DNA of 64,000 bases, taken from Octopus vulgaris. Taxonomy: Eukaryota. The stretch lies in the NCBI GenBank assembly GCA_951406725.2, contig OX597829.1, positions 56,358,001 through 56,422,000 of the forward strand, written 5' to 3'. Below are positions 1-64,000 of the stretch, piece after piece. Under the pieces are notes generated by a model. That model was not told where the DNA came from and did not search any database. It saw nothing but the letters and a program-made list of their open reading frames with translations. Made by a program: the position numbers and the translations under genes. Numbering within the stretch: position 1 is the stretch's first letter; each line of letters starts with the position of its first letter.

Positions 1-124
1 CGGAAGGCTTCATCAGGCCCAGTCAGATTTGGCAGTGTTTCTACAGCTGGATGCCCTTCCTAACGCCAACCACTCCGTGAGTGTAGTGGGTGCTATTTAA
101 TGAAAATATATATATATAAAATAT

Positions 125-686
125 ATAGTTACAAATTGAGATGGGGGTTGTAAATGCAACCCTCCATGGGATAACATATATCCAATATACTGCTAGTGAA
201 GTACCCAACAAAGTTAATACATAAATGTTAAGGATTGCGATGCAATCAATTCATCTACTGTATTATATGGGCAAAAGTAAAATGTTTTACCACAAATTAA
301 TAATACAAGATAAGAAAATGGAGAAATACATCTAAATCAAATATCAATTACCAGATAATACTCAATCACATACTTTATTAAACCACCACATAAGAGACTG
401 TAGGGTTAATTATAAAAAGCAGAACAAATCAGTGTACTTAAAGGAATGTACATAAAAAAGTGTACATAAAAGAGTAATAATGTTGTATAATAAGTAGAAT
501 ATTATACAACATTACTCTTTTATGTACACTTTTTTATGTACATTCCTTTATGTACACTGATTTGTTCTGCTTTTTATGTTTAACCCTACAGTCTCTTATG
601 TGGTGGTTTAATAAAGTATGTGATTGAGTATTATCTGGTAATTGATATTTGATTTAGATGTATTTCTCTATTTTCTTATCTTGTAT
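125..686. mobile_element. Fold-back element (family A, Penelope-like pLTR derivative) between (TA)n tracts
   Basis: About 180 bp unique segment, then arms ~304-490 and ~501-686 that are near-perfect reverse complements. Near-identical to parts of 3405-4766. Confidence 0.75.
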
Positions 687-1562
687 ATAAAATATATATA
701 TATATGCAGTCTTTCATGGTGTATAAAATTATGTGTAGTAAATGCAATAAATTCTACATCAGATGAACCATCAGACAATTACATATACAGGTTATTGAGC
801 GAAAAAATATCTACAGAAATGCCACACCCAAGACAACCAGGTTTCCATTGAAGTACAGAAAGTAACTTTGGGAACTTGGGAATAAAATAAAAAAGCTCCT
901 CTTTTATTGAAGAAATACATACCACTTATTAATAAGAGATTAAATGCAGCCAATTGGTTACTATAGTGACATGTAAACCAACCCTTCATACATATATACT
1001 ACAGGACAAAAAAGGTCAGTGAATACCGACTTTTCTCCAAAGATTTCCTGAGGAAGGGATCCTAACTTTGGAATACTGAAATACCAGGTAAAACTATTAA
1101 CCTGTTTTACGTTTATAAATTGTATTGTTTTGGCTTCTTAAAAAAAATATATACAAACATGTGTGTGTGTGTGTGCACATGTGAGTGCATGTGTGTGTAT
1201 GGGAAAGTGTATGGCCTAATGGTTAGGGTGTTGCACTCACAATCACTAGATTGTGGTTTCAATTCCCAGACTGGGTGATGCTTGTGTTCTTAGGCAGAAC
1301 CCTTCATCTCACGTTGCTCTGCAATCACTTCGACACCTGACGCATGGTACACTTGTGCACCTGTTCAAACATCATCGATTTGATGGAAAGAGAGAGAGAG
1401 TGAGGTTATGTACAACGCATACATTTGATCTCTATAAACAAATCATTTGTGCAGGTCGTTTGGCAAAAAGTTTCATTTTCAGTAGGAGAGTCCATCACAT
1501 ATGGCTTAACTGATTGAAACTCCAAAGTTACTGTCAATAATATTCTTGCTTAAGAATAATAA

Positions 1563-1601
<39 letters not shown>

Positions 1602-1793
1602 TATGTAACATATGTAAATAAATACACACATGCTCATATATTTAGGCACAGAGATGGCTGTTTGAGCGAGAAGTTCATTTCAGAATCATGTGGTTGGTCC
1701 CACTGTATGGACACTGCCAGACAGTCCTCTACTACAGCCACAGGTGACCAATAACAAAGAGAGTAAATTTGGTAGACAGAAAATGAAAGGAGC

Positions 1794-2057
<264 letters not shown>

Positions 2058-2312
2058 ATTCCTATGTCTGTCTCTTTGTCTGTCTCTTACATGGTAGGAG
2101 CAGATTGTAAACAAAGGCTTCATTGTTCACAGGGACAATGGCATTATTTTTCATTCCAGTGCAAAAGCCATGTCAGAATTCTTGTCACTGAGAGCAAGAC
2201 GGTCAAGGAATGAACATTTCAAGGTTGAGAAAACAGCCTAAAAATGCTTGTTGTGTTCTGTCAATCTATCTACCTGTCTCCTTCTATATAAAATATATAC
2301 ACACTCACACAG

Positions 2313-2344
<32 letters not shown>

Positions 2345-2569
2345 TCTTTCACTTGTTCCAGTCATTTTGACTGTGGTCATGCTGGAGCACCACCTTTTAA
2401 GTCAAAGAAATCGACCCCTGGACTTACTCTTTGTAAGACTAGTACTTATTCTATTGGTCTCTTTTGTTGAACACTAAGTTACAGGGACGTTAACACACCA
2501 ACATCAGTTGTCATGGAAGGTGAGGGAACAACCCAGACACACAAACATATATATATATATATATATATA

Positions 2570-2805
2570 AAATCAAAATAAGCAACAAGGATATCCAGAG
2601 GTAATGCAGTACAATCGTTTCAAGCGACTCCATTTACTTGAACAATGCAATCATTTCATTACATCAATTTAAAATGAAGAGCAATCTTCAGCTGCACAAA
2701 AAGCATAGAATTTAATTAAATTAGGACACATTAGTATTATTTTACCTAAAATCTCCAAGAGGATAAGGAGATAGACAAAACTATGATGTTGTTGGTAAAA
2801 CATAT
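2570..2805 (-). mobile_element. Family B Penelope-like terminal-repeat fragment inserted in the (TA)n of a SINE
   Basis: Homologous to ~6453-6690 and carries a hammerhead motif. Confidence 0.7.
2604..2697 (-). ncRNA. Type I hammerhead ribozyme motif (family B)
   Basis: Minus strand: gtgcag-CTGAAGA-ttgc...gagtcgctt-GAAAC-gatt-GTA-ctgcat. Confidence 0.7.
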
Positions 2806-2974
2806 TCTTTGTTTTGGTCAACCTGAGGCTATAGTAGAAGACACTTGCCCAAAGTGCCATGCAGTGGGACTGAACCTGGAACCATCTGGTTGGTAAGCAA
2901 GATTCCTACCACACAACCACACCTGCGCTTATATATATGTATAATAGCAACAGACGCAGTATTAATGCCAAAAC

Positions 2975-3322
2975 GTAATCTTGATCTTCAACTTAACTTG
3001 GAGGTTGAGTTAGAACACAGGATACTGCGCCATTTATCTTGAGGGAAGGTCTCTCATGAGAATTGAATAGTCACTGAGATTCTGTACATTGTTTTATGGA
3101 GGTTTGGTTGTTATTGTGCAACTGAGGAATCCATAGCATGGTGAAATCACTTGATCTGACAGTTCTGGCAGCTGTAGCAGGCAATTCTCATCTGTCAACA
3201 ATATCATTACGAGTGCTTTTATACACCACAAGTCCTTATGAGAGATCCTCTCTCTCGAGGTAAATTATGCAGTGTTTTCTGTTCTAACACAACATCCATG
3301 TTAAGGTGGAGATCAAGATCAC
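2975..3322 (+). repeat. Imperfect long inverted repeat enclosing a hammerhead-like core
   Basis: About 85-bp arms (2975-3060 / 3235-3322); inner pair gagaattg/caattctc; CTGAGGA...GAAA at 3122-3146. Confidence 0.7.
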
Positions 3323-3404
3323 AAATCACACACACACACATATATATAGCATGTATGTGTGTGTAAATATATATATATATATGTCATGTATATATATATA
3401 TATA

Positions 3405-4766
3405 CAAATTGAGATAGGGGTTGTAAATGCAACCCTCCACGGGATAACATATATCCAATATACTGCTAGTGAAGTACCCAACAAAGTTAATACATAAATG
3501 TTAAGGATTGCGATGCAATCAATTCATTTACTGTATTATATGGGCAAAAGTAAAATGATTTACCACAAATTACTAATACAAGATAAGAAAATGGAGAAAT
3601 ACATCTAAATCAAATATCAATTACCAGATAATATTCAATCACATAAGAAAATGGAGAAATACATATATTTAAATATATATGTGTGTGCGAATGTTCCCTG
3701 ATACAGTATATGAGAGTATATTAATATTTATGAGTATATGCGGATGTGTGTGTGAGTGTGTGTGTTAGTGTATAGACACTGCTGCCTGTACTGATTTGTC
3801 TATAAGCCATGTGATGACAGACATGCACTCTGCAATCTAGTGAATGTGTAGGGATGTGTCGGGGTGTATTCATGTGTGTGTGTGGGTTTTTATGTGGACG
3901 TGTGGGTTTAGGGTTGGATGTGGATGTGTATGTTTTTCATGTGCGGTGTGGTGGAGGTCGGGCGGCTCTCAACGGACCAACCATGAGGAAGACAATGATA
4001 ATTTAAATTCAAATCCAATAGTGTATTTATGTCATAAGGAAAATTACTAACTGGAACCTGGACATACATATGTGCCACTTTGGATCCTAATGTAAGCGTT
4101 ATTAATAATATTATGAATGATAATAATGGTAGCATTAATGGTATTGACAACGATAATGATGCTAACTTTAATGACACTTTGGAAATTAGTAGGAAGTAAT
4201 ATAATGTACTATTGACTATGTATATTTGCATCTAGGTACTAATATGTGTATGTTTATTATCACAATATTAAGTTGAAGAACTGAAACACTGAATGTGGAA
4301 CATATATATGTTTACTAATTTATATTATTTATTTACATTATTATGTATATATATATTTTTATATGTATAGGAGTGTGAGTATATGCACTCATATGTATAT
4401 GTATATCTCCGAGGAGGCCTTATGATATTTTTGTAAATGTCTCATTTATATCTATATATTGACCTACCATAAAAGGCTAATATTGGTAAAATAAGACATA
4501 CTTATCTACATGGCCGAAACAGCTGTAAGATGTAATCTATACTTATATTTATATTCTCTTTTTTATATATATTCTAATTATTATACAACATTACTCTTTT
4601 ATGTACACTTTTTTATGTACATTCCTTTATGTACACTGATTTGTTCTGCTTTTTTATGTTTAACCCTACAGTCTCTTATGTGGTGGTTTAATAAAGTATG
4701 TGATTGAGTATTATCTGGTAATTGATATTTGATTTAGATGTATTTCTCCATTTTCTTATCTTGTAT
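3405..4766 (+). mobile_element. Family A Penelope-like element: inverted partial terminal repeat, body, hammerhead and terminal repeat
   Basis: 3405-3645 matches ~130-372 and 4578-4766 matches ~500-686. TA-rich flanks, hammerhead motif at 4402-4534, decayed ORF end (LCHKENY, Asn/Asp-rich tail). Confidence 0.7.
4402..4534 (+). ncRNA. Type I hammerhead ribozyme motif (U4C core variant, long loop II)
   Basis: tatatct-CCGAGGA-ggcc...ggcc-GAAAC-agct-GTA-agatgta. Stem I is 7 bp, stem II is GGCC/GGCC, and helix III is the palindrome ACAGCTGT. Confidence 0.75.
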
Positions 4767-6108
4767 ATATATATATATATGTCATGTATGTATATATATA
4801 TCATGTATGTATAAATGTATATCATGTATATATATGTATATCATGTATGTATATATATATATATATATATAGCATGTATGTGTGTGCATATATATATGTC
4901 ATGTATGTATATATATATATCATGTATGTATATTAATCAGCCGAAATTGCGAGGATGATCCGGTTCTTGACTGAAGATTAGAGGCTTCGAATGACCCGTC
5001 CGCTTTATTGTGTCGTCTATTTGAATGTTTTGTGTTCTTGTCCCATTTTGTATTTTTATATATATTTTATATACATATATATATATATATATACGTATGT
5101 ATGTATATCATGTATGTATATATACACACACACACCTATCATTCATACAGTTTTATATCCATGTTATTCTATGGTTCAGATGAAATATGGCAAGGGGTTT
5201 TATGCCTGAATGCTCTTCCTATTATCAAACCTTAACTATTAGAAATTGAAACCACAGAACCTTACATTAATTATACAAGGTTGTGAATAAAAACACCTGG
5301 GGGGTTTTCCACCCACCCCACCTCCACACAGATAATGTAAATGACAACACACAGACTGTCACTGGCACAATGCACTACTATCTAGTTCAAATGATAGACT
5401 AATATCTATGCCACTGCCTTTGTCCTGTAGTCACTCAACAATATTTATCTGTATCTACACACTAACAAAGTATGGTTCCAGTGAGAACAAAAATCTGTTT
5501 TATGAGCAATTAATGTTCAGAAAATTCCTGTTGGAGATAAGGCAATAATTATTTCTGATTTTAAAGTACAAGCTGGTGAATATTTTGAAATAGGGAACAG
5601 TTTAGGATATCATCAGGTAAAACAATCAGAGGCAATTTTCAAATCTCGTTATTTGGAGCAATTTCTTTGAACATATAAAAATTACAAAAGAATTTCAATA
5701 CATCAGATGTTCTGGTAACACATTCAAGCAGCACCTCTCCAACCACAAATCTTCTTTCAGGATCTCGGAAAGGAGATATGCTACATCCTTAGCCAGCCAT
5801 GTATGGTGGCTGAAAGATGACAGAACCCCACATTTAATATCATGGAAGATCCTATAAACTCCAGGCCCTTACATAAGTGGGACCAAGCATTGTAATCTAT
5901 GCATAGCTGAACAGATGAGGATTTTAAAGTATTTCCCCAACCCTGGGAACATCTTTAACTTCAAGACAGAGGTCTTCGGACCTTGCTTGCATTTCACAAA
6001 ATTCCTGCTGGCATCCTGGGATCCACACACCAACATGGTCAGTTAATTAGTGGTCAAAGGAACACAATCCCATATTGTTGACATAAAGTAACGAAGTCTT
6101 TTCCTCCT

Positions 6109-6160
6109 CCATTTTCTAGAGAGGCCATTTTCTAGAGAGGCCATTTTCTAGAGAGGCCAT
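6109..6160 (+). repeat. 16-bp tandem repeat ccattttctagagagg x3
   Basis: Read directly. Confidence 0.95.
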
Positions 6161-6176
6161 AGGCCAACAGGTTTTA

Positions 6177-6235
6177 GGGTCTGAAGAGATGGTGTAAAGC
6201 TAAGTGCTTTATGGATGTGAAACCCAGGGTAACCC
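6177..6235 (+). ncRNA. Type I hammerhead ribozyme motif (family C)
   Basis: gggt-CTGAAGA-g...tgtaaagc/gctttatg...t-GAAAC-ccagg-GTA-accc; predicted cleavage after 6231. Confidence 0.7.
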
Positions 6236-6323
6236 CATAGATTGGCCATATCTACCTTTATCTGTATACTCTACTGCTGTTTAACTTAGAGTGTGTTTCT
6301 CTTTTGGGCTTATGATTTACAGA

Positions 6324-6359
<36 letters not shown>

Positions 6360-6485
6360 CAAAAATTTAGATTCAGATGAATATGGTACTGAAGTTGAGG
6401 CACAAGAATTTAGTATGGTGTTATCCATACAATTTCAAAATAAGGTGATTAGAATCAAAATAAGCAACAAGGATATCCAGAGGTA

Positions 6486-6574
6486 ATGCAGTACAATCGT
6501 TTCATGCAACTCCATTTAATTGAACAATGCAATCATTACATCAATTTAAAATGCAGAGCAATCCTCAGCTGCAC
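6486..6574 (-). ncRNA. Type I hammerhead ribozyme motif (family B, left arm)
   Basis: Minus strand: gtgcag-CTGAGGA-ttgctc...gagttgcat-GAAAC-gatt-GTA-ctgcat. Confidence 0.75.
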
Positions 6575-6748
6575 AAAGACATAGAATTTAATTAAATTAA
6601 AACATATGGATACATTAGTATTATTTTGCTTCTAAGTTGAAGGAAGGGCAACAATGTTCTTTGTCTATCTCCTTATCCTCTAAGAGGTTTTAGGTATAAT
6701 TATACTAATGTGTCCATCTGTTTAAATTTAATTAAATTCTATGTCTTT

Positions 6749-6836
6749 GTGCAGCTGAGGATTGCTCTGCATTTTAAATTGATGCAATGATTGCATTGTT
6801 AATTAACAGGAGTTGCATGAAACAATCGTACTGCAA
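6749..6836 (+). ncRNA. Type I hammerhead ribozyme motif (family B, right arm)
   Basis: gtgcag-CTGAGGA-ttgctc...gagttgcat-GAAAC-aatc-GTA-ctgcaa. Confidence 0.75.
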
Positions 6837-6882
6837 TACCTCTGGATATCCTTGTTGCTTATTTTGATTCTAATCCCCTTAA

Positions 6883-6934
<52 letters not shown>

Positions 6935-7010
6935 TTATACACACACATAAACACACAACACACATACAGGTTTGGTGATGCAAACAGAAAAAATAGAACT
7001 CAGAACAAGA

Positions 7011-7054
<44 letters not shown>

Positions 7055-7066
7055 TTAGCATAAGCA

Positions 7067-7163
7067 AGAGAGTGGCTCAAGGGCTGAGAGTTTCAAGTGT
7101 TTGCACTTATTAATGTTTGATAAGTGCTAATGCACAAAATTCTGAGCCCTTGAGTCACTCTCT
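7067..7163 (+). other. ~97-nt stem-loop
   Basis: gagagtggctcaagggctgagagttt...gcacttattaa pairs with ttgataagtgc...aaattctgagcccttgagtcactctc. Confidence 0.8.
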
Positions 7164-7375
7164 CTCAAATTAAAAATGTATGTATTTATATTAAAAATAT
7201 ACACACTTCAGCAGAAAGGAATAAAAAAAATAAGTGAACAGAAAGAAAATGAAAAGAACTTGTAGATTTCAGCGGTCCAACATGGCAAATATACATATAC
7301 GTGTATAGAGGGTGCAACATGTAAGTTGTTGCCATTTTACACTTCAATTTTTGCACAAGTGCATTGTTCGCTTTT

Positions 7376-7696
7376 ACCTTCATTGTATATATTATTGAAA
7401 TTACTTCACCATACAATTATCCTTTTATGTAGCCACTTGAATGAGCATAGAGTTTTAACAATACAGGTTTTACCTTATTGAAATGGGAAATTTCACATGA
7501 CAACAAACTAGTTTAGGATCTTTTATTTGATTCTTGGTGACAACTGAATATCAATGACTGCTAATTAAATTAGAATATTTGGGGAAAGTTTTTATATATT
7601 TATTAACACAGGAGCTTGAATGTTTTAAATGAAATATATATATTTTAAAAAGGAAATATGGAAACTTTATCAAAGATATATTTTCAGTAATGTATG
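7376..7696 (+). repeat. ~320-bp segment with an inverted copy at 29783-30124
   Basis: Base-by-base reverse-complement match with few differences. Confidence 0.9.
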
Positions 7697-7798
7697 TTTG
7701 AAAATAATCTTGTCTCCACTTACATACACAAATATTGCCATGACAGATCGGTAGCCACTACACACATTTTTTTTCTCTCCTTGTTTCTTTCTGTGTCC

Positions 7799-7834
7799 CT
7801 TTCTGTAGAAGAGCGTAGGCTCGAAACGCAAAAG
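7799..7834 (+). ncRNA. Degenerate minimal hammerhead-like motif lacking helix III
   Basis: cttt-CTGTAGA-a-gagc-gtag-gctc-GAAAC-GCA-aaag. The core is mutated. It lies in a short repeat (~7735-7925, partial second copy at 23250-23345) ending at (TA)n. Confidence 0.45.
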
Positions 7835-7923
7835 ACTTTTTCAATTTCTGAGCATTATACTAATACATCTGTTTGTTGTCTACACCACCTGTCTTCGTCT
7901 TTTGTTTTTTTCGTGAACTCTCC

Positions 7924-7966
<43 letters not shown>

Positions 7967-7969
7967 CAT

Positions 7970-8812
7970 GCGATGAGTAAATTGTTGCCATTTTAAAATC
8001 TTAATTTCGCACATGTGCATTGTTTGTTTTTGATTTTGCCGACTACACAATATAGTAGGGTCAGTTGGGCACCATTTGTGAGAAAAACTGCACCATGATG
8101 CAATTCACTCTGCCAGAAATTTGGAAATGACATACTGTACCGCTTCACATTCATGCCAGAAACTCCAGTACAAACATTTCAGAATGTTTGGGTGTCAATC
8201 TGAGGACAGTGAAGAGAATTCGGAAAGATTTGGATGAGTCTAATGGTAATTATGAATGTACAGCAGCCTGGAAAACTCACTCTGATCGTTCTGATAAAAA
8301 AAAAAGAACTCCTGAACTTGTTGGTGAGATCCAGGCCACGATTGACAACGACCCTTCAAAGTCAATCAGGTCCATCACCAGAGACATGGGAGTGTCTGAG
8401 TTTCTTATCAGGCAAGTACTGCATAAAGACATTCGGTATTCCTCATACAAGATAAGATAGGGCCAATTTTTATCCCAGGCCATCAAAGACAAGAGGAAAG
8501 ACTGTGCTACAAAGCTTTTCAACAAACTCAAGCATCCCCTCCAACCGAACATGCTTTGGTCATTCTCAGACGAGAAAAATTTCTGCCGGGATCAGATGGT
8601 GAACATAGAGAACAACCGTTGGTTTGCCTTGTCCCCAAAACATATACTGAGAGTGGTAAAAATCAAACATCCAGTCAACAACATGGTGTTTGGAGGAGGT
8701 AGTGCTGTCCTGGGTGGCTGCTGGCAACAGGACTCTGCACCATGCCACACAAGCAGGAGAACCCAGTCATGGCTGTCAGACAATTTCTGCAACCACATCT
8801 GGCCTCCTAACT
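7970..8812 (+). mobile_element. Tc1/mariner-type transposase remnant
   Basis: HTH-like GVNLRTVKRIRK and SIRSITRDMGVS; DDE/D fragments FSDEKNF, QQDSAPCH, WPPN; contains stops and deletions. Confidence 0.85.
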
Positions 8813-8894
8813 TCTTTTCTCTTTATGCAAACTTAAATTTAGTCTGGACACCTTCTGTGTATGTATGCGTGTGTGTGTGTGTGTGTGTGTGTGT

Positions 8895-9475
8895 TCTTCT
8901 ATTGTTTTATTTGTTTCAGTCATTTGACTGTGGCCATGCTAGCGCACCGCCTTAATGAGTTTTAGTCAAAGAAATCAACCTCAGGACTAATTTTTTTAAG
9001 CCTAGTACTTATTCTATCAGTCCCTTTTGCCAAACTGCTAAGTTACATGGACATAAAACTATGATGGGGTGACAAACACAGGCACAAACACACATCATCA
9101 TCATTGTTCGACCGTGGTCGAGACAATGGAATTTACCATGTTGCGCCAGACTTCACGGTCCATCATAGCATTACGGAGGTCCTGTTGCTGGATGCCTGTA
9201 TCCCTGGAGATTACATCAGGGTAGGAGAGTGTGCGCCCTCTGGTGTTGCGAGTAGATGGCTTCCAGAGGAGAAGAGTAGAAATTACTTCTTTTTCAGCTC
9301 TACAACAATGTCCAGCAAACTGGACTCTCCTACCTTTCACAAGAGATGACACAGGTGACACATATATATATATATATATATATAATGGGCTTCTTTCAGG
9401 TGCCATGCAGTGGGACTGAACCTGGAACCATGTGGTTGGGAAGCAAGCTTCTTACCACACATTCACACCTATGCC
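8895..9475 (-). mobile_element. tRNA-derived SINE containing an inserted RTE-type LINE 3' end (9094-9345)
   Basis: SINE halves flank RRVQFAGHCCR...RGRTLSY...MMDREVWR* plus a (tga)n tail. Confidence 0.8.
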
Positions 9476-9754
9476 TATATATATATATATAAAATCCCAA
9501 ACAAGTTGTCAGTGAAAACCATGCTTTGGGTGGTTTTTTTTTTTTTGTGGCAAAGAGGGGGAAACACCTATTCCAACAAATATTTATATTTTGAAATGCA
9601 TCCAACCAATAGAATGAGTGAAAAAGTTCTAGATTCTATGAACTTAGGCCTACATATATCTATTCCTATTATTACCACTTAAAAAATGAAAGAAAGGATT
9701 TAAATCAAAATATATTTATGAAAACAAAAATAAAAAAAAGAGAGAAAATATTAC

Positions 9755-10015
9755 CTGTTGATGAAATTCATCATAATTTATCAAAGGTCCCGAGAAGCAT
9801 AAAGGCAAATAAATGGTATAACAAAGCAGATCACAGAAATCAAAACCATTCCTACGATTTTCACCATCTTCATGGACATGTTTCTTTTTCCATTTTACAT
9901 AATCACAATATTCCAGGCAAAAACTTGTGTAACGAATGTTACATAAGGACATGATAATCATCAGGAAATAGTAATGAAGATCCAGCTCTGGTGTCCAAGG
10001 AAACAAAGTGGTTTG
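9755..10015 (-). CDS. HHAT: HHAT coding exon 5: QTTLFPW...CNIRYTSFCLEYC...DLLCYTIYLPLCFSGPLINYDEFHQQ
   Basis: 261 nt; acceptor catctttcag, donor gtaata; phase 0-0. MBOAT/HHAT motifs RYTSFCLE and YxPLxxxGP. The catalytic His exon was not found in the window, so HHAT vs HHAT-like is unresolved. Confidence 0.93.
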
Positions 10016-10129
10016 CTGAAAGATGTTTGAAATGTACATGAGATGAGTGTAAAATTTTAATTTTGAATTAATATATATAAATAACACATTATCATTATTA
10101 TGATTATTATTATTATTATAAAAATTATG

Positions 10130-11600
10130 TCTAGCAAACATTCATGCAAATGGAGAATGCTGTCCCCCATCGATGTGTTTCCCCTTTCCACCCCTTCCTC
10201 ACCCTTAATGTGAGCACATTGAAAAATAACTCTGGTGAGATGATTGAGATGCTAGAATTCTTTCCACCACATAGGAAAAGAACATAGGTATAAAAGTTTC
10301 TGGATAGGTAATAGTGATGGGGTTGGTGCTGTGGGTGTAGTTTTTTTCTGAGAAATGGGTTGACAAAGCAACTGAGGTAGTCAGACATTATACTTAAGCT
10401 TAGACTACTTTTACAAAGTGGAACAGCAACTATTATTTCTGCCTATGCTCCACAACTGGGCCTGCAAAACAGAAAGATCGATTTTATGACACTCTTTTGC
10501 AGACTACCTCATTGACATATGACAGTGACCTTCCATTTGTGGTTGGTGGCATCATGGGCATGTTGGGCAGCATTCTGGTGGCTTCCATGGGATTCACAGG
10601 AGCTATGGCGTAAGTTCCCACAATGAAGAGAGAACTAGGCTACTGGAGTTCTGTGATGCAAATTACCTCATGATCAGGAAACTAATACTAACTTCAGGAA
10701 ACCAGCCAGTCACCTATCAATCTGGTGGCCACACAAGCCAGATTGATTACATTCTCACCAGAAAATGGAAAGATGGTTACTTATAAATGCAAAGATCTTC
10801 CCAGGAGAAGAGTGCACTCCTCAACAAAAGTTAGTCATTAGTGACTTCAGACTCCAGAGTAGAAGGTTGCCAAAACGACAACTAGTCTGGAAAAGAAAGA
10901 TCTGGAAGCTTAAGAATCTGAATAGTCAGAGATTAAGAGATGTTCAACTTGAAGCATTTGACAAGGAGGAGGAGGAACAAAGTAACACATAACATAGAGG
11001 ACAACTGGAGGTTCCTAAGGGACATCTTACTGACCAAATTTGTGACTGGTGCATAGTCCTAACCAGACCCAAGGTGAAATTGTGGTGCACCAGGGAAGTA
11101 GATAGAAAGACAGTAGGGCAAAGAAAGAGATATGGAAGGACTGGAAGAATGGTGGTAGCAGAGAAATATGTATATTATGTTGCTAGAAGGGAAGCTAAGA
11201 GAGAGGTATACTCAGCCAGTGGAGAAACAGAAAGGAAGCAGTTTGCCAAGGTTCTGCAGTATGAAGACCAGAGGCTTGAAGTGTTTTGGATTGCAATATA
11301 GTATGTCAGAGAAAATCATGATGTTGTAGGAGAGAAATGTGTTCACATTGATGATGGCTCACTTGCAGTGAGTGATTCTGCAGAGAAAGAGATTTGGAAA
11401 TGCCACTATGAAAGGCTGTTAAAGTAGAGGATTCTTGGATGAAGGAAAGTCTGCCTAATGTGGACACAGCAGAGGGACCAGCTGTCTGAATGGACAGTAG
11501 CTTGGCAGATAAAACAATTAAGTTTATGAAGACAGGGAAAGCCCCTGGCCCATCAGGAATCACCACTAAGGTGCTTAAAATATCTGGCAGAGTCGCAGAG
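10130..11600 (+). mobile_element. RTE LINE remnant (APE endonuclease to start of RT)
   Basis: TLNVSTLK, QIDYIL and KAPGPSGIT; homologous to 57230-60400. Confidence 0.85.
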
Positions 11601-12016
11601 TTAATCAGGTTGTCCATGAAATTTTTACAAACAGTTTGCTCTAATTACTGATTTGATTACAAAATAAAGAACTAATAATTATGAGGTAGTAATTATTAAT
11701 CAGCATTGAATTTTGATGTAAGCACAAAGAATTAGATTTATAGGAAAGGAGATATGAGAATAAGTGATATATCAAGTTTTTTTCAAAGACACAATCCTTG
11801 TATTATTTGCTGATTTTAGCTTTTAGACTGGCACCATGCAGGGGCTTATTTTTAGTCAGTTATAGTAACTCCAGCATTTTGTTTGATACTTGTTCTATCA
11901 ATTTCTGTCTATCAAATGAATAAATCCACCTAAGGGATGACACTTGGCTGACCATACACCAAAAGTTACCTTTTATTCAATGGTCTAATTTAGTGGTTAT
12001 CTCCTCACTAATATAT

Positions 12017-12051
<35 letters not shown>

Positions 12052-12826
12052 CGAGCAAAATGCCCCCTGTCCAATGGACGATGCTGAGTTGTCAAACATT
12101 TAAACCAAATTTTCTCTTTGTCTGACCATCCCATAGGCCTCCCTTTGAGAAACACTGATTTAACCTAAATTTGAGACACCAACAAGAAGAAATAAAAATA
12201 GACTTTTTTTCTATTCCAAAGAAAAACGATTTTATTCACACAAATATGCAACCGAAGAATTTAAAGTACCAGTAATGATAAGGCTGTTGACTGGGGGAAC
12301 ACAAACATGGTTTAAACAGTAAGCTTGGCAGGAAAGAAACGTGCCTTTAAGCAGTAGAAAACAACAAAAAATGGAAGGTGCAGTTATGCACAGGTTAAAG
12401 GAAGAAAAGCAGGACAAAAACGATGCCTGCAAATGGGTTAGCTGGAGGTAAATCTAGATGGAAAAGCATGATGAATTTATGAGAACGTACCTGGGACAAT
12501 AATAAGTTTATCCGATAAAACATGTAGGAAAACAACTTGGGGCGATTTTTGATGAAAAGCAACAAGCTAGGGAACTAAGTAACTCATTTTAAGCTAACTT
12601 ACTTTACAGGAAGTTCAAGGGCATGGAAAAGCTAGTGGCAACAGCTGATGTACTTACACATACAAATGCATGTTCCCATGGCTTTATCGATCGCATTCTC
12701 ATCTGGAATATGTATGTAGATACCGTCGGTATCTACATATCAAATTTGAGCGCAATCAGATGGAGGATGCTCGAGATCCTAGAAGACACACAGACAGACA
12801 GACAGAATGGATTTTATATAATAGAT
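12052..12826 (-). mobile_element. Non-autonomous Helitron-like element
   Basis: Minus-strand start a|tctattatataaaa followed by (ctgt)n; degenerate CTAG-like end near 12052; internal palindrome 12711-12738. Confidence 0.5.
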
Positions 12827-13337
12827 ATATGATGAAATTCCATTCAGTTTGCATCAACCAAATTTCACTCAACCCCTAACTGTAGCAGATGATACTTGCT
12901 CAAGATTTTATGCAGAGTAATTGAATCTAAAGCTACATGGTTTCAAAGCCAAAGTCTTAACTATAGCAATGCCTATACTCTAAGGTAAATATTTCTAAGA
13001 TAAAACAATTAATATTCATTATATTATATTCTACTTTTAAAATATTATTGATAAGAGGGGAAAAAAATATAAGTTGCATACTTGATATTTGAGCTGTGAT
13101 TGCCAGAGAAAGGGCAAGATTACTTTCATAGAACTTGATAAGAAAAATTTGTAATTACAAAATCAAGAACGATAGGGTCAAGATGTATAGTTTTACTTTC
13201 TAATTTTAATACTGTCATACAACCGAAACACATAAATCATTCCACAAGATATTTTTCGGTCATATATGTTTTCCAAACCTAATACATTGTTTAAAATAGA
13301 GATGTTATCATAATACTCAGACAATACAAATACTTAC

Positions 13338-13532
13338 CAGAAAAACAACACTGATATCAAAATTCAGCATTGAAAGGAATGATATAGAGATAATCCATAT
13401 TAAAACCTTTGAACCAGTCATTGATGCCAAATAACAAAAACCACATTGTAGTACCAACAATGCCAAAGGTTTCCAACCAAGTAAGTATGTCAAACAGAGT
13501 AAAGAATAAAACGCAAAAAAATATTTCCGCAT
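13338..13532 (-). CDS. HHAT: HHAT coding exon 4: MRKYFFAFYSLLCLTYLLGWKPLALLVLQCGFCYLASMTGSKVLIWIISISFLSMLNFDISVVFL
   Basis: 195 nt; acceptor tttattttcag, donor gtaagt; phase 0-0; multi-pass hydrophobic segment. Confidence 0.9.
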
Positions 13533-13589
13533 CTGAAAATAAACAAAGAAGGAACAGAATTAAATTTCTTGTTTTGAAAGGTTTATTGG

Positions 13590-13811
13590 TGCAAGGGGGT
13601 GCTGAAAAGTTCCTGGCTTTAAGGGTCTAGCGAAAGGCCTAGTTGGAGGCCAATCTTCAGAGTTCTTTTACAGGGCTTAGGAAAACTGAAGAACCTCTGC
13701 AATAAGTGTTTGAATCTGAAAGGGGAATATGCTGAATAATCTTTATTATTGACTGATCCTCCTGTATTTTCTTTTACCCAAAGCCAGGAACTTTTCAACA
13801 CCTAATTGTAC
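13590..13811. mobile_element. Mariner-type MITE
   Basis: TIRs ggtgctgaaaagttcctggcttt / aaagccaggaacttttcaacacc. Confidence 0.8.
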
Positions 13812-14195
13812 AAATAGAAAAGGATTAGAACTTTTTGCATACCATCAAACCATGTGTGCTGAAAAGAGAATTGGACAAAGCCAAGATAAATATCAATATT
13901 GTTTTTTTCAAATGTAAGCAAGGGCAACAGATTGACAGAATCCTTTGAAGAACGGGTAAAATAAACTGCAGCTTTTTATTCTGACTCCTTATATTTCGAA
14001 TTCGAATTTTACTGAGCTTAGTTTTTGCCTTTCATCCTTCCAGTGTTTATAAAATAAAGTGGCAGCCATGGGGTCAATTTAATTTGCTGCTGGTCTGTGT
14101 CATGTAACAGGTTAGCAAAACAGAGCAGAGCCCAAACCACTAACTGATAACAGGTAAAAGGACACATTGGTTGGAATATACTAACAACACAACAA

Positions 14196-14395
14196 TATTC
14201 CTTTCTATTATAAACACAAGGCCTGAAATTTCGGGGGAGAGGGCCAGTCAATTAGATCAATCCGGTACTTAATTTATCGACCCCGAAAGGATGAAAGGCA
14301 AAGTTGACCATGGCAGAATCTGAACTCAGAACATAGCGGCAGACAAAATACTGTGAAGCATTTTGCCCAGCGTGCTAGCAATTCTGCCAGCTTGT
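14196..14395 (-). mobile_element. Second tRNA-derived SINE family (copies also at ~13920-14110 +, 32515-32740 -, 38995-39378 - tandem)
   Basis: A/B-box head tggcagaa...gagttcaaattc and conserved core gcctttcatcctttcggggtcgataaattaagtacc. Confidence 0.8.
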
Positions 14396-15496
14396 CAGCT
14401 TGTCTATCTGTGACACCTTATCTATCTGTAACACCTTGTATGACTACCAAAACACACACACACGCATATACGTGCATGCACATGTGCAGATACTTTCTCT
14501 AAAAGCAGACCCCATTGAAAGGAAAAACACCTAAGGAAAAGATATCTCTAATTAATAGCATTCTTCATTTTAGACCCAGTGCACTTTATATAGGTACAAC
14601 CAGTGCAGAAAATGTATAAACGAAGCAAAGATCATCTACTTTAAAATAAACATATAAAGATCCAGTTAGAGAAGGAAACCATATATAGTTACTTGATTTG
14701 CTAGACATAGCAAACAAATATTCATCAAACTACATCTTCCTAAGGTAAAAAATTTTTAGAAAGCCATATTGGATAATATAATCGAAAAAACATTGTCTGA
14801 AATTTATTCTGGAATGCTTTTCATCAGAGATCTGCTAAATAAGGGCAAACAAGGTTTTAAACAACAACATACAGAGTTATGAAACAAGAGGCATATATTT
14901 ACTGCAAAACACAGTATACTGTTTCAGAATTCTATTTTATTCCAGTGCTGAAAAGTCAATCAAATTTCAGTTGCAATGATTTATATTTGCCAACACATAT
15001 TCATATCCTAGTCAACAATACAAATTAAGCAATGATAATTCCCTTTAAAGTGGAAAGAAAAAAGCCACTGACAGTTAAATATCAATGTCCACTGACGTCA
15101 TTCACCCCCAGAAAGGTTCATTTTACTTGGTTTGAGGTACACAGAGCTTTCAAACATTCAATGTCTTGAAGGGACATTTCCCTGGATGAAATAACCCCGC
15201 AGCTAATAATCGTATATAAACAAAACACATACAATAAGTATTTGACATCAGAAATGTTTGCCTTATTAAAGTTGCTTCTAATTCAAAATCTAATTTTGTT
15301 CTCCTTTACTTTTCTTCCAAAGACCAAAGGTGTATTGTCCCTTCCTTCAAACCTCGGAAGTAAAATTTCAAAAGAAACATAATAAGAAACATAATAAGAT
15401 GTAATAAATTGTAAATTTATTACAATTTAACCTAGATGCATAAAAAACTCAGTTAACCATAACAGGAACTGAATACCAAACAGTTCAGTAATTATA

Positions 15497-16221
15497 TAGG
15501 ATGTCCCAAAAGTCACTGACGGATTACTATTTTCAATAACTTCCTTAACTTTACAAATAAATGCATGAAATTTTGATACAATATAAAGGACATAATGGAA
15601 ATTAATACGCACAAGTCAAATTTTGCAACACCACTACATCACATACACGCCCGTGCTCTTTCTATAACTTGCACCATAACACCCTCAAGAGTTTCAGACC
15701 CCACTTCTCTGATTTCTCCTTCAGTTGCACCAGGGTCTCCGGTTTGTTGACATAGACCCTCTCCTCTTTCAGGCCAGTTGACATTGCCATAGCAAGAGAT
15801 TATTCTCTCTCTCCAAAGTACTGCTATAACAACTGCATTGTTTCTCTTGTGGTATGAGCAATTGCCCCATCTGGCTGGAACCATGTCTGATGTCTACTTT
15901 GTATGGCTGGGCATAAAAGAGGTCTCAATCATGGATTCCTTAAAGAGAGGGTTTATGTCAAGAAACCAGAGACCCTGGTGCAACTGAAGAACATCAATAG
16001 AGAAATCAGAGAAGTGGGGTCTGAAACTCTTGAGGATGTTATGGTGCAAGTTTTGGAAAGAGCACATGTGTGTATGTGATGTAGTGGTGTTGCAAAATTT
16101 GATTTGTGCATATTAATTTCCATTATACCCTTTATATGGTTTCAAAATTTCATGCATTTATTTGTAAGGTTAAGGAAGTTATGAAAAATTGAAACACATC
16201 AATGATTTTTGGGACCCCCTG
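15497..16221. mobile_element. Tc1/mariner-derived fold-back element with ~280-bp TIRs and TA flanks
   Basis: Both arms encode the transposase C-terminus (LKERVYVKKPETLVQLK). The interior reads WFQPDGAIAHT on the minus strand. Confidence 0.88.
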
Positions 16222-17728
16222 TATATTTTATTTTTTAAGAGGTGAGATGAAGAAGAAGTATTTATGACATCAGCAGAGCTTTCTAGACTGGTGAAGCTGA
16301 TACAGTTAATGATTAATTTGCACTCTTCTATACAAATACCATTAGGAAAATGTGAGTGAAAACAAATTCAACAAAAGCTGCAGTTCTAGAGATTCAAGAT
16401 TGAGTAAAGTGCTTAATGCAATGTTTGGGGAAGGAGACATAGTTTAAAGATGGATGGTGTAGAGGAGTGAGCAGAACATCAAGTAGGTTGGTTTGCAGCT
16501 AGATGAGCATAAGCAACGTAGAGTAGAAAGGAGAAGCTGCAAAAAAAATAGTGCAGCTGTGAACCATTAAATGAAGTGGTGTCGGTGTGTTTTTGCTAAT
16601 CAACTTCCTTTTGAACATTCCTTGGATAGTTCTGCATTAATAATATCTCAGATATGACAACTGAAGGTTGTACTTGAGGGTCAAGTCTGAAGTGTCTTAT
16701 GGCTCCTTCTCTTTGGAATATAGTTGATATGAAGTCATAAGAAATTGCTAAAGATTGAGAGGTTTACCATTTGCAGCTACTTTGTATGTTGTTCATGTGC
16801 AGAGAAAGTGGTTTTGAGACTGTTTAGATTTTTAACGAAACCATAATAATGGCTATAATAGCAAAGAAGGAAATGGACTGAAGGGAGTAAAAGAGTTGGT
16901 TGGTTCTGACTGGTTAATATAGTTTGGCTGTCGGTAGGACTGAAATGAGACATTGCAACAGGTTTTCATAGTCTGGAACACTTCATTGCAAAGAGAGAAA
17001 AATAGAAATGTTTTATGAAGTTACTAGCCAGAGTTAGATCATAGTACTTGAGAGTAATGGAAGGAACAATATCAGGATCAATTCCTTGATATTGTTCTAA
17101 GAAGATCTTGTATTTGGTGATTATGCGTACATGGTGCTGAAGCAAGTAGAAGTAAGGAAAATTTGATAAGGGTTTTGTTTTATGTCTATAGTAGAAAGTT
17201 AGAAGCAAACCAGACAATCGGTGCAGTGGCTTTATATGCAGAAATGCTGCTTTCAATATCATTGTGATTGAGAAATGGCAAAGAGGAGGATTGGAAGATT
17301 TTAGTAGAAACCATCTTGGTGAAGGATCAGAAAGCCCAATTACAATATGAAAAGTCAAATAACATGCAGACTGTGTGATCCATGAAACAATTCTTTTGCT
17401 TTCTTAATGGCCATCTAGCAAGCACTCTGGTAAGTTAATGCCTGCCAGCTGTCTACGATGAGTGACTTCCTTTGTTACAAGATGGAATTCACTTCTGATG
17501 TCATTTTCATAACTCACTTTTTTTTTACCTTCTGCCTCACCATACACATCTTTCTCCACCTGGATCTTATATTCATACTATCATTGATCTATAAAAGTAT
17601 TGCAGAGAAAGAATTTTTTAAAAATCATAATCAAGCAAGGAAAACAAATTAACTGATGAAAAATATTTATGTGACAGTATAGGGAGAAATTAATTGCAGC
17701 TGGTTCATATTTATTAATTTCTACTGAT

Positions 17729-19140
17729 ATCATCATCATCATCATTTAATGTCCATTTTCAATGCTGGTATGGGTTGGACAGTTTGACTGAAAACTGGTA
17801 AGCCGGGGAGCTGCACCAGTTCCCAATCTGATTTGACATGGTTTCTACAGCTGGATGCCCTTCCTAATGCCAACCACTCCAAAAGTGCTAGTTATGAAAC
17901 ACTAGCATCAGCCACAACTGTGATCTCATTTGGCCTGATAGGTCTTCTAAAGCATGGCATATGGCCAAAGGCCTCAACCACTTGTCATTGCCTCCATGAG
18001 GCCCAAAGTTTGAAGGGTGCTTTTTATTTGTCACAGGCACAGGTGCCAGTCATGCAAAACTGGCATCAGCAACATCTATGATTTCACTTGACAGGTCTTC
18101 TCAAGCACACCGTATCGCCCAATGTTCAAAGGGTCCTTTTTACATTCAACCAGCACAGGTGCCAGTTACACAACACTGGCATCAGCCATGACTATGATTT
18201 CACTTGGTCTGACGGGTCTTCTCAAGCATGGTGTATGGCCAAAGGGCTTGGTTACTTGTCATTGCCTCTGTGAAGCCCAACATTTGAAGATCATGCTTCA
18301 CTACCTCACCCCAAATCTTCCTGCATCTACCCCTTCCACAGGTTCCCTCCACACTTAGATATCAGCACTTCTTTACACTGCTGTCCTCGTCCATACACAT
18401 CACATGGCCATACCAGCACAGTCGTCTCTCTCTTGCACACCACATCTGATTCCTCTTATGGCCAGTTTTTCTCTCAAAATGCTTACACTCAGTCATGCAT
18501 GCACACTGGCATTGCACATCCAGCAAAGCATACCAGCTTCATATTTTGCAAGCCTTCACATGTCTTTGGTGGTCACAGCCCATGTTTCACTGCTATGTAG
18601 CATGGCTGTCAGCACAGGCATCATACAATCTGCCTTTCACTCTGACGGAGAAGCCCTTTGTTACCTACAGAGGTAAAAGCTCTGTGAACTTTGCCCAGCT
18701 TATGCTGATTCTAGCAGCTACACTGTTAGAGCATCCTCCTCCACTGCTGTGTTGATCACCTAGATAACAGAAGCTATCAACTACTTCTAGTTTTCACACC
18801 TGGCATTTGATGGAGTCTCTTTTCAGTATATTTTTGGTATTGATTGTATCTGTACACCTTCCCCACATAAAGACTATTTTCCTTGTTAACCTTCCTCTGA
18901 TATTGCTGCATCTCTTATGTGTCCATAGCTTGCACCAGGTACACCTGATGGAGTTACTACCTATACCTTTTCTACAGATCGAGCAGAGCCATCTATCTGA
19001 AGGGATTTGTGATTTGTCTGCTCCCTTACTTACTAAGACTTTAGTTTTCACTAAATTAACTCTAAAGCACTTTGATTCTAGACCTTGCTTCCACACCTGA
19101 AATTTCTTCTCTAATTCTGATAGTGATTTGGCTACAAGAA
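17729..19140 (-). mobile_element. RTE LINE, 5'-truncated, with repeat-rich 3' UTR and (gat)n tail
   Basis: WKQGLESK...CSIC...CTWC..H..C, then RT C-terminus. Confidence 0.9.
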
Positions 19141-19559
19141 CAATTCAGCTATAAACCAAGATAATAGCACTAACATACATGCATTCTACTCAGCTGTAAA
19201 TTGTTACCATAGAGAGTTTACCATTGTGAACAGCAGAAGATTATAAAATCGATATCTCTTTAGCTTTCAATACAAAGCCCAACTCTTCAAATAGGCTTGA
19301 TTTAGAAAAGTATAGACTCTACAATGTAGACTTAAGCACTACATGAAACCAAAAACATTTGAGCTTTCCTAAATGTTAAGAGTTACCATGAAGCAGAAAA
19401 TAATCTTCTTTGTGTCTAGAAGCATTTGCATTCAAGGATCTCCAATCCCTCCTGACTCACACACAACTTGGGAAGTTATTGAGTTGGTATTTCAGTAGGC
19501 TGATGGTAAGGACATCAATGCAGAGAAAACCAGGAAACGGAAACAACTTTCTCTCACTA

Positions 19560-20460
19560 AGGACAACCGTATGGCTGCAAATATGGAACATCAGGATCAT
19601 GTTTGAAACCAGATAAACAACTCAGCTGTTGAGATGAAGCTCTATACAAGCTTGCAGTCAAAGGTCTCTGTGAGATGAGATGGCTGGAATTAGGACAAAT
19701 GCACCTGACTACAGTAAAATGGGTGGAAATGAAAACAACATGGAATGATGCATGTAAAGAGATTTTGGGGAAGAGAACCAAACAACACAAGGGTTAAATC
19801 TGAACAGAGATTCTACAGAAGAGGAATTTCAACCGTGTTTCGTGGTCTGCTACCATAACAGCTCCTTTATAGGATCCAGTTAGCTCAAGACATCATCAGG
19901 AGGAACCACGTCCGGTTTCAGCCCCTACTCCTCTACTGTTTTGACATGGCAGGACCCCACTCCCTTTCGGAGGTGTCTTCAGCTCTGGTGTTGGGTGCAT
20001 GTCTTCTTTCTTCTGTTCCATAGCCTTTTCAATGTAGCATCAATGAGTGTCAGTGGGCGAATGACTGTCTTGTCAAATTCCCCTTTAAATACCTGCCGCT
20101 AGGCTCCAGCAGGCAGCCCCAGCAAGTTGTCACGTGACACAGTCTCAACTTCCACAGAAAGAAGAAATTCAAACTCAACAACTGCAAAATCAGAGCAAGC
20201 AAAGCACAGAAACAGATGAAGTAAACCATAGTCAATGAGAGTGCAAAGTGGAATGAGAGAAACTATGTAGAAGGTCTTGTAGAAAAGGTGGAAGAAGATG
20301 TGGCCCAGAGAAAGCTGAAAGAATTCTTGACAAGGAACTTTCAGCACTAAGAGGCATTCAGGAAATCAGTGAGTCACATCCTAAGCAGTCAAAATCAAGG
20401 ATAGAAACACTCATGCAAACAAGAGCAGTTGGAGAGATGGAAGGAAACTTTTGAAGAGCT
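19560..20460 (+). mobile_element. Decayed RTE-like LINE fragment of another family, interrupted ~19830-20345
   Basis: TWNDACKEILGKRTKQHK and EQLERWKETFEELL. Confidence 0.45.
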
Positions 20461-21186
20461 TCTCTCTCTCTCACACACACACACATACATTAATCAAATA
20501 TACAGTGCAGCTGAATTTTGAATTGTTACTACATTTCACCTCAATTTTCAACGAATGGATGAAGAGAGACACATTAGAAATAGTTTCTTGACATGGACTG
20601 AATGCAGTGACAGCTGCATGTAACAGTATAGAGGCCAGCAACTTCAGGTGGTTGCCTCATATCTTACAGGCTCACTCATTTGTGCCTTTAACCAATTTAC
20701 AACTTTTCAATGGTGCAGCAAACCCACAATTCAAACCTTATTCTTCCTTTCACAATATTATTTCACAGTATTTTCCTTCATAATTATGACCTAAAAAGCA
20801 CAACTTTATCATGCAAATTACAGTTTGCCTTTTCAATAAAATATTCCACCATCAGAACTCAAAAATGACAAAGACAGCTACAAGAAATGCAATTCCTCTC
20901 TCATAAATTTGTATTGGAATTAACCAACTTAAAAATTGTCCATTAGTTTTTAGCAAATTACTTTGTTAAACTACGTATGTCATGGAAATATACAGTTCCA
21001 AGTTTCAATTAATCTCAAAGATAACCAAGAATATAAAAGTATTTAATAGAATACCAAACATATTCATTACTTAGTACAAATAAAGCTGTTGCTTGGAACA
21101 TAATCAGAAAAGTTTTTATCCAAATTGAAGATGGAAGGTTTTAATCTAAAATATGATCATTTTATTATCAGAAAGTCTTACATTAA

Positions 21187-21406
21187 CCCTTTTGTTACCA
21201 GATTTCTGTTGAGATGCTTTATGTTTCTTTCAATTACTTTAAATATAACAAAGAATTTAGTAAAATCACTTAGTTATCACTAAGTTGGTATTAGGAACAT
21301 AAATTGTGACTAAGGTTTGGTGGAAGATTTTAATTCAAAATTCATGAAAACAAAACATTTGTACTCAGAGCCAGAGGCGGTTTCAACCAGGTTGGTAACA
21401 AAAGGG
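21187..21406. mobile_element. piggyBac-type MITE, TTAA target duplication
   Basis: ttaa|cccttttgttacca ... tggtaacaaaaggg|ttaa; near-identical termini to 58048-59743. Confidence 0.9.
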
Positions 21407-21867
21407 TTAAAGAACTAGAGTTCAGGCAGATTGGCAATATTCTATTTTTATATTACAATGTATGAATTAAAACTTCTCAGTATGTTACTAATATAAGTTG
21501 ATGTTCACTTGTAATTTGATAAGCTACAGGACTGTCTGCTTGAAATAAATTGCAAACAAATCTCTTTCATCTAGGTCTTTAGTTTTGTTGTGTAATGATC
21601 AAAGAATTAAATAGTATGCAGTTCTTTAAGGTGTGTAAAGCACTGATTTGTTATGTCAACCAAAAATATTTAACTTTCAAGTTTTCATGCCCATAGCATA
21701 TGTAAGCAGTAGCATGGTTTGAAATGGAATAGGAGAAATATAGTTTTAGAAAGTGCTCAGTTCATAATTTGAGTTTAGAAAGAATCCTAACCTTATTTTT
21801 ATTTTACACTAAAACAATATTTTTGCCTATCTACACATTATTTTTTTAAAAATAAAATTACTAAGTG

Positions 21868-22140
21868 GAGTGGCTATGTGGTAAGTAGCTTGTTTACCAA
21901 CCACATGGTTCCGGGTTCAGTCTTCTACTATAGCCTCGTGTCTTCTACTATAGCCTCAGGCCGACCAAAGCCTTGTGAGTGGATTTGGTAGACGGAAAGT
22001 GAAAGAAGCCCGTCGTATACATGTATATATATGTATGTGCGTGTATGTTGTCCCGGGGTCGAGTTGCTCGATTAAAGGTGGTGCTCCAGCATGGCCGCAG
22101 TCAAATGACTGAAACAAGTAAAAGAGAGAGTAAAAGAAAA

Positions 22141-22200
<60 letters not shown>

Positions 22201-22405
22201 ATGTTTGTGTGTCTGTGTTTGTCCCCAACATCGCTTGACAACCGATGCTAGTGTGTTTACGTCCCCATCACTTAGTGGTTCGGCAAAAAAGACCGATAGA
22301 ATAAGTACTGGGCTTACAAAGAATAAGTTCCGGGGTCGATTTGCTCGACTAAAGGTGGTGCTCCAGCATGGCCGCAGTCAAATGACTGAAACAAGTAAAA
22401 GAGTA
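21868..22405 (+). mobile_element. tRNA-derived SINE (main family) with duplicated 3' module
   Basis: Head ggagtggctatgtggtaag...ggttcagtc; tail ggtgctccagcatggccgcagtcaaatgactgaaac occurs twice. Confidence 0.9.
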
Positions 22406-23387
22406 AATACAACTTTTAGAGAAAATGTAGAGACCAGTAGAACGCTGTCTGACTTAACCCTAACCCTTCAAAAAGTTTTGTCAGCATGTGTTACTTTTCA
22501 CTTGTTTAGAAGCTTTCAATATTTGCCAGAGTGAAAAAAGAAACTTGTTGATAATGATAAAGAATTCTATAGGTATTTTTGTATACTTGTAAAGATCTGA
22601 GGTTTGTGTAATAAACATTCATATAAATTCTTGTCACACAAAGTTTTACAGCTGGATGTACTACTAAGCACTAAACACTAAAAAAGTACATAAAACAGGA
22701 TCCATCACTGTGGTTAGGTTCACAGGAATGAGTAGAATGGTGGGTGTATCTATCCATGTTACCTAAGTGAGAAAAACCCAAAGGACAGTATGTACATGAT
22801 TAGCTATTATAGAAGTACTCAAATGACCTGTTTTGAGTGCAATGATGTGTGAAATGAGGAAGATCAGCAGCCAAGTCGTTAAAGGCAGGTAAAACATTTT
22901 CAACTTGAGCAAATCAGAGTTGTGGGTCTTCTGTAAGATAACAACAGAATCTGAGGAAAATTTTCTGAAGCTCTATGCTCTAAACATTCAATATTTCTTC
23001 TTCTTATAGCATATTCTTATAGCAATATTAAGATTAAGGATTAGATTTACTGAAATGATCAGTATTTCCACTAAAAATGGAGAATAAAGTACATAAAGTG
23101 TAAATTCTTAAGACTCATAACAAAATAATTCTCGTAGGTCTTAAACCATTTACTGGTACTCTAAAACCTGCTTGTACTTTGAAACCTATTTGAGCATCAT
23201 ATTTTTCATATGCTTATACCATCATATCTAAACTGATTAACATATCTCACAGACTTTTTCATTTTCCCGAGCGTCAAACCATTACACCTGCTTGTTGCTC
23301 ATACACCTGTCTTTGTCTTTTGTTTTTCTGTAAATTTCAACTACATATCTCACATATTTATAAAATACAAGAGAGAAGAATACTAAC

Positions 23388-23498
23388 ACTGAAGCATTTG
23401 AATTCAACCAATTTCCCAATAAGAATGTGTCCAAGAAGAAAAGGAGTAATTTTTTCAAACCATTTGTTCCATAAATTCCATTCATTTTCTGATATGTC
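23388..23498 (-). CDS. HHAT: HHAT coding exon 3: DISENEWNLWNKWFEKITPFLLGHILIGKLVEFKCFS
   Basis: 111 nt; acceptor tttcttttag, donor gttagt; phase 0-0. Matches the HHAT motif DxxDxEWxxW...LLGH. Confidence 0.9.
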
Positions 23499-23629
23499 CT
23501 AAAAGAAATAAAAGACTTGTTAAGCATAAAGTTCTTCTATATTGAGACATATGTTAGAAAGTATGTGAAAGCAGGAGGAAACAAAGCAATTAAATCAATG
23601 ATCCAAGGTTGGCACAGCAGGCCATCCTG

Positions 23630-26020
23630 CGAGCCATGGACACACTTCCTTTGTCAGGTCTTTGAAGTCACAGCATATCTTCAGAGGTCTCGGACTTTAA
23701 TCATTGCCTCTGTGAGACTCAAAGTACGAAGGTCATGCTTGACCACCTCGTCCCATGTCTTCCTGGGTCTACCTCTACTCCGGATTCCTTCAACAGTTTG
23801 GGAGTGGCACTTCTTCACACATCTCTCCTCGTTCATCCTTAGTACATGACCATACCAATGCAATCGTCTCTCCTGCACATTGCATCCAATTTTTATGTCT
23901 AGCATTTCTCTCAGGGTGCTTACACTCTGTCGTGCATGGACGCTGACATTACACATCCAGCAGATCATGCTTGCTTCATTTCTTTCAAGCCTACACATGT
24001 CCTCCACAGTCACAGCCCATGTTTCACTGCCATGAAGCATGGCAGTTCACACACGTGTCATACAATCTACCTTTCACTCTGAGCGAGAGACCCTTTGTCG
24101 CCAGTAGGGGAAGAAGCTTCCTAAACTTTGCCCAGGCTATTTTTATTCTAGTGGTAACACTCTCTGAGCATCCGCCCCTGCTACTGACTTGGTCACCTAG
24201 GTAGCAGAAACTATCAACTCCCCAAGGAGTGTAATTGAATCTGTTTTTTGAGTATCAGTAATGTCTATTGTCCCTGTGCATCTGCCGCACACAAAAGCTA
24301 TCATCTCTCTCTCTCTCCCTCTTTTACTTGTTTCAGTCATTTGACTGCGGCCATGCTGAAGCACCGCCTTTAGTCGAGCAAATCGACCCCAGGACATATT
24401 CTTTGTAAGCCCAGTACTTATTCTATCGGTCTCTTTTGCCGAACCGCTAAGTGACGAGGACATAAACACACCAGCATCGGTTGTCAAGCAATGCTAGGGG
24501 AACAAACACAGACACACAAACACACACATACATATACATATATATACATATATACGACGGGCTTCTTTCAGTTTCCGTCTACCAAATCCACTCACAAGGC
24601 ATTGGTCAGCCCGGTGCTATAGCAGAAGACACTTGCCCAAGATGCCACGCAGTGGGACTGAACCCGGAACCATGTGGTTGGTTAGCAAGCTACTTATCAC
24701 ACAGCCACTCCTGCGCCTCTCAGTTAATTTTCCTTTGATATTGCTGCACCTCTTATGTGTCCATAGCTTACAATGGGTACATCTTATGGAGTTTCTACCT
24801 ACACCTTTTCTTCAGATCGAGCAGGGCCACCTACTTGAGGGGGTGTATGGTGAGTTTGCCTTCCTACTTACTAGAACTTTGGTCTTTGCTACATTGACTC
24901 TAAGGCCTTTTGATTCTAAACCTAGCTTCCACACCCAAAATTTCTTCTCTAGTTCCGTTAGCGATTCTGCTACGAGGGCTAGGTCATCAGCATAGAGGCG
25001 CTCCCAGGGACAACCTGTCTTAAATTCCTCTGTTATTGCCTGGAGGACTATGATGAATAGAAGGGGTTGAGGGCTGAGCCTTGGTGGACGCCAGCTTCTA
25101 CCTGGAATTCGTCACTGTACTCATTGCCTATCCTAACCTTACTAACAGCCTCTCTGTTAAGGGCCTGTACAGCCCTTATTAACCTTCGTCAATCTCCAGT
25201 TTCCGCATTGCCCATGAGATAAGGGATCGGGGGACCCAGTCAAAGGCTTACTTCAAGTCCACAAAAGCTAAGTATAGGGGTTTATCTTTGGCTAGGTATT
25301 TCTCCTGCAGTTGTCGAACCATGAATATAGCATCAGTGGTGCTTCTGCCAAGCAAAAAACCAAATTGCATCTCATCTAGTCTAACTCTCTCCCTAATTAG
25401 TTGGGCTATGAACCTCTCCGTGACATTCATTACCTGATCCAGCAGTTTGATACCCCTGTAGTTATTTCTATCTAGAGCATCACCTTTACCCTTGTAGCAG
25501 TTGACTATGGTGCTGCTACGCCAGTCACTGGGTATGACTCCATCATGAACTACTTTTACAATGCAGGTGACTAGGCTGTAGCCCACACCACCAGATGTTT
25601 TACGCATCTCAGCAGTGATTGCTGATGGGCCGGGGGTTTTTCTTGGCTTCATACCCTTAATTGCCTTAACTACTAGGGAGCTATCTATACGGATAGCTGG
25701 TCCTTCTACTGGGTCAACATTTGGCAGGCTCTCCTCCTCCCATTCATTTTCCACATTCAGCAGTCTTTCATAATGGCTTCTCCAAGCCTCTTTCTTTTCA
25801 GAAGCATTAAAAGCAAGTGCACCATCATCCATGCGGACACATTTCTCTCGTATGACATCACAATTTTCTCTCACACACTGTCTTGCAATCCAAAATACCT
25901 CAGTTCTTTGGTCCTCATGTCGCTGGACATTGGCAAACTTCTTTTCTGCTTCGCTCTTGGCTATGTATACCTGCCGCCCAGCCTCCCTTTTGGCTACCTG
26001 GTACAGTTCCCTGCTACCCC
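23630..26020 (-). mobile_element. RTE LINE (RT domain, decayed), interrupted by a SINE at ~24303-24716
   Basis: NYRGIKLL, QFGF...STTDAIF, AFVDL, LYADDL, MLHGSETW, WYGHV. Confidence 0.95.
24310..24716 (-). mobile_element. tRNA-derived SINE (main family), near full length
   Basis: Near-identical reverse complement of 46915-47320. Confidence 0.93.
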
Positions 26021-26049
26021 TGTTTCTTTAATCTAACGGCCTTGTCTAC

Positions 26050-26394
<345 letters not shown>

Positions 26395-26476
26395 GGTCTC
26401 AGGTTGAGTTGGGGTTAACCACAGTAAATAAGGTACTCAATACATAGCAGAGTAAATTAATTTATTATATAGAAGG

Positions 26477-26527
26477 AGCTTCTACAGGACTAGAACTGTT
26501 TCATTCAAAAGAAATCATCAGGAAGCT
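26477..26527 (-). ncRNA. Compact type I hammerhead ribozyme motif (family D)
   Basis: Minus strand: agcttc-CTGATGA-tttc-tttt-gaat-GAAACAG-ttctagtc-CTGTA-gaagct. Stem I is 6 bp, stem III is 4 bp, and the core is intact. Confidence 0.8.
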
Positions 26528-26902
26528 AGTAGACAAGAGTTGTTTTGGCATTTATACATTTAGGCAGGTTTAAATGGGTGGTGGTGGGGGACTTTTTTGG
26601 GGGTAGGCATGGCGCAAAACTATCATTATTAGGGGAGTGGTCAAAGGAATCGGTGGTAAAGTAGATAAAAGAATAAATAAAAGAATAAAAGAATAAATAG
26701 AAAAATAGAGTTTTAGGTAAGTAAGGAGACTCTCACTTGTACATCTACATATATATAAAATCCTTAAAAAAAATGTTTTAGCCCGAAGGCCGCGGCCATG
26801 CTGGGGCACCGCTGAATGAGCTACACTAGTTTGTGAATCCACCTCTCATACGTGGCACTTGATCAACAAGGGAGTTCGATATATATATATATATATATAT
26901 AG

Positions 26903-27115
26903 AGGCGCAATGGCCTAGTGGTTAGGGCAGCGGACTCGCGGTCGCAGGATCGCGGTTTCGATTCTCAGACCGGGCGTTGTGTGTGTTTATTGAGCGAAAA
27001 CACCTAAAAGCTCTACGAGGCTCCGGCAGGGGGTGGTGATCCCTGCTGTACTCTTTCACCACAATGGCGGTGCCCCAGCATGGCCACAGCTCAAGAGCTG
27101 AAACTGGAAAAACAA
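26903..27115 (+). mobile_element. Third tRNA-derived SINE family (tRNA-Arg-like head; decayed copy ~1205-1470)
   Basis: ggcgcaatggcctagtggttagggcagcggactcgcgg...ggtttcgattctc; shares the ggtgccccagcatggcc tail. Confidence 0.75.
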
Positions 27116-27129
27116 AAAACAAAAAACAA

Positions 27130-28056
27130 AATATATATATATACACCCACATATTCACATATATCTATATATATACATACATACACACATATACATACAC
27201 ATATATATATATATACATACATATACATATATATATACATATATATACACACATACCTATGTACATACACACAAATACACATATACATACATATATATAC
27301 ATATATGTATACACACTCGCACATATATATACATACACACATATACACATGCATATACATGCACACACATACACACACATTTTTATTTCCTTATTTTAAT
27401 TTTATTATTACTTTTGTTTATATCTTTATTTTTATCTTGACCTCGGTCAGCCGGTCTCAAGGGATGGTCTCTCTAAAGAGTCCATTTATCTATCTACTCA
27501 CTGCTACAAACGCAAACACTCACTCACGCCCACACACTCACACGTACACTCATACCCATACACACACGCACGTGTTATATTCATACATACATACATCTAC
27601 ATACATTCACGTATATTCACATACGTACACGTTCCTACTGATTTATATCTACACGCATACACATACATACCTCAATACACCCACAGAAGACTAGTCCATA
27701 CATATACACTAATAAATATATATACACATATACACATACACATACATACACATACATACATATATATATATATATACATATAAATATACATATACATATA
27801 CATACACATATACATTCATACATATATACACATACACACATATATATATATGCGTACACATACACACACACACACGCGCATCTATATATACACAAAAGTA
27901 CATACATGCATAAATGTATACATATGTTTATACATATACGTGCGGTTACCCATTATACAGACGGATACATACATATAAACATACACATATATACCTATTT
28001 ACACATATGTATATATACATACATACATACACACATAACTCTACATACCTACATAT

Positions 28057-28110
<54 letters not shown>
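27130..28110. repeat. Compound TA/CA low-complexity region
   Basis: Read directly; source of many spurious ORFs. Confidence 0.95.
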
Positions 28111-28405
28111 CTTTATTTAAAAGCAGCAGAAAATTTCAAATAAAGGTTACAAACCTCATTAAGGGATAATAAATTCCAATGAATATACTGGTTTATTACC
28201 TATTACAAGAATTATTGAATACTACAATTAGTATTCAACTGTAAGGTAACTGGATAAACCAGGGTTTATATATTTTTAAGAAAATTAGAAAATACGGAGA
28301 TAATTAAATTAATAACTATTTATTAATTATAATATCCGATTTTATAATTAATAAATAATTATTAATTTCATTATCTCTCTATTTTCTTATTTTCTTAAAC
28401 ATATA
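28110..28405. repeat. Unique segment plus AT-rich fold-back (28268-28405) between TA tracts
   Basis: About 67-bp arms around ccg; a second hairpin at 28188-28262. Confidence 0.75.
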
Positions 28406-28412
28406 CATATAT

Positions 28413-28874
28413 ATCATCATCATCATCATCGTGTAACGTCTGCTTTCCATGCTAGCATGGGTTGGATGATTTGACTGAAGTATGGCGAACCAGATGGCTG
28501 CACCAGGCTCCAATCTTGATCGGGCAGAGTTTCTACAGCTAGATGCCCTTCCTAACGCCAACCACTGTGAGTGTGTAGTGGGTGCTTTTACGTGCCGCTG
28601 GCACGAGGGCCAGTCAAGCACTACTGGCAACAACCTCACTCGAACATTTTTTCACGTGCCAGTAAGGCAAAGCTGATAACAATCACACTCGAATGATGCT
28701 TTTTACGTGCCACCGGCACGGAAGCTAGTTAGCCACTCTGGCAACAATCATGCTCAGATGATACTCTTAGCACTCCACAAGCACGGATGCCAGTCATCAA
28801 ATTTGATTTCAATTTCACTTGCCTCAATAGGTCTTCGCAAGCAGAGTTTAGTGTCCAATGAAGGAAAGGTATGC

Positions 28875-28880
<6 letters not shown>
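28413..28880 (-). mobile_element. RTE LINE 3' UTR with ~60-bp tandem units (similar pieces at 1-95, 39829-40215, 45777-46563, 47420-47690, 50850-51215, 54170-54383)
   Basis: (gat)n tail, ccatgctagcatgg palindrome and repeated gcttttacgtgccaccggcac-like units. Confidence 0.85.
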
Positions 28881-28914
<34 letters not shown>

Positions 28915-28967
28915 TTCCTCTATAATATATTTCTTTGTATAAGCGCAAGCAAATTTATTCTCATTCC

Positions 28968-29786
28968 TACGTGGCCTGATCAATAAGTATCCGGACTTTT
29001 GCCATAGTAATGAAACTAAAGCACACAGAGTTAAGCCACTTGGCACAGATTGACCTTGAGTTCTGTTGTGCACGCACACTAAGTTTTAACGTTCTAGCTC
29101 ACTTCCCCTATTTACAGCAGTGCCTGGAAGGGAGGTGTGTAACATGTGATTGTCACATTGATAATAACAGAAAACTTGGCAATACCTGCTCAGAGGCCTA
29201 TGCAAAGTTTTCAATAAGTTTTCATTATTTTCGACACAATCAAGATCTTGTGCAACTGAAACCCATGTGTCTTTTTGGTCAGTTGAAAGCAGTTTTGGCA
29301 CAAACTTAGTAGACATATGTCTCATACCCAAATCTTCAGTGATAGTGGACTGAACTGAACCGTAACTAATCTGCACATCCTCTGATAACTCACAGATGGT
29401 GATTCTATGATTTCCTCTCACAGCTGCATGTACATCTGCAATGTTTTTCTCAGTTCTTCTGGTTGCAGGTCTCCCAAAACGTTCATCAATATTGACATTT
29501 CTTCAGCCATCTAAGAAACATTTGAACCCTTCATACACTTGTGTGCAACTCAAGCACTCCTCTCCATACACTTTCTGCAACTCTGCGTAGGCCTCTCAGT
29601 AAGTATCACCATAACAACTTCCTCTGTCATTACGATCACACACTACACACCTTCCTTCCAAGCACTGCTATAAACCGTGGAAGTGAGCTAGAGTTCAAGG
29701 TCAATCTGTATCAAGTGGCTTCACTCTGTACGCTTTAGCTTCATTACTATGGCAATAGCACAAATACTTATTAATTAGACTGCATA
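28968..29786. mobile_element. Mariner-derived fold-back element (both arms from the transposon 5' end)
   Basis: Long imperfect TIRs; minus-strand RITICELSEDVQISYGSVQSTITEDLGMRHMSTKFVPKLL (mariner HTH and WVPxxL-like linker). Confidence 0.85.
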
Positions 29787-30311
29787 CATTACTGAAAATA
29801 CATCTTATTTATAAATATAAATATTTATAAATATAAGTTTCCATATTTCCTTTTTAAAATATATATTTCATTTAAAACATTCAAGCTCCTGCGTTAATAA
29901 ATATATAAAAACTTTCCCCAAATATTCTAATTTAATTAGCAGTCATTGATATTCAGTTGTCACCAAGAATCAAATAAAAGATTCTAAACTAGTTTGTTGT
30001 CGTGTGAAATTTCCCATTTCAATAAGGTAAAACCTGTATTGTTAAAACTCTATGCTCATTCAAGTGGCTACATAAAAGGATAATTGTATAGTGAAGTAAT
30101 TTCAATAATATATACAATGAAGGTGTTCTTTCACTTGTTTCAGTCATTTGCCGGAGGCCATGCTGGAGCACCACCTTTAGTCAAACAAATCATTCCTAGG
30201 ACTTATTCTTAGTAAGCCTAGTACTTATTCTATCAGAATATTTTGCTGAAAGTTACAAGGGCATAAACACATCAGCATCGATTGTTAAGTGATGGTGGGA
30301 AAACAAACACT

Positions 30312-30357
<46 letters not shown>

Positions 30358-30886
30358 TACATACATATATACACGATGGGCTCCTTCCAGTTTCAATTTA
30401 CCAAATCCACTCAAGGCTTTGGTCAGCCCAAGGCTATAGTAGAAGACACTTGCCTAAGGTGCCACATGGTGGGACTGAATCCAGAACCATATGGTTGGGA
30501 AGCAAGCTTCTTACCGCATGCCCAGTCTATATGTGTTTCTACATAATAAGTGTTATATATGTGCACTTAAACATATATATATATATTTCATTTTTGGATT
30601 TAGTTTACAAGATTCTTTTTTGTTGGATCTTGCAACCTTTTCAAAGGTTGTAAAGAGTCAAGACAAAAATTTTAGGAAAATAAAGATGAGAAATAAGTGG
30701 AAATTTTACCGGTGAGTGTGTTAAATTATAAGGCACAAAAAGAAAATTACTCTCCCCAGAATATATAGTATACAGTATATATACATATCATATAGAATCT
30801 AAGTATTTTAATGTTCAGGAAACCAGGAGAGAGTCAAGTTCCACATGTATAATAGACATACCAAACATATAGAACACAATACACAT

Positions 30887-32262
30887 GCTGCTGACCTTGC
30901 TCTTATAGCTGAATCACAACCTGAACTAGAGAAGAAGTTCCAGGTATGGAAACAAAGTCTAGAATCGAAGGGCCTTAGAGCCAATGTAGCAAAAATCAAA
31001 GTTTTAGTAAGTAGGAAGGCTGTCAAATCACAAATCCCTTCAGGCAGATGGCCCTGCTCGATCTGTAGAAAAGGTGTACATAGAAACTCTGTAAGATGCA
31101 CCCAGTGTAAGCTTTGAACGCATATAAGGTGCAGTAATATCAGAGGAACGTTAACAGGGAAACTACCTCTTCTATGTAGAAGATACACAGGTACAATAAA
31201 CGCTGAAAATATGCAGAAAATAGACTCCATCAACTGCCAGAGAGTTAAGCTAGAGATAGTAGATAGCTTCCATTGTCTAGCTGACCAAGTTAGTAGCAGG
31301 GGTAGATGCCCGAGAGCACAGCTGTTAGAATAAGATTAGGCTGGGCAAAGTTCAGAGGGCTCCTACCCCTGCTGGCAACAAAGCCCTCTCTCTCAGAGTG
31401 AAAGGCAGATTGTATGATGCCTTTGTACAAACAGCTATGCTGCCTGGCAGTAAAACATGGGCTGTGACAGCCGAGGACATGCGTAAGCTTGAAAGTAATG
31501 AAGTCAGTGTGCTGCGCTGAATGTGCAATGTCAGCATGCATGTTCGACAGAGTGTAAGCATATTGAGAGAAAAGTCAGGTATAAGAAGTATCAGATGTGG
31601 TGTGCAACAGAGACAACTGTACTGGTATGGTGATGGGATGCATATGGATGAAGATAACTATGTAAAGAAGTGCCAATCTCTAACTGAGGAGGGAACTTGC
31701 GGTAGAGGTTGTCTCATGGGGCGAGATAGTGAATCATGATCTTCAAACTTTGAGCTTTACAGAGCAATGATTAGTGACTGAGACCTATGGCTAAGTGCTG
31801 TGCTTGAGAGGACCCATCAAGCCAAGTTTACCCATTCTGGTGGCACATAAAGTTCACCTTTCAAGAGTTGGGCCTCATGGAGGCAAAGTGGCTGAGTTCC
31901 TTTCGAGTGTTGGGCATCATGGAAGCAATGGCCAAGACCTTTGGTATTATGTCATGCTTCAGAAGAAGACTCATCAAGCTGAGCAAAATCATAGACATGG
32001 CAGATACTGGCGTCATGCAAATTGGCACCCATGGTGATGACACATAAAAACACCTTGGTGTCATGCAAATGGCACCTGTGCCAGTGGTACATAAAAGCAC
32101 CCATTACACTCTTGGAGTGGTTGGTGTTAGGAAGGGCATCCAGCCATAGAAAACTATGCCAAGTAAGACTGGAGTCTGGCACAGGCTTCCAGTATGCCAG
32201 CCAGATCAAACCATCCAACCCATGGCAGCATGGACAATGGACATTAAATGATGAAGATGATA
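30887..32262 (+). mobile_element. RTE LINE 3' half
   Basis: ADLAL...PCSICRKG...; near-identical to 60987-62405. Confidence 0.92.
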
Positions 32263-33015
32263 TATATATATATGAATACACACATTTGTGTATGTATTCA
32301 CACACAGGTTCATGATCCAATGCCAGTTATAGATCATAGATCAACATAGGGATGGTTCTAGGTATGGTAAGTATATAAAATAGGAACACAAATGGATTTT
32401 AATGGCTTAAAATCCATTCATGTTCTTATTTTATTGTATGTATACATACCTGTATCAAAAACTTCCTGAACTAGTTTTGTAACATGCCAACAGATGGCAG
32501 CACAATACATAAAATTTTGGGGGAAGGAGCCAGTCGATTAGATCGACCCCAGTATGCAACTGGTACTTAATTTATCAACCCCAAAAGGATGAAAGTAAAG
32601 TCAACCACGGTGGAATTTGAACACAGAATGTAAGGACAGAGGAAATGCTGCTAAGCATTTTGCCCAATGTGTGCTAATGATTATTATTCCTTTACTGCCC
32701 ACAAGGGGCTACATACAGAGGGGACAATATGGATGGGTCAAATACTGCACTTGTTACACAAGTTATGGCACAGTGAATAGGAGTGAGAGTCAGAGTTAGT
32801 TTTCTCAAATTCTGCAATGTCTTAGTTCAATGACCCCCCCCCAACCACTTCATAAAGTACATATATTGGGATTCTGTTTTTCATGCCACCAACACTAGTG
32901 AGGTTGCCATGTATCCCAAAAGGTGAAAAAGCCTGAACCACTGAAAGAAATAATGGTAAAGACTTTAGATGAGGTGTTGGGGAAAGTTACTCATGACAGA
33001 GGGAGAATGGTGACT

Positions 33016-33229
33016 TTAACCTTTTAGCATTTAAACTGACCATATCCGACCAAAATGTTCTACTTGTTTTATTATTTAAACTGGCCTGATCGAGCCTTTC
33101 ACACCTACCCAACAATGTTATCCTAAAAATAAGTAATCACATCATCGAAATTTCAAAGCTATGAGATAATATAGGATGAATTCAAAAAGCATTACATTCG
33201 AAATGGTAATCTGAATGGCAAAGGGTCAA
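33016..33229. mobile_element. Decayed TTAA-type (piggyBac-like) MITE
   Basis: ttaaccttttagcatt ... aatggcaaagggtcaa. Confidence 0.5.
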
Positions 33230-34999
33230 GAACCAACAGAAAATAGACAAGAGCTGTCTTTCCTTCTCACCAACATGAATGAGTTCATGTTTAATATGAC
33301 TTGAAACAGAGTCAATATATAACGAAATAATACCTGTTAAAGTGATCATATAAAAGAAAATTCTGCCATCTCTAAATAAGCTGTGGTTTTAGAGAAAAGC
33401 AACTCATCCAAAATGAAAAGAAGAGAACATAGTGAAAGACCCAGGGAGGAAGGCATCAAAGGTATCAAGCATGCCCTCCTACACCTTTATTCAAGGGGAA
33501 GGTGTGTTAGCAGGAGTGGTAGATTAGGGTTAGGGCGAGTGTCGGAGTGTAGTGTGTAGTAGAGGAGAGAATCTATGCTTGTGAAACTAAACTTAACTGA
33601 ACAGGTGCAGGAATAGCATATTTTCTAAACAATGAAACTTATAATGACAGAATTGTAAAAGGGTAAGGGGTATTAAGTCTACTTTGAGTTGAGCACCGGT
33701 CCAACAAGTGCCACAATAGAAAAGTGAATTGATGAATGAATGAATGGGTGGGTAGGTATAGAGAGACAGACAGATAGATAGATAGACAGGTAGACAAACA
33801 GACTAATAGATATTTAAATACACACACAATACATAACTGACAACCACATGAAAAACATTGTCCTGAAAAGGTATTTTCTAGTAAAAAAAATATGAACCAA
33901 ATACAGTGTTAGCTCAAAGTATGAGTTTAATTCGTTTCATGACTGAGCTTGTCTTACAATTTACTTGTTTCACAAATGAATTTTTGCCACTGAAACTAAC
34001 TAAAATATAATTAATTCATTCCAGCCCCACCAAAAAAACACTCAAAAATGTATTTTTATGGGTTTTAAAACAGAAATGGTGTAGTTAGAAGCAAAATGAC
34101 AGTTATAAAAAAGAGAATGCAAAAGAAATATGTCAACTGGTTTTATTAACTGAATTACCTTAAAGATGGGATGATTTGTGTTCTTGTACTGCAGATCTCT
34201 GCTTGTAATTCAAGGTAAAAATTTGCACAAGTCTCGTATAATGGAGTACACGTACTGTGAGGTTCTACTGTATTAACATTGTGTTCCCTCTGTCAATCAC
34301 CACACTTCACTCTACACTTTTGATTGATAGGAAAAGTTAAGCATCCAACTTTTCTGAATCTAAACATTCACACACAAACTGACACACATATACAAATACA
34401 CAAACACACAGATATGCACTTATTCACACACTCAAACCTATTGTGTATGCAGGGTCAACAAACATACATTGCCATATACATTTAGACACAAAACATTGTA
34501 TAAAGAAATGAACAAGCAAGTGTGGCTAAGGCATTTGCTTCCCAACTATGTCATTGTGGGGTCAATCCCACTCCATAGCACTGAGTACAAGTGTCTTCTA
34601 CAGAAATCTCTTCTGAGTGGATTTGGTAGATAGAAACTGAAAGAAGCCTGTGGTGTATATGTGTGTGCACATGTGTATGTGTGTGTCTCTTGTCTGGTCA
34701 CTGTGTGATAGTAGTGAGTGTCAATGCCATGCATACAAGCTGTGTCATTCATCTCCAATGTTGTGCAAAAACATGTCTGACCATGGGGAAACAAGTGAAG
34801 GTTGGTGGCAGGAAAGGCATCCAACCATAGAAAAGTCTGCCTCAACAAATTCCATCTGACCTATGCAAGCATAGAAAAATGGACATTAAAATGATGACGA
34901 TGACGATGATGATGATGAATGTGCACATGTGTGCACACACAAACACACACATGCACATATATATATATACTCAGATAAGTTTCAGCCAGAACTGGCCTA

Positions 35000-35850
35000 G
35001 GCCATGATTAACTTAATAGGACCATCTGGAAAAGACACTTAATGATGTTTCATATTACAATTATTCTTTGGTCACTGTAACACATTCAAGTAAAGAGTTA
35101 TTGTTTGCAGAGATATATCCGGGTGGTTAATCTGGAGATATTTGTTGCAGATATTCATCCAGGACTTGTTTGAAAGTTATGAGATCTTTTTCTCTTCTTA
35201 TGTGTCTTGGCTATGAAGTTAAAGAGAGCAGGGCCAATTGAAAAGAAATAATTCATCTTAGTGTTGTGATGTAACATGGGCATGATTTTTGTGGAGGATG
35301 AATGGCATAGGGACCAAGCCTAGGGAAAATTCTAAGGTTAATGCCAACACTATTTGGGCAGTGCTCTTGGAATATTTTCCCTATCATACAAATGACATAG
35401 CACTTCTCATCATACAGATGTTGTATCATTTGTATGATGGGGAAGATATTCCAACAGCACAGCCCAAATGGTGTTGACATCAACTTCAAAATTTACCCAA
35501 GGTTTGGTATGATGTGGAACAAAGTTCAAGTTTATTGAGCCAATTCAAATAATCAAGAACTGTCATGGTATTTATTATTCTTTTTGTGACTGATTTCTGG
35601 GTTGCTTCAATTTTTATATTTCATTCATGTAGGGAGACCACAACAGACAACCATATTCAAGTTGGGAATGAACAAAAATAGAGACGAGAAGCATAATTAT
35701 AGGAATGTTTCTAGAATCAGAAGCAAGTCCTGAGAATCCAGGAGCATGCCCTGCAGGCCATGACGACCTTGGTGGTTTTGTGGACATTCTAGCTTAAGTT
35801 GTTGTCAATGCTACTCTGAGGTCCCTTGTGGTGATTGATACCACAAAGTT
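35000..35850 (-). mobile_element. CR1-like LINE RT C-terminal remnant
   Basis: DNNLS...ACSWILRT...SQLEYG...WSPY...KIEATQ across frameshifts. Confidence 0.6.
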
Positions 35851-36469
35851 TTCACCTGAGGGCAGAATATATGATGTGTGTATGTATAAATACACACACA
35901 CATATATCGATGTATACACACATATATACACCTAAACAAATATATATATATATATATGTATATATATGTATATATATATATATATGTATATATATATGGA
36001 AGTGTGCTTACATGGGATAATGGAAATTACGACCAGAATCGAAATCGATCAATGGAAATTGCAGATGTGTTACCAGTGCCGGTGGCATGTAAGAGAACTT
36101 TGTAGAACCGTCCAACCCATGCTAGCATGGAAAACGGACGCTAAACGATGATGATGATGATGATGATATATATATAAGCACATAAGGACATAAATATAGT
36201 AACTAGTAAAACAGTAACCATAAATCTACTTGTAATTGAAAACAGTACACTGGGATTACAGGCAACTAGGTGTGTGAGTGTACCAACATAAAACCTGGTA
36301 ACTGATAGTGGAAACATATACAGAATAAAATCATACATATCTAAGCGAATATAAATCCGTAACTGTATGTGTGAACAGAGTTAGGTATATATGCACAATG
36401 AGTTTTAAAAGTAAAGGAAATTATCTAATGGAAAAGTTAGTGGGTTTACAATGTGGTTGGGTTCTATAT

Positions 36470-36750
36470 GTCCAATGTTTGCAAGAGACTATTATTTATT
36501 TAATATTTATTTAATATTTTAAAGAGTAACAATTAGTAGGATTAATCTATGCATAAGTGGCATAGTTTATTGTTGTTTTGGTGAAGTTTGGTCTTTGAAA
36601 GTATTTTCCTTCAAATGTTGGAATATTTCAGAGACTATATGTATTTAGATAACGATGTCATAGTTTTTATATTTTGGTTATTGAATGAGTGCATGTGTTG
36701 AGTAAGGCAGCATTTAAATGAGTTTATTGTTTGTCCTACATCTGAGAAAG
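36470..36750 (-). mobile_element. Penelope-like GIY-YIG endonuclease remnant
   Basis: VGQTINSFK...QHMHSF...SLSKYI...KILSK...LCHLC...SCKH; same architecture as 5680-6030. Confidence 0.65.
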
Positions 36751-38279
36751 ACAGGCAAGAGTGTTTGTTACAACAGAGTAGAAGTTTGGCACCAGCACTA
36801 GTGAGGTCACTTTGCATCTTGCAAATCTATAAAAACCCTAAAGTCCCCCACAAAAAAGTTAATACATGAGAGATGAATTTTGATGATTTTTTTTTATTAT
36901 ATGACAAGAGAGGATGAATAATGACAAAAGAAAAAGATTAAAGTAGCAGAGTAGACACTGTTGGGAGAGGAAGAGTGAAAGGGACAGACAAAAAGGGAAG
37001 GGATTTGGGTCAGGAGTTGGTGAGAATGAGAGGGACTGAGTAGTGAGAGTGGTGAGATGAATTGTGTAGGAGGAATCCACTGCTGTATCCGATTATAAGG
37101 CTGTGAGAAGTTAACATAGTGAGATAGAGATGGCAGAGAACAAGGATTCAGAGAGAATCCTTAAAGAAAAGAAATGTCAAAAGGGATTGTGGGTTAGTAG
37201 GAAAGAGAGAGAGCTGAGAGGCTGTGAAGGTGGCAGAGAAAAAGATACTGAAGGGTGCCATCGATGGTGGTGGAAAAGCAGAGGATGAATGCAGCAAAAG
37301 CGTCCTGGGTGTGGAGGCTGTGGAGAGAGGAGAGTGAAAGAGAGGCATAAAGATGGAGGATAGATACAGCAAGAGCACCCCAGCCATCAACATTCTCCTT
37401 TTTACTGCTCTTTTGATTATGCTTACTCAAGAGAGTGTTTTCTCCAAGACAATTGTTGCAGATACTTGTCTTCTCTTTTGTGAAGTTCAACAAACATCTT
37501 GAAATCAATTTTCTTCACTTCATCCATATCTTACCAGGTTTACCTCTCCAACAGACATCATCCACTTTGAGCACTCAGCCCTTTTGTTTATGCAGCTGTT
37601 GCCATCCATACACATCAAATGCCCACCATACCCATACAAGACATTTGTATTCTGCCGTTCGTGCACACAAACATTACACATCAAACAAAGTAAACTCACT
37701 TCATTTCTTTCTAGTTTTCACTAGACGTCTGCAGTAAACGCTCGCATTGCACAACAATGCAGAACCACACTTTGCACACAAATATCTTACAGGCTGTCCT
37801 TCAATTTGTAGAAAAATCTCTTTGTTGCAAGCAAAGTTAATAGCTCCTTGAACATTCTCCAACATGTTCTTACTCTGCCAACTACACTTTCGGGGCAGAC
37901 ACCCCACTGCTTTTGGTCAACTGAGTAACAGAAACCATCCATTACTTATAAGGAGCCATCTCAGTTCTGAAGAAGATCTTTTTCCCAAGATCTCTTCATG
38001 ATTAATGCCCCTGTGCACTTGCTACACATGAAAGCTATATTTCCTATTAGTCTGCCTCTAATCTATCTATACCGCTTCTGTCCAGTATTTACAATATACT
38101 GAATTTCCATTCACTTTTCTTTTTATATACATAGAGAGAACAGGTATTCGTTTAATAGTATCAGGATCTAATTTTCTTTCCAATTAAAAATTCTGCTTTT
38201 ACTAATACTTTCAATACAAGATTTTACCTCCACATATGGAATTTCTGATGTGTTTGCATGTGTGTGTGTGTGTGTGTGT

Positions 38280-38316
<37 letters not shown>

Positions 38317-38875
38317 CTGGTTTCAATACCACTCTGTAACCATGGTAAAGCCACTGCTAAGCATCCTTCATGTATAACAAACTTACTTAATCAACACTTG
38401 AGATTATGACAAAAATCTACTCTGACTCATTTAATCTGTTCAAAAATACATATCGTTGCCTTCATTGTTGTTGTCAATCATCGACATCATCATCATCGCC
38501 ACCACTGCTACCATCATCATTGTCATCATCATCATCATCATTTAACATCCATTTTCCATGCTGGCATGGGTTGGATGGCTTGACAGAAACTGGTAAGGCC
38601 AAAGAGCTGCACCAAGCTCCAGTTGTCTATTTTGGCATGGTTTCTATGGCTGGATGCCCTTCCTAATGTCAACCACTCCACAGAGTAGTTGGTGTTAAGA
38701 AAGGCATCCAGCTATAGACACAATTTTAGACACAATTTCAGGATGCTTTGATACGATAAAAAACATTAACAAATTTAAAGAATTTTAGGCATTTAAAATA
38801 GCCCTGAGACCAAGACATTGAACAGTAGAATAATAATGCATTTGTAAAATATTTCTAATAAAGAAACTAACCAAC

Positions 38876-38940
38876 CTTCTTTGTATTCAGCAGACTCCAA
38901 CCAGGATAAAAGTCTCTGGGATTTAACTTTTCATAATTCT
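38876..38940 (-). CDS. HHAT: HHAT coding exon 2: (E)NYEKLNPRDFYPGWSLLNTKK
   Basis: 65 nt; acceptor tttttctttcag, donor gttggt; phase 1 to 0. The GW...KK|D junction fits HHAT/Rasp proteins. Too short for the ORF track. Confidence 0.85.
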
Positions 38941-41900
38941 CTGAAAGAAAAATTACACCATTTTTATTGTCATAATTTTTACTTCATATTGATATTCTTT
39001 TCTATTCTAGGCACAAGGACCGAAATTTTAGGGGTGGATACCAGTTGATTAGATTGACTCCAGTACACAACTGGTACTTAATTTATCAACCCCAAAAGGA
39101 TGAAAGGCAAAGTTGACCTCAGAGAAATTTGATCTCAGAACGTAAAGACAGATGAAATACCTATTTCTTATCCACAAGGGGCTAAACATAGGGGGGACAA
39201 ACAAGGACAGACATAGGTATTAAGTCGATTACATCGACCCCAGTGCGTAACTGGTACTTAATTTATCGACCCCGAAAGGATGAAAGGTAAAGTCGACCTC
39301 GGCGGAATTTGAACTTACAACATAACGGCAGATGAAATACCGCTAAGCATTTCACCCGGTGTGCTAACATTTCTGCCATTGAAAGCGTATATTCTTTTCA
39401 GAGTAATCTGTATGATAATATCGAAGACAAGAATGGTAATACAAAAGACAAAAATCTATGGTTCAATTCTCATGATCTTTCAAGGTCAAACTAACCAACA
39501 TATTTAATATTTATTGATGTAAACACTTTTCCATATAGTAAGAACTCTTAGACTTTTTTTTTAGAAATCTATACTGAATAGATATGTTGTCATTAACAAT
39601 GGGACACATCAATATATTAGAAATGGGATATCTCAATGGATATCAAAGTATTAAGAACAGGAGCTTTCAACAGATACCAAAATATAGCATATTTGACCCA
39701 ATGATGATAAAAAATGGGAACTTTCAACAAAACAAATATTATTTACACATTATAAGTGCAGTTCTTCATTAGAGTTGGAAAATACTGGAGGCCATTATCT
39801 AAAGAATGTGAAGAAGCAGAAACAGTTTCATCATCATCATTTAACATTCTGTTGTACATGCTGGCATGGGTTGGACAGTTTGACCAGGGCTAGCTAATAA
39901 GCTGAGGGACTGCACCAGACTCCAGTCTGATGTGGTATGGTTTCTATGGCTGGATTCCCTTGCTAATGCCAATTATTTCAAGAGTGTAATGGGTGATTTT
40001 ACATGTCACTGGCATCTTTGCCAGCTGCATGACACCAATATCTGCCACAACTACGATTCCATTCAGCTTGATGGATCTTCCTTCTCAAGAACAGCATAAT
40101 GCCAAATGTCTCAGCCATTTGTCATTGTCTCCATTGAGGCCCAATGCTGAAGAGGTGTTTTTTATGTGCTACAGGCACAGGTGCTAGTTATGCGACAATG
40201 GCATCAGCCACAAAACTCTAGTGGAGACAAAATCACTTGAGATTTAGCAACAAAGTCACAGAAACAGAAATCCAGGAATTCACAGAATGCATTGAATGAA
40301 AGACTATTTCAATTATTAAAACTTTCAAAAATTATTTTAGAATTAAGAACAGTAAATAAACAACAGATCCAGTACGCTTAAAGCAAAACAATGCACAAAT
40401 ATACTTAGAGTAATTACAGGTACAACATAAACCCTAATACATGGAAACAAGTGTGACATTATTCCCCTCATTAGCTCAAAACACTGTGATATGATGTACA
40501 CAGCCGACAATAGGGGCAAAGGAACAACTCACATTGACTGAGTCCACTTTGTGCCCTGAGCTGTGTCCACATTACAGGCATACAGAAACAGTGGTCAGTG
40601 TACAGCATGGTCTTCATTTCATGACCAGAGGAGGTATGGTACAACTGGGGAAACAGATCTCACACAAAAATCCTAAACAACCTCCAAAAGAGATCTGTTC
40701 AGTTGCAAGCTAATACTCACCAACACACTACAACATAACTGACTTAAAGATTTACTATTTATTCTCCCCCCCCCTCTTCTACTTTATTACGGCAGCTTAT
40801 GTCACTCTTCACTTTCACCCAAAGCACCCGTTTCATCTTACTCTTCCTCCACTCAGCCTACAAATTGTATTTCACTCTTTAAATGCTACACTGAACACTT
40901 TGCCTAACCCTTCATCTTTGAACCGGAACTCTCTGGATATTGCTCTTTTTGCAACTTTCCCCCACAGGCTATGGAGCATCAATTGCACTGACCTCATCAG
41001 AATAGGAGTACCATAAAGATAATCAGCTTTGCATTCATGTACTCAAGTTGTTGCACTGTATCACATGTAAAACTGTTGGTTAATATTGTAGCCAAGACTA
41101 CTGAACCTAACAAGTCAACATAGCCAACTGGAAAGATTGAATTCAACTAAATGTCAAGTTTCAACTTCTGGATCACACACAAACGTTCAATCAATAAATC
41201 TCATCAATAGATCTTTAGAGTAGATATGTTTGGATTAACTCAACAACTTCAAGATAAGTAAAACATAGTTTTTAATACATTTAGGAGCAAATATACTAAA
41301 GGGAAAACAAGCAGAAATAAAATGTGATGCTTTAACCGAAAGAGCTTACAAACTAAGGAAGTATATTTGAAGCCATTGGAAGTATCTCTAAATGGTTGCT
41401 TGAACTGCTAGAAATAGCTGGTACATCTCCCTCAAATCACATCCTACCATTTCAAGTAAGATCTATTGGTTAGTGTAGTCCTTGGTGTACAAAAAGGTGA
41501 AATTACCAAAGCTGGAACACTTCTGATCATAGTTCTGCTCAAGTGGGGATGAACTGATGTGTTTCAAACTTAGTCACTGAGAGATTTCTTTTACATCAAG
41601 CAACAGACATTGCCCTGTCTATCTTCCTCATTATCAATAAGAATACAATGAACCAGTGATCAAGTGGAAGCCTCCAACCAATGATAATGTTTACTTCATA
41701 TTGTAATTTGTGATATAAAATAAATAAATGAACAATGAAGAGTATTTTGACAGACCAGACTATTTGTTGAAGAAATGTTACTTTCAACAACTAATATGCA
41801 CCAGTTCACATTTCTTTTATTTATATTTTCCATCCAATTCATGTCAGAGAACACTAACAATCACTAACCTTCCAGCTTTTGAGAATATCTTTAATAAGCT

Positions 41901-42613
41901 TTCATCTCATTACATAGATTAATAGTTTATAGAATCAATTATTCAATTACCAATCATGTTAATGAATAGGTGTAGATTTTAGGAAAGAATATTTAGTTAA
42001 AACTTTAAGCTATATATGGTAAATTTTATAGAGATTTATATAGATTTAAAACACAAAACTTTACTCAGAAAGAAAAAGAAAGCACAAATGCTCCCCCATA
42101 CTTAGGCAACACATGCTGCAGTTTGCTGGTTTTCTGTCAGGCCATCCTACATATACTTACATGGAAAGCAGATGTTAAATGATAATGATGATGATGATGA
42201 TTTCAACAGCAAAAGATAAACATTATTCATATTTCAGAAACAAAATAAACAATAAAAAAAGAAATACTACTCACATTTCAACTGCATATAAAAAAAAAAG
42301 CAGTAAAACAAAATCATAATTCATATCAAGATAACATTGTCACATCACACCTGCTTTAAATATGACCCAGACACAACATGAGCCGCAGAGTTTACAGCAA
42401 ATGCTGGGCTTCTTTATCACCAAGGATCTCTCCTGACAAAAGCACACACACAATAGAGTTAAGGCTGCATCTCAGAACCAGAACAAATTTCAGTCTCCCA
42501 ACAATTACTGACACACAACAAAAGCTCAAATGAATCTCACAATGGAGTATTGCTCTCATGTTTGGGAACAGCAGTTTCTGCACACACACACACACACACA
42601 CACCCCCACACAG

Positions 42614-42644
<31 letters not shown>

Positions 42645-43007
42645 CGAGACTGCTTCTAAAAAAGAACACCTAACCGATTGGCATAACATCACTAACAGAC
42701 TCTCCAACTTCTGTCACTTCTCTCTGCCTTTTCTACCACTACTTTAGTGGCCTCCACTCCTCAAAGCCAGCCAATCTTATGCCACTTCCAGTTCATCCAT
42801 CTCTCCTCAGTTTTCTCCATTTTCTGATTATTTAAAGTTGATTCCTGATAAAATTTTGTTTATTCAGTTATTACCTGTACCCTATGAGCATAGTGTGCTT
42901 GCATACCCATACCCAGGGATAGCATAGGTAAATGATACCGATAGTAAATACGGATACTATTATCCCTTAGACGGTTAGTCCAACTGCTAACTCTGCTTAC
43001 CTATATA

Positions 43008-43055
<48 letters not shown>

Positions 43056-43057
<2 letters not shown>

Positions 43058-43255
43058 GTCGGACAGGCGGGCCAGGAGGAGGACAACTGCAGCAACACCC
43101 ACACGTACCCATCGATGTTCGTGTGCAGCAACTGTACCAGGGACTGCCACTCTAGAATTGGACTGTTCAGTCACAGCAGACGCTGCACATCATCAAAGTA
43201 GGCCCCACCCTTGGCGCAACCCATTGTCTATCAAGACAGACGGGGAGAAGAGAGA
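43056..43255 (+). mobile_element. RTE/BovB-like LINE 3' end inserted in (TA)n
   Basis: C-terminal zinc motif CSNCTRDCHSRIGLFSHSRRC. Confidence 0.8.
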
Positions 43256-44999
43256 TATATATATATACTATAAAGAATGTTTGTGCGCATAGCAACATGT
43301 CGTATGAATACTAATGACAGAAAAAGGACATATATGAACCATTTAATTAAACCCACTTAATTAAACAAATTACCCACTATATTTGTTAATATTTTAGGCT
43401 ACATTTAGAAAACTTTTGCCCATAGGAATAACTTTAAAACATAGTTCCCTATAATTAACACATTAACCTACCACTGGAACTTACAGGTGACACCATGAAT
43501 TTTTAATCACTCTGCATATTGTTTAATTACAAGGAAATGTAACTTCTTTGCATTTTTACAATATTTCATAATTAAATTTTGATATTTAGCATTCATGTTA
43601 TTTAAATATCCTCAAAACCATGTCAAAGGTACAGAATAAGATATTTTCTCAAATTATGAGAATGTACCATTAACGATGCATATGGTGGTTGCATGAAGTG
43701 TTTGTGATGAACCACCAGTGGTACACGTGGCAGTTAAAATGTCTGACTGCATCTAGTAAATATTTCTTTTTCCATTCCAGTACTTCTTGACTTCATCTTG
43801 ACCTTATTCTTAACTTCAGTAGATCATAGCTACCAGCATTGTTTCCCAAATTAAAAAATACATATATACTCAATTTTGATGTCTCTGTTAGTCTGAAAAG
43901 AAAGAACAGTGCATCTTATTTTATAGATCAAATTTGTTCCTTTGTTTTCCAACAACACTGATACTTGCTCTCCTAAAATCAATTATCTATAAAGAAAGCA
44001 AAATGACAGTTTCATTCAAAACAAGAATATACTGTCAAATAACTGGTTGTACTGTTATGATATTGATGTAGACAGTTAGTTGAAACCCATCTATAATTAT
44101 CCATGCTATACTGTATTAACTCTTTCCAAGTTATTCAGATTAAATGAAAAATATCTGAGATTAGAATTTAACCATCAGAACTTTTACTCTAATACTATAA
44201 AATTACCAACACTTTTTGACAAAACTTCTCTCTAAGCCATTAAGCAAATATGGATATTAGAAATAATATAACCAAAACAGCTTGCAATTAATTTGTCTGT
44301 CAGAATATTACACATTAGACCTTAACAAATAGAAAACTAACAACACATTCCATAAAAATGTTATTCAAAATTTTACAGCAAATGTGAATTACAGTGGAAC
44401 CCGTTTGTCAGTCAGGCAAGCTAAGACGAATAGAATTGTGTGTGTTACCTAGAGGTATAACATATTATTTCTAACATAGTTTCAACTCCTTCATGAACAA
44501 TAGTCCTTTAGTTCATTGCAACTGAGCTTCAATCTCACAAGGAAGAATATTTCTGAGAATCTCTGGCTATCGGCTTTTAGTTCTTGTTGCTCGTTAGTCC
44601 CAAGTCACCCTATCTTGGTATATGTTATACATTGTGTTTCTCCTTTAATATGGTAAGGATGGAATCTGAGTGAAATTTGGCTGTTATTTCTAGCAGGTCA
44701 AGCAACTACATACAGAATCTCTCATTAGCTCAACTAATTAGTTAAATGATAATGGAGGCATACAAAATAATCGAAACATCTTACATCCAGCCAACTTGTG
44801 TTTCAAGAAACAGGAAATACTTGAATTTTTGAAACAACAACAACAGCAACCACCACCACCACCACCACCACCACCACCATCACCATCATCATTATCATTA
44901 TCATCATTTAACAGCTGTTTTCCATGCTGGCATGGGTTGGACAGCTCCAGGGAACAAAAAGGTTATAGAACTAAATAGAAACAAATAAAATTGAATTAC

Positions 45000-45153
45000 C
45001 AAGCGAGGCCAAAAGAACAGCCATACATATAAAAATCACAGCTGTTGTCATTGTGATTATATATATGATTATTTCTAAAGTAGGGAGTGGAGCATGTAGG
45101 CCTCGGGCATAGTAAGACACTTGCTTCAAAGTTGTAGGGTCCAAATGACTCAT
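45000..45153 (-). CDS. HHAT: Hedgehog acyltransferase (MBOAT family), first coding exon: MSHLDPTTLKQVSYYARGLHAPLPTLEIIIYIITMTTAVIFICMAVLLASL+G
   Basis: LPxxE plus a hydrophobic helix resembles the HHAT N-terminus (LPRWELALY). Acceptor ttctaatttcag ends at 45160, then 6 nt of UTR (accacaATG). Donor gtaatt, phase 1, joins the next exon in frame. Confidence 0.8.
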
Positions 45154-45263
45154 TGTGGTCTGAAATTAGAAATAAAATAACATTAGGATTCATCATCATC
45201 GATTAATAAAAGAAAATTAACAAAATTCTATTGTTTTTTTTTTAAATATACTGAAAATAATTA

Positions 45264-45425
45264 CCGTATTTTAACATGTTTAAGGAACCCTTTTCTGTCA
45301 AAAGTTAGATTAAAAAAATATGGGAGTTTCTTATACGTGGATAGTATCATAATTCTTTACAAAAGTTTTTTTCCAAATTTCAAGCCCAAGAAATTAGGGG
45401 GCTCCTTATACATGTTAAAATACAG
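45264..45425. mobile_element. TA-flanked MITE (pogo/Tc1-type termini)
   Basis: ta|ccgtattttaacatgtttaagga ... tccttatacatgttaaaatacag|ta. Confidence 0.8.
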
Positions 45426-46914
45426 TAAATGCATTTTCTCAAAATATTTGATGGAGTCGTTGTTGTTGGATATGTATTTACCGGTTTAAAAAAACACAAC
45501 CGTTTTCTTTAGAAAAATACTGTCATTCCTGATGTTTAACCCATCTGTCTTACTTTCCAATCACTATAGAAAGCAATTATATACGCCAACACTTTCAGGT
45601 ATTGCATACACTTGTTTTGTTTTGTTTTTGTCAATGTCACTATGGCCTTAAAATGACCTTAAGAAATAAGACAGGCAGAATCATTAGCAAGTTGGATAAA
45701 CTGGTTAGTGGCATTTCATCCAGCTCTTTATGTTTTGGGGTTATATGCAAGTGTATATATACGTATATATATATATCATCATCATTTAATGTCCACGTTC
45801 CATGCTAGCATGGGTTGGATGGTTTGACTGAGGTCTGGCGAAACAGATGGCTGCACCAGGCTCCAATCTGATCTGGCAGAGTTTCTGCAGCTGGGTGCCC
45901 TTCCTAATGCCAACCACTCTAAGAGTGTAGTGGGTGCTTGTACATGCCACCAGCACAAGGGCCAGTCAGGCGGTACTGGCAATAGCCACACTCAAATGAT
46001 GCTTTTTATGTGCCACCTGCACAGGAGCCAGTCTAGCAGCACTGGCAACAACCTCACTTGAATGTTTTTTCACATGCCATCGGCACAAGTGCCATTAAGG
46101 CAACACTGATAACGATCACGCCTGAATGGTGTTTTTACATGCCACCAGCACCAAAGCCAGTTTGTTGCTCTGGCAATGATCATGCTCATATGGTACTCTT
46201 AGCGCTCCACTAGCACGGATGCCAGTCATTGAATTTGATTTCGATTTTGATTTCACTTGCCTCAACAGGTCTTTGCAAGCAGAGTTTAGTGTCCAATGAA
46301 GGAAAGGTATGCATAAGTGGACTGGTTACACCCCTGGCATAGGCCACAAGGTTATGGTCTGACTTAGCTTGCCGGGTATTGTCAAGCACAGCATATTTCC
46401 AAAGGTCCCAGTCACTAGTCATTGCCTCGGTGAGGCCCAATGTTTGAAGGTCATGCTTCACCACCTCATCCCAGGTCTTCCTGGGTCTACCCCTTCCACA
46501 GGTTCCCTCAACCACTAGGGTGTGGCATATTTTCACACAGCTATCCACATCCATTCTCGCCACAATAAAAATAAGATATTTTTATTTTTGTTTTTTTGTA
46601 TATTGTGTGAAACAATTCTGATGAGGGGAGTGTCAGTTTTAAAAATATGAAATATATCATATTACTTGGCACGCCTGTGGCCCGTAGGTGGAATTTTTTA
46701 ATTTTTGTATTATTTTCGTAGTATTCTAGTATGTCCTTTTAATACTTTATCATCTCAAATTTTTATTGCATCAATATATTATAACTTTTAAATGTAAATT
46801 CACTGTGTTTTGTGTATCACATCGATATTTATCTATTTATGTGTATCTTTATATTTATGTATTTGGAATTTTTATTTCCATTTTATAACAGTAGGCACGG
46901 GAGTGGCTGTGGTA

Positions 46915-47320
46915 GGCGCAGGAGTGGCTGTGTGGTAAGTAGCTTGTTTACCAACCACATGGTTCCAGGTTCAGTCCCACTGCGTGGCACCTTGGGCAAG
47001 TGTCTTCTACTATAGCCCCGGGCCGACCAATGCCTTGTGAGTAGATTTGGTAGATGGAAACTGAAAAGAAGCCTGTCGTATATGTGTATATATATGTGTG
47101 TGTGTGTGTTTGTGTGTCTGTGTTTGTCCCCCTAGCATTGCTTGACAACCGATGCTGGTGTGTTTACATCCCCGTCACTTAGCGGTTGGGCAAAAGAGAC
47201 CAATAGAATAAGTACTGGGCTTACAAAGAATAAGTCCCAAGGTCGATTTGCTCGACTAAAGGCGGTGCTCCAGCATGGCCACAGTCAAATGACTGAAACA
47301 AGTAAAAGAGTAAAAGAGTA
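46915..47320 (+). mobile_element. tRNA-derived SINE (main family), full length; other copies 30125-30525 -, 51520-51935 -, 55752-56158 +, 34510-34915 + (chimeric with RTE-type tail)
   Basis: A/B-box head, ccttgggcaagt core, central TA/TG tract, structured tail, (gtaaaaga)n end. Confidence 0.93.
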
Positions 47321-48316
47321 GAAGAATATATGTATGTATTTGATTTTCGAATGTAGTTATTAATTATGTTCCTCTTGTTTCTGCTTGTATTGCTTCCATT
47401 TAAATTATGAAGTGGTATATCATCGTCATCATCATCATCGTTTAGCGTCCGCTTTCCATGCTGGCATGGGTTGGATGGTTCAACTGGGGTCTGGGAAGCC
47501 AGAATGCTGCACCAGGCCCAGTCTGATCTGGCAATATTTCTACAGCTGGATGCCCTTCCTAACGCCAACCACTCCATGAGTGTAGTGGGTGCTTTTTACG
47601 AATCACCGGCACAGGTGCCAGATGAGGCTGGCAAATGGCCACGATTGGATGGTGCTTTTTACATGCCACCGACATGAGGCCAGTCGGGGCATATATATAT
47701 ATATATACATATGTATACATATATAAAATAATAAACAGAAAGCAGATGTAATATTCATCACCAGGAAACTAATGAGGTGAAGTACACGGCTGTATGATGT
47801 TCCTATCATCATTATGTAATTATTTCAGCATTTTATTGAAACACTTCTCTGCCCTATAAAGCTTTGAATACCACACCTGTTTACTGCCTATTATTTTTGT
47901 TTTTTCAGTTATTCAGCTTGTATTCCACACTCTAGCCATCCCAAGTGTGCTAACGCACGTTACACTTCACAGGTTACTGAAGTGGAGTGTGGCACTCACT
48001 ACTGAGTCCAATTAAGGTTGCATGTCACACTTTATTGTGCCTCCCTTTTTTTAGCACACAACACACACACGCAAATACATTTAGTAATTATTTATGTAGT
48101 CTTTACCTATCAATCTATCTATCTGTATACTTTCTTACGTTCCTACCTGTAATTTTGGTAAACCCTCCCTGGCTACCAAACATAAAGGCTCCTTGGTACC
48201 TCAGGAATTTACTACTGAATGGTTTGTTTTTAAAGGGCTTGTATACTTAGAAAAGCTTCTTTTGTTACATACTGCTAAACTACTAAAAGTGTCACATCAT
48301 ACAGACATATACCCCA

Positions 48317-48800
48317 TTATTATTATTATTATTATTATTATCAGAAGGAAGTACTGAGGATAAATGGCAGAATAGTGTTACTTCTGAATAAGATTAGCTT
48401 TGGTGAGATCTTGTCCAAGTTTGTCTCACAACATTCCACATCTGGTGGAAGCTACTTACTGTGATCCTTTAAGGATGAAACTTCTTCAATATCCATAACA
48501 AGTAGTTTATAATATCAATAAAGAGTTTGGGATTAACTAATTTTAATAACAATAATCAGTCGATAATGTTGCCCATGATTACAATAAACGGTTTGCACAG
48601 TGTGTGTTGAGACAGTGAAGTTATTAGTTACCAACAAACTTCTCCATTTTGCAGTTACTCATTTGGAGAAAACCTTTAACGAAGTTTCTTGCTCTGTAAA
48701 TTACAGAGTTCTGAGGAACGTTGATATAGATAAATGGTGAGAATCATTCAAGGTCAGAGTCATAATGAAGTTCAGACAAGAATTTAGTGTACAGGTCAAT
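48317..48800 (-). mobile_element. Possible RLE-type (R4/NeSL-like) LINE 3' remnant with (taa)n tail
   Basis: (tta)n tract followed by a decayed ORF end (NLDKISPKL); weak. Confidence 0.3.
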
Positions 48801-50211
48801 GTACACCCAGATTCTTTTTCCTAAATCCTTTAATAAAGTTCTCTAGGTTATAACATAAAAGTTAAAAATTGGTTGTTTTGGGGAACTTTTATATACTGAT
48901 CTGGTTCCTAGAGCATAAGCAGTCAACAAATTGCAAAATAAGTTCCAGGTTTGGAAAGTAATTCTAGAATCCATAGATTTAAAGTTCATCAAAGCAAGAA
49001 CCAAAGTGCTAGTTGGTAGAATAAGTAAAAAGCTCCAGTGATATATACATGACATTTACGGAAGAGAGTAGGTATAAATTTAGTATGCTAAACATTGTAT
49101 AGTCTGTGAGAAAAATGCAGGATGGTAGAGTAATTGAGGACGAGGTCTTCAGATAAGATGCATAAAAGGAGTTAAGAGTGGAAGCACCAATGAATTGCTT
49201 AGTTTCATTAGATATAGTTGAGAGTTCCTGTTAAATGGGTAATGTAGTAAAGTGTTGGAAGTTGCAGTAGGGAAACTATAGTTGCTACAATATGAAAAGA
49301 ATAGAAAAGATCCAGTAACAAGGGATCTCTCTGCCCCCTCCCTCCATCCCTTCTCTCTGTTCCCTCCCTCCTCTCTCTCTCTCTCTCTCTCTCTCTTCAT
49401 GTAAATGGTAGAATATACAAAGCTTTCTATGGCCTTGAATTTGGATGATCTGTTGAAACTGGAGAGACAAGAAACAAACATGGTTTATTATATGCGAAAG
49501 ATTAATTTGCATGAAAAGCAAAGACTACAATAAACTAACATGTTCACTAAACATTAAAAATATCTTTCAATGTGAGACATGCTATGTTGCAACAATACAA
49601 CCATTTATATTTATCTCACACATGATGCAAATGAATACAGAATGAATACTGAGTAAAAAAGAAAAAGAGTTGCACATGTAACCTGTAGAACAGCAAAGGA
49701 AATATGGAAGCTGTTTTACCAGTTCTCATGCAATGAGGCCTTTCAGATGAGACGTCAAAAGAACAATTATGGGAGAATGGTTTCTAAAGCATTAGGAAGG
49801 TTAATGATAATATTTTTTTTTCAATTTTGACACACCTACCACTCTATATGTATGTCTAAAGCAACTGTACAGAAATGCAATAGATTTTGTATCAAGAAAT
49901 TCTAAGTAAATAAGAATTATGTTGGTCAGTGCATACTCCAAGTATATCTAATTTTAAAATGAGTTTATGTGGAAAATATTAAAGATTTTAAAAATTAATA
50001 ACTTATTTTATGTATCCAAAATACAAATCAAATAACCAAAAAGGGAAACGTATCTCAGTCAGATGAATGACTTTCGTGTAAAGGAATAATTAGAGCCCTT
50101 GAAGGGGTTACTAACGGTTCGATTCTAAAGAGAGGTATGTGTCCTTGATATGGAAGCAACAGAATTCAAAATATCAAGTTTTACAGATATCTCAAGAAAT
50201 GCAGATTCCTA

Positions 50212-50597
50212 TCTGTTCATGAAGTTGTGTGTCTGTCTCCTACGATTTAGATTCCTAACTACTCCCACATTTTGCGGCGCAGTGTAACCAAAAGCAGGTA
50301 TCTTATAGTCGTGATTCATATCGAGCCCTTCTGGGCATTAGCGCGCGTCTACGATGAGTCTACGATTTAAAAAATAATTTACCATCATTTTTTCCCATTT
50401 TTAATGCATTTTTTTGCTATTATATAAGGGAAGTAACTCTCTAAAAATGTATTATTAAATCTCAGAACGTAAAAAGTAACACCCCCACCCCCTTTGTGGT
50501 TAGCCATATTGAGATGGCTACTATACTTTACATCTCTAAAAATGCTTATATAGTTATTTCCCTTACAAACCCGAGCAACACCGGGCGATACTGCTAG
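50212..50597 (+). mobile_element. Non-autonomous Helitron
   Basis: 3' hairpin cccg-agcaacac-cggg followed by CTAG|T at 50594-50598. Confidence 0.8.
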
Positions 50598-51934
50598 TGT
50601 ATATATATTTATTCAAATATGAATGACCAGCAGCCTGAGGGATAAAAACAATATCATCACTCACACACAAGGTATGTGTTTTGTATATTTGTGGGTAGGC
50701 TGAGATTTTAGGTGCAAGAGAATATATTCTCATCAATTTGCCTGGTGTTAAAACACCATGGAAACAATTCAAATATGAATGAGAAGCATTTGTTCCATGG
50801 TATGAAACGTTGGGTCATACCAGCAAATGGTTCTTACATCATTTTGCATATAGTCATAGAAGTAAGTGTGATCATTGCCAGCATCGCCTTACCAGCAAAT
50901 GCACCGGTGACACATGGAAAACATTCGAGCGTTGTCATTGCCAGTGCCGCCGGACTGGCTCCTATGCAGGTAGCACATAAAAAACACCTTTTGAACATGG
51001 TCGTTGCCAGAACTGTCTGACTAGCCCTCATGCCAGTGGCATGCAAAAGCACCCACTACACTCTCGGAGTGGTTGGTGTTAGGAAGGGCATCCAGCTGTA
51101 GAAACTTTGCCAGATCACATTGAGCCTGGTGCAGCCTTCTGGCTCACCAGTCCTCAGACAAACCGTCCAACCCATGCCAGCATGGAAAGTGGACGTTAAA
51201 TGACGATGATGATGATTATTGTTGCAAAAACAGTAGTATCTTTCTTTTTTACTTTTCATTACAATCTTTAATTTTTGATAAAATTTTTTTAAATGTTTGT
51301 TTAAACAAAACCATTTCAGGGAAGTAGCAAGTGGGCCGCAAGATTAAAGTCTGCAGCTGTATCTGGCCCACAGGCATCAAGTTAGCCAGCCCTGGTCTAT
51401 GACTTCCAGGTGTTTTAAAACCAGGCAAATTGAAGAGACTATATCCTTTACACCTACAATTGCAGCCTGCCCGTGAACTGACAAAACACGTCTTGTGTAT
51501 GAGACTTCAATATTCTTTATATATCTCTTTTACTTGTTTCAGTCATTTGACTGCGGCCATGCTGGAGCACCGCCTTTAGTCAAGCAAATCAACTTCAGAA
51601 CTTATCCTTTGTAAGCCTAATACTTATTCTATTGGTCTCTTTTTGCTGAACCGCTAAGTTACAGGGACGTAAACACATCAGCATCAATTGTCGAGCAATG
51701 GAGGAGGGGGGGGGGGACAAACACAGGCACACAAACATATACATACATATACATATATATACATACATACATACATACATATATACGATGGGCTTGTTTC
51801 AGTTTGCATCTACCAAATCCACTCTCAAGACGAGGTTATAGTAGAAGACACCTACCAAGGTACTACGCAGTGGGACTGAACCCGGAACCATGTGGTTGGT
51901 AAGCTAGCTACTTACCACACAGCCACTCCTGTGC

Positions 51935-51992
<58 letters not shown>

Positions 51993-52919
51993 ATGTTTGT
52001 GTATATGTGTAAGCACCACGTTTGCAAGCTTTCATAAAGTCTTCCTATCATAACATCCTCCTCCCCTTCAATGAGATTTCAGCTCTTAACATTCTCTCGT
52101 TTCCATGCTCTGATTGCTGTATTCCTCCCCCCCACCACCACCTCCCACTAACACCCATTCACACTTCTGCCTCCTACACCTTCTCTCTTAACGTTGTTAT
52201 GTTTCTTCGCCGTCACACTCCCAATAAACACCAGTAAATGTTTTAAATATTTTATCTCCTTCCTGTGAACAATTTTGCCCTAAATGTTACATCTATAATA
52301 CATGACATTATATTCCAGCTTCAACTCCATATAAGTTTTGGAGTTGGGGGGGTTTCCTGATCATAAACCCTACTCCTGCCTCCTCATTTTCTTGTTATTT
52401 TCTTTCCATTTTTTTCTTTTTTATTATTTCCAGTTATAGATTTTCCCAAACCAATTAGACTTCTCTTCATCTTCACAACAAAATAACTTACTGTACTTTG
52501 TGAATTGTTGTATTCTAGTTAATTAATCAATTAAATAGTGGCAGAAATGAGCAAGACACAGCAATATTATTATTATTATAAGCTGTAACCAAAAGGGAGT
52601 CACAAGCAGCTAGAGATGCCTCAAATTGATCGACAATATCTTTTAGATAAGATTTAGATAAAATTTATACAAGACAGAATTAGCTGGGTAAAAACAGTTT
52701 GGATTTGTGCAAGACCATAAAATCACAGACATACCATTACCAGTGAGATAACTGCAAGTGTTCTTACCTAAAAATAAATTACTCCATAAGATGTTATCAG
52801 ATAATTTCAACATGCACAAGAAAAATGCTCACATAGCTGACAATCATTGTAAACCAGAATATTAAGCTTGTCTACAAATAGGCTTTATCTATCATAGGTA
52901 TTGTAAAATTGTTTGAAAA

Positions 52920-53410
52920 AACTCAGTGGTTTTTGACAGCTGATGAATACAAGCAACATGTCAGCATCCAATTTTGCATGAGACTTGGCAAGTCTGCAAA
53001 CAAAATAATCAAAATTTTCCACCAGATTCTTGGCAAACATTCATTTGGTCTCATACATGTTTTTTGAGTGGCACACATATATAAAGGCCAGCTGAGTGTT
53101 AGTTCAAGACAATGAGTGTTCAGGACAATCAATTGCTAGAAAAATGCTCAAAAATGTGGGAACAGTTTGCAAATTCATCCATGAGGATTGCACAGAACAA
53201 TCCTTCAACTCTTTCACATGACCAGAATCAATAATGGAGTCAGCCAGGAATTTCTTAGGGAAACCTGAACATGCATCATGATAATGCAAAGTTAGGAACA
53301 TTCTGTGTACATTCCCAAGAGGACAATTTCAAAAGGAATATGAAATACATTATTAAGTGGATTACTGGTAGACTTTTCTTTAGACCTGATTCAGGAAGGT
53401 CTTATAATTT
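52920..53410 (+). mobile_element. Mariner transposase N-terminal remnant
   Basis: KQHVSIQFCMRLGKSA...VF(E)WH...DNECSGQ, mariner HTH-like. Confidence 0.65.
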
Positions 53411-54387
53411 GCATTTCATTGACTTGAAAAACGATCCTAACAAGGTGCCATATTCTGCAGTCTGATTGGTGCCAAAGACACTAGGTGTAGGTGAATGGTA
53501 TCAGAAGGCCTATAAAAAATATATGCTACTTCCGTTAGGTTAGGGTTAGGAGAGAGAGAGGAATTTACATAAAGATTGTTCTCTTGGGATCCTACTTAAT
53601 TTCATTAGTTTATCATCATCATCATCATTCACATTTTACATCAACTTTCCAAGCTGGCATGGGTTAGACAGACCACCACAGTTAGACTAAGCACATCTTC
53701 AGAAGTATTGCTCACTTAGACAGATCAGAAGGATCACATATTACTTGCATTTCAATTTTAATTTGATTTCTACAATTAAATACCCTTACTAACACCAGTC
53801 ACATTACAGAATGTACTGGATGCCTTTTAGCCATGGCACAAGCACTAAAGAGATGTCACGTCCTCAACAAGACTAAAGGATCCTCACAACCTTACACTTT
53901 ACAGAGTGTATTGGGTGTGTTTTTCATGGCACCAGCACTAGTAAGTTAGTCTTGTCCTCAAGATGAATAAAGAAACATCACAACTTCATGTCTCTGCTTG
54001 CTCACCAACCTCTTTAGAGAGTGAGCAGTGTTAAGACGGATATGTTACAGGGGAATGACTGACAGAGATACCAACTATTCTGAGATATGACAAAGAGCAC
54101 AAGGTGATGATAGATTTGGAGACAATGATGGTCCTTTGAAGGGCATACATCCTCAGCCACTTGGTCTACTGCTCCTAACTATGCTGGTGATATGAAAAAA
54201 GCACCCACTACACTCTTGGAGTGGTTGGCATTAGGAAGGGCATTCAGCTGTATAAACCATGTCAAATCAGATTGGAACCTGGTGCAGCTCCTTAACCCCC
54301 CTCAGTTTTCAGTCCAACCATCCAACCCATGCCAGTAAGGAAAACAGATGTTAAATCACGATGATGATGATGATGATGATGATATAT

Positions 54388-55680
54388 ATTCCAGGATGAG
54401 CCAAAAGTTTTTTCATACTTCCAGTTTTAATTAATAGTTCTAACAAATTACATATGAAAAGCATTTATTCATTAAAATGTATTCCATTATATTCAATTGT
54501 CTGTTGCCATGGTTGTGCCATAAGCTCAATTCTACCATTTTCTGATTTAGAGACAAAAATCTCCCAGTACCTGTTTCAATCTCATCCATATTGTTGAACT
54601 TCTACCCATGCAAGAAATGAGCCATGACTCAGAAGAGGTGATAATCTGATGTTACAAGGTCTGGACTGTAGCCAGGGTGAGATACCACTTCCAGTCCTCC
54701 AAGTTTGCACCACTTGGTCTCATCGGCAGTGTGTGCTGGAGCATTATCATGCTGTAAAACTGCACATCTTCAATTGACCAATGTCACGTAGCAGGCTTTC
54801 AAAGCATCATATACTCACTCCAGTGATTGAGCATAAAAGTTAGCATTCACAGCATGACTGTGTGGGACAAGCTCAAAGTACAACACTCCCTTAAAATTTC
54901 ACTAAACACACATGATCTTCTGTTTAAACTGCCCGTGTTTGACAAAATGTTCTGAAGCCTGATCAGAAAAATGCCACTGATTTCTCTTATTAGGATTACA
55001 AACAGATCCAATTTTCATCCTCAGTTGCAAAATCATGTGATGGTCATACCTTGCTGACATGTTTGTATAGCTGCTGATGGCATTTGCCAGCAGTTGTTTT
55101 CGCAAATGTACACATATTGTTGAGCTTGGTCATTGGTCAGTTCATGAGTAGCTTTCCGACAGCATCTGTTCACAAGGCTCAGCTTATGGCGGTGTCAACT
55201 GATGATGCTTTGTGAAGAACCAAGTTCTGCCAGCAACATATGAATGCTTGTGTTTGGTTGCTGTTGAAGCATTTCAAGCAAGCTCTCATCTTCCAGGTCT
55301 CCTTGATCTTGGTTTATCTTCAAGGCTGATGTCACATTGCATGAAACATCTGAACCAGTTCCGTGCCACATGCTGGTTGATAGTTTCTGGGCCTTCCACA
55401 TCATCAACTTCTTTTGCTGCTACCCCTGCAGTGACTCCTTTTTTTCCCCAGGTGACATAAAATGTCTCTAATTGCAATTTTGTCACCACTCATTATAAAA
55501 GCTGTAAAATAAAGAATAAATAATTAATGCTTATGTGTTATATATGAATATAAGGAAGAAACAATTCAGTAACGATTGGACATGTTGTATCAAGTTAATG
55601 ATATCACATGGGGATATAGTTGCCAAAAAAGAAAATCATGAGTGAAAATTTTTTTTTAAGTGTTTCACTCAAACTCGTAC
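54388..55680 (-). mobile_element. Mariner (Mos1-like) element, near full-length, pseudogenised
   Basis: LEDKPRSRRP, QHDNAPAH, HPGYSPDLVTSDYHLF; several frameshifts. Confidence 0.9.
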
Positions 55681-58047
55681 ATATGTACACACATATATTC
55701 ATAAATATACATGTATACATCTAAATACATTTGCATATATACATATATATGATGCAGGAGTGGCTGTGTGGTAAGACGCTGGCTTCCCAACCACATGGTT
55801 CTGGGCTCAGTCCCACTGCGTGGCACCTTGGGCAAGTGTCTGTCTTCTACTATGGCCCACCAAAGACTTGTAACTGGATTTGGTAGACAGAAATTGAAAG
55901 AAGCCCATCGTATATGCGTGTGTGTGTGTGTGTCTGTATGTGTGTGTGTGTTTGTGTATCTGTGTTTGTCCTCCCACCATCACTTAACCAATGTTGGTGT
56001 GTTTATGTTCCCATAACTTAGCGGTTTGGCAAAAGAGACCGATAGAATAAGTACTAGTCTTATAAAGAATAAGTCTAGGGGTCGATTTGTTTGACTAAAT
56101 GCAGTACTCCAGCATGGCCACAGTCAATTGACTGAAACAAGTAAAAGAATAAAAGAATATCTATACATACATACATAAATATAGACCTATATATAAATAC
56201 ACACACTCATACACAATTTTAATGTCCATTTTACCAAACCTGGACTGGCTGGTAGGTATTCCCTCATACAGTGTACCACCAATCAACATGGTCCATGGTC
56301 ATTTCCTCCTTGATATACAATAACTAAAGAGCTGCTTTCATTGCTTCATCCTACCTCTTTTTTAATTTCTCTCTTCCAAAAGGCTGTCTTCACTTTGAGT
56401 GAAGTGGGCATGTGGAAGATAGAGTCATGCCCATATCAATGCAGTATTTTCTTTTGCATGCTACGTCTGATTCCATTTGTGTTCAGTTGCCTCAGTCATT
56501 CATGCGTACTAGTATTATGCATTCAGCAGAGCATGCCTGATACATTTCTTTTTAATTTTTGCAAACCCTCAGCAATCAGGGCCCATGTTTCTCTAAGCAG
56601 CATCACACTTCACAGATAAACATCAACAATCTGCTCTACAATCTGAGGTGGGGGGGATGTCCTTTTATTACCAGCAAGCATAATAAATCTCTGAACTGTT
56701 AGCAAGTTCTTATTATAGCTTTTATGCTCTAAAAAATACTCACCCTTGTTGCAAACAGATAGATAACAGAAGCTACCAACTATTTCTCGAGAGCTACCTG
56801 GACATTAGAAGGACTCAATTTCACATGTGTCTTTTGTAATTATTGTCACTGTGCACACAAAGTTAACCTTCACTCTTAGCCGACTTGCAATCCCACATCT
56901 CTTTTACATCCATAGTTTACACTGGGCACCTGCCCCTTTTCTATATATAAAAAATCTCGTCTCTTATACCAGAAACACAGACAGGGCTCTGCCCCACTTC
57001 TGTACCAGAAGACTTACATCCCTCCAACCCATCTACCTCTTTCTTTCTATACATAATGGACTAACCAATAGCAACTCATTTACTTAACTTAAACATTGAC
57101 TTATGATATTTGCAGCAGTAACATATTTTCAATGCTTACGTTGCAATCCCCCACCTAATAGGGGCAACAATTTTTAACATGTTTGAATGATGGTAGGTTA
57201 AAGTGAGAGAACAACTGATGTGACATGTCTGTTATCAAACCTTTTTTTTCAGACACTGAATAACATGACTCCTTCACATGTTCCCTCCCATGTCCCTTTC
57301 CCAGTTTTCTAGTGGGATTGTTGAGATGCTTCAAAAGAGTCATGTTGATGTATGTTGCATCCAAGAGGTAAGATGGAAAGGGGCTTCAGCCAGGTTCCTC
57401 ACACACAAGACACATAGGTATAAAATCTTTTGGGAAGATAACATTGATGAGATAAGTGGTGTGGGCCTACTTCTTGCAGAGAAATGGGTGGATAATGTCA
57501 TAGAGGTAACCAGAATGGGTGATAGAGTGCTTAAGCTCAGGCTAGTCTTACAGTACAGTATAGTGACAATTATCTCTGCCTATGCCTACCAAATGAACAG
57601 AAGGACCACTTTTATGATATTCTTCTGCAGGCCACCTCAAAAATAAATGACAATGATCTCCTCTTCATGGTTGGGCATTTCAATGGGTATGTTGGATGGC
57701 AGCCTGGTATCTTACATGGTGTGCATGGGTACCACGGATTTGGCTCCTGAAACGACAAGTGAACAAGGCTACTGGAGTTCTGTGATGTAAATAACCTTTT
57801 GATTTGCAACACCAACTTCAGAAAGCCAGCCAGCCACCTGATAACCTACCAATCAGATATCTGTGCTTGCCAGATTGATTACATTCTCACCAGACAGCAG
57901 AATGCATGGTTGCTCCTAAATACAAAGACCCACCCTGGTGAAGAATATACCCGACCCCCAGCATAGACTTGTCATTAGTGACTTTAGACTCCAGGCCAGA
58001 AGGATGCCAAGAAGTAAACCAATCTAAAAAAGAATTTGAAAGCTTAA

Positions 58048-59743
58048 CCCTTTCGTTACTATATTTCTGACCAAAATACACCCCTTATGTGTTTCAATTA
58101 ATTTCTAACGTAATCATAAATTTAGTCTGGTTTCATTAAACAACTATAACTTTTTTATTTATCAATATATTAATCTGATTTTTGGAAGATAATTTAATGA
58201 AATATTCTCAACTAATTCTATACTATAATTTTTGTCACAAAGTGACTCTAATTGCAGGTAGATACAGGTAAATTCCACAAAATATAAAATTATTAAAATT
58301 TTGTTCAAACATCGCTATAGAAAATGGGTTATTAGCTAATATTCAATTGGGTATACAACAAAATTTTACGATAGAATTTGTTATTCTGGGTAACTTTCTG
58401 ATACCCATAATAATATTTATGGCAAAATAGGCCTTAATTTCATTTAAGGTTGTGAGAAATAACAAACTATCGTTTCTTTCGCTTTGTTTACGTTTAGCAT
58501 AACGGTTCGTTCCCGCCGTAATGATTTCAAATAGGCTCATTCGAAAAAGTAAAAAGAAATAGTCTAAGGCTTTACTCGGCGATGTTTCGCTTGTCGTAGC
58601 ACAGGTTTCCGTTGATTTCCTCTGTCGATTTCTGTAAAAAACTTTTATTTTTTTACATAAGTAATGAGAGCGAAAGAGACTAAGAGGAAACGATTTTATG
58701 ACGAGGAAATTTCTCTTTGAAGTCCCCGTGTGTGTGTTTGATGGGGTGTGGGAGACAGATGTTGTGTAAGTGAAGTGCTTCTGTTAGTGTGTGCGAAGAG
58801 ACAGAGAGAGTAATGTGTGAAAGAGAGAGATAACTGAAATTTTTTACTCGGTGTATGTGTATATGTATGTCTGCATGTATGTGTGTGTGTGTATGTATGG
58901 GTGTGTGTGTATGTGTAAGTATGTGTGTGTGTATGTATGGCCGATTCAGTGTAATTTTTTACTCGGTGTATGTGTATATGTATGTCTGCATGTATGTGTG
59001 TGTGTATGTATCTATGTATGTGTGTGTGTATGTATGTATGTATGTATGTATGTATGTATGTATGTATGTATGTATGTATGTATGTATGTATGTATGTATG
59101 TATGTATGGCCGATTCAGTGTTTACATTTTTTACGGAAATCGACGGAAACCTGTGCTACGACAAGCGAAACATCGCCCTTTACTCTTCTGGGAAAGTCTG
59201 TGGCTTGGTCCAGTTTTTATCAGAAAAATCACCGAAAGAAACAGTTTTTAAATTTTCACTCCATTCAGGTGCCAATTTGTTTTCTTTATCGCTGTCGGAG
59301 CTCTCGAATTCACTGTTTTCACTTTCGGAAAATGAAACATCAGATTCATTATCAAATACCACATGCTTTTTTTTTTCAGTCATAGAGTTAGATTTATGAA
59401 GGTCTTCAGTAGAAAATCCTTCGAATTCTGACTCGCTGCTTGATATAATGAAATTCGTATCCATTTTTTGTCAGAATTACAAATTTTGAAAACACAATAG
59501 GAACAAATTTCGGAAAAAAATCTCTCAAAATTCACGGAATTAAAATTACACTTCGATTATTGTACAAAACTGTAGTTGAACTGTTTACGAAGTATAATAC
59601 GTGTTTTCACGAATGTACTAAAGAGATTTGCTCTGATATTCTCATTTAAATATGAATAGGTAAATTTGGACGGCTTTGGGCGGTTTGGTCACATTAACCA
59701 AAATTTTTTTCGGGCGGCTTTGGGCGGTTTGGTAACGAAAGGG
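58048..59743 (-). mobile_element. piggyBac element, internally deleted transposase, TTAA target duplication
   Basis: ttaa|ccctttcgttac ... gtaacgaaaggg|ttaa; acidic N-terminus (59464-59180) and LDYFFLLF...TNRYA...EIKAYFAINIIMGI. Confidence 0.92.
58578..59177. mobile_element. Merlin-like MITE with 8-bp target duplication
   Basis: ctttactc at 58570-58577 and 59178-59185; TIR of at least 35 bp, ggcgatgtttcgcttgtcgtagcacaggtttccgt; internal (tatg)n. Confidence 0.85.
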
Positions 59744-62700
59744 TTAAGAACCCTTCATATGGTCAGAAATTTAGGGACCTCCTAATTAAGAAATTTGATG
59801 AAAGGGAGGAAGAGCTACAGACTTGTGACATAGAAGGCAACTGGGAATTCCTGAGGGACAGCTTGCTGAGTGCCACAGACCAAATCTGTGGCTGATGTGG
59901 TGGTGGAATGATGTGACAGACAGGGCCAATAGAGCTAAAAAAGCAGGCCTGAAAGAATGGGGGTAGCAAGGAACTGTTATCAGATTGCCAGAAGGGATGC
60001 TAGGAGACAAGTATCTCTAGCTAAGGAAGAAGCAGAAAAGAAGTTTGCCTAAGTTCAGCAAAGAGAGGACCAAAGAACAGAAGTATTTTGGATTGCAAGA
60101 CAGTATGCGAGAGAAAATTGTGGTGTCAGTGTGTCCGTATGGATGAAGGTGCACTTGCATTTAATAATAAGAAAGAGGCTTGGAGTTGCCATTATGAAAG
60201 ACTGCTGAATGTGAAGAATTAATGGGAGGAGGAGAGTCTTCCAAAGGGTGACCCAATTGAGGAACTGGATACCTGAATCAACTGTTCCATGGCAGATAAA
60301 GCTATTAAGGATATGAAGACTGGGAAAGACCCCGGCCCATCAGGAACCACTGCTGAGATGCTTAAAATATCTGGTGGTGTGGGTTATAGGCTAGTCACCC
60401 ATATAGTTAACCAGGTGGTACACAAAGGAGTCATGCTCAATGACTGGTGTAGCAGCACCATAGTTAACTGTTACAAAGGTAAAGGTGATGCCTTGGATAG
60501 AACTAGTTACAGAGGTATCAAATTGTTGGAACAGGTGATGAAAGTTACAGAGAAAGTCATAGACCAACTAATTAGGGAGAGAGTTAGCCTAGATGAGATG
60601 CAGTTTGATTTTGTGCCAGGATGAAGCATCATTGATGCTATATTTCTGGTAAGGCAGTTGCAGGAGAAATACATAGCCAAAGATAAACCTCTGTATTTGG
60701 CCTTTGTTGACTTGGAGAAAGCCTTTGACAGCATCCCTCAATCCCTTATCTGGTTGTCAATGTGGAAACTAGGGATAGATGAGTGGTTGGTAAGAGTTGT
60801 AGAAGCTATGTACAGGGATGCTACAAGTAAGATGAGGGTTGGTAATGAGTACAGTGAAGAATTCAGGGTACATGAAGGGGTTCACCAAGGATCGATGCTC
60901 AGCTCCCTTTTGTTCATCATAGTCCTCCAAACAATAACAGAGCTGCCCATGGGTATTCAAGACAGGCTGCCCCTGGGAGCTCCTCTATGCTGATGACCTT
61001 GCTCTTATAACTGAATCACAACCTGAACTAGAGAAGAAGTTCCAGGTATGGAAGCAAGGTCTAGAATCGAAGGGCCTTAGAGTTAACCTAGCAAAAATCA
61101 AAGTCTTAGAAAGTAGGAAGGCTGTCAAATCACAAATCCCTTCAGGCAGATGGCCCTGCTCGATCTGTAGAAAAGGTGTACATAGAAACTCTGTAAGATG
61201 CACCCAGTGTAAGCTTTGAATGCATAAAAGGTGCAGTAATATCAGAGGAACATTAACAGGGAAACTAGCTTTTGTATGTGGAAGATGCACAAGTACAATA
61301 AATGCTGAAAATGTGCAGAAAATAGACTCCATCAACTGCCAGAGAGTTAAGCTAGAGATAGCAGATAGCTTCCATTGTCTAGCTGACCAAGTTAGTAGCA
61401 GAGGTAGATGCCCGAGAGCACAGCTGTTAGAATAAGATTAGGCTGGGCAAAGTTCAGAGGGCTCCTACCCCTGCTGGCAACAAAGCCCTCTCCCTCAGAG
61501 TGAAAGGCAGATTGTATGATACCTTTGTGCAAACAGCTATGCTGCCTGGCAGTAAAACATGGGCTGTGACAGCCGAGGACATGCGTAAGCTTGAAAGAAA
61601 TGAAGTCAGTGTGCTGCGCTGAATGTGCAATGTCAGTGTGCATGTTCGACAGAGTGTAAGCATATTGAGAGAAAAGTCAGGTATAAGAAGTATCAGATGT
61701 GGTGTGCAACAGAGACAACTGTACTGGTATGGTGATGGGATGCATATGGATGTGGACAGCTGTGTAAAGAAGTGCCAATCTCTAAATGTGGAGGGAACCT
61801 GTGATAGAGGTTGACCCAGGAAGACATGGGGCGAGGTAGTGAATCATGATCTTCAAACTTTGAGCTTCACAGAGGCAATGACTGGTGACCGAGACCTTTA
61901 GAAATGTGCTGTGCTTGAGAGGATCCAGCAAGCCAAGTGAAATCATAGTTGTGGTAATTGGCACCCATGCTGGTGGCACGTAAAGAAAACCTTTCGAGTG
62001 CAGGGCCTCAAGGAGGCAAAGTGGCTGAGTTCCTTTCGAGCATTGAGCCTCATTGAGGCAAGTGGCTGAGTTCCTTTTGAGCGTTGGGCCTCATGGAGCA
62101 ATGACCAAGACCTTTAGCATTATGTCCCATTAAGACCCATTAAGCTGAGCAAAATCACAGTCATGGTAGATAATGGTGTCATGCAAAAAGCACCCCAGTA
62201 TCATGCAAATGGCACTTGTGCTGGTGGCGCATAAAAACACCCATTACATTCTTGGAGTGGCTAGAATTAGGAAGGGCATCCAGCCGTAGAAAACTATGCC
62301 AAATCAGACTGGAGTCTGGTGCAGCCTTCCAGCATTGCAACCCGGTCAAACTGTCCAACTCATACCAGCATGGACAATGGACATTAAATGATGATGATGA
62401 TGATGAGAGCATGGCTATTTTCCTGATGGTAGAAGGGTCCTGTCATTTTTCTAACTTTAGACGTTACTAAATTCCTTTTGAGGTTTCCTAGTTCCAGGTT
62501 TTGTTTCCATATCTGGTATCTATTCCCTAATCCTGATACAAATTCAGCTATGAGCGTTAAGTCATTAGCATAAAGAAGATCCTACAGGCAGCCAGTCTTA
62601 AACTTCTCTGCAATGACTTGAAAAATTATAAAAAACAGAAGGCAACTGAAGATTGAACCCTGATGCATGCCTCCTTTTATGCAGAATTTATCACAATTAT

Positions 62701-63039
62701 ACTTATCAGTACACCTCACATTTCTGACTCTCCCTCTGTACATGGCTTGCACAACTCTTACAAGCCATTCATATTCTAGACATTTCTTCAGTGACCACTA
62801 GTTCACAGAGTCTCTTTTGGTCAACAAAAGGTTAAATCCTGGCTAGATACTTCACCAGCAGATGACTTGATAGGCCAATGGCATCAGAAGTACTTTTTCC
62901 AGGTACAAAACCTGACTGTATCATATCTGTGTTAAGTGTCTTCATAATAAGTCATACTATAACACTTTTTATAACCTTCATAACCTGGTGCAACAGTTTA
63001 ATACCTCTATAGATATGCAAGTCATCCACCTCTATGACC

Positions 63040-63360
63040 TGATATAATAATATAATAATAATGAAATTATTGTATACAGTGCTCAGGTGCACCACAACTT
63101 GTCAGAAAGTGCATATAAAGTACATGCAGTAATGTAAAAATGTCTGGAAAGCGAACAATGTATGAGTCAGATACATGCTTGTGTGTGTAAGGAGGGGAGA
63201 AAATCAGGTGTAGTGTTGGCAAATCTCAGAAAGCATGGAAGTTTTGAAGGATGCAGTGCTCCGACAACTAACAACGGATGCCGGCAGTTTGTTCCATGCT
63301 TCAGCAACTCTCAGCGTGAAAAAATGTTTCCTGAAGTCATGAAAAAATGTTTCCTGAAGG
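63040..63360 (-). mobile_element. CR1 LINE 3' end
   Basis: KHFFTLRVAEAWNKLPASVV...FK followed by a short UTR and (att)n tail. Confidence 0.8.
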
Positions 63361-64000
63361 CGACCAGCTCATAAAGGATATTCTGCTACATATTTTAAAC
63401 ACCTTATTGACCAGGTACCTTCCCTATCAACATATTCTTAATTGCGCTATCTCCCATTCTGCTGCCAACTTGGATGGTTGATTCCTCTGCTGGTCTACTT
63501 GGGATAGATCCTATTTCTTTCATGCATTCTTCTCTTCCAATAACCACTTACATGTTTCATTCAATTTGCCTATAAGAACAAAAATGCCCCTATCATTCCT
63601 TACACACTTTTTCCAGTGATGTGTTGGTTCTCTCTCACATGCCACCTTGCAGTCCAGATAGACAGTTATACAAGACTTTAGTGGTAATTGTCTTGGTAAC
63701 TTTTATACACAGATCAATTCTTATAATAGCACCGACTGAAGAGAGAAAAGATTCTGGATGTGTATGAATAGCCAAGAACAAAGTTAGTAAGAGAGATTAC
63801 AAAATTAAGCTAAGTAGCTACTTTCCAGATGGAAAGTAGCTACATTGCTTAATATGCAGCAAGAAAAGAAAAGAATGGATATGAACTTGATTGTGTGTAT
63901 TCATAGGGAAGCAACAGGTACACAAAAAGATGCAATGTGATTTCTTGTGGGTTCACCAAAAACTAAGATTTTGGGTGTACATGATAAATATACAAGACTG

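Follow-up and report, generated by a model that had tools for sequence, protein, structure and literature searches.

A type I hammerhead in an HHAT intron of Octopus vulgaris lies in a young Hydra-clade Penelope-like element, whose RNA it probably starts and only rarely cuts

Hammerhead ribozymes in the pseudo-LTRs (pLTRs) of Penelope-like elements, those of the Hydra clade included, are already known (Craig et al., 2021, PMC8557442; Cervera and de la Pena, PMC4209133), and their role in these elements has been described as unclear (Craig et al., 2021, PMC8557442). The Hydra clade is defined by an RWK-type motif, DKT, a CxCX5C linker, CxxC and CxH motifs, a C-terminal endonuclease (EN) and a (TA)n target (PMC8557442). 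The one element to have been studied biochemically comes from the anole, and no cut ends were found for it in vivo (Frangieh et al., 2024, PMC11167929). In Penelope of D. virilis, transcription starts within the pLTR, upstream of the ORF, which leaves the hammerhead in the 5' UTR; the promoter is internal and TATA-less, and a 75-bp intron precedes the hammerhead (Schostak et al., 2008, PMC2377424). Finally, minimal hammerheads have been described for which little activity is expected as monomers; in axolotl HHR_Amex2, helix II starts with a U.U, and the monomer reaches 22% cleavage in an hour (Cervera and de la Pena, PMC4209133, PMC7229834; Li et al., 2026, bioRxiv 10.64898/2026.07.22.740005).

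We analysed a 64,000-nt stretch of Octopus vulgaris DNA (hereafter the window), in which a type I hammerhead lies on the minus strand at 26477..26527, within a gene. The exon at 9752-9886 leads to an MBOAT protein of Octopus vulgaris (P0121), whose cluster members are named HHAT. Coding exons mapped from P0121 lie on the minus strand at 45153-45001, 38876..38941 (exon 2, aa 52-73), 23388..23498 (exon 3, aa 74-110), 13532-13338 and 10015-9755; the short HHAT exons gave no recognised match in Pfam and PDB sequence searches. Coding exons 2 and 3 flank the motif on the same strand, and the earlier note was thus right in placing it, in the sense orientation, in HHAT intron 2.

The anatomy of the motif is also as that note described it, with a hammerhead core, a 6-bp stem I (AGCUUC/GAAGCU, minus strand 26527-26477) and a 4-bp stem III. 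CUGAUGA is followed by stem II (a U.U and 3 bp, closed by a UUUU loop), GAAA (G12 at 26502, minus strand), stem III, whose 8-nt loop includes the palindrome CUAG, and finally GUA. The type I elements CUGANGA, GAAA and UH are found in order among three helices, with stem I open. The scissile bond is predicted at 26482..26483 (minus strand), between A17 at 26483 and a G at 26482 at which few genomic arms start. A strict descriptor matches once in the 64-kb window and never in 300 shuffled windows, while the core words by themselves hardly exceed chance (16 matches in the window, a number reached in 4 of 100 shuffles). The Rfam hammerhead models have no match in the window at gathering score, the motif being a short variant with a U.U at the base of stem II, and the z-score of the 51-mer is 0.04. 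The descriptor scan yielded no second canonical hammerhead in the window, and one weak extra candidate with a core mismatch. No other canonical motif was hence found there with which the stem III, said to be longer, could be compared, and 4-5 bp is the usual length among relatives; the unusual part of the motif is its long palindromic loop III, not the length of stem III. Likewise, the weak layout of stem II was correctly described, but it does not amount to decay: 15 of 28 relative clusters also have a U.U at its base, and the published table of Hydra hammerheads shows it too (PMC8557442). Judged by its sequence, the motif is not degenerate.

The motif is part of a retrotransposon with thousands of copies and is not specific to HHAT. 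Its exact 43-mer has 1,328 matches genome-wide and the relaxed core 7,173, with none for reversed-pattern controls. A 221-nt query returned 1,247 genome candidates, and nearly all of the 40 that were scored are 99-100% identical to it; over these 221 nt, the window copy is 100% identical to three other loci. Comparison of flanks showed that the shared unit stops just before a (TA)n microsatellite, the insertion target, which in the window occupies 26051..26391, and that a T-rich stretch and a long microsatellite-like region precede it; longer genomic copies have an ORF upstream. In the window, the 3' pLTR lies on the minus strand at 26392..26757 and is 97-99% identical to many genomic copies. 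It includes a "tail" of about 70 nt (26392..26460, minus strand), located between two putative reverse-transcription start sites, and the element ends at 26392. One or more unrelated short repeats (26758..27130) are inserted into the element at a TA run, followed by a remnant of the microsatellite-like 3' UTR (27131..28075, minus strand). The window copy, about 28075-26392, is 5'-truncated near 28075 and has lost its ORF, and no second copy is present within 20 kb on either side. Its tail carries three private substitutions at 26392-26415, two of them at CpG, that distinguish it from 100 of 100 anchored copies, a set biased to the common tail form by the anchor pattern; these could serve as copy-specific tags.

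The full unit, as seen in L084 and also in L083 and L086, consists of pLTR(HH)-tail-713-aa ORF-2.2-kb low-complexity 3' UTR-pLTR(HH)-tail, and its ORF is intact or near-intact in these three tandem units. The tandem period with the ORF is about 4.8 kb in L084, where the 713-aa RT/GIY-YIG frame lies between direct pLTRs and displays RWR38, DKT116, YRDD, C567xCX5C, SYIG, CDLC667 (CxxC) and CMH695 (CxH). Although Pfam and PDB sequence searches with the element ORF itself gave no recognised match, 1,117 of 7,992 scored candidates are homologues, the best listed being 37-52% identical, and these carry PF01541/PF00078. Penelope-like traits are present as well, namely 5' truncation, an inverted partial pLTR and the tail, and TA repeats follow the tail in nearly all of 100 copies. 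From its ORF motifs and its target, and with published sequences compared by eye, the element almost certainly belongs to the Hydra clade of Penelope-like elements. Neptune or Naiad, a first guess, was dropped once the Hydra motifs were found, and a non-LTR retrozyme was ruled out, as short (170-400 nt) head-to-tail units are missing and short copies are inverted.

Two further features of the unit deserve mention. Its 3' UTR (L084:3414-5630; 27131-28075 in the window) is 2.2 kb long, with 27% GC and 84% alternating purine/pyrimidine steps, so that the element spreads TA/TG-rich DNA resembling its own target. In addition, L082, L086, L087 and L090 have in common a frameshift at a C-run after WYNPP, resulting in frames of 506-524 aa; this is either a subfamily lesion or a homopolymer assembly error.

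In many respects the element resembles the Hydra elements described by Craig et al. (2021, PMC8557442). It has in common with them the C-terminal GIY-YIG, RWx, DKT, CxCX5C, CxxC/CxH and (TA)n, a canonical type I hammerhead near the 3' end, with a U.U in many members, and tandem or inverted insertions with a tail. It differs by eye, both in protein and in hammerhead, from Hydra-1_Obim, the one octopus Hydra family that is listed in that paper. Its unit of about 4.8 kb, with a 2.2-kb 3' UTR of alternating purines and pyrimidines, exceeds the published ones (<3 kb), its tail is about 70 nt rather than 30-40, loop III has 8 nt and is palindromic instead of having 1-3 nt, and RWR replaces RWK (PMC8557442). 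Poseidon PAc of Anolis belongs to a different clade and has an ORF that starts inside the hammerhead (Frangieh et al., 2024, PMC11167929), whereas the octopus ORF begins 183 nt after the putative RNA start. With the minimal or dimeric hammerheads of Penelope-like elements and of retrozymes, the octopus motif has in common a type I fold and a palindromic loop III suited to dimers, and low monomer activity is expected (Cervera and de la Pena, PMC4209133, PMC7229834; Li et al., 2026, bioRxiv 10.64898/2026.07.22.740005). Unlike in retrozymes, it lies in an autonomous element, outside short tandem repeats, and its dispersed copies are mostly short fold-back insertions; it is not known to make circles. 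As to D. virilis Penelope, the likeness lies in a start within the pLTR upstream of the ORF and a hammerhead in the 5' UTR (Schostak et al., 2008, PMC2377424), while the octopus element differs by its TATA box and its probable start at the first base of stem I, and no spliced copy of it was found. Searches of the openly accessible literature yielded nothing on this octopus family, on a cap-like G or on a start at stem I, and no cut-site footprints in Penelope insertions were found in it. The octopus Hydra family, the stem-I start layout, the cap-like G and the cut-site insertion footprints are thus likely to be new.

Hammerheads accompany related ORFs elsewhere: by the same descriptor, 55 of 77 metagenome loci with such ORFs have one, in which the fold is kept although the stems are unrelated to those of the window motif. 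In seven of these relatives (L262, L290, L295, L301, L307, L310 and L311), a polypyrimidine tract and CAG, and no TATA, precede stem I, which suggests, by analogy with D. virilis Penelope, an intron ending at the hammerhead. A second, very young octopus family of the Hydra clade (L330-L341) has many intact 727-codon frames and its own hammerhead, with a TA-rich box before it. Within the family of the window copy, differences in the motif common to at least 10 of 162 arms, taken from unbiased copies, fall only on N7 and loop II, plus one deletion; a loop III variant marks another subfamily. No compensatory base pairs were seen within the family, the shared changes being on N7 and loops. Such a pattern is compatible with selection on the fold of source elements, although the number of independent events behind it is small. 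The two Gs just 3' of the cut site are deleted in 9 of 154 and 18 of 155 arms, mostly in fold-back arms, and the direct arms with these deletions (3 of 86) are all fold-backs; they may be assembly errors and are not used as evidence.

Where the copies begin is more informative about the RNA. In the numbering used here, C3 is +1, stem I starts at -5 and the cut falls between +39 and +40. A tail anchor has 3,519 matches, from which the first 100 consecutive copies, on one chromosome and with one anchor pattern, were sampled. Direct arms start exactly at -5 in 27 of these 100 and at -5..+8 in 53, but at +38..+42 in none, and 28 retain the region upstream of -34. Position -5 corresponds to the first base of stem I, at 26527 on the minus strand, which we infer to be the transcription start; copies beginning there often have an extra G. 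A TATAAAT box (26550..26556, minus strand) is located 29 nt upstream. Among distant relatives, 7 of 28 clusters have a TATA-like word at -42..-35, compared to 0.62 in shuffles (maximum 4 in 2,000 shuffles); this interval was picked after inspection of the data, and the other 21 clusters have no such word there. An inverted arm is present in 66 of the 100 copies. In 61 of the 66 it starts at +56..+70, near 26460, which would represent a second reverse-transcription start, as shown for the anole element (PMC11167929), and in 50 it ends at -6..+8. About half of the sampled insertions are palindromes of around 200 bp with arms of around 65 bp, in (TA)n (e.g., L097/L098 and L112/L113), and an identical perfect fold-back junction recurs at 657 loci genome-wide. 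Thousands of palindromic insertions amount to as many ready-made dsRNA hairpins.

The extra G at -6 occurs in 971 genome matches and is native in no subfamily seen. Among 59 arms with an intact start, 21 have the native continuation, 16 are perfect fold-backs and 3 show an AG overlap; the remaining arms, which belong to none of these classes, have the G in 16 of 19 cases. In about half of the cases, the opposite arm could have provided the G via microhomology. At 10 of 30 inspected G loci, it is not derivable from the opposite arm; at one of these the G directly abuts (TA)n, and in two insertions it is present on both arms. Reverse transcriptases are known, from work on LINE-1, to copy the cap as an extra G. 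Whether or not there is a start site, joining at the start of stem I is favoured by the palindrome AGCT. Overall, the element RNA probably starts at the first base of stem I, and the simplest reading, which seems likely, is that of a capped RNA beginning at this base and copied uncut to its end.

Traces of cleavage are much rarer. A base other than A precedes the +40 G in 96 genome matches, 86 of which were classified: about 35 are point changes in which the hammerhead is kept, and 51 are arms that start at +40, the cleavage-site G. Twenty of the 51 are joined via the 6-nt stem I microhomology GAAGCT and require no cleavage, while 31 are joined without it. For 17 of the 51 (14 insertions, one doubtful; L434, L448, L440 and L447 were classified by eye, and L434 and L448 excluded from this count), the partner arm stops at +38..+42 as well, compared to 1 of 66 in the unbiased sample; in 13 insertions, the cleavage site bounds the two arms, which are mostly separated by AT-rich filler. 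Two cDNAs that stop at the same bond point to a template with a cleavage product as its 5' end, and we therefore regard some cleavage in vivo as fairly likely from these junctions. Octopus genomic arms would in this way mark both the start and the cut site, whereas no reads at the cut site were found for PAc (PMC11167929). Arms at the cleavage site make up about 0.6% of some 8,100 intact-site arms, which is a lower bound, and cleavage is likely to be rare in the RNAs that get integrated; this low share agrees with the in vitro preference of the anole element for unprocessed RNA, its main substrate (PMC11167929).

These pile-ups might have arisen differently, if the motif were dead or nearly so in vivo and the ends resulted from palindromes and microhomology (AGCT, GAAGCT) together with pausing of the reverse transcriptase at structure. 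The 657 perfect fold-backs are indeed centred on AGCT, GAAGCT accounts for the 20 microhomology arms at the cleavage site, and the weak stem II, the low z-score and the missing cleavage-site reads of the anole element (PMC11167929) would all suit an inert motif. However, microhomology cannot explain an extra G on (TA)n or on both arms, nor do the 13 insertions with both arms ending at the cleavage site, mostly around AT-rich filler, fit with it; moreover, the TATA spacing recurs in distant families and variation spares the core and stems. A dead motif is thus unlikely.

Predicted folding, based on nearest-neighbour estimates that ignore tertiary contacts, is compatible with a poorly active monomer. 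In the isolated 51-mer, the active monomer is 0.3 kcal/mol above the MFE (P 4e-2). In an RNA running from 26527 through the tail, its probability is 5e-3, because a predicted competing hairpin (26469..26485, minus strand) ties up both the cleavage site and the 3' strand of stem I. The intron context lowers it to about 1e-4, as loop III is engaged by a CUAG from upstream and the 3' strand of stem I by the hairpin downstream. During transcription, P(active) is 2-4% until about 9 nt past stem I are out. Two copies, in contrast, co-fold into a double hammerhead as their MFE structure, at -25.2 versus 2 x -7.3 kcal/mol. The suggestion that the motif folds as a monomer thus holds for about 4% of the isolated 51-mer, but not for the intron, and the active MFE is that of the dimer.

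The cleavage site itself may also be edited. In contigs of three of four runs, the cleavage-site A (26483) reads G, with 359 of 1117, 79 of 3012 and 55 of 522 by summed depth, while the fourth run has 0 of 80910; these are contigs whose RNA status was guessed, and the positions are family-wide. Neither joints nor piled-up ends were reported for these runs, which speaks neither for nor against a start or a cut. The A of loop III at 26491 likewise reads G, both As being in a UAG context. In the genome, only 8 of 8,113 matches have G at the cleavage site, and substitutions at this base neither favour G nor exceed the background; they are not used as evidence. Loose ends in one run also display, by eye, clustered A>G changes. 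The pattern, which is a lead only, suggests ADAR editing of fold-back transcripts.

Our preferred reading, which we consider probable, is that the motif is the hammerhead of a young Hydra-clade element inserted in the (TA)n of HHAT intron 2, and that it starts the element RNA, rarely cuts it and is a passenger in the gene. According to this model, the TATA promoter in the pLTR would start a capped RNA at 26527, with the hammerhead first. From the 5' pLTR, this RNA would be the ORF mRNA, with a 183-nt leader; from the 3' pLTR, it would be a short RNA running into the flank, which would explain the mass of 200-bp fold-back insertions. The element protein would nick (TA)n and, beginning at two internal sites, copy capped RNA that is mostly uncleaved; copying would run off at the cap, leaving the extra G, and joining of two cDNAs would produce the short fold-backs. 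The competing hairpin would leave most RNA uncut, and occasional cleavage 44 nt after the cap, probably aided by dimerisation through loop III or by the element protein, would strip the cap and these 44 nt, giving an uncapped ORF RNA and the rare copies that start at the cut site. In a tandem read-through RNA, cleavage would free a unit-length RNA. It might serve either RNA turnover or translation. Of possible relevance here, cleavage-dependent, cap-independent translation has been reported for viral hammerheads located in 5' UTRs (PMC13725137).

More tentatively, and with slightly less than even odds in our estimation, the Hydra hammerhead could be a 5'-terminal switch: a TATA-driven start at stem I would give an uncut capped RNA that is the template, slow cleavage would decap it 44 nt in, possibly licensing translation, ADAR would edit the cleavage-site A in fold-back transcripts, and insertion junctions would record both cap and cut. 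If true, this would be the first trace of a Penelope hammerhead at work in vivo. With base-precise footprints, an intact ORF and thousands of fold-backs, the role and timing of a Penelope hammerhead become directly testable.

For HHAT, the motif is of little importance, as it is one of thousands of young transposon copies, and we consider it very probable that it has no meaningful effect on the gene. In the pre-mRNA the active monomer is predicted to be rare, folding favours the dimer, and a partner is missing within 20 kb, which makes such an effect unlikely. The earlier note had proposed that it could cut the nascent HHAT intron and affect splicing or transcript level, and the results give this no support. 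A co-opted or accidental intronic ribozyme of this kind would draw on the intact core, the sense orientation, a monomer fold briefly accessible in transcription and a family that bears signs of some cleavage; but the insertion is very young and multicopy, being identical over 221 nt to three loci, the equilibrium probability of the active fold in context is extremely low, and the cleavage footprint is found on <1% of family arms. In addition, an intron cut by a slow hammerhead has been reported to splice normally (PMC2995048). We regard this alternative as very improbable. The window copy retains its TATA box, and a weak intronic sense promoter is thus possible, as a more plausible local effect than cleavage. 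Least probable of all is that the stem I boundary is a 3' splice site (YAG before CUUC), with truncated copies stopping at a splicing intermediate, since, despite a pyrimidine-rich stretch ending in YAG before the helix in all subfamilies, a donor-like GTGAG about 220 nt upstream, a polypyrimidine-CAG right before stem I in some relatives and a D. virilis Penelope intron that ends at helix I (PMC4209133), copies retain the AG, start at its A and have the extra G before it, and the one spliced junction tested has 0 genomic matches.

The element is not the only repeat in this part of the gene. Directly downstream of the (TA)n, in the same intron, lies a decayed copy of a LINE-type RT (23640-26040 in the window; RVT_1 fragment, E 0.0012), and related fragments are found at about 11000, 18800, 30800 and 60300-61800. 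The window also contains broken frames at 8131-8955, with a weak HTH_23 match, and at 29086-29502, which we take to resemble Tc1/mariner transposases.
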